Counted from the stretch's first letter, positions 1 through 64,000 are shown. The stretch is DNA of 64,000 bases from Cyanophora paradoxa CCMP329 (GCA_004431415.1 QPMI01000083.1:1-64000), one strand, 5' to 3'. Notes: generated from the sequence alone by a model not told the origin. Numbers and translations: made by a program.

Positions 1-1590
1 TCGGGGCGGCGCTGGAGGCGTCGAAGCCCAAGCTGACGCGCGCCGGCGGCCCGCAGGAGCGCTTGCGGGCGCTGAGGCGCGTGGGGCAGGCCCCGGGCGT
101 TAATATTATTCCGGCCCCGCTCGCCGGCGCGCGGGCCGCGGGGTTCAGGCATCGACCGGAGCCGGGACAGGTGCGGACGGCGCCCCCAGTGATTAGCTAT
201 AGCATAGTTTTCGTTGCTTACGCCCCACCTAAAATTGCTACAGGCCGGACGCGCACATTCGGCCGAGGCGGATGGCTTCCGCAGCGCTGGCCCGCAAACG
301 GTGCGAATACTAATACCTCGTTCCTAGGCTCCCGGTTCCCGCCCCCTGCGCCCTCCGAAAGATGCGACTCCAACTCCGGCGCGGCCGACAGCTGCAGCTC
401 TCGGGGGAGCGCGCCTACGGATCCAGCCTCTCGTTTGAGGGCGCTCTCTCCGGCGGTGCATTCTTTCTAAACATTGAACCTGCAGCCGGGGCCCGCCCGG
501 CCCGACCCGGCATCGACCCGGCGCGCGTGCGCATGCAGGGGCGTCGGCGCCGGCGAACGTGTGCGCCTCCTGCAGCCGCCGGGTGCGTCCTGCACTGCGG
601 CAGCCACCGCGAGAGATGAGATCTAGAGCCGCTATGAGAGCGACCATGGTCAGATCTAGAGCCGCCGGCCGCGCGCTAGGAGCTTTCAAATTTACCACCG
701 CCGATCTAGTGGCCCTTCTAGAACGCGCCTCTAGATCGGAGCTTTCGATCAAATAGGTCCTTGCTTCGCCTCTAGAAGATCCGATCTGACCACCGCCTCG
801 TCTGTCTGCAGTGCCGATCGCGCGGCGGGGAGCTCGAGGCGGCCAGCTCGAACTCGAAGGACGGGGCGGCGGCGGCCACCGCCGGGGCCGGCTCCGGACC
901 GCAGCGCTTGAGCTCGCGCCAGGTGCGCGCCTGTGGGCACAGTCGCGCGCTCTGGAGGAGGGCAGCGCGCCTCGCGCGCGCCTCGGCGCGGGTTTCCGGA
1001 TCTAAATCTCTCGGACCCCTACCCCTAACCCGAAGTCACGCGTGCTCCATCTAAAGCAGGGCGTCGTGCCTTGCGCCTCCCGGATCCCGGATTTAGACCC
1101 CCCGCCCCTCCTCCCCTACCTCCGGCTCGGGGCGGCGCCGGCGCCGGGCGCTAAGCGGGCGGCAGCGGATGCTGGAGGGCTCCCGCCTCGTCCACGAGCG
1201 CCTCGCCTCCATCGGTGCGTTGTAATTAACGTTTCAGACGATAGAAGTCTTCAGTTGCTGCAAATGAGATATTCGAGCTTGCGGATGGCTTTCTAATGAG
1301 TTTGGTCCTCCTTAAAGCCTATATATTTGTAATTGCGGAATAATCTCTATGGAATTCGCTCCTTTTTGCTGCAGAGCGGTCGCTGGAGCTCCTGGCGTCC
1401 GCTTCGGCCGCGCGCTCGGCCTTCCCGGCAGGACACGCGCACGCGGGGGGTGCCACGCCGCATCTCCTCCCCCGCCCGCGCCCCGCGGTACGCTCTATAT
1501 TCTGCGCTCTGCTTTTGGCCCTAAACGTGAAATTGCCTTGCTTTGCTCGGTTGCCTGCGCAGAGAGCCCTGGATCATGTTCAAGGCACTA
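1..1590 (+). other. Possible 3' part of an unidentified spliced gene
   Basis: GC-rich exon-like blocks bounded by AG/GT (e.g. cag|gcc ~243, g|gtgcga ~301, ctag|gct ~328, cag|tgc ~811). No recognisable domain. Confidence 0.25.
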
Positions 1591-2570
1591 ACGTTGACGC
1601 CGCCGCCCAGCGCCGGCTGGTTCTGTGAAGACGCAGGGGGTGCAATGATAATTTGAACTGTATGATGATAAAAATATCGATATATATGATATATAATTTG
1701 ATAATATGATAATATATCGATATCATGATCATATGATATCATTAGAATATTTCTCGATACGCCTTGATGCCAGCCAAACCAGCACTCCGGATCCGGCATG
1801 CGCATGCGCATCAAGAGGAAGGAGGGAAGGATGGTGAACGGGCCGGGGAGAAAGCCCGAGGCAGGAAAGGAGGGGGCGGAGGAGGAGGCTGTTCCCGGAG
1901 GACCGGGCGAGGGAGGCTAGGAGGTTGTAATTAATACAAGGACGGACTTGGGAGCAAGGGAAGAGCGCAGGTCTTGGAGGTGGTGCGCATGCGTTAACGT
2001 TGACCTTCAGAGGGGAGTTTCAGAGGGGAGCCGTCGACCTTCATGATCATCGGATCAGGCAAGAGACAGAAAATAATTGAAGAATAAGAGACGTCGACAG
2101 ATAATAATTGAAGAAAAGGGGAGATTATAGCTAGGGGACTCTGCAGCTTGAATTCGAACTCCGTCCGTTATTTTGCGGCCGTTGTTTGCTGATCACTATC
2201 AACCGCAAACTGAAGCAAGTCCGTGGCCTGCCCTCGCAAAAGCGGTCATTCGCGATCGGCTGGATTGGTCGGCTGCGGCTGGACGCGGTGCCACGGTGCG
2301 TCTAATTTGCCTCGACGCGCCTCGACGGCTTATCCAGCCTGGAGTCTGTATACGTTCGTATACCAAGCGTACTCTCGCAAACAATTTCTCTGCGCTCTCT
2401 TTCTCGGTGCGAGCTTGATCATCGACTTCTTATAATCACGGGCACCTCGTGCTCGGGCGAAGCGAGCGCGGACGGCGGCACAGGCGAACGCGAATGCGGA
2501 CGTCGACGTCGACAGCGAGCTCGAGCTCGATCCCGAGCCGGCGCCAGATATCGATTCACGTGCACCGAAC

Positions 2571-4891
2571 ATGCCGGACGAGATAATTGCGCGCGTCATG
2601 TCTTTCGTCGGTCTAGATTCGGCCGTGGATCTTAGGACCGTCTGCCGGCAGTGGCGCCGCGCGTTCAAAACTGTCCTCTGGGAGCGGCTCGAAACCGACG
2701 TCAAGGACCCGAAGCAGTTGCAAGTGCTGACGAGGCTTCTACAGTCCGGGCAGCTGCGGCTGGACCCCGGAATCAACCCATGGCCATCCGTCAAGCTCCA
2801 GCTCAAAGTTCCTGTTCCGGAAGACGTGGAAGATATCTGTGAGGAAAGTGCACATGTGCGTCAGAAGCTGCGGCGGCAAACAATGAACCAGCTTGCGGCG
2901 TCCGTCGCGTTTCTCGCCAAGTGCACGAAAACGGCCGCAGTGAGTGCCCGGCAGCGAATGCAGCAGAGCTCGAGCTCTTCCTCCCCGATCGCTGGCATCC
3001 GCAGCCTACATGTACACCTGCACCTCAAGAGCAATGAGCCTTTTCTCTCCCGCACCATCACATCTGATCTTCTCTTGGGAGCGCTGCAAGCTGCGGACCA
3101 GCCACTAGCAGAGCTCGATCTCGACATTGATGATACAAATAACGGAGAATACGACCTCTGGTGTCCATCCCCTGAGGAGCTGCAGCCGGCGCTACTGCCG
3201 TTCCAGAATTTGCACACTTTCTCACTTTTTACGTCTTCATGCTTGGCTCCGTGCATTTTGACTCGTCCCGCGGCTGCAGCCATTGTGCAATGCTGTCCAC
3301 TCCTTCGATCTGTTAGTTTCCATCCGGAGGATGGCGCATCTGTCGCAGCCCTGGCGCCCCTTGCTTCTCTTGAGAAGGTAACTCTGACAGCGTATGTGTC
3401 GGAACTCCTTGAGGGAGGTGAGCCGTGCAACATTTCCGGTCATCGCCCATGTCCAGTCGCGAGCGATGATATCGATATCGATGCTTCGCGATCGAATCAT
3501 GATTCGTGTTGAATCTGCAGATTACGTTCTGAATCGTGTTGAATCTGCAGATTACGATCAAGAACACGACCTGGATATCCGCGGGGGCCCTGAAGCACTC
3601 GGAGCTGGCCTCGCCGGCCGGTCTATTCGAATCGTCCGGTTGCAGCGGTGCGAGCCTGCCCCTTTCATAATCTTGCTTCCGGTCATGATCAATTACGATA
3701 TATGGTTTTCAGTAAATCGCTTATTTTGGGTGCGGACGTCCGAGGATTCGGCTCCATGTCAGAAATTGTCGAACTTCAGAATCTGAAGGTGCTTTGATTT
3801 CTAATATATACTAAGAAATTTAATTCACCGTCGATCGATCCCAATCGCAATCGATATGTGCTGGTGTCTAGAGACTGGCCGGTAATTCACCAAAAACAAA
3901 AATATTAATCGATATTGATTGCTCAGTTCAGATTGATGAAAACCAGTCCCCGATCGCGCGAGCGGACGCTGCAGCGCTGAGCGGCGCGAGGAGCTTGCGA
4001 AGACTCGAGGCCGAAGTCTATTCTGCCGCGGGCGCGGGCGCTGCTGCCGGAGACTTCCTGCTCGGTATTGCTGACGCTGTGCGTGAATTCTCGGATTCAG
4101 GCTGGAACCCGCCAACGCTAGAAATTGAAGTTCACGGTGCGTTACTAAGTTACACTAAGCTTAAGTTACGCGGTGCATGACTCGACGTGACGTGCATTGT
4201 ATCGCAAATTGTGCAGGCAAGTCTCCCAACCCCAGTGAGGATACGATCAAGCACTTCATTTCTCGGACCTGGCGAGTGCTCCACTCGTGAAATAGTAACA
4301 TATTGCAGCAGTGATATACTGTCCAATTCCTTGTAGTCCTGTACCCCTGTACCTCAGTCCACCTGTACCCCTAATACACCATCTTGCCAGCTATCTAGCC
4401 TGGCAATACCTGGCGAGTACTAGTGCTCCACAAATTCGACCTTCAGCTTGAACGGCCTTTCACGTGAGTCACTGAGTGCATCACCCACTTAATCGTGACG
4501 TGATATCTCGCGTTTAACGCAACAGCTGAATATTAATATCGATGTGGATCAGGAAAGGCGAGGTCGACGAGCTGCTTCAATGCGGCAAGATGCTGCAGCT
4601 GCAAAGCCTACGAATCAGCATGCCGATCGAGAAGTTTTCGGACATCTACCCTCTCCAGGTCTCTCTCACGTTTAGTCCAGTCTCCAATTATAATTTATAA
4701 TTATATGTAAATTTCCCGCAAAGCGCAATTTCTCAATTCTCAATGCGCAGGGGTTGGAAAAATTCGAAAAGAAGAAGGGACGTCGATTTCCCTAGCTAGC
4801 GCTCACTGTCGGGGTGCCCCAAGCGCAGGAGGACTGGAAAGCCGAAATTGAGGCCCTACTGAAGATCTGGCTGCCTTTGTGGGATGTCTAA
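2571..4891 (+). pseudogene. F-box protein with RNI/LRR-like C-terminus, multi-exon, probably disrupted
   Basis: F-box motif MPDEIIARVMSFVGLDSAVDLRTVCRQWR and LRR-like segments (FQNLHTFSL, CPLLRSVSF, LASLEKVTL). Downstream exons run to ...LKIWLPLWDV* at 4889-4891. There is an in-frame TAG at 4793-4795 and a solo-LTR-like insert at 4301-4408. Confidence 0.6.
4301..4408. mobile_element. Solo-LTR-like relative of the LTRs at 50042/54659, opposite orientation
   Basis: 108 bp, TATTGCAG...CTGGCAATA. It aligns by eye with the reverse complement of the 110-bp LTR (shared tattgcag, atatactg, cctgtacccc, acctgtacccc, ccagcta, ctggcaa). Confidence 0.7.
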
Positions 4892-5246
4892 AGAGATCTG
4901 CAGCTGAGCATTATTGACCCTCGATCGTCTACGTATGATCATATGAACTTGGAGCAGAAGACGTCGACGTATACTCGGGCTCCGTATTTCTCTTTGCCTT
5001 CTAACGCTGTGAGTGTACATGTACGTATACAGCCATGCATACATATAAATATACTGGCAGTGTTCCTGATAATATATATACGGACTGATTACATTATATA
5101 ATGTTGTCTTTTAAATTTTATGCTGTGATGCACACAGCCATGCAATATATTATGAGGACTAAGGATGCACCTCGTGTAACCTTTTTGTGTGTGCACCTCG
5201 ATCATACATGGCATGACCCGGTACCCTGATCACAAGTTCGTAATCC

Positions 5247-8200
5247 CTACCCCCCGCCCGGCCCCGCCCCGCCCCGCCCCTGCGGGCTGGGCCCCCTCGC
5301 CTCGCGCTCCGCCGCCCTCAGCGCCAGCCGCTCCGCCAGGATCCGGTTCTGCGGCGGCTGAATTCAGATCCGCTCCGGTCCGAGTCAACTCAGATCAGAT
5401 CTGATCTGATGTGAGTCACCTGACGCTCGCGCTCGGCGTCCACAGTCGCACGGAGCGCCGCCACCTGACGGGCGCCGCGAGTCAGATCTAGAGGTGGTGA
5501 GCCCGGGTCGGTGGGCAGCGTGAGCCCGACGGCCTAGGGCGCGGACCGGGGACCCCTCCGTTCCTTCCCTCCCCTCCCCGACCCACCCAACCCCCGCGCC
5601 CCCCCCCCCCCCGCGCGCACCCCTCTCCTCCCCCCCCTCTCCTCCCCCCCCTCCTCCTCCACCCCCCCCGCGCACCTCAGCTGAGAAAGCGTCGAGTATG
5701 GCACGCCGCTGGGCCCCCTCCTGCCGCGCCTGCGGAGGGTACGTGAGGAATTGGTTCGGCTTCGTGGACGGGGGCGGGCAAGGGAGGGAGGGAGGGGGGC
5801 GGGGAGGGAAGGAGAGGGAGGGGTACCTTGACGTACTGGGCGCGCCAGCCGCCGGCCTCGGGCCCGCCCCTGCGCCGCGCGTGCGGCGGATCAGCCTTCT
5901 GTATCGTTCTGTCTTTATTTATATCTAGCCTCCTTGTGCTTCAAACAGTAGCATCACATTTCTGGAGCTGGTACTTAAAAGAAGCAAGCACACGGTGGAG
6001 ACCTATCTATCTATCTTGCGCCGTCGCGATAAAATCCACAACCTAGCCTGGCTTTAAGCTTCTAGTCCGGCCTCGATTGCATTTAGATTCGGTCTTCATC
6101 TGGGCGGGCGCACGCGGGGGACCGGAAGCCATCGCGGGCGTAGACGGCCTCCCACAGGGCGTCCAGCCTATGTCTTTATTTAGATATAGCCTCCTTCTAT
6201 ATCGCTCTGTCTTTATTTGTATCTAGCCTCCTATTATATGTCTAGCCTCCTTGTGCCTGGGCGCACGCGGGGGGCCGGAAGCCGTCGCGGGTGTAGAGGG
6301 CCTCCCAAAGGGCGTCCGACTCCGCCAGCTCCCGCCACCGCCTGCTCCGCCCGCGGGGCGTTCGGAGGTCAGAAGGCGGCGCGTCAGCGCTAGCGTTCGA
6401 GCTTCGCAATCTTTAGAATCTTCTTAAGATCGCCTTTAGTTTTTATAGATCTTCGCGATCTTTATAGATCTTTTATAGATCTTCTTAAGATCGCCTTTAA
6501 TTTTTAATAGATCTTTTATAGAGGTTAAATAAGCTGGAGTCTTTGGATTCTTGCCTGGAGACGGCGGAGGCGGCGGCGAGGTCCTCGGCGGAGAGGCGCG
6601 CCAGGACCGCCGCGACGAGCTCGTCCGGCAGCGCATCGAAGCCGGCACCGGCGGCGGGGGCGCCGGCGCCCTGCGTCGAGATGGGTTAGAAACGGGGGAT
6701 CCGGGACAGGCGCCGGACAGGGAGCCGGCGCCACCACCGGGGCTAGAGCGGAGCGGGAGGAAGGAATTCGAAGGCGTAGAAAAGCGTAAAGAAAGCGGAC
6801 CTCCCTCGAGCCGAGGCGGCGGAGGTCGTCGGCGAGGGCGGCGAGGGGCGCGTCGAAGCCGGCCAGGCCGTGCCGCCGGCACACCTTCGAGAAAAGAAGC
6901 GAGCCGCGTCGCGTGAGCGGGGCGGTCCTCCGACATATGCAGCTAGATAGAATCTATGTAAACGTATTCAGAAGATAAAAGGCGGCGGAGAAGCGAGCCG
7001 CAAGTGAGCTGCATGAGCGGGGCGGACAACCGACACAGCTAGATAGAATTTAAATGACTCCCGCTGGAGAATCGAGGACGAGTCGGCGCCGGCGCTCGTA
7101 CCTCGAGGGCCCAGCGGTACTCGGCGGCGGCGCGGCGGAGGGCGGGGTACACGGCGCGCGGCTCCCCCTCGGGGGCCAGCTGCGGGGCGGGGCGGGGCGG
7201 TCAGGGCGGCGGGAAGGGCTTAGAAAGGATGCTGGCGCTGAGGCTTAAGCCTGAGCTCAGCCCTAAGAAGAAGCGGGGGGAGGGAGGGGAAGGGCGGGCC
7301 TGGAGGTAGAAGCGGACCAGGAGGGAGAGATAGCCGAAGGAGGCTCAGGAGCTAAAAAGCTAGGAAGGTTAGAGACGGGATATTCTATACAGATATTCTA
7401 TTCTATTCTATTCTATTCTATTACAGATAGGACTTGGGGGGGGGGGGGGGGGGAAGGTCCAGGGCAGGAGGGCGGGCCTGGAGGTAGTGGCGGGAAGCGA
7501 CAAGGGGCGGAGAAGTGGGGGGGAAGGGCGGGCCTGAAGGGCCGGAGGTAGATATTCTATTCTTAGCTAAGAAGAGGGGTGGGAGGGAGGGCGGGCCTGC
7601 AGGTAGAGGCGGGCCAGGGCGACCTCTGAGCTTGGAAGCTTCTGCTTCTAGATCTTCTGCTCCGCGAAGAACAGAAGAATCTATATAGACCCCTAAGCTA
7701 AGCTTCTTTTACGGCTTCTAAGGTTCGTTCCAACTTCTTCTAACAGGGCGGAGGGGAAGGGCTGGCCTGGAGGTAGAGGCGGGCCAGGGCGACCCGCGCA
7801 GCCACCGCCCCCTCGTCCACCTGCGGGGAAGGGCGCGTTAGGGCCTGGGAAGAAGCCAAGAAGCTTAGAGCACGTTTAGGCAGAATCGACAAATGAAACG
7901 GCAGAGGGCGGGCCTCGGGGGGCCGCTCGGGGGCCTGCTCCGCCTCCAGCATCTCCCCGCTCCGCACGTAGATCTGGTACTGCGCGGGCGGCGGGTGCAT
8001 CCGTGAGCGAGAGGGGCCGAGGGGCCGAGGGGGCAATTAACCAATATCGGTCTGATTGGATGTAGGACCGATGTGGGGTATGCTATAAGGTGATGTGATA
8101 TTGGAAGGCACCGAACGAGAGCTGGAACCTAATGATCTAGAGCATTCCAGAAATAACTGAAGACTAATGATCTGGAGCATTCTAGAACGGAGAAGGCGGG

Positions 8201-11200
8201 TCGCGGGGCACCTTCTCGATGGCGCGCCAGCGGTAGTCGTCGCGGTCGCGGGGCGCCTCGTCGCCGCAGTCGACGGCGAGCGCCGCGTAGACGCCCCCAA
8301 GCTCCAGCGAGAGGCCCGCCCACGCCGCCATGTACACCGCTGCGGGCCGGGGGCGAAGGGAAGGCGTGAGAAGAAGACGGGGAAGCACAAGAGGAGGCGG
8401 ATGGCAGAATCTCTCAGCTAAGCTCTCTCTTAGCAGGCGTCTTGGATAAGCTCAGACTTTATAAGCTCAAGTTCAGGATGAGATAGGCGTGCATACGCGA
8501 GGAGCCGGGTTAGAAGCCTAGAGCCAGAGCAAATTGGACCGCGCCCCGTCATTTAGGGCACACCGGGGTTGATCTCGGCGAGGATAGGCACGCTAGATAT
8601 GCATCTAAGATTAGGCGCCTTGGAAAAGCTAAGCTGGTGCCTAGGCCTTGGAATCCGAGGCTCAAACAAGCTAGGCTCTAATAAGCAAAGGCAATTGGGT
8701 TTACTTCGGAGAGGAGCGCCCCCACTTCAAATATAGGCGAGAAGCCAAGCTTCGAGCAGGAAATTAAATAATGTAGGCCTCGCTTATTGATATATAATGA
8801 GATTTCTTGGATGAGGTTGAAGCTGAGCTAGGCTATGGCTAGCCCAGGATGCGCTAGGATGCGCTTCGGGCGCACCGATACTATGATACTGTGATCAGCT
8901 AGCGCTTGAAGCTCTTATTTGCTTATTTGCTAATAAGCAAAGGCACCGGGGTTGATCTCGGAGAGGAGCGCCTCCACGCGCCCCGCCCGCTCCTCCTGCG
9001 CTCGGGCTCATGATCAGGGGCGGGGCGGCCGGGGCCGGGCCCGGGGGTAGGCGGGCCGGGGGCTAGTCCTAACAACAAGATCCTAAAATAAAGGTCCTAA
9101 TAACAATGGCCCCTAGAGGGCGCGGCGGGCGTGAAGGTCCTAGTAATCCTAAAGGGCCGGGCGAGCGGGCGGGCGGGCGCGAGGGGGGGTTGGGGGGGAG
9201 GGAGGGGGGGAATGGGGGGGGCTAGTCCTAATATCATCCGGGGGGCTGATAAAGGTCCGGATCCTAGATCCCAGAAGGTCCTAGAGAGCGGCCTGAAAGC
9301 GGCCCAAAGTCCTAATAACGGCACCTAGAGAGCGGCCTGAAGGTTCTAGAGAGAACGTTAACGGCGCCTGGAGGGCGCTAATCCTAACAATAAGATCCAA
9401 ATATTACGGTCCTAATAACAATTAACGGCCCCTAGAGGCACCCAATAATCCTAGAGGGCGGCACCCAATAATCCTGGGTCGGGCCCCCCAGGGGGGGGGG
9501 GGAAGGGGGGCACCTGGAGGGCGCGGCGGGGGCCGGGGTCGGGCTCGAGGGCGGCGAGGGCGCCGAGCAGGCGGCTCGCCTCCCGCACCAGCCCGATGTG
9601 CTCAGATGCGAACCTGGCCCGCCCCGCCCCGGTCCGGTCAGGGGCCGTGGGCTAGTCCTAACAACAAGATCCTGGGGTCCTAGATCCCAGAAGGTACTAA
9701 TAAAAGCGGCCTCAGCCCCGGTCAGGAGATCAGATCCCTGGTTTCCTAGGTTCCTAGCTTTCGTTTAGTTTAGTTTCGTTTCCGGGGATTTTAGGCTCCT
9801 AGTTTCCTAGCTTCGCCAGCCCGATGTGCTCCGACGCGACCCTGCCCTCGGTCAGCCCGGCCCGGCCAGGAGTTCAGATCCCTGGTTTCCTTGGTCAAAC
9901 CTGCCCTCGGTCAGCCCGGCCCCGCTTCAAACCTCAGAGGCCACTTCCTTGGCTAAGCTCGGGCTGGCTCGGGCGGAGGGGGGCCACACGCGCGCGGATT
10001 TTCGTTCCCTAGTTTCCTAGTTTCGTTTTCCTAGTTTCGCTTTCCTAGTTTCGGTCGGTTCGATCGAGGCGCCAGGAGGGAGACCAGGCCCCAATCGAGG
10101 CGCACCCGCTAAGTTCAGTTTCATATTTTCCTAGTTTGGTTGGTTTAACGGAGGCACGGAGGCGTACCCGTCGAGGACGTAGTGGGCCGAGGCCCGCGCG
10201 AGGCAGTCGTGCGCCGCGTCGTGCAGGGCGCGCGCCTGGCGCGCGCCTCTCAGAAAGCGGCGCTGGCCGGAGTCGAACCGGCGCACCTCGGCGACGGTCG
10301 CGGGGGCCGCGGGGGCGATGGGCGCCGTCGAGGCGGTCAGGTCCTCTCCCGCTGGGCCCGCGAGGACGGCGGGCGAGGGCAGCGAGGGCGAAGGCGGCGG
10401 GCTGGCCCGCTGCAGCTGTACCCCCCCTTCCTCCGGGCGCGCGGCGGCCGCCTGCAGCGCCGCGGTGCAGAGCCGGGCGCACGCAACGTCCACCTGAGGA
10501 GGGCGCCCGGCTCAGAAAGAGAAGCGGACCCGGCCGGAATCGAACCCGCGCACGTCGGCGACGACGGAGGGGTCGCAGGACGAGGAGGAGGGGCGGGCGA
10601 GGAGCGCCCGCGCGGCGCGCAGGAGGCGGTCCGCCGGGGCGAGGCGGCCCTGGGGGGTACGTGAACTGCAACACCGGGGTACGCTTGAATCTGGATCGAA
10701 TCGATCTCACCTCGGAGGCGTGGTACTCAGCCATTCGGGCCGCGTTCCGGACCCATTCCTGTCGGGCAGGGGGGGGGGAAGGGATCGGACGGGGTACAAG
10801 GAGGAGCGGGGGAGGGGTGGGGGAAGGGGTACCGTCACGTTGAAGTCGCCGCTGGAGAGCTGACGCTCAAGCGTCGCCTGCAGGGGGGGGAAGGGGTGTG
10901 AGGGATGGGGGGTACAGGAGCGGGCATAGAAGTGACCTGGAGGAAGTGCGAAGCCTGCGGGGCGGTTCAGGGCGCGGGGCGGGGCGGGAGAGGGTACGGG
11001 GTTCCATCGCACCCGCTCGCGATCTCCGAGGTGGGTGTAGACCTGGGCCAGGCTGCGGGCGCGGGTTCGAATCCGGCGGGAAGCGTTTCCGGAACGGGCT
11101 ACCCCGTGCTGGCGGGGCGCACTAGAAGAGGGTGAGGGTGTGGCGCCTCTGGACGGCGGGCTCCCGCTGCGATCCGCCCGCCGCGGAATCGAAGGCGCGC

Positions 11201-11760
11201 TCCGCCTTCTCGAAGTACCCCGCGCTCTGCGATGCGATCAAATCTCTCAAATTTCAAACAGATCAAATTTCTGGGTGAGCGGACCTTCTCGATACAGCGG
11301 CGGCCGTACCAGAGCAGCCCGAGCGTGTTGAAGCAGTCGAGAAGCGGGCCGAGGTGCTCGGAGCGGCCCTCCAGCGCCCTCGCGCCCGCCGAGAGTCGCC
11401 CCTCGACATTGTGCGGCTCTGCGAATTCGAACGAGCGAACGCGCGCGTGCGCGTCAGAGCCACGGTGCCGGAGGGAGAAGGAGCGGAGAGCTCCTAGGCG
11501 AGAGGCGCGCCTTCGGTGCGCCAGTGGTTGAGGCCGAGGCGCGTGTCGAGGAGCCCCAGGGCGACTTCCCGCGGGCCCGAAGGGGCAAGCGCCGCGACCT
11601 TCGCGCGGGCGTCCTCAAGGATGGCCCGCGCTGCGTACTTCTTGCGGAAGAGCTGCGCCGGGTCGTCCTCGGGCTGCTGCTCGAGCTCCCGCGCCTCGGA
11701 GAGCACGCGTTCGAGCGGCCCGCCGAGCGCCCGCTCGAGCTCCCGCTCGCCGGGGTCCAT
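5247..11760 (-). CDS. KIFBP: KIF-binding protein (KBP/KIF1BP family, TPR-like) with a C-terminal F-box, multi-exon
   Basis: Exon peptides match KBP in order: DDPAQLFRKKYAARAIL, RLGLNH, AQVYTHLG, ATLERQL, EWVRNAARMAEY, HYVLDGYAS-EHIGLVREASRLLGALAALEPD, VEALLSEINP, LSLELGGVY, ARVALARLY. These are followed by F-box exons FDALPDELVAAVLARLSAEDLAAASAVS and RWRELAESDALWEALY. Stop at 5247-5249. Confidence 0.8.
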
Positions 11761-12299
11761 CCCGACCCGACGCCGCTGCCGGAGCGCGAAGGCGGGCTAG
11801 AGATGCAGGCCGGAGCGGTCGCGCTTGCGAGAAGTGGTTGGGCGATCCGGGCTGCTGGGCGCGAGGAGTTCGCGCGCTGCAGCGGCCGATCTTAGCTATG
11901 ACGGGGCGCTCTTCTGAGCGTGGAGGCGGCGGCCCGTCGCTCCTGGCCCTGCCAGCTGTGCTTCCTCGTGTACGTCTGGACGCGGCTTGTCCTCGCGCTC
12001 GCACAAGTGCAGAGTGCTGCAAGTGACGCTACTGTTCTGTTGTAGTCCCAGGGCCCGGGCGCCAGAAACTGGCGGCTGGCCAGTTTATGGGGTACGCCTC
12101 ACTCGCCGCTGAAGCCCTCGTTGCAATTGCCGGCGGCTGGGGACTCGCCCGCGAGACGCCGCTGACTCAAGTATCCGCTCAGCTGCTCGGCTGCTCAAAA
12201 CCAGCAGCGCCCAGGTCCATTCTGCCATCCTCGAGCACGAGCAGGTCCGTGCCGCGAGCCCCCGCTGCCCTCTCCGAGCCAGAAACAACGCAGTGACTC

Positions 12300-13640
12300 G
12301 TGTACGCGCGCCAGGACCGACCCCAGAGCCCGCCGAGGAGTGGACATGTACAGTGGAATGGCAAGCAAGGCGCAACCCGGCCCGCGGCCGATGCTGGCGC
12401 CTCGCCTGAGCCGAGCCCCTCGTCCTCGTCGACCGCTTCTGCTGCAGCTGCGGTCTTTGCAGCCGCGAAGAACCCGAAGCTTAAGCTCAAGGCGCCGGCG
12501 CCCGCAGCTGCGGGGGCCGTCCTCAGGACAGCTCCTGCGCTCAACCGCCCGTCGGCGTCGGCGCCTAAAGGCCCGCGACCCGCTTCTGCGCCGACGCCCG
12601 CCGCCGCCCCTCGCAGCTTGGGGCTTGGCGCCCCTACAGCTAAGCCTCCCTCGGGCGCGGCAGCGCCTGCGCCTGCGCGGGCGTCCGCCGGCGCGCCGTG
12701 CGACCCGCTCCGGATCCCTTCCGGCAAGCCGACGGCGCGCGCCCTTCCCCCGCCCCGGCCCTCGACTGCACATGCGGCCGCAGCCCAGGCGACGGTCGGG
12801 GCGCCGCGGCCAGCGCCCCCGCGCCCCGCCCACAGCTCAGCCGCCGCCTCCGCCGCCCCAGCCACCCCAGACAGGCCTCTATCCTCAGCGCCGCCCGCGC
12901 CCCGCGCCCTAACCGCCGCGCGCGCCCCCGCCCCCGGCGCCCGGCGACCCGCCACGGCCCTCCCCGGCGTTCGGCTCCCATGGACAGCATCCGCTGCCGC
13001 GGCATCGGCCGCAGCCGCCGCGAAGCCTTGGCGCCCGGAGACCGCAGCTCCTGGCTCCCGCACGCCCCCGGCTTCAGCCGCCAATATTAATCCCAACCCC
13101 GCCCCGCCCTTCCGCCCCCTGCGCCCCGCCGGCCGACCCGTACCCCGACTCCCGCCTCCTCCGCCTTCCCGACGACATCCTCGTGAAGGCGCGTACCCCT
13201 CCCCGTCTGAATCCCGCACCCTCCCCGATTCCTGTACCCCGGCAGGTCTTCCTACTCCTGCAACCCCGCGAGAAGGGGTACGCCGCCGCCGCCCACGCCT
13301 CTCCTCCCGCCTAGGCCTTTCAGGGCCCGCCTCTGGTCGCTCTGCCGCCGCCTGCGAGACGCGATTCCACATGTACCCCCTCTACCTCTACTTCCCCCCA
13401 CCGGTTTCAGAACGCGTACCCCGCAGGTCCGCTGGCCCCGCATCGACGTCCCGAGCGACATTCCGGGTACCCGGCTTCCGTCCTCCCACGTCCTGTACAT
13501 GTTCCGGGTTCAAATCCCGCCGGCGCCGTCACAAGAGCGTTACTCTCGAAGTCCCGCGCGGCGTCTCTATTCCGTACCCTCCGCACCGGCCGCCTCCAGT
13601 GTCCGCACCCTGTATCCCCATCGTTACCGTTCCCCTCTGA
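12300..13640 (+). other. Pro/Ala-rich low-complexity open frame, possibly a disordered protein exon
   Basis: 446-aa ORF with no domain; lies head-to-head with the KBP gene. Confidence 0.3.
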
Positions 13641-15018
13641 CCTTCGAATTCCCCCCGGCCAGGTTGCGAACTGGTCCTGGAAGCTACCCCCCCGCGCCCC
13701 TTCCGCGGCCTCATGGGATGGGCGACTTTTGGACGTCATCCAAGGTCCCCCGTACCCCCCTCCGAGCCCTCACCCCAGGGAGGTCCCCGATTTTCGGCGC
13801 TGGCTGGCGTCCGTTCCCGGCCTCGCGCGCCTCTCGATCCGGCACGGGCCGCTTTCATTCCGCTACCCCCACCCGTCTGCTCCCCCTTGAAGCCCCCCTC
13901 CCTACTCCCGCCCCCTTTTCTTCTCCTGAATTTGATCCGCAAGCCCAAGCCCTGGCTGGAGCCGAACGCGAGACGTCGCCCGAGGAACGCCTATCCCCTA
14001 GGCCTCGCCCTCCGCCCCCCTCGGCCCCTCCCTCTCCCATCCATCTCACACTGGCCGTCAAGATCGGTGACCGCGTATACGTACCCCCATGGCTCGGCCT
14101 CGTTCCCCTCTCTTAATCTCGTGCAGGCTCCAAGGATCGATATCCGGCGGCCCCACCCGTCCCGGGCCGTGGCCGCCTACGCCCCATCCTTGATGCCCTC
14201 CGCCCGGCCCACTCGTCGCCCTTCGCAGGTACCTGTCTCTAACCGCCCATACCCCTCGTCTCTTCAATCACGTACCCCCGGCAGCCTGGAGCTGAGCCAC
14301 GTATTTTTCTCGGACGTGGGAAAGGGTGGGAAACATTATCCGCCGCCATATTCCCTTTTTTAATTGGCACCATTCTGATGACGTTCCCTCACACTCGAAG
14401 GTGTCTACCAGCGAGTGGCCCCCCTTTAATTTTCAATTCCCTCCTCTGGACCCCCCCCCTCCCCCTCCCCTCCCCCCTCCCCCCCCCCCCCCCCGATTAA
14501 TTACATAATCGCGCGCGGCCGGGGGCCCTCATAGAAAGAGAGCGGCGACCCTTGCGCCTCGAAGCCCCAAGCCCCAAGGCCACTCCCGCTTCGCAGGGAC
14601 TCACTTTAAATAATTTTAGTACGTATGCCGAGCACAAGATTCAGTTTCGCCTTCGGTTTCCAGCGCACTTCGATTCGCAGTAAGTACTTCGAGCGTACTT
14701 CGAACCTGCGCATGCAGCGCTAGCTGTGCCTTCAGTAAGTAGTCTGCCACTACTACGGTTCTTTCTTGTTCATGATACAAGAGAGAGAGAGAGAGATATG
14801 GTTTAGTTGATGGGCGAAAGGCGAAATCAAAGCGAAAATTGCTAGCGCTGCACAATTGAATGACTACGAAAGCTATCACATGAAACCTATGACTACGCTG
14901 CAGCAGAATTCGAATGAGATACAATCGCTCGTAGCGATCGCGAGCAGTTATCATAGTTTGAATTTCTAGTTTAGTTTCCAAAGCACTGCCCGAGCGTCCG
15001 ATGTCGATGGCCCCTGCA

Positions 15019-17245
15019 TCAACCACGCGCAATGAACGCGCGGCCTGGCGTTGCCGACCGCAAGCCTTGAAGCCCGAATCTAAAGCTGTACGTGGCAGCA
15101 AGGGCGATGGCGGCGCCCAGCAGGATGCCTGGCAGCTGCAGTGCCGAGAAGGAAGCAGGGGCGACGGAAAACACAGGGCTACGATTCCCAAAGCGCAGAT
15201 CAGCCCGCGCGACGGGCGCGACCGCGGGAAATTCGAAGCTTACATTGAGGAGACACTCGAGCTCGCGGGCACCCATGCAAAAGCCTGCACGTCAACGTCA
15301 CCATGATCAGCAAAAGGTCATCATGAAGCTTAATTATAAGATGATCAGCAAATTCAAGATTGCGGTGCACATTCACGAGCGTGAAATCCTGGAACCGCTT
15401 GTCAGTGCTTTGGATAACGATGGAATAGCCTTGGTTGACGTTGTAGGCCTGCTCGAACCAAAACGTCTCAAAGCTGATCTGACGCTGCATACAAAGTGTA
15501 CAAATTGGCGGGTTTCTTATATAATTACCCCGAGGAGGTTGCGGGAGGAGTGGCGCAGGGCGTTGCAGGTCGCAAAAGACGGGGCGGCTGCGCATGTGCA
15601 AAACAGAAGATCGAATAAGGAAGAGTTCGAATTCATGAGTGCGCACGCAAGGGCGACTTTGCGATCGCCGACTCGGCGATACATATATATATATATACGC
15701 GGAGCATCGAGTCGCGCGCACTGAACGTGATCTGTGTATCGCTTGGGATTTGAGCGTTGGTGGCGGGGCAGGACTTCCCCGACCCGGGTTCGACGATGAG
15801 AATCGTAATCGGGGCGCCAACAGGGAAGCCTGAGCCCAGGATGGTCACCGTAGATCCCGCCTGTCGCAATCAGAAGTTCATGATCGAGTTTTGCTTTGGG
15901 TTACAATTATATATTTTATGATTTTAAGTTAAAGATATGGAGGCTGCAGCTGCGGTCGGGGCGGGCTCAAAAGAAACGCGCCTGGGCGGATCTGACGGCG
16001 GGCTCCGGCAACGTCGCGGTGTTGTTCGCGTCGAAAACGAGTGAAACTGGTTTGCCGCTCGATACACTCTGGCCCCCGACATTTTGAATCACAATCTGCG
16101 TGATTTTCTACGAGTTTCAAAGGACTCTGGTCAGCGCGCGTACGATGGCATGGATATTCTAAAATAATTCGAAGCAGGCACCGGCCCAATCGCAATGAGT
16201 GCGGGCGCTGTAGTTGGCGTAGGAGTAATGCCGGAAGTGGATGGTGGCGCGGTGGGCGAAGGAGTCGGGGTAGCTATAGCGGCAGTGGAACTGTAAGCAC
16301 ACAAGTGAGCTCGAGGCGCGAATGAACGTGCGATAGATATGCATGACGTATACGGCCTTACGTCGGGCTTGGAGATGGCGTTGACGTTGGAATGCCGGAT
16401 GGTGAGGGACTGGCCATGGCCGACGGCGAGGGGCTGGCCGACGGGGAGGGAGAAGGACTGCGAAATGATACAATTGCAAGGCTTCGTCAGCCGCAGATCT
16501 AGATATGATAACGAGCGGCTGATAGCTTAGTATCTAGATCTAGTACTTATATACATATATTCCGAGATTGATCAGACCTCGGCGTGGCGCTCGCGCTCGG
16601 TGACGGGCTTGGCGAAGGCGATGGCGATGGCGTCGCCGGTGCGGTGCAGACGCCGCTCACGTTCGTGGAAGGCGCTTGACAAGCGCAGACGGGAGCTGTA
16701 GCGAGAAGCTGGCGTCCGACAACCGTTCGAGCGAGAAGACTGCGACGTTTGACATCGTTAACGGTGCCAAGGATTGTCTGGCCCGATGTGCAATTGTACC
16801 TGCGTACAAGCATATGCATGGGGCTCTGTCAGCTGCATGTACAGCCTTAAGCTTGAAAATATGCATGATACTAGCTATATATATAGTTACGTATACATAG
16901 AGATCTTTAGACGCACCACAAGCAGTAATTTTTGCCTTCGTAAGCTACGGTCGTGTGATTCGTGTAGAATTGTAAGCCAGCCGCACCCCAGCCGCCGCCG
17001 CAGCCAGCACCAGTTCCGTCACCAGTGCAGGCTGGGTTTAGTAGGGCACTGTTGCATGCGCATCCGCTGATCCAGCTCCCATGAGGGCATTCCACGGTAA
17101 ATTGCACTGGGATGCCGGAGACGAGAGCCACCAGACAAGCGATGAGCAGAACGCGCGTCAACGCCACCGATCGCGATTGCGAGCCCCGGTAGCGTCCGTA
17201 GATCGCCGGCAAAAGCATGCGTATGTGCATGTTGCCCCAAACCAT
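15019..17245 (-). CDS. Secreted/cell-surface protein A: signal peptide, Cys-rich head, (SP)n stalk, IPT/TIG-like domain, hydrophobic C-terminus
   Basis: Exons: VLLIACLVALVSG...CPHGSWISGCACN; KRRSLL...TPSPSPSPSPSP; IVIQNVGG...; AGSTVTILGSGFPVGAPITILIV...IPSDTQITF; RNLLG; AFAWV; PGILLGAAIALAATY...*. The junctions I checked in the 3' half are phase-compatible. Confidence 0.75.
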
Positions 17246-17531
17246 GAAGAACTCAGTGTGACTGGAGACGGCTGCGGCGGCCGGCTAATTATTATTATAA
17301 TGAAGAAGAACCGTTGAACTAGAAAAGAAGCGGCGACGCGCTAGCGTAAACTAATGAAGACAGCGGCCGCACGCGCAGTCGACGCGCGCCCGCCCGCGGC
17401 CGCAGTCGATCGCGAGTGACTCGATCGGGAGTCGCGATCGCGATCGGGAGTCGGGAGTCGGGACTCGGGACTCGGAAGTCGGGACACGCTGGCACCGCCG
17501 GGCCGTGCGCAGTGCGCAGTACGTAGTAGTA

Positions 17532-17771
17532 CCGTGTAACATCTAATTAATGCGCCAGAAATCGATGCGTTTTTGAACCCGGAATTAATTAATGCGGCAC
17601 CAAATTAATGCGTTTTTGGCTGCGCTAGGGGGGTACGTATGTGTACAAACCGCAGTTTTCTAAGCGTTTCAATATTAATGCGGTCCCGAATTAATGCGTT
17701 TTGTTACCAAAAAGCGCATTAATTCGGTACCGCATTACTTTAAGTGCGCGCATTACTTAAGTGTTACACAG
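17532..17771. mobile_element. 240-bp MITE, Tc1/mariner-pogo/Tc2-like
   Basis: TIRs CCGTGTAACATCTAATTAATGCG and (reverse complement) CTGTGTAACACTTAAGTAATGCG, flanked by TA on both sides. Internal AATTAATGCG repeats flip orientation. Confidence 0.8.
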
Positions 17772-17938
17772 TACTAGCGCGCACTGCCGCGCGGTGCCGC
17801 CGCGGCCGGTGCGCACTAGTACTGCGCGCGGCAGTGCGCACTCGCGCACGGGCCCGGCGGGCCACGGCCCACGGGCCCACGGCCGGCAGCGGGGGGCGCC
17901 CCGCACGGGCGGTCACTGCCGGTCAATTGCAATGCATA

Positions 17939-18664
17939 CCGTGTAACACAGTAATTAATATGACGGTCAAATTTATGTCTTTCAAAAAGTTTGCGAGATC
18001 ATCGGATACTATGATGATATGACATCCCCAAATTCTGTCGTCATGAACTTTTCAGGCGGCACGGGCCACGCCGTGACGGCCCACGGCCCACGGAACATGG
18101 CCACACCGTGGCACGCTTCGACGGTCGGTAGCTGATTCTGTAAACGTGCGAATTCTAATATCCGCCAGAGTTTAATTCCGACTATATTCGCCAGACGTCG
18201 ACCGACGTCGACCCTCTGGCGAATATTTGACGCTGGCGAATTAAAGTTGTTTTAATTGAGCCTTTGTATGGATCCCCGGAGAGAGGGGTACTGAAGGCTG
18301 ACCTCTCCAGGGCGATTTCATTTGCAAAGTCGTTGAGAGTCGGGGTGGCAAATTCAAGACGCTGGTGGAATAGGCGATTAGCACAATATTACTAGTAATA
18401 TAATTTAGCAGCCTTCCGGACCAAGTAGTACCGCCGCTGTAAATGTACCGGTATTAGCAGGCCGGCCGCGGCCGCGGGCGCCGGCGCTACCGTCGGGCAC
18501 TAAATTACTGCGGCGTTAATTAACTCAGTAGTAACGCGGTTTCAAAAATGGCCCTCCTCTGAGCAAAATACCGCGGTACCAAATTACCGCGTTTTAACAA
18601 ACTTTTAGCGCGGTAATTTGGTGCCGCGGTAATTAAGTGGGCGCGGTTTTTATGTGTTCCACGG
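17939..18664. mobile_element. Related MITE or nested MITEs
   Basis: Left end TA-CCGTGTAACACA and right end TGTGTTCCACGG-TA. There is a second TA-CCGT start at 18490 and internal inverted repeats (attcgccag/ctggcgaat, taccgcggta). Confidence 0.55.
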
Positions 18665-18717
18665 TACCGACTCAGGTACTTGGCCATGGGGGGGGGGGGT
18701 ACTCGGGGGGACACTGG

Positions 18718-18965
18718 TGTCGGAAAGAAGCGGGCCGGAAAAAAAGCAAGAAGCGGACACCGGCCTGTCAGTGGCTGTCACCGGGAAGAAGCGGGCCGGG
18801 AAAAAAGAAAGAAGCGGACACCGGCCTGTCACCGGGAAGTTGGGCGGGAACCCGGCGGGAAGCACTTCCGAACTCGGAAAAAAAGAAAGAAGCGGAAGCA
18901 CGTCGGAACGTTAACTCCGAGAAATCGGGCAGATTCATTTGACAAAAAAAGAAAGAAGCGGCACG
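18718..18965. repeat. Degenerate tandem repeat (aagaagcgg...caccggcctgtca)
   Basis: Two near-identical ~59-bp units plus partial copies. Confidence 0.7.
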
Positions 18966-19077
18966 CCGGCACCAGCAGATCGAAATTCATCGATATATCG
19001 AAATTCCTGTTTCGAAGCATGCGCAGCGATTTAGCCAGGGATTCGCCGTCGCTACTATGCATATCAAGCTTAAGTAC

Positions 19078-19352
19078 CGTAATTTATAAAACACTTATAA
19101 TTAATTAATGCGTCAGATATCAATATTAATGCGTTTTTGGACCCTTTTTTTTTTTTTGAGAGACTACGGTGGGGCGAACCCCCCGTAGGTTTTTGGACCC
19201 GGCCGCGGACCCCTATTACGAGTAATTATGCGCCCCCCAAATTAATGCGTTCTTACGCTTTCCGCCTGCATGAAGGCCCGGGGGGTACTGAGTCTACTAC
19301 TGACTGCATGCAGTTTCTTAGCGTTCTCTTATTTATGCGCCCCCAAATTAAG
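19078..19352. mobile_element. Truncated copy of the 17532 MITE family
   Basis: TA-CCGT start followed by aattaatgcgtcaga...atgcgtttttggaccc, similar to the interior of the 17532 element. No clear right TIR. Confidence 0.5.
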
Positions 19353-19363
19353 CGTCGCGATCG

Positions 19364-19495
19364 GTGCAGAATTCGAATCACTGCAGATCTGAGAATCACG
19401 TGCACATGTGCAGCAGAATTCGATCTGAAAATCACGTGCACATGTGCAGCAGAATTCGATCTGAGAATCACTGCAGAATTCGAATCACTGCAGAT
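19364..19495. repeat. Palindrome-rich tandem repeat (~34-bp unit, aatcacgtgcacatgtgcagcagaattcgatctga)
   Basis: Direct inspection. Confidence 0.75.
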
Positions 19496-19657
19496 GTAAA
19501 GCCGCGCACTAGCACTGCGGCAGACTGCGCAGACTGCGACCAGCATGCGCATCGTGGCAGGCCACTGGCAGTACCGGACCTACTACCGGTATATACACCT
19601 ACGCGCAAGCTTGAGGCAGCTGTATATAATAGGACCGTCGGACAGCGCAGCTGTAAA

Positions 19658-22502
19658 ATGGCGAGGCGCTCGCATCAAGTGGGGGTGTCCAGCCGCAGAA
19701 CCGCATCGATGGCCGTAGCCTATAGCTACAGCTGCTTTTACGCCTCTGTATGCATAACTTGCATCCTCAGCATCGCGGTGCCCGCCGCGGCTCAGCTGCG
19801 GTCTCCATGCAGCGTGTTCGACACGACGAAAACGTTCCAGGTGGTGTCTTTCAACGACACCTCGAAGTGCTGGGAGGCGGGGGATCTTGGCAATTGCAAC
19901 GGCTGTCTCCCTGCGGGAGTCAAGCTGGCCACCTGCCAAGCGAGTGCGCATGCACGTCGATCATGATCAGCGCGCAAGCTCTCTAGATTAATATTAATCC
20001 CACTGGGCCATGGCATGTACAGGCACACCAGCGCAGCTCTTCAACGCGACTTTTGTAGGCGAACAGAGTGGCACCCAGGTGTACAACCTCTTCTATCCCG
20101 CGTCCATGCCGATCGTCGCCGGCGTCGAGCTTCGATCCAGCCCGATCGCAGTGGGTATTGCAACTGAAAACAATGGCCAGCCAGGCGCCGGCCAAATATC
20201 CGGAGTACGTGCCTGTGTCCGAAATCCGTGCAAAGGGCTACTGTACCGCTGATCACAATTCCGTCCGTTAACGTTAGCTATTCGGGCGGTTTGTCCGACC
20301 TAGCGGCGACCCCTTTACCCTGACCCTCGCGCCAAAGAACGACTCTATTGTCATCTCGGTTTCAGGAAAGACGCCGTACACGGCAGTGGCCCCTATTGCA
20401 CCCACGTACAGCTACAACGGTGACACGTACAACATGTCCAGCAATGCAGTCCTCATGAAAACTATTGTCGGAGGTGCGCAATTGGCAAGGCAATCCATTA
20501 GCTCTTTGATCAATATTAATGGTCCCGTGGGCTCTTCAGCTCCGACGGAATCCGAGTGGACTATCCGCTACATTGATGGGTCCACCTTTCCTCCTTCATG
20601 CTCAAGTTCGACCCCGGTGAGGGAAACTTTGAAAGAGAGACACTCCGAGCTCCGCGAATTGCTCATCCGAACGCGAATTCGAATATTTCAGACTTCGAGC
20701 CCTTCCCCGAGCGCGAGTCCATCGCCGACTCCGATTGCGAGCCCGTCCCCAATGGCGACCCCGTCCCGAAGCGCAATCCCATCTCCGAGTGCCAGTGTGC
20801 AGCCTACGCCGAGCGCTTCCGTGGTGAGCTCAACAGTGCAACGCATTCCGATTTAAATTTGAACGCATCTTGCTCCGCGTGCATGCATATATATATGATC
20901 ATGATCATGACCTCCAAAACCATCGCGAGCAGCCTGGAGCGAATGTAACCACGGTAGAAATTGTTCAAGTGGTTGTCGATGGGAAAACGGTGCGTTAATC
21001 TCTATGCATTCCATAATATGTATGCGTTCAAGCGATAGCAATCACGTCCTCGTGATTCAATGATCATGACTGCGGGCCTAAATCTAATGATAAGGGTTCT
21101 CGCGATCGCTTCCTTTTTGTCGTTCGAATTATAAAACTTTTCGAGCGGCCGCGGCTTACTGATGATCGTATGTATACGATGCGCATTTGAAATCTGCTTC
21201 CTCAGTATGACATTGCTGGGGGAAGTGCCGTCACAACCACAGACTCAGTGAGCATGCGCACTTCGCGTCTCTGAAAATGATCGATTTCGAGCTCTTTAAT
21301 GCAGTTCTCACCCTAAATTAGCGATTTCGAGCTCGTTATATTAGTTCGCGCGGTTCTTATAATTATACCCTAATTATACAACTTGCAGGACGGGACAAAG
21401 CGAATCGCACTGAGCGGACTTGTCCTCTCGGCCCCTGCGGAGGCAAGTGAGAAAGTCAATCGAAAATGATTTTGCAAATTGATTCATCTGACGCATGATT
21501 TCCACTGCAAAACACAGACGGGAAGCTTGGACTTCGTAATAATCAAAGGCAGCAACCTGCCGGTAGCAATCGCTGTCCACAAATGAAAAATATTGTCGAC
21601 GTCACTAGTGTTATAATCAACTCGTCGTAGGTTGGAAAACCGATACGAATCTACATCGTGATTCCAAGCAACAGCAGCCAGAGGGTGGAGGCCCTTGAAG
21701 CGTCTATTCCGGACTCGCAAACCATCAGATTCAGTGCGTGCACGTGACTGGTTTCGAGAATGGACGGAAATCAATCGCAATCGCGAGCTAATTTAATCCT
21801 GAGTTATTCTGCGCAGAAGTCCCCCCGCTCCCGAAGGGCCCCGGCAGCCGCCGCCGACGCTCCCTGCTCCAGTTCACTTCCGGCTCCTCGGTACATTCCC
21901 AACAGAAAAAAACCTTCCTCGCATTATAAATGCAACGTGATATCGATATCAATACGTATACCGGCGGTTGTGCACAGTACGACCTGCGAATCGAGTCGGC
22001 TTCTGCCGCCCCCGATTTTACATCTTTCGTCCTTGATCGGGTTCGCGATCCGGCCTGCAGCTGGCCATTGATGTTAATAGTGATATCGCGGCCTTCCACA
22101 TTGTAGCTAACTTTGAAGCGATTGCTCTCGGCAGGCCTTCCGCTGGGTCTCGACGTCTACAAATAACAACGCGGGGACGGCAGGCATCCCTTACTGTGCG
22201 TTGAACGATTACCTGCCGCGATCGCGATCGATGTGATCATGATATATATCTTACCGTAGAACGCTCACCACCCCTTTAATTTCGTGCAGGGACATCTAGC
22301 GCCACAGCTGCCTCGCGATCGTCGCCATTCACGGTATCCTCTGTGAAATTGAATCCTATGAGATTCACTTTCTGAGCACATCATGCACCTTATTCGAGTC
22401 TTTTTGCAGCAGCTTGTGCATGCGCTGGTCTTCCTAACGATCGCGAGCATCGTCACTGTACCTGTACATGTTGCAGCGGCGGCTGCGGCTGCCTATGCGT
22501 GA
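19658..22502 (+). CDS. Secreted/cell-surface protein B, paralog of A in its C-terminal half; possible GPI or TM anchor
   Basis: Signal-like CITCILSIAVPAAAQ; Cys-rich head; SPSPSASPSPTP stalk; VIIKGSNLP-VGKPIRIYIV...IPDSQTIRF; RRRRSLLQ; AFRWV; LVHALVFLTIASIVTVPV...AYA* (TGA 22500-22502). Confidence 0.75.
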
Positions 22503-23786
22503 TCATGAGTTCGCGCTCCTTCAAATTAAAATGTTGCATTCGTAGGCGAATCTGAATTCGCATGCGTACGAGATCAATATAATTATAAGCTCTGGGGGGC
22601 GGCGGGGAGGGATCCGGAGTCGGGGGGTTGCAGTCTTACCTTGTCGGACGTCGACGTCGCCGCGCAACTTACTAAGCTTATCGTCGACCGTCGTTAGTAA
22701 GCTTCTGGATCTATATATAGCCACAAGAATATTAATTGCGCGTTCGGAATCGATATATCGAATTTTCGAATACAGTTGTTAACGTTCGTTTTAACGTGGA
22801 GCCATAGCATCAGCCTCTTCGAATTCGGCATAGCTGGCGCTGTCGGCCCGATCAGACCAGATATCAGTATCTAGATATCGATCTAGATCGGGCGGCTAGA
22901 TCCCGAACGGGAGGAAAATCCTGCCGCAGTGCGACTGCTTCGCATGCACCACTTGCAATAAATTCACATAATTGTACCTTGTTAGCTATAGCCGCAAAAT
23001 CATGCTTATCAGCTACAGATGCGGATGACATCTAGAGCGACGTCGACTGCTGCGAAACCGAAATAACTGCTGCGAGCCCTACGACTCGCGGCGAGACTGC
23101 GAGCACGCATACATACTTGCATACTTGCAATACTTGCAACTGCGAATAGGGCCTTGGGCATGGCGACTCGGCGGCCGGAAGACATGAGATCTAGAGAGAG
23201 AGAGAGAGCAACTGCAAATAACGCTGATCGTGAGAGCAACCGCTTCGAATCTTGCGATAAGCTATTATATGCGATTCTGGAAACAATACTTGCAACTGCG
23301 AATATGGCCTCTTCGTGACTCGGCGGCCCTAAGACTACGATGAAGAGAGAGATCTAGACTCCAAACGACTCTGATAAGGGTTGAGAGCGGAATATTACTG
23401 TGCGGATGCCCCAATACGAAGATAAGACGAATAGAAATATACAGTGAAAATGCGCCCTGCACACAAATAGATGCTTACGTTTGACATTTACTTTGCAGAT
23501 ACGTGGAAATGCGTACAATGCACGGAAACCGTATAATGCTTAAGATGCGTAAAACACGTAAAAATGCGGAACGGGAAATCGAGAACAGCAAAAACACAAA
23601 TCACTCTACACATGGTAAAACTCTTCTAAGGACCTGACCATGGCCAGGGGAAAACCTAGAGGAAACCAGATCTAGAACAAATCACAGGAAACCAGATCTA
23701 GGAGGGATGGGCGACGGCCTGGAAGGCATGTGAACGTTCCTCCTCCCTCAGGAGGCCGCCCACGCACGCAGATGAACGTTCCTCCC

Positions 23787-25534
23787 TCAGGAAGCCCCGA
23801 AGCAGGTGAAGCACCCCACCCGCTCGCGATCGAAGCCGCGAGCAACGCGGGGCGGGAGCGGGGAGCCGGCGGCGGCGGGGGCGGCCCCCGGACCGTAGAG
23901 ACCCGCCTGCGCCGCCCGCACGCGAGCATCATCAGCCCGATTCGTAAAAAAGAAAGTAAGAAGGGGGCGGAGCGTGGCGGCTCGCCTCCTCGTGCGTGGC
24001 GCCAAAGGCGACGGCCCGCTTGATCTGCATCCGCTCGAGCTCGGCGCGCCAGTCGGCCGCCCCGAGGCCCTCCGAGACCGCAGCGGAGCGAACGAAGCGG
24101 CCCGGCGTACCCGGGCGCGAGCTCGAGCGGGGGGGGCGCCCCGGAGACGATTCGCCCCAGGGCGAGCTCGGGGGGTACTGGTGGTGGTACGAGTCGGCGG
24201 CCGGGGCGCTGTGGACCGAGGGCTCGAAGCCGTCGCGGGACGTGCGGGGGGTACCGGTCCCCGAGGTCGACGGCGTGACCTTGCTGCTGCCCTTACCCCA
24301 GAGGGGGGGGCCGTGGGCCCGGGTATGGGCCCGAGGCTCCTCCTGGTACCCCTTGGAAAGCGGGGCCGATCCCCACCCGCTCTGCCCACGCCGCCGGAGG
24401 TGAGATGGGGCGGGGGATGGGTGGGGGTGGAGAGGGGGGTACGGACCTGATCGAATTGGGCGGCGACGGCGCGGGCCGCGGCGACGGCGTCGGCGGCCGT
24501 CGTACCCCCCGCGGGCCCGGCGCGCTTCGCCGCGACCGTCCAAGGCGAAATCTGAGGTCAAAAGTTCGTATAAAAGGCCGGAGAGGCGGTCCAAAGAAAG
24601 GAAGGGTACCTCGATCCACTTCGCGGCGTCACCCCTCTGATTCGCAGTCTCGGCCGACGGCTGCGCCGATCGGCGTGAGGGGGCGGCCCCTGCCGACCGC
24701 CCAGGCGGACGCGAATGGCACGGGGCTCACCTGAGCCACCTCGCGAGGCACAGGAACGGGGTACGACGTCACCGACACGCCCATGTGCAGGGCGCCCGAG
24801 AAGACCTGCCGGCGGCACGGATCAAATCAGGCGCGATCAAATTGGACTCTTTGAAATTGGACTATTCGAACAGAGTAGCGTACCCGGGCCTGGCGCTCGA
24901 CGGGTACCCAGAAGTCCCGCGTGGTGCCGGCGCCGCCACCCGCGAGCAGGTTCCTGTAGTCCACGTGGACCCGCCCCAAGACCTTCTCGCCGACCGCACT
25001 CACCTGCGCGGGCGGGGCGCCGAAGTGAGACTCAGCGACAGCGACGCGGCGCCCACGGCCCGTGTGCGGCACGCACGATTGCGACTGAGATCTCCGTGTG
25101 ATCGGCGGGCTCGCCCCTCGGACTGGCACTGGCGTGCCGCCTGGAGCGCTGGCGCTTGGGCACCTCGACAGGAAAAGACATATCTGCGACGCGCGGCGTC
25201 GGAAGAGAAAGACACGAGGCGGGGCCCCCGCAGACAGGGAAGCGCACCGGCGTCGAATGAGTGAATCGTTCGGTCGTCCCCGGGCGAAGTCGGCGAGCCG
25301 AGCACGGCCTTCGGCGAGCACCTCTTCGCGCCTTCGAGGCCCACAGACCCGCCGCAGGAGACCAGGAGCTGCGCGGCGAGACAGATCATGAGCTGGGAAC
25401 ATTAACTGCTCGGAAGGGGCAAGCGAGCCCGAGCGGACGCGCACGTAGCAGTCGCGGCAGCCAAGCCCGACACCGCGCCGGATGGCCACGTTGACGTACA
25501 TCGCATTCGTTCTTGCTGCCACTCGGCTGGCCAT
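23787..25534 (-). CDS. C2-like-domain protein with disordered tail, paralog 1
   Basis: YVNVAIRRGVGLGCRDCY; EISVAIVR; VGEKVLGRVHVDYRNLL...RDFWVPVE; FSGALHMGVSV; C-terminus GCFTCFGAS*. Confidence 0.7.
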
Positions 25535-25624
25535 GGCAGCTCTCGTGTTCGGCCGCTCTGGGGCCGACCAGCGGGCCCAGCGAGCGGCGGCAAGCCGCGG
25601 GGGAGCACTGCTGCAGCTGCAGCG

Positions 25625-28600
25625 ATGGCGGGCAAAGTGGAGCCGCCACCGCGTGACGACGACGAGGTTGCCAAGCTGCGGGATGCGCAGTGCGCCCGGC
25701 TGCCCTGGCCGCCGCTACGCTTCCGGCGCTGACCGACGAGCAGGAAGGAGAATCTGCCGTGGGAGGACCTGAAGGAGGTCCTGCTCCTCGCCGTCACTAG
25801 CCTGCAGACCAAGAACGACCGATAGTGCGGCGCCCGCCCCGATGCCGCCGCCGCCCCGCCGACGCGGCGCCCCGCAGCCGGGAGTACAGCGACCAGCTGA
25901 TAGCGGAGCGTGACGAGCTCAAGCTGGAGCTGGAGAAGAGGAAGGAGGATGAGGTGCGTGTTGCCGCGGGGCGCCAATCCCGAATGCGGCGGGCGCTGCC
26001 GGCTCACGCGGCGCAGGCCGACATCCACGACTACTTGGAGCGAGAGCTGGCGAAGACGCAGGCCGAGTTCAAGATCCTGGATCAGAAGGCGGTGGAGCTT
26101 GCGCGCCAGAAGGACGAGCTGGAGTTCGAGCTGCGGACGGCGCTCGAGGTCAAGACGCAGCAGTACGAGGCGACGATCCGGGAGCTACGCGCCAAGATCG
26201 ACGCGCAGAGCCAGGAGCTGAACGACGTTCAGCTGTTCCGCGAGCAGAAGGCGGCGCTGGAGAAGGAGCTCGAGGAGACGCGGCAGCAGCTTGAGGTCAT
26301 CCAGAAGCAGCACGCGCAGAAGCTCCGCGACGTCGAGCGCCAGGCCGAGCTCGACCGCGACAAGATCATCAACCAGGTACCCCCCCCCCGCTCGCTTTTT
26401 TTGTGGTCCGGCCCGGACATTGTTGCACCGTGGCGCCCCCGCCCGCCCCCCCACCAGCCCCCCCGCCCGCCCACCCTAGGCTAGCTAGCTGACCCATCCG
26501 CCCCTAAAGCTACCGCCCCTCTCCCCGCGAGCGCACGCGTACCCCCCCGTCCTCCGCTGACGGCGTACCCCCCTCCCAGATGTACGCGCGGATTAAGCAG
26601 ACAAAGGAGCACTTCCTCAAGATGACCGACGACCAGATCGACACAGTGCGCCCAGATCGACAGGGGCTAGAGGGGCAGGGGGGGCAGGAGGGGCTAGAGG
26701 AGCAGGGGGGGCAGGGGGGAGCGTGCTCGCCCCCCCCCCCCCCCCCCCTCTCCTCCTCCTGAAACTCGATCCGCATCCGATCTTAGCCGGGCCAGAATCC
26801 GATCCGATTCGATCTGACCCGATCTGATCCGATCCGATCCGCCCCCGCCAGATCACGAAGCGGACGATCATCGAGAACGAGCAGATGTCCGCCGAGCTCG
26901 CCTACCAGAGCAAGCAGGCGAGCGCCGGCCCGCCCGGGTACCACAAGGGCAGGGGGCTCGTGCTCCGGGAGGCGGGGCCGGCGGGCCGGCGGGGTAGTCG
27001 CTCTTCGATAGATCGTAGGGGCGGGGTTGCTCCTAGCCAGAGAAGGGGCTCCTTCGCGGGCCGTGGGCGGCGGGGGCCGAGCCGGCGGGCCGGCGGGGTC
27101 GCTCTTGGGGCGAAGGCTGGCGATCGATCCAGGGAAGGGTCGCTCTTGGATAGACGGCCTTTGGCTCCGGCTCTAAGAGAGGGCGCCGCTCCACGGCGCC
27201 GGGCTGACAGACCCGCGGGGGACGCGCGCGCGCAGACGCGGCGACTGATCCAGCAGAACGACAAGCTCAAGGAGGAGAACGCGGCCCTCCGGCGTGACGT
27301 CGACCTACTCCGCCAGCAGGGCGCGTAACCGCGTACCCCCCCGCCCCCGCCCCGTACCCCCGCCGTTCTTCTTCCCCCCCCCCCCCCCCGCAAACTGACT
27401 GACACGGCGTACCCCCTTCCCTCCCGGCAGAGGGCGAGCTCGCGAAGAAGAACACGGTGTACCAGAAGACAATCAAGACGCTCCTGTCGAAGATCAAGAG
27501 TGCGCCCGCCCGCCCGCCCCGCTCAGCTCTGCTTGGAACCCTGGGCTGGGGGTGGGTGGCTGGGGTGGGGCCGGAACCGGGGCTGGCTAGCGGCACGCTC
27601 GCTCGCGCAGGAGTCTGATCAGATCTTCGCGCGGGGATCAGGAAACGCAGCTGCCGGCTGACTCTGTACCCCCCGCAGCCCTGGACGCGGACCAGCGGGA
27701 GGTGAAGGGCAACGCGGCCGCCGAGCGCGACGCCCACATCCTCGCCCTCGAGGAGTGCGTTACTAGTACCCCCGGAGGCGGGATGGGGGGGGGAGGGGGG
27801 GGGGAGAGGATTGGGTGGGGTTTAGCGCCCGGCCGGGGGCTGCGTGATGAGAACCACGTCATGTCCAGTTCTGCTTCCGAGCGCCGCTCTGAAGATCACG
27901 ACCTTTCTCCACCTGATTGCCGCCGCGGCCGGGCGGGGGTCCCAGCGCTATGTAGCCAGGCGCATCTCTAAGAGACCGCTTCCTGCCGCGCCCGAGCCCC
28001 GCTCGAGCCCCGCTCGAGCCGCCCCTTTCCTTCTAGAAGGCTCCAGCTATCTCCTCACTAAGACCTTCGACTCCTCCTGCCGCTCCCGGGCCGTCCGCGC
28101 TCAAACCGCGCCCTTCTATCCTTCGATCCTTCTAACCGCGCCCTTCTATCCTATCCTTCTATCCTATCCTTCTATCCTTCTATCACTCCCGCGCCCCTCC
28201 AAGATCCAGACTCCTGCCTCACGCCGCGCCCTTCTATCTATCCTTCAGGTTCATCAAGTCGCTGGAGCTCAAGATCGCGTCGCTGGAGGCGCAGCTGGAG
28301 CACAGCCGCTCTGAGGCCGACCGCGCCCGCGGCGAGGTCACCGCCTACGAGAAGGTAGGAAGAGGAGGGAAGGGAAGGGAGGGGGGTACGGGATTTCTGA
28401 GGCTGTTTTCCTCTGCGCGCGCGCAGGAAATGGGCCGCCTGATGTCCCTCCAAGACGAGGCAGAGCAGATCATCCTGGCGTCGTTCGGCGGGGGGGTACG
28501 AGGAGGAGCAGGAGGCGGCGGCGGAGGAGGAGGAGAGGGGGCGGGAGGGGGAGGGGGCCCAGGGGATGCTCTACCCCCCGCGGTCACGGGCGGGGGCCTC

Positions 28601-29135
28601 TTCCGCAAGGGCCTGGAGGTGCTCAAGGAGTCCCAAGAGGTGGGGGGTAAGGCCCCCGATTCGGACGCCGAGGTAAGGGTGTTTCGAATGGATTCGCCTG
28701 TACCCCCCGCGGGGTCTGACGAACGCGGTACCCCCGCAGGTGGAGGAGGCGGTGGCGGCGGCGATGGCGGCGGGCGACGGGGAGGGGGAGAGGGAGCGGA
28801 CGGGGTCGGCGGGGCGGCTGCCGGGGGTACAGGCGGCGGGCCCCACGCGGATCACGCCGCGGACGTCGGTGGTGAGCGGCGCGCGGGTGAACGGTCTCCT
28901 GAGGAGCAAGAACCTCGGAACCAGCTCGGCACGGGCCTCCCTCTCGATGGGGGCGTCGCGGGAGGGCCCCCTGAGCCCGACGGGGGTACCCGTGCGCGTC
29001 TCGAGGAACCCCGGAGGGGGCGGCAGGGCGCGGGACTTTGCGCTACCCGTGCGGGGGGAGTACGCCGGCATCAGCGAGACAAACATCAACTGGAAATTGA
29101 AAATGTTCACGTCTGGGGCCGCGGGCCCGACGTGA
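25625..29135 (+). CDS. CFAP157: Cilia- and flagella-associated protein 157-like coiled-coil protein
   Basis: DIHDYLERELAK...; KMTDDQIDT-ITKRTIIENEQMSAELAYQSKQ-TRRLIQQNDKLKEEN...ELAKKNTVYQKTIKTL follows the CFAP157 signature (TKRAIxEN...ELAKKN). Confidence 0.75.
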
Positions 29136-29478
29136 AACCCCCGTATATACACTTGTCTCTCTCCCTTCGTTTCTGTAACCCTATAGCTATTTCTGCATGC
29201 AATATCTTACGATGCATCCTCTCTTTTTCCGACGCATCGCTAACTGGATTCGGTTTCTGGAGGTTCGATTTCTTAACTTCTGGACTGATCATGAAAGGTT
29301 TGGGTTAATTATGAAAAGCGGGCCGGGCTGGGTAGGGTCCGGGAATCGGGCGCCCTAGCCGGCCTGGCTAGAAAACAACAACAAAACGGCGGGGAAGAAA
29401 GTGGGGTAAGGGCTGGTGTCCAAAGTACAAAGGACCGCCGGCCGGCGAGGCCGGCGGCGGCGCCGGCGAGGGAGTGCC

Positions 29479-31827
29479 CTAGTTGGGCGGCCGGGCGGCG
29501 ATCACGGGCGGCGAGGGGGGAGGCTCCGGCGAGGCGGCGGGGGCTTTGGCGCCCGGGGCGGAGGGCCCCTTGACGAGGTACCCGTTGAGGTGCCCGCACA
29601 GGTCCCGAGAGCGAACGACGATCTCTGCGAGGGGAGGGAGGGCAGAGCGAGCGCAATGAGATGCGGCGGACGCGAAACAAGAATTTCGAAAGGCGAAATG
29701 AGAGCGTACCCTGGCCGCGGGGGATGTCCTGGGTCGCCATGAGGTTCAACCCATCGAAGACGGCGTTGAAGTCGTCCTCGTTGCTCTGCACGTACCTGCG
29801 GCCAGAGAGGCTCGGAAAAGAGGAGGGACGGGAAGGAAGGAAGAAAGAATAAAGGCGAGCGCACTGCCACTTCGCCGCGTGCGCGTTCGACTCGACGAAG
29901 ATGACCGAGGTGCCGTGGTGGGGCGAGACGCGGAAGCCCGTCCGGGCCTGAGGCGACGCCGGTTAAGCGGGGCGGAAGCGGGGGAGGAAGGGCAGGGAAT
30001 GGCAGCGGCACCAGCTGGGTGTTGCGGGCCAGGCTGAGGCTCGAGTCCACGTAGATCTTGGAGACGACGGGCAGGAGCTGGCCCTCGTTGTACGCGACTG
30101 TCTCGCCGGCGCGGATGGGCACCGAGGCGAAGATGCCCATCGGGCCCTCCCGCGTCCGCATGCGGACCTCGAACTTCGAGCGCTTCCGCTCGTGCGAGCG
30201 CATCGCCGTCTCGATGATCTGATGCGATCGTCAGATTTGATCCAGGATTCGATCCGGGATTTGATCCGCGCGCACGAGGTCGATGAAGGCACGGTGGCCC
30301 CCATCCTTCGAGAGGATGATGTCCGCGCTGCCCCAGGACTCCGGGGTCGGGTAGAAAATCCCGCAGTTCGGGTTGATCTCGAGGAAGAAGATGTTGCCCT
30401 GCGCGCGGCCAGGCATTCGCTCAACGAGAAGAGAAGAGAGAGAGAAAGAGAAAAGGAGAGAACGGACCTCGGAGTCGACGCGGAAGTCGCAGCGGCCGTA
30501 GCTGTTGCTGCGGAGAGCGACGAAGGCCTTGCGCGCGTCCTCCATGAGGCGCTTGGCGAGCGTCTCGTCCTCGACCATCATCCAGATGAGGCTGTCGTCG
30601 CAGCCGATCTCCGTGAACTTGATGTCGAAGTGCTTGAACTCCTCGCCCTTCGGGAACTTGCACTCGACGGGGCGGTACACGCGCGGGTTCTCCGGGTTGT
30701 TCGGGTCCTCGGCAACGAGGACCGTGAACTCGCTGCGGCGCGGCGGCTGTCAGCCCGCGCGCGAGCGGCGCGGCGGTCAGCGGTGCGAAAAGGCGGGCGG
30801 ACCGGCCCGGAATGAACTCCTCGATGAGCACGCCGCCGAACTGGGTGATGAAGAGGTCCGCCTGCTCCTTAAGCTCCTCGAGGTTCATGCACTTGCTCTT
30901 CCTGCGGGGGCGAGGCCGGTGAATCAAATTGCAACGGCACGGCAGAGCTCAACCAGTCGCAGCGCGGACCTCGTCATGCCGATGCTGCCGCCGGAATTGA
31001 AGTGCTTCACGATGAGCGGGAAGCGCAAGATCTTCGCGGCGGCCGTAACGTCCTCCATGTCCGACGCGAAGTAGAACGGCGCGGTGTGGACGCCGTACTG
31101 CTGAACTGCGGAGCGCCTCAATCGCGAGCGAGCATGCACATGTGAGAGGGACGAGGGGGACAAGGCGGACCAATGTACTTCACTGCCCGGGCGCGGCGAC
31201 AGACACGTCAGCGATACGGAAAAGGAAACGGCAGGGCGCTCGCACTCTTGTTCTTCGGCAGCTTGTAGAATGCGGCATCAGCTGCGCAAACGTTCAGGCG
31301 GGGCGGCCCTCGCGCGGATGCGCTGGGCTGGGTGAGCTCGGGGACGGACCACCCGTGTACGGCAGGTCGAGGCTCTCCAGCGCCTCAATCACCTCAACAC
31401 CAGCGCGATCCTGCAAGAAGGAATCAGATTCCGCGTCTCAGGTCACCTGGAGGGCCCGATGATGGAACTCGCCTCATCGAAGGCCCCTGGGTTGATGGGC
31501 GGTCACAACTCGCACGGGAACCATTAGAAAAGAGAGAATGATTACCGTCGCAGAGATTGACGTAGAGATCGTACTTCTCGCGGGATGCCTCAATGACCTG
31601 CTGAACGGCTTGGGCCTTGGTGATGAACAGGGACTTCCAGGTGTGCTCCGAGGGGCCATAGAGGCGCCCAGGGTTGCAGTCATAACTGTCGACGTCCTAC
31701 GCCGGCGCCCTTGCCCGTCGGCGGCGGCCAACGGCGTACGCGGAGGGCAAGGGCCTGGCGGCGACGCCCGCACCTTGAAGCAGGACGAGGACCCCTCATA
31801 GCTCGACTGGAGCACGGCGATCTTCAT
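29479..31827 (-). CDS. D-Ala-D-Ala-ligase-like ATP-grasp protein fused to a degenerate SET domain
   Basis: MKIAVLQSSY; NLCDG-AFDE-DRAGVEVIEALESLDLPYTG; FPLIVKHFNSGGSIG; LIEEFIPGREFTV; YGRCDFRVD; FFLEINPNCG; then GIFASVPIRAGETV ... ATQDIPRGQEIVV. Stop at 29479-29481. Confidence 0.85.
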
Positions 31828-31982
31828 TCCGAGCGCCCGGAGTGCAGAAGTGGCCAGGTCGCACTTGAAGATGATCGGGGCCGCCCGTCGCTTCTACTGG
31901 GCCCACATGGCGTTGCTGTGCGTGCTGTAACTTGCCGTATGCTACAGCGACGCGCGCCGCCCGGAGCGTGGTTTTTTGGTTG

Positions 31983-34900
31983 ATGCCTTCGAAGTGGGTA
32001 CGGCTCGATTTGGGTTCAAACTCGATCCGAGAAATGGAGGCCTCGCTGGAGGCGGCGAGGCGTGAGCACGACGCTGGGAGCTTCGGGAAGGCGCAGGCAG
32101 CCATGCTCGCGGTCCTCCGGTGCGCCCAGCGCACTTTCGCTTCGTGCACGCCGTCCCACGCGGGCTGCACGCGCCCTCGAGCGACGCTGGAGACCGATCT
32201 GGTTCATTCTGCGCGCGCAGAGCTGCCAAGGAGGCCGCGACCGACGCGTCGGCGCCGAGGGAAGCTTCGCTCAGGCTGGGCGACGCGCTGCTGGAGCGCC
32301 TCAGGCAGCTCCGCTCACGTCCGCGGGACTGGCAGGACTCGGAAGACGGCGCTGCGGCCGGCCCCGACGAGTTCGAGGTCCGCTGCGCTGTTTGAACGCG
32401 GACCGCCCGCGCCCGGCGCCCCTTGTGACTTCGGCGGGGCGCAGCGGGAGGAGCTTGTTGCCAGGGCCGCTGTGAAAGCGTACGCGGCGGCGGTGAGCGC
32501 TTCGGGCGGCGGCGGCGCTCTGGAGCGTGCCGAGGCGCTTCTAGGCCTCGGCGAGGCGGAGTTACATATGGGCGGCGGGCCCTGCGGGAAGCTGCGCAAG
32601 GCGGAGGACGAGGGCGCCACGCGGCAGGGGGAGCGGGCCATGCTCGACGCCGTGTCGGCGGTCGAGCAGGGCGGGGGCGACGGGCCGGAGCCGCGGGATC
32701 TGCTCCGCCGCGCGTGGCTCGGCGCCGCCCGAGCGCGGGCGTACCTCCGCAACTACAGCGACGCGCTGGAAGCCCTCGAGTGAGCTCTACAGACCGCCGC
32801 AGAAGCCGCCGCGCCGCTAATCAGCTTCCTCGCAGGCGCCGCGCGGCCGTCGGCGGCGGTTCCTCTGACGACGGCGACGCGGGTGCGCGCGCCCCGCGCG
32901 GCCGCGCCGCCTCCGCGGCCTGAGCGGGGCGATCGCAGAGGCTGAGGCGCTTGGCGAGGCCTGCCGCCGGATGGCGGAGGCGGAAGCCGAGTTCGAGGAC
33001 GCCCGCGAACGCAAGAGCCGTGCGCCCCGTACCCCCCCTCCCGCCGCGCCCCCTCCCTTCAAATATCCCGTACCCCTGCAGACGGGGAGATGGCCGCGGC
33101 GCGGTACGAGGCCGGCCTCGTGGCGTGCGAGGATCTGGGAGACTTCCACTGGGGAAAGGCGCTGCTGAAGGAGGTTCGCGGGGTCGAATCCGGGCGGGGC
33201 CTTTCTGACGCGGTGGGGTACAGGCGCTGGCGGCCGAGGAAAAATCCCGGAGTTCGCGCTGGCGCCCCAACCGCGAGCACTCCCGCCTCCTGTGCGACAT
33301 GCGCGCCGTCTTCGTGCGCGAAACGCCGTACCCCTGTCCGCTCGTTCCCCCTCCGAAACGACGTACCCCAGGCTCGGTGCTACTTCCGCGATGGCCGCGC
33401 GGGTCCCGAGGCGATCGAGCGCGCGATCAGGTGCCCCCCCACGACGCCCTGCTTTCGTAGGCCGCGTACCCCCCCGTGACTTTCGCCCCAGCGAGTTCGA
33501 GATCGCGCGGAAGCACGCGAACGACGCCGGGGACCTGATGAAGGAGGTGCGCGGGTTCGAATCCGGTCGGGAGGCTTTCCTTTCCGATCGGGGTCCGCAG
33601 AGCGTGTGCCTCACGAACCTGGGATCGGCGTGGGACGAGCTCATGACGATCGACCGGCTCGCCCCCCCTTCCACGGCGCGCGGCGACCACTCATGGCGCC
33701 GGCCCTCGAAGGCGAGGCCGTACCCCCCCCAGCTCGTCGCCCGTACCCCTGACGACTGCGCCTCCAGATGGGAAATCCGTTGGCTCTAACGCGCGAGGCC
33801 CACAAGAAGGTGCTCAGCGCCGGCGTCGCTTAATCCTTCCGCGATTTTTGAGGGGGGTACCGGATAGGCCGAGGCGGCCCGCGCGGCGGCGATGGGCGGG
33901 CGCGCCGCCGGCGTCGAGCGATCGATCCTCAACGGCCCCATGGCCAAGGCCCGAGCCCGGCCCCGCTTCCCCCTTACCCCTCCGTAATCCTGTACCCCTC
34001 AGGTCGACACTAAGCCGCCGGCAACGGCTGGCCTGCCCCTTGCGAGGCTCAGGGAGGTTGTTGCCGCCGGGCGGGCGGCCATTGACGCGCTCGAGAATCT
34101 GGGTGCGCGATTCGACGATGAGCCTTCACTCCCCTCCTCCCCCCCGGTTCGAATCCTCGCGCAGAGTATTTCTTAGAGCGGCGCACGCGGCGGGCCCCTG
34201 CGGGGGACCCCTCCGCCGACTCCGATCGTCACGAGCTCTCCAGGTACGAAGCATTGGTACCCCCTCTACTCGCGGGAGGTACTGAGATCCAGGGGCCCAG
34301 GGTCACGGGGGAGCTCGGGAGGGCGAAGACGCGCCTGGGTACCGACTCGAAGCTTCTGGAAGAGGCCGAGGCCGCCGGCGGGGAGGAGGCGAGCCCGGAG
34401 GGGTACGAGCGTGCGCCGGCGGCCAAGGCGGAGACCAAGGGAAAGAAGGGAGGGGCGCGGAAGAGGAAGAGCGAGGACCAGGACGACGACGACGAGGTGG
34501 GTGTACCCCGCTCCGCTTCCTTCGTTCGCTAAAAAGAAGCGGGGCAGAACCAGGCGGGCAGGGCGAACAAGGCGAAGCCGAGGGGGCGCCGCTCTCGGGA
34601 CGAGGCGGGTGAGAGCGGAGAGGGAGAGGATGAGGAGGAGGTGTCGAACGCGGAGGAGGGGAACGGCAGCCGCGGGCGGGGCCGAGGACGCGGGCGCGGG
34701 CGGGGGAGGGGGCGCGGGCGCGGGCGCGGCGGCCAGCGGCCGCAGCAGCAGCAGCAAGCGGCGCCGTCGACCGGCCGCAAGCCGAAGAAGGCCGCACAGG
34801 ACGGAGGGGACGAGGCCGAGGCTCCGGAGACGGAGAGGGGGGCGAAGCGGGGGCGGGGTAGGGGCGCCGGCAGGGGGGGAGGCAAGCCTCGCCCGCCGCC

Positions 34901-35831
34901 GGTTTCTGAGGGCGGGGAGGGTACCGCCGCCAAGCGACGCAAGTCCAAAGCCCTTCGCGAGGAGACGACACCCCCCTCCACGGTGCAAAATCGTACCCGT
35001 GATTGCTCCTAGGAGCCGCTGACGACTCTGTACGCGCAGGCCAGGGGTAAGGGAGATTCGGAGGGGGAGATCTCCGAGGCGGGGGACGATTCCGAGCCCG
35101 AAGTCATACCCCAGCCCTCCAAGCGGCGGGCCGCCCCTGCCCCGGCCCGGCCCCGGCCCCGGCCCCGCCCCGGCCCCGTCCCGCCGCCGCCCGCCGCCCC
35201 GGCCCCGGCCCCGCCCGCCAAGGCCGCGCCGCCCCGCCGCCCCCGCCGCAACCGGCTCGTGCCGCCCCGCGCCGGCCCCCGCCCCGCCCGCCCCTCGGCC
35301 GGCGCCGGGGCCCTCGCAGGCGCCTGCCGCGTCTCAGGCAGCGGGCGCGGCGGCGGCCGAGACCGCTTCTCGCTGGCTCAACATCAAGTGCATCCTACCC
35401 CAGGCGAGCTGCACGTACCCCTGCCCCACCACTTCGGCACCCGTAACCCTGGGCCGGGCGCAGGAGTCGGGTATCTCGACTCTGCGGCTTGGAGCCCTCG
35501 GGGCCGCCCCCAAAATATCGGATTTCCGCCGCATCCTTCAGACCAAGATCCAGATAAAGTACCCCACTCTGGAGTGCGTCCCTCCCATTCCTGCCAGACA
35601 TCGCGTACCCCCGCCCGTCTCAAGCCAGCCGCAGGATTGAGCGCCTCTCGACGCCGGACGGAGACGAGCTCGAGGACGACGTACCCCTCTGGGACGCGGT
35701 CGAGCCCCGGAGCGAGGCAAGCGGCCGTACCCCCCCTGACCCCCTCCTCGCGCCTGAACCTGTACCCGCGCGCGCCCCCGCAGGTCCGGGCCCACCTCGC
35801 CATGATCCAGAGCGTCGGGGACTACGAGTGA
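31983..35831 (+). CDS. Helical-repeat (TPR-like) protein with long acidic/basic disordered linker and C-terminal ubiquitin-like segment
   Basis: ERAEALLGLGEAELH and RAWLGAARARAYLRNYSDALEALE; NLS-like RKRK; terminal IERLSTPDGDELEDDVPLWDAVEPRSE-VRAHL. Start codon uncertain. Confidence 0.55.
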
Positions 35832-36161
35832 GCGGATGGGGGCCGCTCTCATGATCACGAGCTTTGCTGCCTGCTGTCCTTGACCTGTACTCAAAGGGCT
35901 CTCTGCCTTGTCTAGATCTTTCAAGTCGTTTTGTGTGCCGTGCTCTCTGGATTGGAGCGACGCGGGAAGCAGCTGCAGGGCTCCCGCAGTGAGCCGGCGG
36001 GCTTGACATCCGGCCGCTGGAGCTTCGAATTCATATCTAGATCTAGAGCTGTACGTTCCGAAGTTTCGCGTTCATCCGGGGGAACGGTCGCAGAGAAAAG
36101 CTGTACGCCCCTGACGCGCAACCCGGCGGCAACCGAGTCGCGCAGCGGCGGTTAGGTTAGG

Positions 36162-39100
36162 ATGGTAGCGAGCGCGTTCAGCTGCGCACCGGCGCTTCCC
36201 GGGCGGCGATCGGCGTCCTGGCGCGGCGCGGCGCCCCTGGCGTCATCTAGCTCGCGCGCGCCGGTACCGGTCCGAGTCGCGGGTGAGCCCCCGCCGCAGC
36301 GACACGCGCCCGCACGAGAGCGCGATCTACCTACGATCCTGCGCGAGGGACGGCGTTCCGACGCAAGACCCGCCCGCGCAGGCCCCGCCTCCCGTCAGAA
36401 GGAGCTCGCCCATGCACATGAGCGCCACGGCCACGGCCACGCCGTCTTCGAGTGCAAGCAGAAGCTTAAGGCGCCCGGCGACGAGAAGAACAAGAAGAAG
36501 GCGCTCCTTCTCGACTGCGGCCCCGCCTCCCGTCAGAAGGAGCTCGCCCATGCACATGAGCGCCACGGCCATGGCCACGCCGTCTTCGAGTGCAAGCAGA
36601 AGCTTAAGGCGCCCGGCGACGAGAAGAACAAGAAGAAGGCGCTCCTTCTCGACTGCGGCCCCGCCTCCCGTCAGAAGGAGCTCGCCCATGCACATGAGCG
36701 CCACGGCCATGGCCACGCCGTCTTCGAGTGCAAGCAGAAGCTTAAGGCGCCCGGCGACGAGAAGAACAAGAAGAAGGCGCTCCTTCTCGACTGCGGCCCC
36801 GCCTCCCGTCAGAAGGAGCTCGCCCATGCACATGAGCGCCACGGCCATGGCCACGCCGTCTTCGAGTGCAAGCAGAAGCTTAAGGCGCCCGGCGACGAGA
36901 AGAACAAGAAGAAGGCGCTCCTTCTCGACTGCGGCCCCGCCTCCCGTCAGAAGGAGCTCGCCCATGCACATGAGCGCCACGGCCATGGCCACGCCGTCTT
37001 CGAGTGCAAGCAGAAGCTTAAGGCGCCCGGCGACGAGAAGAACAAGAAGAAGGCGCTCCTTCTCGACTGCGGCGCGCGCCGTTCTCTCTCTCTCTCTCTC
37101 TCTTCGCTCTCTCTTCCTAAAGCTGCTGCTCTCTCTTCTCTCTTCGAAGTAGCCTAAGGTGGCTTAGGTGTGGCGGTAGAGTTAAGACTCTGCCCTGTCG
37201 GGCAAGACTTGCTTGCACTGGGTGTCCTCTATCAACTCTAACCGTCCCGGGCGCTCCGACCACTCCTGCGCCTAAAGCCTCCTCCTTTCTCAGACGGGGT
37301 CATCGCGGACACGGAGCCGGACGGGCACCGCGTCTCCTTCAACCGCGCCTTCAAGGCCTTCGGCATCGACACGGAGTTCGACAGGGCGCTCCACGACCGC
37401 CTCGTGCGTCTGTGATGCCGAAGCGAAGCTCGCGCATCTGAGCTGGAGCCGCGCGCCCGCGGCCCGGCCGCCTCGTCACTCTAGCTTAAACTTCGATTTC
37501 GGACCGGGCCGCGAAGTCTTTGAAGCTTAAGTGAAACCAAGCGCGCGCCCGCGGCCCCGGGCCCGGCCTTCAGCTTCAAATCTTAGCCCTGGATAGCCGC
37601 GCGCCGGCGCGCGCGCCGTGACCGCTGAGAATGGGCGCCGCGGCCGCTCCGTGGCGCAGGTCAAGGTCGGCGGCGGGAAGGAGCTCATGAGCAAACACTT
37701 TGACGAGGTAAAGGCAGCCGCCGCCAAAGCCGCAAACGTCTAAGTTTAAACCCGTCTATAATAATAGCCTTACAGTAAACGGCAGCCGCCGCCGACGCCG
37801 CCCCGCGATCTCAGACCGCGCGCGCGCCTCGGCGGCGCCCTCATTCCTGACCGTCGAGTCAGATCGGCTGGCCCAAGGAGCAGCTGAAGGAGCAGTGCGA
37901 TACCGATACCCCGGCCGCGCTCCCGTTCTCCGCCCGCGCTGAATCTATCACTCATTGCGAACCTCAGCGGCGGCGACAAGAAGAAGCTCATCGCCGAGCT
38001 CCACAAGGCCCGTACCCCCTGAGAAGTCCCGTACCCCTCCCTGAGATTGCGTACCCCGCCGCAGGTCAAGACGGAGTTCTTCATGGACCTGGTGAACAAG
38101 GGGGAGATCCCCGGCCGGGAGGGGTACGTCGAATCTTTCCTAGGAGAGGGGGTACTGCCCTATCTTGAAGTATCTCACCCCCGGCTGCGCAGCATCACGC
38201 GGATCGTGGACGAGGCGATCGCGGCGGGGTACAGGATCGCGGTCTGCTCCACGGGCCACGTGGAGGCGGTATCCGGGATCATGAAGCACGTGAGCGCGTG
38301 CCCAGGGGGGGTACCGCGCGCTCGAGCCACAGACCCCTTCTGATTCGGAGCGCGAAAAACAAGGTCTTCGGCGAGAAGCGGCTCGAGAGCTTCGACGGCC
38401 TCTTCGCGGGTGCGGTACCCCCCTTCTCCCGACCCGGACCCCTCGAGCTCACCCTACTGTACCCCCATCCCCACTCCCCCCTCCCTCGCAGGCGATATGG
38501 TCCCGAAGAAGAAGGTGCACCCCTTACCCCCTGCCCGAGCGACGCGTACCCCTGCCGCATTTTGCACTAACGCGTACCCCCATCGCAGCCGGACCCGGCC
38601 ATCTACACGCTGGCCTCCAAGCGCCTCGACGTACCCCCCGAGAGGTGCGTCGTCCCCCCCCCCCCCCCCCCCCGGCCTGGCCAGCCCCGCCCCCCCGCCC
38701 CGCCCCGCCGCCCGCCTGCCACTCATGAGGCCTTTCTACCGAAGCTGCAGCTGCGCCAAACGCATCAAGCTTAAGAAACCGAGTCCAAAGTTTTATAGCG
38801 CTGTAAATATTTAAAGCTGAACCGAGAGCTAGCTCTCTGAGAGCTAGTGTGCTTCAAGCTTCTGAACTTGTTCACTTCGAATCTGACTCAGTGAGTTCGC
38901 ATCCACAGGTGCGTGGTGATCGAGGACAGCCGCATTGGCCTCCTGGCGGCCAAGGCCGCCGGCATGCCCTGTCTCATCACGGTCCGGCCCGACCCCGACC
39001 CTGCCCCACCCCACCCGAGCCCGTTCGATCGGGCCGCCGAGTCGCCGAGTCGGGCCGGCGATGCTGAAATGCCGGTACCCCTTCCCCCGCAGCGGTCGGG

Positions 39101-39303
39101 GTACACGCAGGAGGAGGACTTCCACGAGGCCGACCTCGTCGTCTTCAACCTCGACGTACCCCCCCAACTCTCCCCCCCCCCCCCCCCCCCCCCCCTCCTC
39201 CTCGAAACCGATGCCCCGGCATGCGCAGGACGGGAACGTGGGCCTGGATACGCTGGAGAGGCTTATCAAGCGGGCTGTCCACGGGCGGGGCGCGCAGGCG
39301 TAG
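36162..39303 (+). CDS. cbbY: CbbY-like HAD-superfamily phosphatase with plastid transit peptide
   Basis: MVASAF... Ser/Ala/Arg-rich presequence; motif I ALLLDC|DGVIADTEPDGHRVSFNRAF; VGGGKE; IAVCSTG; GDMVPKKK-PDPAIY; CVVIEDSRIGLLAAKAAGMPCLIT; YTQEEDF. Confidence 0.9.
36382..37071 (+). repeat. 5 x 138-bp tandem repeat corresponding exactly to cbbY exon 2
   Basis: Units start at 36382, 36520, 36658, 36796 and 36934. Units 2-5 are identical; unit 1 differs by one synonymous base (cac vs cat). Confidence 0.95.
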
Positions 39304-40183
39304 AATTATTATAGCGGCTGCAGGCCAAGGCCTCGCGATCGTGCTATCAAATCAGATCAAAATCTTGTTGCTCGCGCCCAAGAGGCACTTCGGAAACTGC
39401 AGTGCAGAGGGGGCGGCCGCGGGGCCGCCGCCGGCCCGCCGGGCGTGCACGTGCACGTGCCACGGTGGGCCGGGTCCGGTCGCGATTGCCATCAGTGGCG
39501 CCGCCTGCAGCTGCCGCCTGCGGCGCCGGCCGTTCGCGACCCGGGCCACGTGCACAGTGACCATACGGCGGGCGTCGGCGGCGTCCGAGGGTCCACAGTG
39601 AGGGGCCACGTGCACTGATCATCATGGCATGATCATGAGGACACAGCGCTAGCGCTAGCCCACCCCCCACCCCCGACTAGGCCGCATATGCATGCGCGAT
39701 ATGCGCAGGCTGGCGCCGCCCGGCGGCGCGGCGGCGCCGGCAGGCCCGGGCCGCGGCCGCGACGGCGGCGCGACGCTCAGCGGCTAGGCACGCCGGGCCG
39801 TCGCCGGCGTGACGTCGCTACCGGTAAGCCTCGGTAGGCGGTAGCCCTGGAGGGCCAGTACTAGTGCCGGCCCAGTGGAGGCTGGCGCTGCGCTAGCCTG
39901 CATGCGGTGCCATCATGGCATGCGCAGCCTGCGCGCGAATGCGCATGCAATTTCCCATTCACATGAGATCTTTCCCGTACCCGTCCAGAGTAGTTGGCGA
40001 TTCGGTGTCCGGCTCAGGTGCCGGCCTGGCCAGGCTAGCCTTCCTACAGGGCCTAGAGAAGCGAGAGTGCAGGTGGTGCAGCTGCCATCGAGCTCTTCTA
40101 GCCTGGGATACTCGTGCGAGAAGCAGTCGACTCGGGTCGAGTACTAGTCGGAGTAGGTCCAGCCGGCGCCCGCGGCGTGCGCA

Positions 40184-41883
40184 ATGATGGCGAGCCCTCT
40201 CTTCGCGAACCTGGCCATCTACGAAGGAGTCGGGCTCGGCTGCTTCAACTGCTATGTTCGTTTGCCTGATCCCCGATCCCCCGCCCTTATCCATGCAACC
40301 TGCACCGTTAGCCATTCCGATCCTGGGAACCATTCCTACTGGGTTAAAAGCTTCCTTCTTGCGTTGTTGCCTCCGCTGATTGTTTCCCGCTTGACGCCGT
40401 CGCAGCTGCTTGTGTCATGCGGCGGAACCGCGGGCCCCGCAGCTGAGAAGAAGTGCAGCCCGAAATCGACGCGCGGATCGCCCCCGAACGACCGCCTGAT
40501 GCACGTATTCGATGCCGGTGCGCGCTCTGCCCAGCGCACTCTTCGTTCCCGCGGTCGCGGCCGACGCCCGCGCTCGCTTCTTCCCTCAGACATGTCATTC
40601 CCGCTCGACTCATCCTCGAGCGCGAGCCGACGGTCTCGCGATCGTACCCAGTCCAAGCGCCGGGAACGCCCCGCCTCGGGGGTCCCGCCCGCGCAGGAAA
40701 CCGAATTCTCGATCGCCGTCGTGCGTGGATGCGGCGCCCGCCCGCCCGCCGCTCGTCTTCCGCCGTGCGCGCGCAAACGCGCGGCAATCGCAGATCAGTC
40801 CCGTGGGAGACGAGGTTCTGGGCCGCGTCCGCATCGATTTCCGGAACCTGTTGCAGGTGGCTTCGGACCGGGGCGACACCACGCGGGATTTCTGGGTGCC
40901 GATCGAGCGCCACACCCGGGTACGCCATTGTTTCCTCTCTGGGCCGCGCTCCCGGGTCCCGCCCTGATCCGCGCCTCTGTACCCCGCAGGGCTTCTCGGG
41001 CGCCCTCCACTGCGGGGTATCCATCGCGCCGCGCGCCGAACGCGTACCCCGCGACGTGAGCGCCCCCTCCTCTTGTTCTGCGTACCCGTCGCGCTGATTC
41101 GCGCCCCTCCGATTAGACTTCGCCCCAGCCAGGCTTCGGAAACGCGGCGGGGTGGATCGAGGTACCCGTACCCCCATGCCTCCCCAAATCGCCCGTACCT
41201 CCATGGAATCGATCCGACCTCGGATCGGGTCTCAGGTCTGCCCGAAGATGCCGCAGACGAACCCGACCCCCCGCGGAGGGGGTACAGGTACCGGAACGAC
41301 CGCTCAGGAGGCCGTTGCCTTCGCTCGAACCGTCGCCGCCCGACTCGCAGAGGAGGAACGGTCCTCCGGGGTTTGCGTACCCCTTTTCGCTCACCCCCGC
41401 CCCCCCTCCCAGTCCTAATCCTTGAGGGGGCCAGACCTCTGTCCACCAAGAGCCGGGACCGCTCCCGGAGTCGGCGTACCCCCCCTTTCCGCGACGATCG
41501 GGGCCCGGGGGTGCGTCCAACAAGATCACTCCGACGAGCTCGGCGCCCGGTACCCCCTACAAGCGGCCCGCCTCGCCAAACCGCACCGGTACCCCCGGGG
41601 CCCCGGCCGCGCCCCGCTTCTCGGGCCTTCCAAGCTGGGACGAGCCCCCCGCGTTCGAGCGGGGGTACCCCCCGCGCTCCCCTTCGTACGAGGCGAGCGG
41701 CGCACCCTGCGTCTCGTTGTTCTCGGCTTACATACATTTTCTGCGCAGGTGTACGACTCGAAGCGGCTGATAATGGCGGGCGGGGATTCGAGCCCGGGCC
41801 CGAAAGCCTTGGCCACGCGGCCCGGGGCCGCCCCCGCCTGCTTCTCATGCTGGGGCGCCCTGCCCGGCCTCCGGCAGGACTGA
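40184..41883 (+). CDS. C2-like-domain protein, paralog 2
   Basis: FANLAIYEGVGLGCFNCY; EFSIAVVR; VGDEVLGRVRIDFRNLL...RDFWVPIE; FSGALHCGVSI; C-terminus ACFSCWGALPGLRQD*. Confidence 0.7.
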
Positions 41884-42537
41884 GCTCGCTGGTTGAGCTT
41901 CGAGGCCGGAGACCGAGCGGGGGGCCGGGGGCAGCCACGGCTAGCCGAGGCCCAGCTGGGCTTTCAGTCAGCATCGATTCTTAGAGCGCGAACGTCCCTA
42001 TGCCTTGATCTAAGTGACCGAATCCCTATGCCTTTTACGGTGCCATGATGCATACTCGCATATATCGATGTTTTCCATTTGTCTCCTCGTTTCATCAGGT
42101 CGTGATTCAAAGGCATCAATATTGATATTAATATTTCAAGTTTATACATACGCATGTGCACGTGTGCCTACAGCTGCAGCTGCACGTGCACGCTGGTTCA
42201 CGCCGTGACGTGCGCATTCATCCGAATTCGTGCATGCGCATGCACAGCGCCGCGCGCGGCCGGGCGCCGGCGCCGCCGGGGGCCCTGGCGCCGGCCGCGG
42301 GCCCCGCTCCCACGTGCACGCGGGCCTGGCACACGCGCGCGTATACGTAAGAGCAGCATGCGAGGCACTACGCGACGCGCGCTGGCTATAGCTAGCCGGG
42401 GGCCCGCCGCCCTTGGGCCTTGGCACCGTGGGGGTACGCGCTTCGACAGCCAAGCGACCACAAATCCAGACGAGCCTCGGAGCCGGCGATCAGCGATCGG
42501 CCGGCATCAGCGAGGCGGCGGTATCTCTTAGGTAGCA

Positions 42538-45500
42538 ATGACAGTGCCCGCGAAGCCCGCCAGGCCCGGCCTCCGCTCCCGTGACGGGGGAACCGCCGTG
42601 CCACTCAAAGCGCTGCTCGTCACTGCCGTCATCGATGGCTACTGCTGTGAGACCACACGTACGTGCCTTTCCGGATTCTCCGAGGAAGACGCGCCTCCTT
42701 GCAGCAGCTGCTGACTTGTAACCGCTTGCGCGGTTGAACCATTGGCGGGCAGTTCGCCACACTTTCAAGCACGAGGGCCTCTTGCCCGTGGAGGTCGTGT
42801 ACGGCTTTCAAGTGCCCGAGTACGCGTCCGTGTCGGGCTTCGAGGCCCGCATCGGCCCCGCGGAGATCGCGGGGAAAGTCGGCGATGCGCACCACGGGCC
42901 CGACGCGGGCGCCTCGGCGGGGGCGCCGCACGCGGCGGCGGGCGCGTTGCATATGGGAACGACGGAGAGCGACTGCTCCGACGGGTTCCTGACGCTGGAC
43001 TCGGGCCGCCTGACCCTCGCGCCGAACGCCGAGGCGACCTTCACCGTCTCCATCGTCCACGAGCTGCCGCCGGCCGGCGACGGCGCGGCGCGCTTCGCGC
43101 TCCCTTCCGCGGCGCTCCTGCCGGACGAGGATCTCGAGGTGCGCGCCGGCGCGGCGCCCGCCGCGGCGCGTTCGGAGCCGCGGGGGCGCGGCCCGAATCC
43201 GATCCGCGCAGGACGCGCCGGTGGACGTGTCCGTCGACCTCTCGTTCTCCGCGCCGCTTCCGCTCTCGATCGGCGCCGTGCGCTCTCCGACGCACGCCTC
43301 CCAGCTCGGTGCGCCGGGGCCGCCCACCGACGCCGCCCGCCCGCCCGGTCCGCCGCCTCCTGACCGCGCGCCGCGCAGCCGTGATCAGGGAGGGTGACAT
43401 CACGCGCGTCACGATCGGCCCTGTGGTGCGAGCTGGCGGACGCGCCGGTCGCGCTTTGGGCCGCTGAGGCGGCGCGATGCGCGCGCGCGGGCGGCAGGCG
43501 CTGAAGCGCTGCGGGGGGGCGCTGGCGGTGGAGGCGCCGATGGACGGCCCGGCGGCGTTCCTCTGGTCGGACGCGGTGGACGGGAAGGGGCCGGCGGCGC
43601 TGGCGCTGAGCGCGGCGCCCTCGTGGCCGGCCATGGACCCCGTCGAGCTCGAGATCTTCTTCGCCCTCGACCGCGCCCTCGGCAAGCAAAGGCGCGCCCG
43701 CCCCGCCCCGCCCCCCCGCCCGCCCGGCCGCAGGCCAGCGCTGGCCATAGATAGCTCTGACGCCCCCGTCCCGCAGGCTGGAGCAGGCCAAGAGCGCCGT
43801 GCGGACCGCCGTGCGCTCGCTCCCCCACGGCGCCCACTTCGACATCCTCGGTACGCGTACCCCTTAACCATCCCCCCCGCCTTTCCCTCTCCTCTGAACC
43901 GGCCGCAGCCTTCGGGAGCGACGTCGAGCGGCTCTGCCCCGCGTCAGGCAAGCCGCAGGCCTTTTCGGAGAAGGGCATCACCCACGTGCTTTCTTTCCTT
44001 CTTTCTCTAACATCCTTAACACATTCTTCATTAAAATCTTATTAGGCCGACAAGTTTCTGGAGCAAGTGGCCCCGGCGATCAATCTGGCGGCGGGGGCCG
44101 ACCTGCTGGGCGGGCTGACGGCCGCCCTGGACTGCGCGGGGGCGCCGGGCCGCGCCAAGTGAGCCGCTTTCCCGTTCTGAGCTGAGCGCTTCGGATCTGA
44201 GCTGAGCCGCGGGAGAACTGCGCGCTCTTAGCTTCGTAGTCCGAACTTAGCTTCTCCGCCCGGCTGACCCTTAGCCTCTCCGCCCTCTCTCTCTCTCTCG
44301 CTTCTGAGCCGAGCCCGCCCGCCCACAGGCAGCGGCAGGTGATTCTCGTGACCGCCGGCCGGGTGCCCCCCCCCCCCCCTTTGAATCTCATCTGATCTGA
44401 TCTGACTCCGCCCGGCCCGCCCGCAGTTCGAGGGCTCCGAGGCGGCCTTCGACCTCGCTCACGGCCGCGTCGGCGTGGTGCGCCCCGGATCAAATCAATC
44501 AAACAGATAGATAAACGGTCAAAATGTTAGACAGTTGGATCCGGACAGCTAAATCTAGAACAGCCAAATCTAGACAACAGTTTAATCTACCGATAGATGA
44601 AATCCAATAAAGCTTCTGCGCGCGCCTTTAGATTAGTAACTGCCCTCGCCCCTAAGCCCACTCGAAAGATTCCTCGAGTCACATACCTATGAAGCCTAAT
44701 ATATGAACCCTCAATGTTTCATGCAACAGCCCCTCCGCGCGACTTCAGACTGCTGACCGCCCCCTTCTCCTCCCCAGGCGCGGGTCTTCGTCGTTGGGAC
44801 GTGCGAGCCGCTCGCGGCGGCCCTCGCCCGCGCCGGCGCCGGCTTCCCCGAGTTCGTACCCGGTCCGCGCCCCCCCCCCCCCCTCTTCCTCCCCCCCCGC
44901 CCCCTCTTCTCAGGCGGCGCGGGGCAGAGGCGGCGCGGCTGGAGGGGCACGTGCTGCGGCAGCTGCGGCGCTGCGTGGCCCCGGGCCTCGGCCGCCTCGC
45001 CGCCGACTGGGGCTTGCCCCGCACCCTCCAGGCCCGCCCCCGGCCCCTCGCCACGCGTACCCCCTTCCGAGCTCACCGATCCCCCCCCCACCCCACCTGC
45101 TTTTTTTAACAGGCCCCCCGGGAGCTCCCCCCCTTCCTTTTCGTCGGGGACCGCCTCACTGTGTACGCCTTCGGATCGGTCCGCCTTATCCTCTACCCCC
45201 CTCCCCAAAAATAGAAATCCCGTACCCCTTTCCTCGCGAACTTCGTTCGCAGGAAACGGGCCACGAGCTGCCGGAGGGCGCCTCCCTCTCCGGCCGCTTC
45301 GCCGGCGCCGCGGCGCCGCTGACCTTCGGGGCCCCGGTTCGAATCCGCCCGGATTCCCTTTCCCGACCCCCGCTCGATTTTCTTCTTCTTCAGCTCTGGA
45401 GCTGTCCTAACATAAGCTCAAGCTTTATTTTTAACTTAGCTCCTACCTGGAAGCTGGCGGCCGACCTTAGCCTCTAGCCTTTGATCCTTTAGATTCTAAC

Positions 45501-48500
45501 TAGATTCTAGCTTCTAACCAAGCTCCCACCTCCCTTACTTCTCCGGGTGCTTGTCTCGAAGTTGGCGGCCGCCGGGCCGGCCTTAGCCTTAAGCTTTTGA
45601 ACCTTTAGATTGTAGCTGGGTTTTCGCTTCGAAATAAGCTCCCGGCTCCTAACTTGTAAGCTTCAGACGGTGGCGGCGCGGCCGGGCGGCCCCGTCTCGA
45701 AGCTCGCGGCGCGGGCGGCGATCCGCGACGCGGGGCACACGACGGCCCAGGTCCGTGCGCGCTTAGAAGCAAGCCTACTAGGCTAAGAAGCCGAAACCAA
45801 GATCAAAAGAGAAAGCCTAGGAGCCATGAGCTTTCTCGCCCGCCTAGTGCTCTCTCTACCCTTTCTCGCCCGCCTAGTGCGCGCGCCTAGTGCGCGCGCA
45901 CTTAGAAAGCAAGCCTAAGAAGCCAAAGCCAAAGCCTAGGAGCCATGAGCCTTCTCGCCCGCCTAGTGCTCTCTCTACCCTTTCTCGCCCGCCTAGTGCG
46001 CGCGCCTAGTGCGCGCGCACTTAGAAAGCAAGCCTAAGAAGCCAAAGCCAAAGCCTGGGCGCCATGATCCTTCTCGCCCGCCTAGTGCTCTCTCTCTCTC
46101 TCTACCCTGCCCTGCCGCTCTCGCCTTGACCTAAGAAGCCAAAGCCAAAGCCTGGGCGCCAGTGCTCTCTCTCTCTCTACCCTGCCGCTCTCGCCTTGAC
46201 CTAAGAAGCCAAAGCCAAAGCCTGGGCGCCAGTGCTCTCTCTCTTCTGCCCTGCCGCTCTCGCTCTCTCTCGCCTTGACCTGCGCACGGACCACGGCACA
46301 GACCGCCGCACGCCTCTCCGGCCTCTCCTGCCGGTGCGCGCCGTACCCCGCCCCGCCCCGCCCCGCCCCGCCCGCTCCCCGTACCCCTGCGATTCCTGCC
46401 GCCCCGCCCCGCCCCGCCCCGACAGGCCCCGACAGGCCCCGACAGGCCCCGCCCCGCCCCGCCCCGCCCCGCCCCGCCTCCTGACCCTGTATCCCCACCT
46501 TCGGACCAGGCACGGGATCGCGTCGCGGGGCACGCCGTACGCGGCGGCGGCGGCCGGCGAGGCGGCGGCGGCGGGGGTGGCGCTCCACGTCCCCTCCGCG
46601 TGCTGGGTGCGCGAGGGGCGGGGGGCGGGAGGAGGGCAGGACGGGAGGGCAGAATTTCGGAAAAGCTGGCCTTTCTACATACACACTAGAGCCTCACACT
46701 AAATGGCTTGCGGAAATTTACACTCTAGAGCCTCGCCTTTCTCCGCCGTCTTGGCGTCTCCGCCGCCTCAAGAGCCTCGACTAGGCTCTCTTTTGAGCCC
46801 CCGCGAAGAAAGCTTATGGCTCCTTAGCTTTCTTTTGAGCCCCCGCGCCCCCTAAAGCGACGTGGAGCTGAAGGGGAGGATCCCGCAGGTGCCGTCGCGC
46901 CCCAACCTGCGCCGCGGTTCCATCTTCCGCACGAGGTGCGCCCGCGTCACGCCACCCGGCGCCGCCCCCAGGGAGAGGAGGGATGGGGTTCTAGTCGGCG
47001 ATCGCCGGGCTTCCCCCCCCCCCCCCCCGGATCCCCCCCCTCCCCTCCGGGCTCTCTGACTAGCTAGCTAGCGAGCTTGCGCTGAGCTTCTGTCTCCTTC
47101 TCCCTCTTCGAGGGGCCCAAGCCCAGGGCCGCCCTAGTTCTAGTCCAGGCCGATGAGGGGCCAGCTAGCGTGCACTTAGAATTAGCTTCTGTCTCCTCCT
47201 CCGTCTCCTGGAGTCGCCTTTCTTAGAAAGCTGTAGGGAGCACTCTCCTCAAGTCGCCTTCTTAGTCCATCTCTTTATTAGTCCCGGGGCTCCTCCGAGG
47301 AGCTTTCTGACGGGCCTACCCCCCCTCCCTCTCCCCCCCCCTTCAGCCTGGACGCGGTCCGCACGAGCCTCGACGGCCTCCGCGGCGGCTTCGTTAACAT
47401 CGCGCGTACCCCCCTCGCTCTATTATTTTTAGATCGCGCCTCATCCATCCACTCTTGCGCAGTCCCTGGGCCCGCCGGGAGGCCGCGGCGGCCGCCGGAT
47501 GACGCTGCCGGGGCCGGGCGAGTCCGGCCCGGGGGAGCGGGGCGCCGGCGTGATGCCGATTCCGGAGGCGCCGACGGCGGAGCAGCAGTCGGCGCTGTGG
47601 CGCTGCCTCTGCTGCAGCGGCCTCGGCGGGCTCATGGCGGTGCGCGTACCCCCCCCCCCGCTTCCCCCGCCCCCCTCTCTGGAGCCTTCAAATACTTCTA
47701 GAAACCAAACGAAGTCTAAAAAAGAAATAGCCTCTCTTTTCGTCGCTTTGGTTGTCTGCGACTCCTAACAAGCCGCCCGGGGCGGGGCGGGGCGCAGAAC
47801 CCGGTGCGGCCGCACCGCCTGAGCGAGTCGGAGCAGCAGCACCACCACCAGGCCGCCGAGTTCCATGACGTCCACCTCGCGGTGCGAGCGCCAAATTTTG
47901 AGTAGCTTGGATAGCTACAATTGCAAGCTTAATGGGTTGAATAAAGAACATAGGCGTCTTAGATTGGCTTATAATTAGGCGTCTTAGCCTAAGGCCGCCG
48001 AATTCCACGACGTCCGAGGCTAGGCCTGCCAAATGGGTTGATGGCATAGGCATCTCAGAAACGCTCATAATTAAGCTTATATAAGCTGTTCTACGCTAAG
48101 CTTAAGGCACCTCGCGGGCGCGCACCACGTCTTAGTCAATTAGAGCCGGGGCTTGAGCTCAAGCCAAGCTCAAGGCCTAACCTGCCTGCTGAAGCTTGAG
48201 CTCAAGCCCCGGCTCTAATTTACTAAGACGGCCACGGGGAGCCAAGGGAGCCAAGCTGAAGAAGCGATTAGCTCCCACCACTCCCCCACCCCTCCCACCC
48301 CCCTCCCACGCCCCTCCCCCTCCCCGCGCCCTACCCTCCACACCGCTCCCTGGTCCTCTCGCTCACACTCCCACGTTCTTGTTCTTAGGGAGCTTAAGAG
48401 CTTAAGCTTAAGATTATTATTATTGTCACTTCGGGAGCTTGAGGGGCTTAAGATTATATAATTGTTATTAGAGTTCGCGCGGCGGCCCTCTCGCTCACAC

Positions 48501-48623
48501 TCCCACGCGCGCAGCCGGCGCCCGTGGCGGTGGCGGCGGGGCGGGGCGGCCTCCCGAAGACGCGCTCGATGCTCGAGCGCGAGTTCGCGCGGCGGCCCCT
48601 CGACGCCATCCTCCAGCTCCAGG

Positions 48624-48656
<33 letters not shown>

Positions 48657-49641
48657 TCACTGAGCTTATTCCTGAAGGATCTTAAGATTATTCCTTTAAC
48701 TTGAGAAGCCCATTTTTAAGGGGCTTAAGATAAGAGTTCGCTCGGCGGCCCTTGGACGCCGTCCTCGCCCCAGGCGAACGCGCCTGCTTACTTGTTCTTA
48801 AGAAGCTAAGAAGACTGAGATTAAGATTATTATTGTTATTACTTCAGAACCTAAGATACCGTAAGATAAGATGAGGACCAGCGCGGGCCCGGCTCGCGGG
48901 CGCCCCCCCTCTGACGGGCTGACCGGGCTGGCGGGGCGGGGCGGGGCAGGGGGCCGGAGGCCTGTGGGAGCTGGACACGGAGCTCGCGGCGGCGCTGGGA
49001 CGGCCCCTCCCCGCCCTCCTCTCCATGCGCCCCAAGGACGCCCCGTCCGCCCCGCCCCGCCCCGTCCCCCCGCCCGCCCCCCCCTCGAGCTTCCGCTGAG
49101 GAGGCGGGCTCCTGATCCCGGTACCCCCCTCCCCCCTCCCCCCAGGTCGGACCACTTCGCGACGGAGCAGGTCCTGGAGTACCTCGAGACCCGCTGCCCG
49201 AGTGCGCCCCCCCCCCCCTTCCCCCCCCCCCCCCCCCCCCCCCCCCCCCTTCTTGTCCGATGTGGGCCGGCGCAGGCTCCGCGACGAGTGGGGCCTCGCG
49301 GCGGCAAAGGCCGCCGCCGCCTCCGCCTCCACCGCCGCCGCCTCCGCCCCCGCAGCCCATAAGAAGGGCGCCGAAGCCGCCGGTACCCCCGGCCGGCCGC
49401 GCTCCCCGTGGCGGGCTCCCGGCCCCGAGTGGTCCGTGGCGCACATCGTCGAGGAAACGGGGGTACGTGCGCGCGCGCGCGCGTCCCTCCCATATATATT
49501 TCAAAGAATGCGCTAGCGCTCTCGATCGAATCCGGAAGGAGCCATTTCTTGCCGCGCCAAACTATCCATCTGACCCCGCCTTCCATCGATCCGCAGGCGA
49601 TGACTCGGCCCGACGGAGGAACCCGCACAGTCACAGTCTAA
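42538..49641 (+). CDS. VIT + vWA domain protein (VWA5A-like), multi-exon
   Basis: GLRSRDGGTAVPLKALLVTAVI; VEVVYGFQVPEYASVSGFEARIG (VIT); EIFFALDR...LEQAKSAVRTAVRSLPHGAHFDI..FGS; RQVILVTAG; C-terminal LDAILQLQ..GLWEL, FATEQVLEYLE, EWGLAAAKA. Confidence 0.8.
45770..46280. repeat. Intronic degenerate tandem repeats (ctaagaagccaaagccaaagcct...agtgctctctct)
   Basis: About five related units of 60-120 bp. Confidence 0.75.
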
Positions 49642-50041
49642 TCCGATCCTCAATCTGAAACGAACGCAAGAGCCAGAGTACACGCCTTCACGCTCGGACG
49701 CAGAATAAGATTTACACTTTATAGAGTTACATATAAATACGTATAAAATACTGGCAACCAGCAGCTTCACGTAAGAGTCTTTGATTAACGTTCTTCTTCA
49801 TGTGTTGTACTCTAGCATTTGGGTTCGGGATTCTTAGGTTTTACATATGTATATTTAGATAACCTGCAGTCACTGAGTTGTGGGGCCAGTGGGCCCGTGA
49901 TTTTGTATTGCGAGATAGCTATAGCTTCAGGGGCCAGTATGCCCGTGATTTGAAATTAGTACTGCAAGGGCAGCTTTAGTCTGTATACGTAGGGGCAGTA
50001 TGTCCGTACTCGGGTTCTGTGTTTATCGATACGATATCTAG

Positions 50042-50151
50042 TGTTGCCAGCATAGTTTAGCTGGGGACTGGTATCATTGGGGTACAGGTACAGACTGGGG
50101 GTACAGGTCTACAGGGACTTGGAATAATGGCAGTATATGCTCACTGCAATA
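50042..50151. repeat. Left LTR (TGTTGC...GCAATA)
   Basis: Identical to 54659-54768. Confidence 0.95.
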
Positions 50152-51174
50152 TGATACGACTTCACAAGCGCACGTCCTCGTGCGCTCAAGAGAGAGAAAA
50201 ATATGTATAGTGAAGGGGGGGATTGGATCGTCACAACTACGTGGACTCAAGCCGGGGTCCATGATACGACTTCACAGGATGCGAGTCCGGTGGGGTCGAG
50301 TGAACAAAAATCCTCCCGGGACGCAAGCCGGGGGTCCATGATACGACTTCACAAGACGATAGGCTAGTGGAGTCGAGGGAAAGTGAGGTCCCAACCTCAA
50401 GTCAGAGCGCTTATCTAGCCTACGCGCTCACCGACCGGGCGGCCTCCGAGATAAATGGGCATACCAACTAGTAGATACACACTAAAATCAGCCAACAAGC
50501 CCGAGCTGCCCAAGCCGGGTTCCAAAAGACGAATCCATGAAAAGGGAAGACGTGCGGACTGCCGCCTGCGAGTGTACGTGGGAAGGCCGCCCGGGGGCCT
50601 GACGTGTACTCGCAGGGGTCGCTAGCGGCTCGAGGAAAAACCGGGCGAAAAAAACCTCGGCCGCGCCGCCATAATAGCCTGCCCTGAGGGCTCTCCGGTC
50701 CACGCTCGCAGCGTCGCCCCGATGGCACGCCGCCGTGCCCGGAGGGCCCTCCGCGTGCGCCCGCCACGTACGCCCGTCCGCCGTACCCGCCGAGGGTCTG
50801 ACGCGCGTCGCGTGTGAGTGCGCTGCACGCGTGCGCGAAAGGGGCGTCCCCCTGAAAGAAAACGGAAAGAGTTGCGGCAGCACGCATTGCGCGTTCTAAG
50901 GAAACGGTAGCGGCGCTATCGCAGCGGAGCTTCGCGCGTCGCAACGACCTAATCCTATGCCGTTCGATCGCTAGCGAGCCTTTCGAGGCGGTGCCGCTGC
51001 GTGGGACTTCGGCCCTCTTCTCGGATATCGTCCGAAACGCGTGGGCCACGTGGCACGACACGGTCGGGAAGCCCGAGATTGGAGGGGCCTTAGGCGCGCC
51101 GTTCCCAAGGGCTATCGATTGCGAGGGTCGCGTACCCATCTCGACAATAATCCTCATGTACCGTAGGGGGCGCC

Positions 51175-53657
51175 TCACGCGCTTAAGCGTCCGGCGCCAC
51201 CTCCGGGGCGCCCCGGAGGTGCCGGCGGTTGCTCTGGCCGCGGCGGACGTCCCTGCCGTCGTTTCCGTGCAACGTTTGCCGGTCTGTCACGGTAAGGGAT
51301 CATCAAGTCGATGTGGACGATCAGCTCTTTCGTCCTTCTGTGCCGCTCTGACTCCGTCGTCGCCTTTACGGCGTACAGGTGCCCGTCCGAGAGCTCCCGT
51401 AAGACAACGAAGGGGCCGGTCCATCCGTTGTGGATGCCGCGTTTGAGGCCCTCGAACCAGCAGAGAACCTTCTCCCCCTTCCTGAACGAGCGCCGCAGCG
51501 GCTTGCCGCCATGGGCGCGCAGCAGCCGCTTGTTGTAGCGCTTGCGGTGCTCGGCTACTGCTGCCGCTCGACTCTCAGCCGCCCGTGCGAGCCCCGCCAA
51601 GCGGTCGTTTAGTAACGTCGGGTCCGTTGGCCGTTGCCGTTCGTCGGGGTCGAAACGCAGGTCGCCGGGGAGCGTGAGGTCGCGTCCGAAGTGAAGCACC
51701 GCGGGCGGGAAGCCCGTGGCTGCGTGGATGCCCGTGCGCATCGCGAGGAGAGCCTGGTGTACAAACTCCGTCCAGTGCCGGTTCGACTTGCCAGCCGCTT
51801 TGCAGAGCCCGTACACCAGTCGCTTGAACGTCTGTCCAGGCGCTCGGCGCCGCCATTCGTGGACTGATGGAACGCCGCTGCGCGAATGATGCGCGTGCCC
51901 TTGCTCTTCCAGAAGTTGTACCACTCCGACTGGATCAGCTGTGAGCCGTTGTCGATGAGGTAGCGCTGGACGACGCCGTGGTCGGCGAGCGCCTGTTCCG
52001 CGCAGCGACGCAGCGTCGACGCCTTCATGTCCGGGATCGGCTTCCCGTCGGGGTACTTGGAGTAAGCGTCGACGCTGACGAAGGCGCCGACCATACCGTC
52101 CACCGACAGGTCCAAGTACATGATGTCGGCTTGGTGCAGGTCGCCTGGGAAGTACGCCTCGAAGATCTTGCAGAGAACCTTTGGCCGCCGCCGCGCCTTC
52201 GCTCGTTGGCAGTGAGGGCACGACCGCACGTAGCGGTGTACCGACGACGTCATGCCATCCCACCAGAAGCGGCTGAAGATGCGCCTCGCGACGATGTCCG
52301 CACCGCGGTGGGCCCAGTCGTCGTGGTACGCGGAGAGGATCATCTCCCGCAGCGTTTCCGGCACCACAACCAGGGAGCGCATGTCAGCCACCTGGGCTCG
52401 GAGCGACTCCGTCACCCGCAGCATGTCGATGTTAGCGCTGTTGTCGAACCGTGCCGCCAGCCCCTCCGTCGGGCTCGGCATCCACTCTCGCGTGCCCGTC
52501 GGTGAACCAGCAGTCTCGTGTCGGGGGCGTTTGTACGGCGTCGTGTCAAGGCCGGTCAGTTCGCGATCCTGTCGGCGGTTGTCGAAGACGTCCTCCGTCT
52601 CCTCGGCATGTGTCATGCGGACGGCACGCGCCGGGCCCCCTGTCTCCACGCTCGCCGGGGTGTCGCCTGCGAGTAGGGTGACTTGTTTCGACTTGCGCCT
52701 GATCTCCGGCTTTTCCAACCAATCTTGAGCCCGCTGGATGAAGGACGTCGTCGCGAGGCCCGGGTCGTTCGGAAAGGCGTTCTCGGTCGTCCGCTGGAGT
52801 TCCCGCAGCTGGGGCATCACCTTGTCGACCAAAAGGTCGAAGTTGGAACGCCGGCGGTCGGCATCGTCCCGGTAAACCTCCCAAGTGTCGTCGTGCTCAC
52901 GTGCCCGGAGGTTAATCTGAGTCTCCAGCTTCTGTACGATGAGCGTTGGCGTCATCGATACGCCTGAGACTTGGAGCGCCTCCACCGTCAAGTCGAACTG
53001 GAGCCGCGGCGGGATCCCGTAGTACATCGTGTCCGCCCACGTCGCCAGGTTCCGTTTGTCACGTTCGTCGATGCGCGAGCGTGCGTACGTGCAGAAGTCC
53101 TCGTACGAGCGGATAGTTGTCGTCGGGATCATGTCCCGCGCCTGGAGGACCGTCGCCTCGAGAGCGTTGAGCTGCGCCTGCGCGTGGTCCTTCTGCTCCT
53201 GAGACTTCCCGGGGTCGGCCTTGAAGGCCTCCACCACCGCCTCCTGCGCCGCCCGTTTCGCCTCCGCTTGCGCGATGTACTTGTCAAAGTCCGCCTGTTG
53301 GGTCAGGCGGGTGCGGTACAAGTCCGTCTCCTCTGGAGAAAACAGTTGCGCCAGCTCCCGGAGCATCAGTGAGCCGCGGACGCGTTCGTCTGGCGTGGTC
53401 GGGTTGCCCGCGAAGAAAGGTTTACGGTTGACGATGCTGTCGAGCTGATCCAGCGTCCGCTTGACGTTCGCGTGCGTCATCGGGTAGCCGAACGTGTAAA
53501 CGTTGCCTTCGTTGATCTTCAACAGCACCGGCTCCTCCTTCGGCTGGATCTGGCGAGCGTACTTCTGGTGCTGGGGCATCTCCTGCGACGCCGCGACCGC
53601 CGCAATCGCCGAGAAGTCGGAGACGCGGGCCAGGGCGGGCCGCGTGTGTCGGGACAT
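51175..53657 (-). CDS. Putative Gag-like region fused to retroviral-type integrase; one frameshift near 51836
   Basis: H2C2 finger (YHDDWAHRG...CPHCQ); DDE core (QADIM, LIDNGSQL, NGGAERL); continuation in another frame QTFKR...ATGFPPAVLHFGR...FRKGEKVL...WTGPFVV...VHIDLMIPY (GPY/F-SH3 module). The Gag assignment is positional only. Confidence 0.85.
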
Positions 53658-54658
53658 GATGAAGTCGTGTAGACGTAAAGGTAGGAAAGGAGGAGTGGTA
53701 GTGTCAGTGAGGGTGTAAGTCGCGTGTCCCGCGTGTCAGTCCGTAGCCGCAGTCGTCGATCGTTGGCGTGCTAGGGGCCTGGAATCGCTGTAAATTTCGG
53801 CAGAGTCTCCCCCTTCAAGCGCCCGTGGTATGCGCGGCGCTGAAGCGGGCGTCGTGGCGGTCGTGGTCGAGGTCGGTTCCTCCGAGGAGTCGCGACGGTC
53901 GGCCGTTGACTGGAGTCGCCAGAGTGTCTGTGCCGAAAATTTTGACAGAGTCTCCCCCTTCGAGGAGTCGAGACGTGCGCGGCGCTGAGGCGGGCGTCGT
54001 GGCGGGGTGTGGTCGATGTTGCCGTTATCGACCGTTACTCCGTTCTTGTCCGTGATGACGCACGCGCCGCCGGTGTCCGTATACTGTATGTAAAAACGTG
54101 TCCGGTAAGCTCCCGGTGTGCGCTAGGCACTTGCCGCGGCAAGATTCAACCTTGGCTCTTGGCGATGGTCGGCAGGCCCGAGATGCTGGCGTGCTTTGGG
54201 CGAGCCCGAGCACGCGGCTTCTCGTTGCGCTATCCGGCGACTGCTTCGGGACGAACCCTCGCAGCGAGCCAGTTGATCGCTAGGCCTGGAGCTTGCGGAA
54301 CCGCGGTCGCTTCGGGGCGAACCCTAAGCGGCGCGAAGCGCGGGCTCCCACCGTGTGCGAACGGTGTCCGGTGTGCTTGCCAGCAGCTGCGTCGGCGGGA
54401 CGGTTGCGCGAGCGCGACGTCCGGGCCGATGCTGCTCCTTGTCCGCCGGACCGACCGCGCGAGCGAATCGGCCAGCTCCGGAGCTGCCGTTGGGTTGCAA
54501 GCTGACGATCCAATCCCCCTCGTAGTCACTAGCCGGCAGGATGGGCGAGTTGCCCGTTGCGCTGCGATCTCCACGTAGACCACACGGCTACCACCGACCC
54601 GGCCAGAGCAGCTAGGCTAGCTGTCCGGCACGGAGTGCGCGTGGCGTCCGGCGAGGGA

Positions 54659-54768
54659 TGTTGCCAGCATAGTTTAGCTGGGGACTGGTATCATTGGGGT
54701 ACAGGTACAGACTGGGGGTACAGGTCTACAGGGACTTGGAATAATGGCAGTATATGCTCACTGCAATA
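54659..54768. repeat. Right LTR
   Basis: Identical to 50042-50151. Confidence 0.95.
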
Positions 54769-55013
54769 CTAGATCTGCAGTACAGCATAGCGAACGAATG
54801 CGTGTGTTGTAACCGTGGCTTCTAATTATAAGCTAGCGTATGTAGTTCTCGGGTCTCGGCGTTTCCTTTCCTGAGCTTCGCGATCGAGGTTCTTTTCACG
54901 AGGTTCCTTCGAGGCTCCTTTTTCCCGAGAATGCAGATGTAGACAATTCTATTCTGCCCTTGCGGGCGCCGACGGAGGCGAGAATAGTGTGTATTAATAT
55001 TTAGAGCCCATAA

Positions 55014-56000
55014 TTAAATATGTGCGTCTACTACGAAACATTCTTCGAGGAACAATACCGTCGAATTCAAGCTCGCAATTGGTCTGAAGAAGTGCAATTC
55101 AACTGCAACGATCGGGCGAGCTTTCCCGCGGAGTTCCGACGTCGACGACGGCAGGCGAGGCACATGCGCATCCGCGATCGAAATCGAATTCATCTGCACA
55201 TGCATATGCCCAGCCTAGGCCTAGGGCTCGGCCCAGCCGAGCCATGCCTGCCTCCCGGGACTTCACCGGTACCCGTGACCCCCCTCCCTCAATCGCAGCT
55301 GCCGAAATAACAAATTATAAGCCTGCACATGCCGCTGCACATTTATAAGCCTGCACATGCCGCTGCAGATTTATAAGCCTGCACATGCCGCTGCACAGGA
55401 GTGATCGCGTATTTATTTCAAGCGATATATCGATACGAGGTTCCACATTCTATTCTAGATCTAATCATGAGTCATGACTCGAGGGAAACCGGGTACGTAT
55501 ACGGGGCGACAGAGCCGCTAAGCCTTGGCGCGACCTGGCAGCTTTTTGAACACCAGGTGCTCCAGGGCCGGCCAGCCAAACGGATCCGCTGTGATGTAGT
55601 ACCACCCGGCTCGGCACGGCGTCTGCCGCAGTGCACGTGCGCTCGCGATAATTACTTTATAATTACGCCGCCGAAATCAAATAGCGACAGGATCGCGCAC
55701 GGATCCGCCGACGAGCTCGAAGTACTGCCCGTCCGCCATCCAGAAGAACAGCCGCGGCTGCGAAAGCGCTCCCTTTAAATTCTTGAATTTTAAGTCCGCA
55801 GCCGCCTGCTCAAGAAGTTGCGTCCGCCAATTGCCATATGCATGCACTTCGTTTCCGGCAATCGTTTGAAATTGCAGAACGATCCGAACGGGCCCTGCGA
55901 ACGCAGAAATTCGGTGACGGTGGGGCTGAACGTCAACGGGTGGCCTGTCAGTCAGAACTACTCAACGAGCCTGTCAGTGTGGTCAGACCGACGTAGTCTC
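55014..56000 (-). other. Possible small spliced gene of unknown function
   Basis: Exon-like blocks with AG/GT borders (GHPLTFSPTVTEFL..., PRLFFWMADGQYFELVGG, GWYYITADPFGWP..., ...EECFVVDAHI*). No homology recognised. Confidence 0.3.
55315..55398. repeat. Three copies of ttataagcctgcacatgccgctgca (~29-bp unit)
   Basis: Direct inspection. Confidence 0.85.
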
Positions 56001-57199
56001 GGCAGTCCCCAATCACGCTGACTTCCACGCGCTCGTGCTTTATGTTCATTTGCGATATCGACTGAGCGACTGATCATGACTGAGCGACAGGGTCCGATCT
56101 GACGGCCGAAAGTTTGGTCGAGAATTCGGTTTTCCAAGTTCAGTCGAGACTTCTCTTAGAGTTTCTCCTATATTCATGATTCTTCTTTTTCTCCTTTGAG
56201 TAGGATCCTGGAGGGACGAGACTGCGAGTAGAATCCGGCTAGAATACTGGGCTGCCCCCTCCGAGGCTCCCCTTCCCGACATGAATATTGCCAGTTCGAA
56301 TATTCCATGATTACTAGATTAGGGTATTAGAGATCTAGATTACTTCCGAAGTTCCATGAATTACTTCCGAAGTTCCATGAATTACTTCCATGATTACTTC
56401 TAGATCTAGATCTAGATCTTAGATTACTTCCATGAACATTACCAGTTCGAATTCCAGGCCTGAGGCCCTGATCGTGATCATGAGGCCCCTGAGGAGTTCC
56501 GCCCGGCCTACACCTCGCCGAGTCGATTGCGTAGGCGAGGCTTGCGTGGCTGCGGCGCCCGGCCGTCTAGATCTGCCGGGGGCGAGTGCCGTCGCGATCG
56601 GCACGGGCGCCGACCTCGACGGGGGCGGGGGGTCCGAGTCGCAAGGCGCCATGCATACGGCCATGGGCGGGGGCGGGGGCGGCCGCCGCCGAGGGCCGCG
56701 GAATTCGGAGGTCCAGGCGCCGTATAAACTCAGAGTACCGTATAAACTCAGACTCTTGAGACACATATTATGATAGAAAATTCACGAGTACAAGCTAAAG
56801 ATCACTGGATCTAGATCTAGCTATGGATCATGATCACAGTATCATGGTATCAAAACTGGCAAGGACATCGACAATCACAGCCTGGCAGCAGAAAGCATGT
56901 GCATACACATGGCGTATTGGTATCAGGCGCATAGGATAACGTAGACTACATACCCGCAGACTGCAGGTGTTCCAAAGCTTAAGTTCCAGCTTGACGTTTG
57001 GATCCTGCATATGCATGTGCGGTAAAGCGCTGGGCCATTGAAATAATAAAACGAAAATCACCCACTTCCCGGGTCCCGCTAAAAGAATGTACGCATACAG
57101 CTAATTAAAAGACTAAATTACTAGGGTGGGCATCGAAAGAATGAAACAATTGCAATGATACTAATCAGAATTCCGGGAGTCCCGCCCGAGGGGGGGCGC

Positions 57200-60100
57200 C
57201 TACACCTCGATCACGAAGGCGAGGCTTGCCGGGCTGCGGCCGTCTGCCGGGGCGAGGGCCGCCGTCGCGATCGGCACGGGCGCCGACCTCGACCGGGGCG
57301 GGGCCGGGGGTTCCGAGTCGCGATCGCGATCGCGATCGGTTGCAAGGGCGCCATCGCCTTGGGCGGCGGCGGGGGCGACCGCTGCCGAGCTCGAAGGCCG
57401 CGAAATGCGGAGGCCCAGGCCCAGGCGCGCGTGCACTATCGCGAGGAGGGATTCGATCTGGAGCGGCTTGGCGTGGAAGTCGTCCATCCCGGCCGCCGCG
57501 CACGCCTCGCGGTCCTCCCGCGTGCAGTTCGCGGAGAGCGCAACGATGGGCAGCGGCCCCGGCGGCAGCGTGCCGTCCGCCTCCAGGCGGCGGATCTCCT
57601 CCGCCGCCCCGAGCCCGTCCAGCACCGGCATTTGCACGTCCTGCACATAAAATTGAAGAAAGAAAGAAAGGACCGTCAGAATTAAGAAGAAGAAGAAGAT
57701 GGGGAAGCTTATATAAATTAAAGGGCGGCGTGCCATGAGGCAGAGGTGGAAGGGGTCGGAGCGCTGGTCCCGTAGGAGGGCGTCGACGGCCTGGCGCCCG
57801 TCGTGGACGATGCGGAAGCGGCAGCCCGTCCTCGAGAGCAGCTTGGTGAGGACGAGGCAGTTGAACGCGTTGTCCTCCGCGCCTAACGGAGCGCGGAGGG
57901 TGTGAGAATGAGAAATCAAAGATCTAGATCTAGAAGTCAAAACCCATGGATTTCAAGCGCTCACACAAAATGTTCGCCTCCTCGATTCGCGTGGGACGCG
58001 TGTGCGTGCGCAGAGCCGACGGCGCCGCGGCCGGCGCCGGCGGGGCGCGTTCGGAATTGAGGGGCGGGGAGGGCTCGAGCTGGAGGTCCAGGGTCCGCAG
58101 GCGGGACGGCGGGGGCTGGGGCGCGGCCGCCGCCGGTGCCACAGGCGCGGGTGCGGCCGTGGGCTTGCAGTCGGCCACGGGGGGCTCGAGCTCGACGCTG
58201 AGGCGGGCCCCGGCCCCGGCCCCGGCCCAGATCCCGGGGCCGCGGCTGGCGGGGCTGAGAGGCTCGCGATCGATATCGATGCCGGCCAAGTGCGCCACGA
58301 GTGACTCGGCCTCAGCCCCGCGGACCGGCGTCGTCAGCGGGGGCGGGCCCCCGGGCGGGCAGCGCTCCTTTGCGTCCCGTCTGCGGCCGCGGGGCCACAC
58401 CACGACGAGGGGTACGGGCTCTCTCCGGTGGGGCGCGGGGGGGAGGCACCCCAGCCCCACGAGCCCGGCCCCGCGCGCCTCAGCGAGCGAGACCACCGCG
58501 ACCGTCCTGTACCCCCCCTCGAACTTGGCGTCGTCCGCGTCGCAGATCTCGCCATCGGCCGCCGCGAAGGAGGGGTACACGGCGAGGCCGGCCCGGGGCA
58601 GCCGCAACCGGGCGCAGGCGGATTCGAGCCCCTCGGAGACGGACCGAGCGAAGGCGGGGGCGCCGACCACCGCGAAGCGCAGCGCGGGCCCCGGGACAGG
58701 GACGCCGACCGTCGCCGCCTTCGACACCGCCGCCCCTCCCGCAGCGTCGCTCGCGATCGCGATCGCGACGTGCATCGGGATCGCGAAGTGAAACCTGATC
58801 GTGAGGTGCACGTGGGTGCGGTAAGACCGGGGTGCGGCGCTCAGATTCGCGGAGAGGGGTACGGCGGACCTCGAGCCCTTGTCGGGTTCGCTTTCGACTT
58901 GGATGGAGCCGCCGAGCTCGCGGACGATCGCTGCAGAGAGCGCCAGGCCAATTCCTGCCCCGGAGACCGTCATGATCATACAAGGCTGGGCCAGGCCGAA
59001 GCTCAATGGCAGAAGAAGCTTATACAATTAAGAAGCTTAAGGCAGAAGAAGCTTAAGAAGCTCAACAAGCTTAGTTAATCATGTATCTTGACACAGGCAG
59101 AAGCCTAAGCTGAAGCTGAAGCGCCTCCGGGCCCGGCCGCGGGGCGCCAGCGGCCGGGCCCGGATCCCCGCGGGCCGTCGGGGCCGGAGACGGCTCTCGC
59201 GATCGCAGGCTCAAAGCTTGCTCGGGCGATTCAAGGGCAGAGCTGCGGCCGCGGGGGCCGCGGGGCAGCGCTGGCGATGGCGCCGTAAGTTTGTCCTCAT
59301 TCGCGATCGACGGCGGCGCCGGCGCTGCGCAGATGCCACGTGCAACCGGTCACGATCGAAATCGTATACGTAGTGCTCGGCGGCCGGGCAGCGCGAGATC
59401 CAAATTAAAGCGGGAAGGCGCAGGCGCACCGGGGGTGACCCGCGCTGCCACGTGCACGGCTGGCTCCGGCGCCCTTGCATCACGGCGACCGCTCTGGCTC
59501 GAAATGGACGTCGACGGCGGCGGCGGCGGCGGGGGCGGCGGCCCCGGCAGGCTCGCGGCGACCCGGGGGCCGGAGAGAAGGCGACCGAACGAGGGGTGGC
59601 GGATCTGGAGGGACGAGCGGCGCCCGACGGCGGGGTACCGGTTCGCCCCGGTGCCGGCACCGGCGTCGGGCTCGGCCTCGGGTTCGGGGCGGGCCGGCGC
59701 AGGGCGCCCGGTCAGGCGAATCTCGACGAGGACCGTTCCCCCGCCCTTGCTGAACTTGATCGCGTTCGAGGCGAGGTTAATCTGTTTCCCCGTCCAACGT
59801 TAACCCGCCGGCCTCGAAGGGGGGGGAGGGGGGGGGGAGGGGTGGGGGGGGGGAGGAGCGGACCAAGACCTGTCGAAGGCGCACAGGATCTCCCGCGATG
59901 CGCTCAGGCACTTCAGGTGAGGTCTGAGTGAGCAGCTCGACCCCTGCCCAGCCCAGCCCCCGCCGGTCAGTTTGGGGCGGGAGGGGAAGGGGGGAGAGGG
60001 GGGGAGGGGGGGGGGGGAAGTGGGGTGGCGGACCCTGCTGCTGGGCGGCCATGACGAGGAGGTCGGCCGAGTCCTCGAGGCAGCGCCGCAGCTCGAACTC

Positions 60101-60345
60101 GGTCTCCTCCAGCACCAGCTTGCCCGACTGCACCTTCTCCCAGTCCAGGATGTTGCTGATGATCTCGACGAGCGACTCGCCGGCCTTGGCGATCAGCTCG
60201 GCGAACTCGAGCTGCTCCGACGTGAGGCCCGTGTCCCGCAGCAGCGCCGCGCACCCGACGATTCCCTGGCGCCGGCGCCCCCACAGCAGATTCAAATACG
60301 CTCCGGATCCGCGGCCGACGGCACGGGCCGCGGGGGCGGGGCGGA

Positions 60346-60380
<35 letters not shown>

Positions 60381-63300
60381 CGGACGAACTCGGAGCGGAG
60401 GGCGTTTAGGGTACGGGCCTCATGGTAGTGGTGGGCGAGCCCGAGCACGATCGAGTCGTAAAATATCGATTCGATCTCCGCCAGCTCCTTCAGCTGCAGG
60501 GCGCGGAGGGCGCTCGAGCCCCGGAGCCACGCCCGCCGCAGCGCGCCCAGGTGACGGTGCCGCCGGGGCGACGAGGGGCCGCTGACGCCGCCGCCGCGGA
60601 ACCCACCCTCCTCGTCGGTCGCGGGGGAGAGACGCCGCCGGCTCCCGCTGGGGCGGGCCCAGTCCCCAAGGCCCGAGCCCAAGTCCGCGTTCCGGAGCCG
60701 AGCCATCTGCGCCCCCGGGCGAAGTCGGATATTCAGATCAGATCAGGTCAGATCCAGATCTCGCGTGACTCACGCGGGAGGACAGGCTAGAGAGGCGGCG
60801 GGTGACGTTGTGCGAGACCGCAACGCCCGCGAAGGCCCCCACCAGCTGCGCGATCGCGATCGTCGCGATCGTCGCGATCGTCGCGATCGAGATCGCGATC
60901 GCGAGCGGCACACCGTCACGGCGATGGCGATGGCCGCCGACGCGGCGAAGGCCTCCGCGGAGCGCGGCGTGAAGGACCTCTGGGGGGTACAGCTTCGAAA
61001 CGGGGGGAGGGGGGGGCGGGGGGAATGGGAGGGGGGGGGGGCGGGGGCGCACGAGGGGAACCGCCGTGCAGACGACCTGTTCAGGCAGGTGCGCGTGAGC
61101 GGCCGCGCCCCCCGGTGGGGTGGAGGGGTGGGGGGGGGAGGGGGGTACGCGTGCCCAGTCGATTCCGAGGTAGGACAGGTCCGCGGCCTGGAGAAGGAGT
61201 CCCTCGCCCAGCCAGCGCCGCGCGCTCAGGATGTTCAGCGTCGCCTGGGTGCAGCACATGTATGTGTAAGCGAAGAGGCGAAAAGGGAAGGGGGGGGGGG
61301 GCAGATGCCTGCTGGGGTACGCTGGAGAAGGAGCCGTACTCGGCGAGCAGGCGGGCGGCGGCGGCGCGGATCGTGGCGTCCACGAGGGGGTCTCCAGGCT
61401 CCAGCCGCCGGTCTGGCGTGAACCGTCCGTCCACATCGCTCAGAGCTGCGAGCGCGGGCGCCGGCGACGGCGCCGGCGTGAGGCGCCCCGACAGGCGAAG
61501 CCCTACCAGGCTATATATAGCTATAAAATAACGTACCCTGGCGATCGATGGAGGGACCGCGCGACGCCGCTACGAGGAGTCCCGTGCGCCGCTCGACGAT
61601 GAACGAAACGGCGCCCATTTCGGCGTACGCCATCTGAGCGGGGGTACCGATTTAATTGAGCAAAGGCCTCCGGGGCGGTGCGGTCGCGGGGTAGCTATAT
61701 TTAGACCGGGTGCAGGGGTACGCACTGATTTCAGAAAGGCTTCGAGCCCGTCCAGGAAAAAGGTGGAGGCCTGCGGGCAAAAAAGCTCTCACGCGGGCGC
61801 CGGCGGCGGCGGGCCGAGGAGCAAGAGATTGATGGATAGCCCAGCTGCTACTTAGATTCCAGCCTAGTAGGTCTGTAGGCGAAAGAAGGGCATGTGGGGG
61901 TAGGAGGGGGGGTAGGGGGATTGCGCGCCATCACGCCAACTTGCTTCCCCTCCGAGTTGACGAGGGGCTGGCTCGCCGACACGCCGAAATCGTTTGACGT
62001 CAGGAAATCTGTCGTGATCATCGGATCGCGATCAGAGGCGTCGGAGTCGGCCGGCGGGTGCGGCAGAACGCGGGGAAAAGGGAGGCGGATCGATATCCGG
62101 AGGGGTGCCACGGCGTGCAACTGCAAGACGCACAAAGGGTGCTCCAGCCGAAAGAGTTGACTCCGGGCCCCCACCAGGGCCTGTCCATCGGATTGTAGTC
62201 CTTGTTGATTATCAATGGATCTCCTGCGTACGCATGCCATGCCTAGGCTCGGATCCGGGCAGGAGTGCACATGGCGAGGGCCGGCATGCGCAGGCAGATC
62301 TAATTTTGTAAGATCGGATCCGAGGCGAACCGCTTCCGGGCTTGCCGTTGACGTCCACGTCGTACCTACGCGAGCGCGCGCGCCGTCGGGTTTAAATCCA
62401 GTGTGCCGTCGCTGACGGCGGCGCGCGCAGGCGCTGGTGGAGGCGCCCGGCGGAGGGGGATACGTATACCGTACCAGTAGAGGTCGGGCCCGGTCCAACT
62501 GTCCTTGATGATGAAGTTCCTGCGCAACCGCGCTCAGATCTCGAGGCAAAGACACGAAATAGGAGCTGAAGTTTTCTACATAAGGGTATGGGAAGGGGTT
62601 GGGGTGGGGCGTTATTAATTAGAAGGGGGTGGGGAAGCTTAAGGGGCCGGGAGGGTGGGGGGAAGGGGGTGGGGTGTTGCGGAGAGGGGGGGGGGGGCGG
62701 AGGGGGAAGGATGGATTCCGATGGAAGGGGCCGGGGGGGTGGGTGGGGGGGGGAGAGGGGGGGTGGTAATCGGGCATGCCACTCAGTGTTATTGAAAGCG
62801 GCGTCTTTGGCGCGTCCGCGTCGGTGAGGGCGGTTGTACCCCACAAAGCTGCGCCCGTCAAATTACAACTTCTGAGATCTAAATCTGGCGGGAAACGCGG
62901 AGTATATATATGCGGACCGCCCGTCGTTCAGGCCGACCCAGAAGCTGGAGAGGGCCTGTGAGGGCAGAAGGGGCTCGAAGGCCCTCAGCCTCGCCCATAT
63001 GAGCGCCGCCGCGTCTGCGGGCAGCCGCCGAAGGGAGAGCAGGGAGGATGCGTCGGCACGAGAGGGGTACGGGCGCGTGCGCATGCCACCCGGAGAGGAA
63101 ATTACAAGCGGACCCTCTCGGAGGTCAGTGATGCCAACGTGCGGCTCTCGAAACGCAAGGTCCACGAATGCGTTCACTGCCGCCCGACCGAAAATATGCA
63201 AATGCATTATAAATTAATTGTAATGCGTGCTTATAATGAAGGCTGTGGCCGCTGGGCCGCGGCCGGCCGCGGAGCTTTAAAGCTTGCGCACTGGTTTTGG

Positions 63301-63574
63301 CGGTGCGGAGGACGCCGGCGTTGACCTCGTCGCGGACGCGCTTCACCGCCTCGCGCTGCTGCAGGTCCAGCACGTCGTCCACGGTCCACTGCGCGAAAAC
63401 CGTCCCCACCGCCCACACCGCCGCCTGCGCATGCCGCGAGCCGCTAAGCTCTAGATCTGTGCATGCATATGCGCATCTATACGTGCTCTGAGAGCGAGCA
63501 AACAGGCGCACCGTGGTGACCAAGAGGAGCACCACGAACGGCACGGTCAAGGCGACCGCGATTCGGATTTTCAT
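57200..63574 (-). CDS. Membrane-bound hybrid sensor histidine kinase (TM, Cache-like sensor, HisKA, HATPase, receiver)
   Basis: MKIRIAVALTVPFVVLLL TM; H-box EFVRNMSHEIRTPLNG; GDPVRLRQVL-INLASNAIKF; G2 GAGIGLALSAAIVRELGG; receiver AEDNAFN...CLM-DVQMPVLDG...IVALSAN...GMDDFHAKP. Confidence 0.9.
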
Positions 63575-64000
63575 CGCCGGTAAAACGATTCGCCGTATAT
63601 ACGTAGCTTCTTTTGCGGCCGATGGAGGTCGCAAAAGACTCGCAATTGCAGAAGCAAGCGGCAACTAAAGCCAGCGCCGCATGGAGCGTGACATGCCAGC
63701 CTGCATGCGCAGCTGGAGCCCGGCGGCCGGCAGGCGACTGCAACTTCAATCGCGCTAGCTATAAATCTAGAGTCTCAGGTGCGGTTCGGGTCCGATGAGC
63801 CCGCAGCGACTCGGCGAAGCTCCCGTGCCGCCGTGCGCTGTATTAACGTTGTTCGGAGCTTCAGCCTCGCGCGCGGCGGCCGCCGGCGGGCTCGCGCGCG
63901 CTACTCGACCGTTGAACTTCGGAACCGCAGAAGTGCACGGCGCTGCACGGCGGTGCACGCCGGACTCGGCGGCTCGGCCCAGTCGACTTGGCGACGTCAG

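Follow-up and report, generated by a model that had tools for sequence, protein, structure and literature searches.

Five intron-free copies of a single exon in a predicted CbbY-like phosphatase gene of Cyanophora paradoxa, probably produced by tandem DNA duplication

The stretch of DNA analysed here (64,000 nt of Cyanophora paradoxa CCMP329, QPMI01000083.1:1-64000; hereafter the window) carries on its plus strand a gene predicted from its sequence to encode a chloroplast-type CbbY-like HAD phosphatase. One exon of this gene is present in five tandem copies with no intron between them. The features of the gene are listed below, a slash marking an exon-intron border, a unit border or a split codon here and throughout.

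36162..36282, plus strand: exon 1, with the start codon and a transit-peptide-like leader (MVASAF...VRVA and the first base of a Gly codon); from translation and the RNA contig of run X15.
36283..36381, plus strand: intron 1, GT..AG, 99 nt, phase 1; RNA joint; its last base, G, falls inside the repeat homology.
36382..36519, plus strand: unit 1 of the 138-nt exon, carrying the only variant, C at 36434.
36519..36521, plus strand: first of four internal junctions G/GC, a minimal GC-donor look-alike (G/GCCCCG); from sequence and donor comparison.
36520..37071, plus strand: units 2-5, mutually identical, with T at 36572, 36710, 36848 and 36986; each encodes (G)PASRQKELAHAHERHGHGHAVFECKQKLKAPGDEKNKKKALLLDC.
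37072..37293, plus strand: intron 2, GC..AG, 222 nt, phase 1; RNA joints from the unit end to 37293/4 in runs X15 and X17; its first bases, GC, lie inside the repeat homology.
37294..37403, plus strand: exon 3, which completes the Asp codon (g/ac) and continues GVIADTEPDGHRVSFNRAF; from translation; joined to the unit before it, it forms HAD motif I DxDG.
37660..39303, plus strand: the remaining 11 exons of the CbbY-like HAD phosphatase gene, to the stop codon; from RNA joints, the exon table, Pfam HAD and a PDB match.

Tandem Repeats Finder reports a 138-nt array at 36381-37073 (5.0 copies, 99% matches, 0% indels, score 1379), which is by far the strongest tandem array within the 64-kb window. 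Its length of 693 nt corresponds to 5 x 138 + 3, the additional 3 nt being a GGC arm. A script places the unit starts at 36382, 36520, 36658, 36796 and 36934, and the sole difference among the five units is at unit position 53, where unit 1 has C (36434) and units 2-5 have T, a synonymous change in a His codon (CAC/CAT). The four internal junctions, 138 nt apart, read ...GACTGCG/GCCCCGCC... and join exon end to exon start without intron sequence. In sequence, the array ends show neither target-site duplication nor tail nor filler, no bases are inserted at the junctions, and the 138-nt unit has no second place within the window outside the array. The initial annotation, made from the sequence alone, had drawn the same picture: the boundaries 36382 and 37071 and the number of five units are confirmed by Tandem Repeats Finder and unit comparison, the GGC microhomology at both splice sites is seen in homology that continues past the units, by 1 nt before 36382 and by 2 nt after 37071, and the intron-free character of the junctions holds for all four when sequence and RNA-verified exon ends are taken together.

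We mapped two DNA runs (X1 and X2) and two RNA runs (X15 and X17) over 35700-39400 in the form of contigs only, which give rough depths. X1 and X2 are independent, coming from different samples and studies, and the locus is present in fourteen DNA samples of Cyanophora paradoxa and in several runs of this alga that are probably RNA. X15 and X17 represent spliced RNA, as their contigs skip 13 introns and several introns are at zero depth. One RNA contig joins exon 1 (end 36281-36283) to the first 30 nt of the unit, the contig of run X15 spanning 36120-36281 before it jumps to the unit start, and the last 29 nt of the unit are joined directly to 37293/37294 in contigs of both RNA runs. With RNA joints at both unit ends, the exon therefore exactly equals the repeat unit and its donor is G/GC; the split codons g/gc (Gly) and g/ac (Asp) place both introns in phase 1. 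The repeat unit is exactly one phase 1-1 exon with a G/GC donor, so that the earlier proposals on exon identity, GC donor and phase are borne out by the spliced RNA contigs of two runs and by the split codons at the two borders.

GC donors are found in 2 of the 13 introns of the CbbY-like gene. The second such GC-AG intron lies at 38008-38064 (AAG/GCCCGTACC...CGCAG/G) with RNA joints in two runs, and thus Cyanophora paradoxa uses donors of this type. Compared with the gene's other donors, the terminal donor of the array, GCGCGC, fits well at +3 to +5 (G in 7/12, C in 9/12 and G in 9/12), and the donor at the internal junctions, GCCCCG, fits at +4 only. Two further features were observed among the introns. 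An intron in 38645-38914 begins with GTGCGT, and the next exon (38909) begins with the same GTGCGT, a 6-nt direct repeat at the intron ends such as is left when an intron is gained through duplication or repair. Long poly-C runs are present in two introns, at 38650-38675 and 39170-39195, and short-read DNA contigs break at both.

At the protein level, the leader encoded by exon 1 has 40 residues by translation, and the frame stays open across all 5 x 46 codons. The unit peptide PASRQKELAHAHERHGHGHAVFECKQKLKAPGDEKNKKKALLLDC, which is rich in His, Lys and Cys (HAHERHGHGH and Cys), occurs five times, Gly-linked. The last unit and exon 3 together give ALLLDC/DGVIADTE, which is the HAD motif I DxDG(V/T), and the junction that builds it is RNA-supported, in agreement with the initial annotation that the exon is needed to make DC/DG with the exon at 37294. 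Among 1.84 billion representative proteins, the 46-aa unit has one match, P0001 (564 aa; EukProt Cyanophora_paradoxa tig00000331_g24151.t1, from a protein cluster with one member), which is 100% identical in five stretches. Within the 126-400 aa range, a 229-aa array query returned no isoform or allele with another number of units, in a search whose scope is that of sequenced strains, and residues 1-330 of P0001 used as a protein query matched only P0001 itself. The downstream part of P0001 contains Pfam PF00702 and PF13419 (HAD) above cut-off. P0001 matches Arabidopsis At3g48420 (CbbY, PDB 4uav) with E 1.6e-57 and bacterial CbbY with about 1e-32, and DCDGVLVDTEKDGHRISFN of At3g48420 aligns with xLDGVIADTEPDGHRVSFN of P0001.

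P0001 is a gene model that overlooks the GC donor at 37071/37072 and takes up instead a mini-exon, GVAVELRLCPVGQDLLAL, from the intron repeat (37170-37225, residues about 272-289). This mini-exon separates the catalytic DC from DG, so the catalytic DxDG of the public gene model is broken because the GC donor was missed. Among the contigs of the two RNA runs, no RNA joint corresponds to the mini-exon. P0001 also carries extra residues at two later introns, which appear as gaps in the 4uav alignment.

The number of units in the genome was assessed from the independent DNA contigs. Since the reference was assembled from long reads of a genome with 67.6% GC, in which some regions are difficult according to the authors of the assembly (PMC6704402), and since the units are not directly countable from short-read contigs, we considered whether an assembly or polishing artefact had produced the array from one copy or from far fewer than five. 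However, both DNA runs contain a 168-nt contig (138 + 30 overlap) that is a closed unit-to-unit cycle. In X1, this contig reaches a depth of 346 where the flank has about 85 (4.0x), and in X2 a depth of 217 where the flank has about 46 (4.75x), both being rough values taken from contigs; the depth expected for five units with one variant unit is 4.78x. The left flank DNA contig continues from intron 1 into the unit, the locus recurs in the fourteen DNA samples, and the unit-to-unit junction is seen in the RNA runs while several introns have zero depth. The array is real in independent samples, with about 4-5 copies by depth. Genomic copy number, proposed at the outset as the check on an artefact, comes out at about 4-5 and not one; on the independent DNA and RNA contigs we reject an artefact, which is very improbable.

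The unit-to-unit junction appears in X17 as a closed cycle contig and in X15 as a unit contig that is branch-bounded at both ends. At the variant site, the RNA unit contigs carry T, the letter of units 2-5, and not the C of unit 1. Relative to other exons of the same mRNA, the RNA unit depth is about 2.9x in X17 and 1.8x in X15, again rough values from contigs; at face value, transcripts average about two to three units. The lower unit depth in RNA than in DNA could reflect either the use of internal G/GC junctions as donors or RNA (sub-)strains with fewer units, and it is compatible with the partial removal of copies from internal g/gc junctions that the initial annotation had offered as one of two outcomes.

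Within intron 2, downstream of the array, a (TC)n tract (37083-37114) precedes a dispersed repeat of roughly 100 nt (about 37150-37253). The DNA k-mer depth of this repeat is about 3,400-5,900 against about 85 in the flanks, the high depth extending over 37064-37311, and no second copy of it is found within the 64-kb window. The repeat may be a short non-autonomous mobile element, and it is also seen in RNA contigs that continue into other loci. Retroposition of (TC)n and the dispersed repeat as the cause of the array was rejected, the insertion lying downstream of the array and not within it, and no second copy being present in the window. An Rfam search over 36000-39500 gave two sub-threshold chance matches only.

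Transcripts related to parts of the gene were also observed. A 40-nt exon at 37968-38007 is common to contigs in both RNA runs that diverge on both sides, one of which continues TTGAAGACCAAGCTTTTCATGGATCTTGTC (LKTKLFMDLV). The divergence suggests a second CbbY-like transcript, from a paralogue in which this exon is almost the same. In both RNA runs, another contig matches the His-Gly codon stretch to 36442 and then reads GCACGGCCACGCGCACAAGCACGAGG, and it represents either a different transcript that has a comparable His-rich stretch or a variant form of the 138-nt exon.

How often an array would coincide with an exon by chance depends on the splice sites themselves. Exon-exact microhomology of at least 3 nt is present in 6 of the 12 internal exons of the CbbY-like gene, because acceptors end in ..AG/G and donors read G/G(T/C). 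The GGC microhomology is not special and has no power to separate a DNA from an RNA model, and, owing to the splice-site consensus, the pairs that microhomology favours include those for an exon-exact duplication. With the gene reconstructed to hold a single copy of the exon (2,590 nt), we enumerated 793,469 distinct possible tandem duplications of period 30-500, 11 of them exon-exact; with arms of at least 3 nt, there are 17,539, including 5 exon-exact ones. The exon-exact probability per duplication event is 1.4e-5 to 2.9e-4. Local duplications across exon-intron borders show no enrichment in the CbbY-like gene, where p about 0.04 was reached by 2 of the 26 probes placed on junctions.

The published PacBio genome of Cyanophora paradoxa (Price et al. 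2019, PMC6704402) comprises about 100 Mb with 67.6% GC. Genes make up 60.3% of it and contain on average 9.2 introns, whose mean length is 86 bp. Arrays with a period of at least 30 number about 9 per 64-kb window, which extrapolates to roughly 14,000 in 100 Mb and about 8,000 within genes, a crude figure from one window at a uniform rate. Roughly 0.1-2 exon-exact arrays are expected per genome without any RNA step, and thus a single exon-exact case is no excess. Elsewhere in the window, at 45812-46263, two adjoining young arrays (119 nt x 2.4 and 70 nt x 2.4) are 95-97% identical, CT-rich and apparently non-coding; they show active long-period tandem duplication in the region.

Together, these observations suggest that the array probably arose at the DNA level, through a recent microhomology-mediated tandem duplication that later expanded. 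Two GGC triplets, one at the acceptor (aG/GC) and one at the donor (cG/GC), enclose the 138-nt segment, which would have been copied twice in the course of replication or repair, and unequal sister-chromatid exchange or more slippage would then have brought the array to about 5 units. The array would be tolerated, being in frame (46 codons) and placed in the linker that separates the transit peptide from the HAD core, where only the last unit would have to pair with exon 3 for DC/DG. The internal junctions would recreate a weak G/GC donor, and some transcripts may drop the extra units. Within this DNA explanation, we infer the slippage, the stepwise expansion, the tolerance and the internal donor use.

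Several features fit a DNA-level duplication. The form of the array, n units plus a 3-nt arm (693 nt), is that expected of microhomology-mediated tandem duplication, and the array ends without target-site duplication, tail or filler. The divergent unit is the edge unit, unit 1, and in arrays homogenised by unequal exchange the edge unit is usually the divergent one. Across species, tandem duplications with arms of at least 3 bp occur above random expectation, form the dominant class and can expand to multi-copy repeats (PMC13167724), so that the published record favours a DNA mechanism by default. Exon-exact microhomology of 3 nt or more in half of the internal exons and the expected 0.1-2 arrays per genome point the same way: with a consensus motif at both ends of many exons and very many short exons, an exon-exact duplication is an expected rare outcome and does not by itself point to RNA. 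Still, that both ends should fall on RNA-verified splice junctions is improbable for any one event (1e-5 to 3e-4), the expected count is a rough one-window extrapolation, and a 3-nt arm belongs to the weakest microhomology class. No 1x, 2x or 3x alleles that would mark stepwise growth were seen, and border-crossing local duplications are at chance level in this gene.

The same array could have been reached through RNA, and the initial annotation had read it as a concatemer possibly derived from a circular RNA. The 138-nt exon would be back-spliced to a circle, or repeated by trans-splicing, and copied round by a reverse transcriptase; the multi-unit cDNA, or the RNA acting as a repair template, would then recombine in register with its own chromosomal exon. 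Exon-exactness would be automatic and not a coincidence, all internal junctions equal the back-splice junction, and units 2-5 are identical, as one-step synthesis would yield. Reverse transcriptase sources are present in the genome (LINEs 2.47%, LTR elements 1.77%; PMC6704402), copies of circular RNAs have been documented in mammalian genomes (PMC4897178), and reverse transcriptases are reported to produce concatemers on circular RNA in vitro. On the other hand, an RNA route has no distinguishing feature, its product being identical to that of DNA duplication, and a circle would give the very junction reads that linear read-through of the array gives. The introns on either side, of 99 and 222 nt, are short and offer nothing in favour of back-splicing; the complementarity between intron 1 and intron 2 (-73.7 against a shuffle mean of -72.2 ± 5.5 kcal/mol) was matched by 40% of shuffles. 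No retroposition marks are found at the array, which lies in register in the parent exon with the introns intact on both sides, and one exon-exact array per genome is within chance expectation. To our knowledge, insertion of circRNA-derived sequence into the parent locus by homologous recombination has never been shown, and the copies known to derive from circRNAs are pseudogenes at dispersed sites and do not sit in register in a parent exon (PMC4897178). The structural part of the initial reading stands, and the recombination of a rolling-circle cDNA finds no specific support. We consider an RNA route unlikely, from the back-spliced or trans-spliced template to the final in-register recombination, and the DNA slippage on GGC that had been offered as the alternative is the likelier of the two. 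It is correspondingly doubtful that the array represents the first trace of a circular or exon-repeated RNA written back into DNA at its own locus, with a CbbY-like exon circle reverse-transcribed and recombined with its own exon.

Whether the array is useful is a question separate from that of its origin, as either route could have supplied it. The His-rich 46-residue module might have been kept as a metal-binding or regulatory N-terminal tail, or the number of retained units, through alternative use of GC donors, might tune the enzyme. The reading frame is kept, the unit is rich in His, Lys and Cys, and the RNA depth of about 2-3 units on average differs between the two RNA studies (1.8x and 2.9x), although these depth figures are rough. 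However, the DNA copies are near-identical, so that selection would not yet be visible in so young an array, and outside the product of its own gene the unit has no relatives in the set of 1.84 billion representative proteins. Every extra unit also brings a spare beta-1 strand (ALLLDC) that could disturb folding. Retention for a metal-binding or regulatory tail seems improbable, and tuning by unit number equally so.

If duplication at the DNA level is the right reading, the locus offers a clean and young case with RNA-verified exon borders in which the splice-site consensus supplies the microhomology for intron-free duplication of a whole exon. Such a duplication would add protein repeats and at the same time recreate donors that may allow the copies to be spliced out, a small link between tandem-repeat birth, exon duplication and intron growth. 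If instead the RNA route were true, it would represent a new route of exon amplification and protein-repeat birth, by which circular RNAs can rewrite their own genes. The analysis also corrects the public gene model tig00000331_g24151.t1, in which use of the GC donor restores the catalytic DxDG.

Among known enzymes, the closest comparison is with CbbY and At3g48420, a xylulose-1,5-bisphosphate phosphatase (PDB 4uav, 4uar), with which the downstream exons align, including the DxDGV motif I and GGGKE. The Cyanophora gene differs from At3g48420 in an added N-terminal 46-residue His-rich linker, present five times, and its enzyme activity is a prediction only.

With regard to origin, the array resembles the products of microhomology-mediated tandem duplication (PMC8639346; PMC13167724) in its filler-free head-to-tail copies, in its integer units plus one GGC arm, in its high identity and probably in a variable copy number. 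It differs from them in that the arms lie exactly on an acceptor and a donor, so that the unit is a whole exon, that each junction recreates a minimal GC donor, and that the arm is just 3 nt. The circRNA-derived pseudogenes of mouse and human (Dong et al. 2016, PMC4897178) likewise have a genomic exon-end to exon-start junction with no intron and in back-splice order, but they are dispersed, mostly multi-exon, located at sites other than the parent gene, in many cases next to LTRs, and out of frame, whereas here five single-exon units lie in register within the parent gene and are part of its mRNA.

Two further systems bear on splicing of the copies. Intron gain or extension by tandem genomic duplication, as in the potato RdRp gene (PMC4974935), is similar in that a splice signal is re-copied, the extra copy is removable and a normal mRNA is possible. 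In the potato case, a segment of an internal exon with AGGT was duplicated to give a new intron; in Cyanophora, the entire exon was duplicated, only the donor G/GC was re-copied, and much of the RNA keeps the extra copies. Classical tandem exon duplication, which copies an exon with flanking intron, shares the whole-exon units and the frame-keeping phase 1-1 symmetry, but it retains an intron between the copies, whereas the Cyanophora array is without any.
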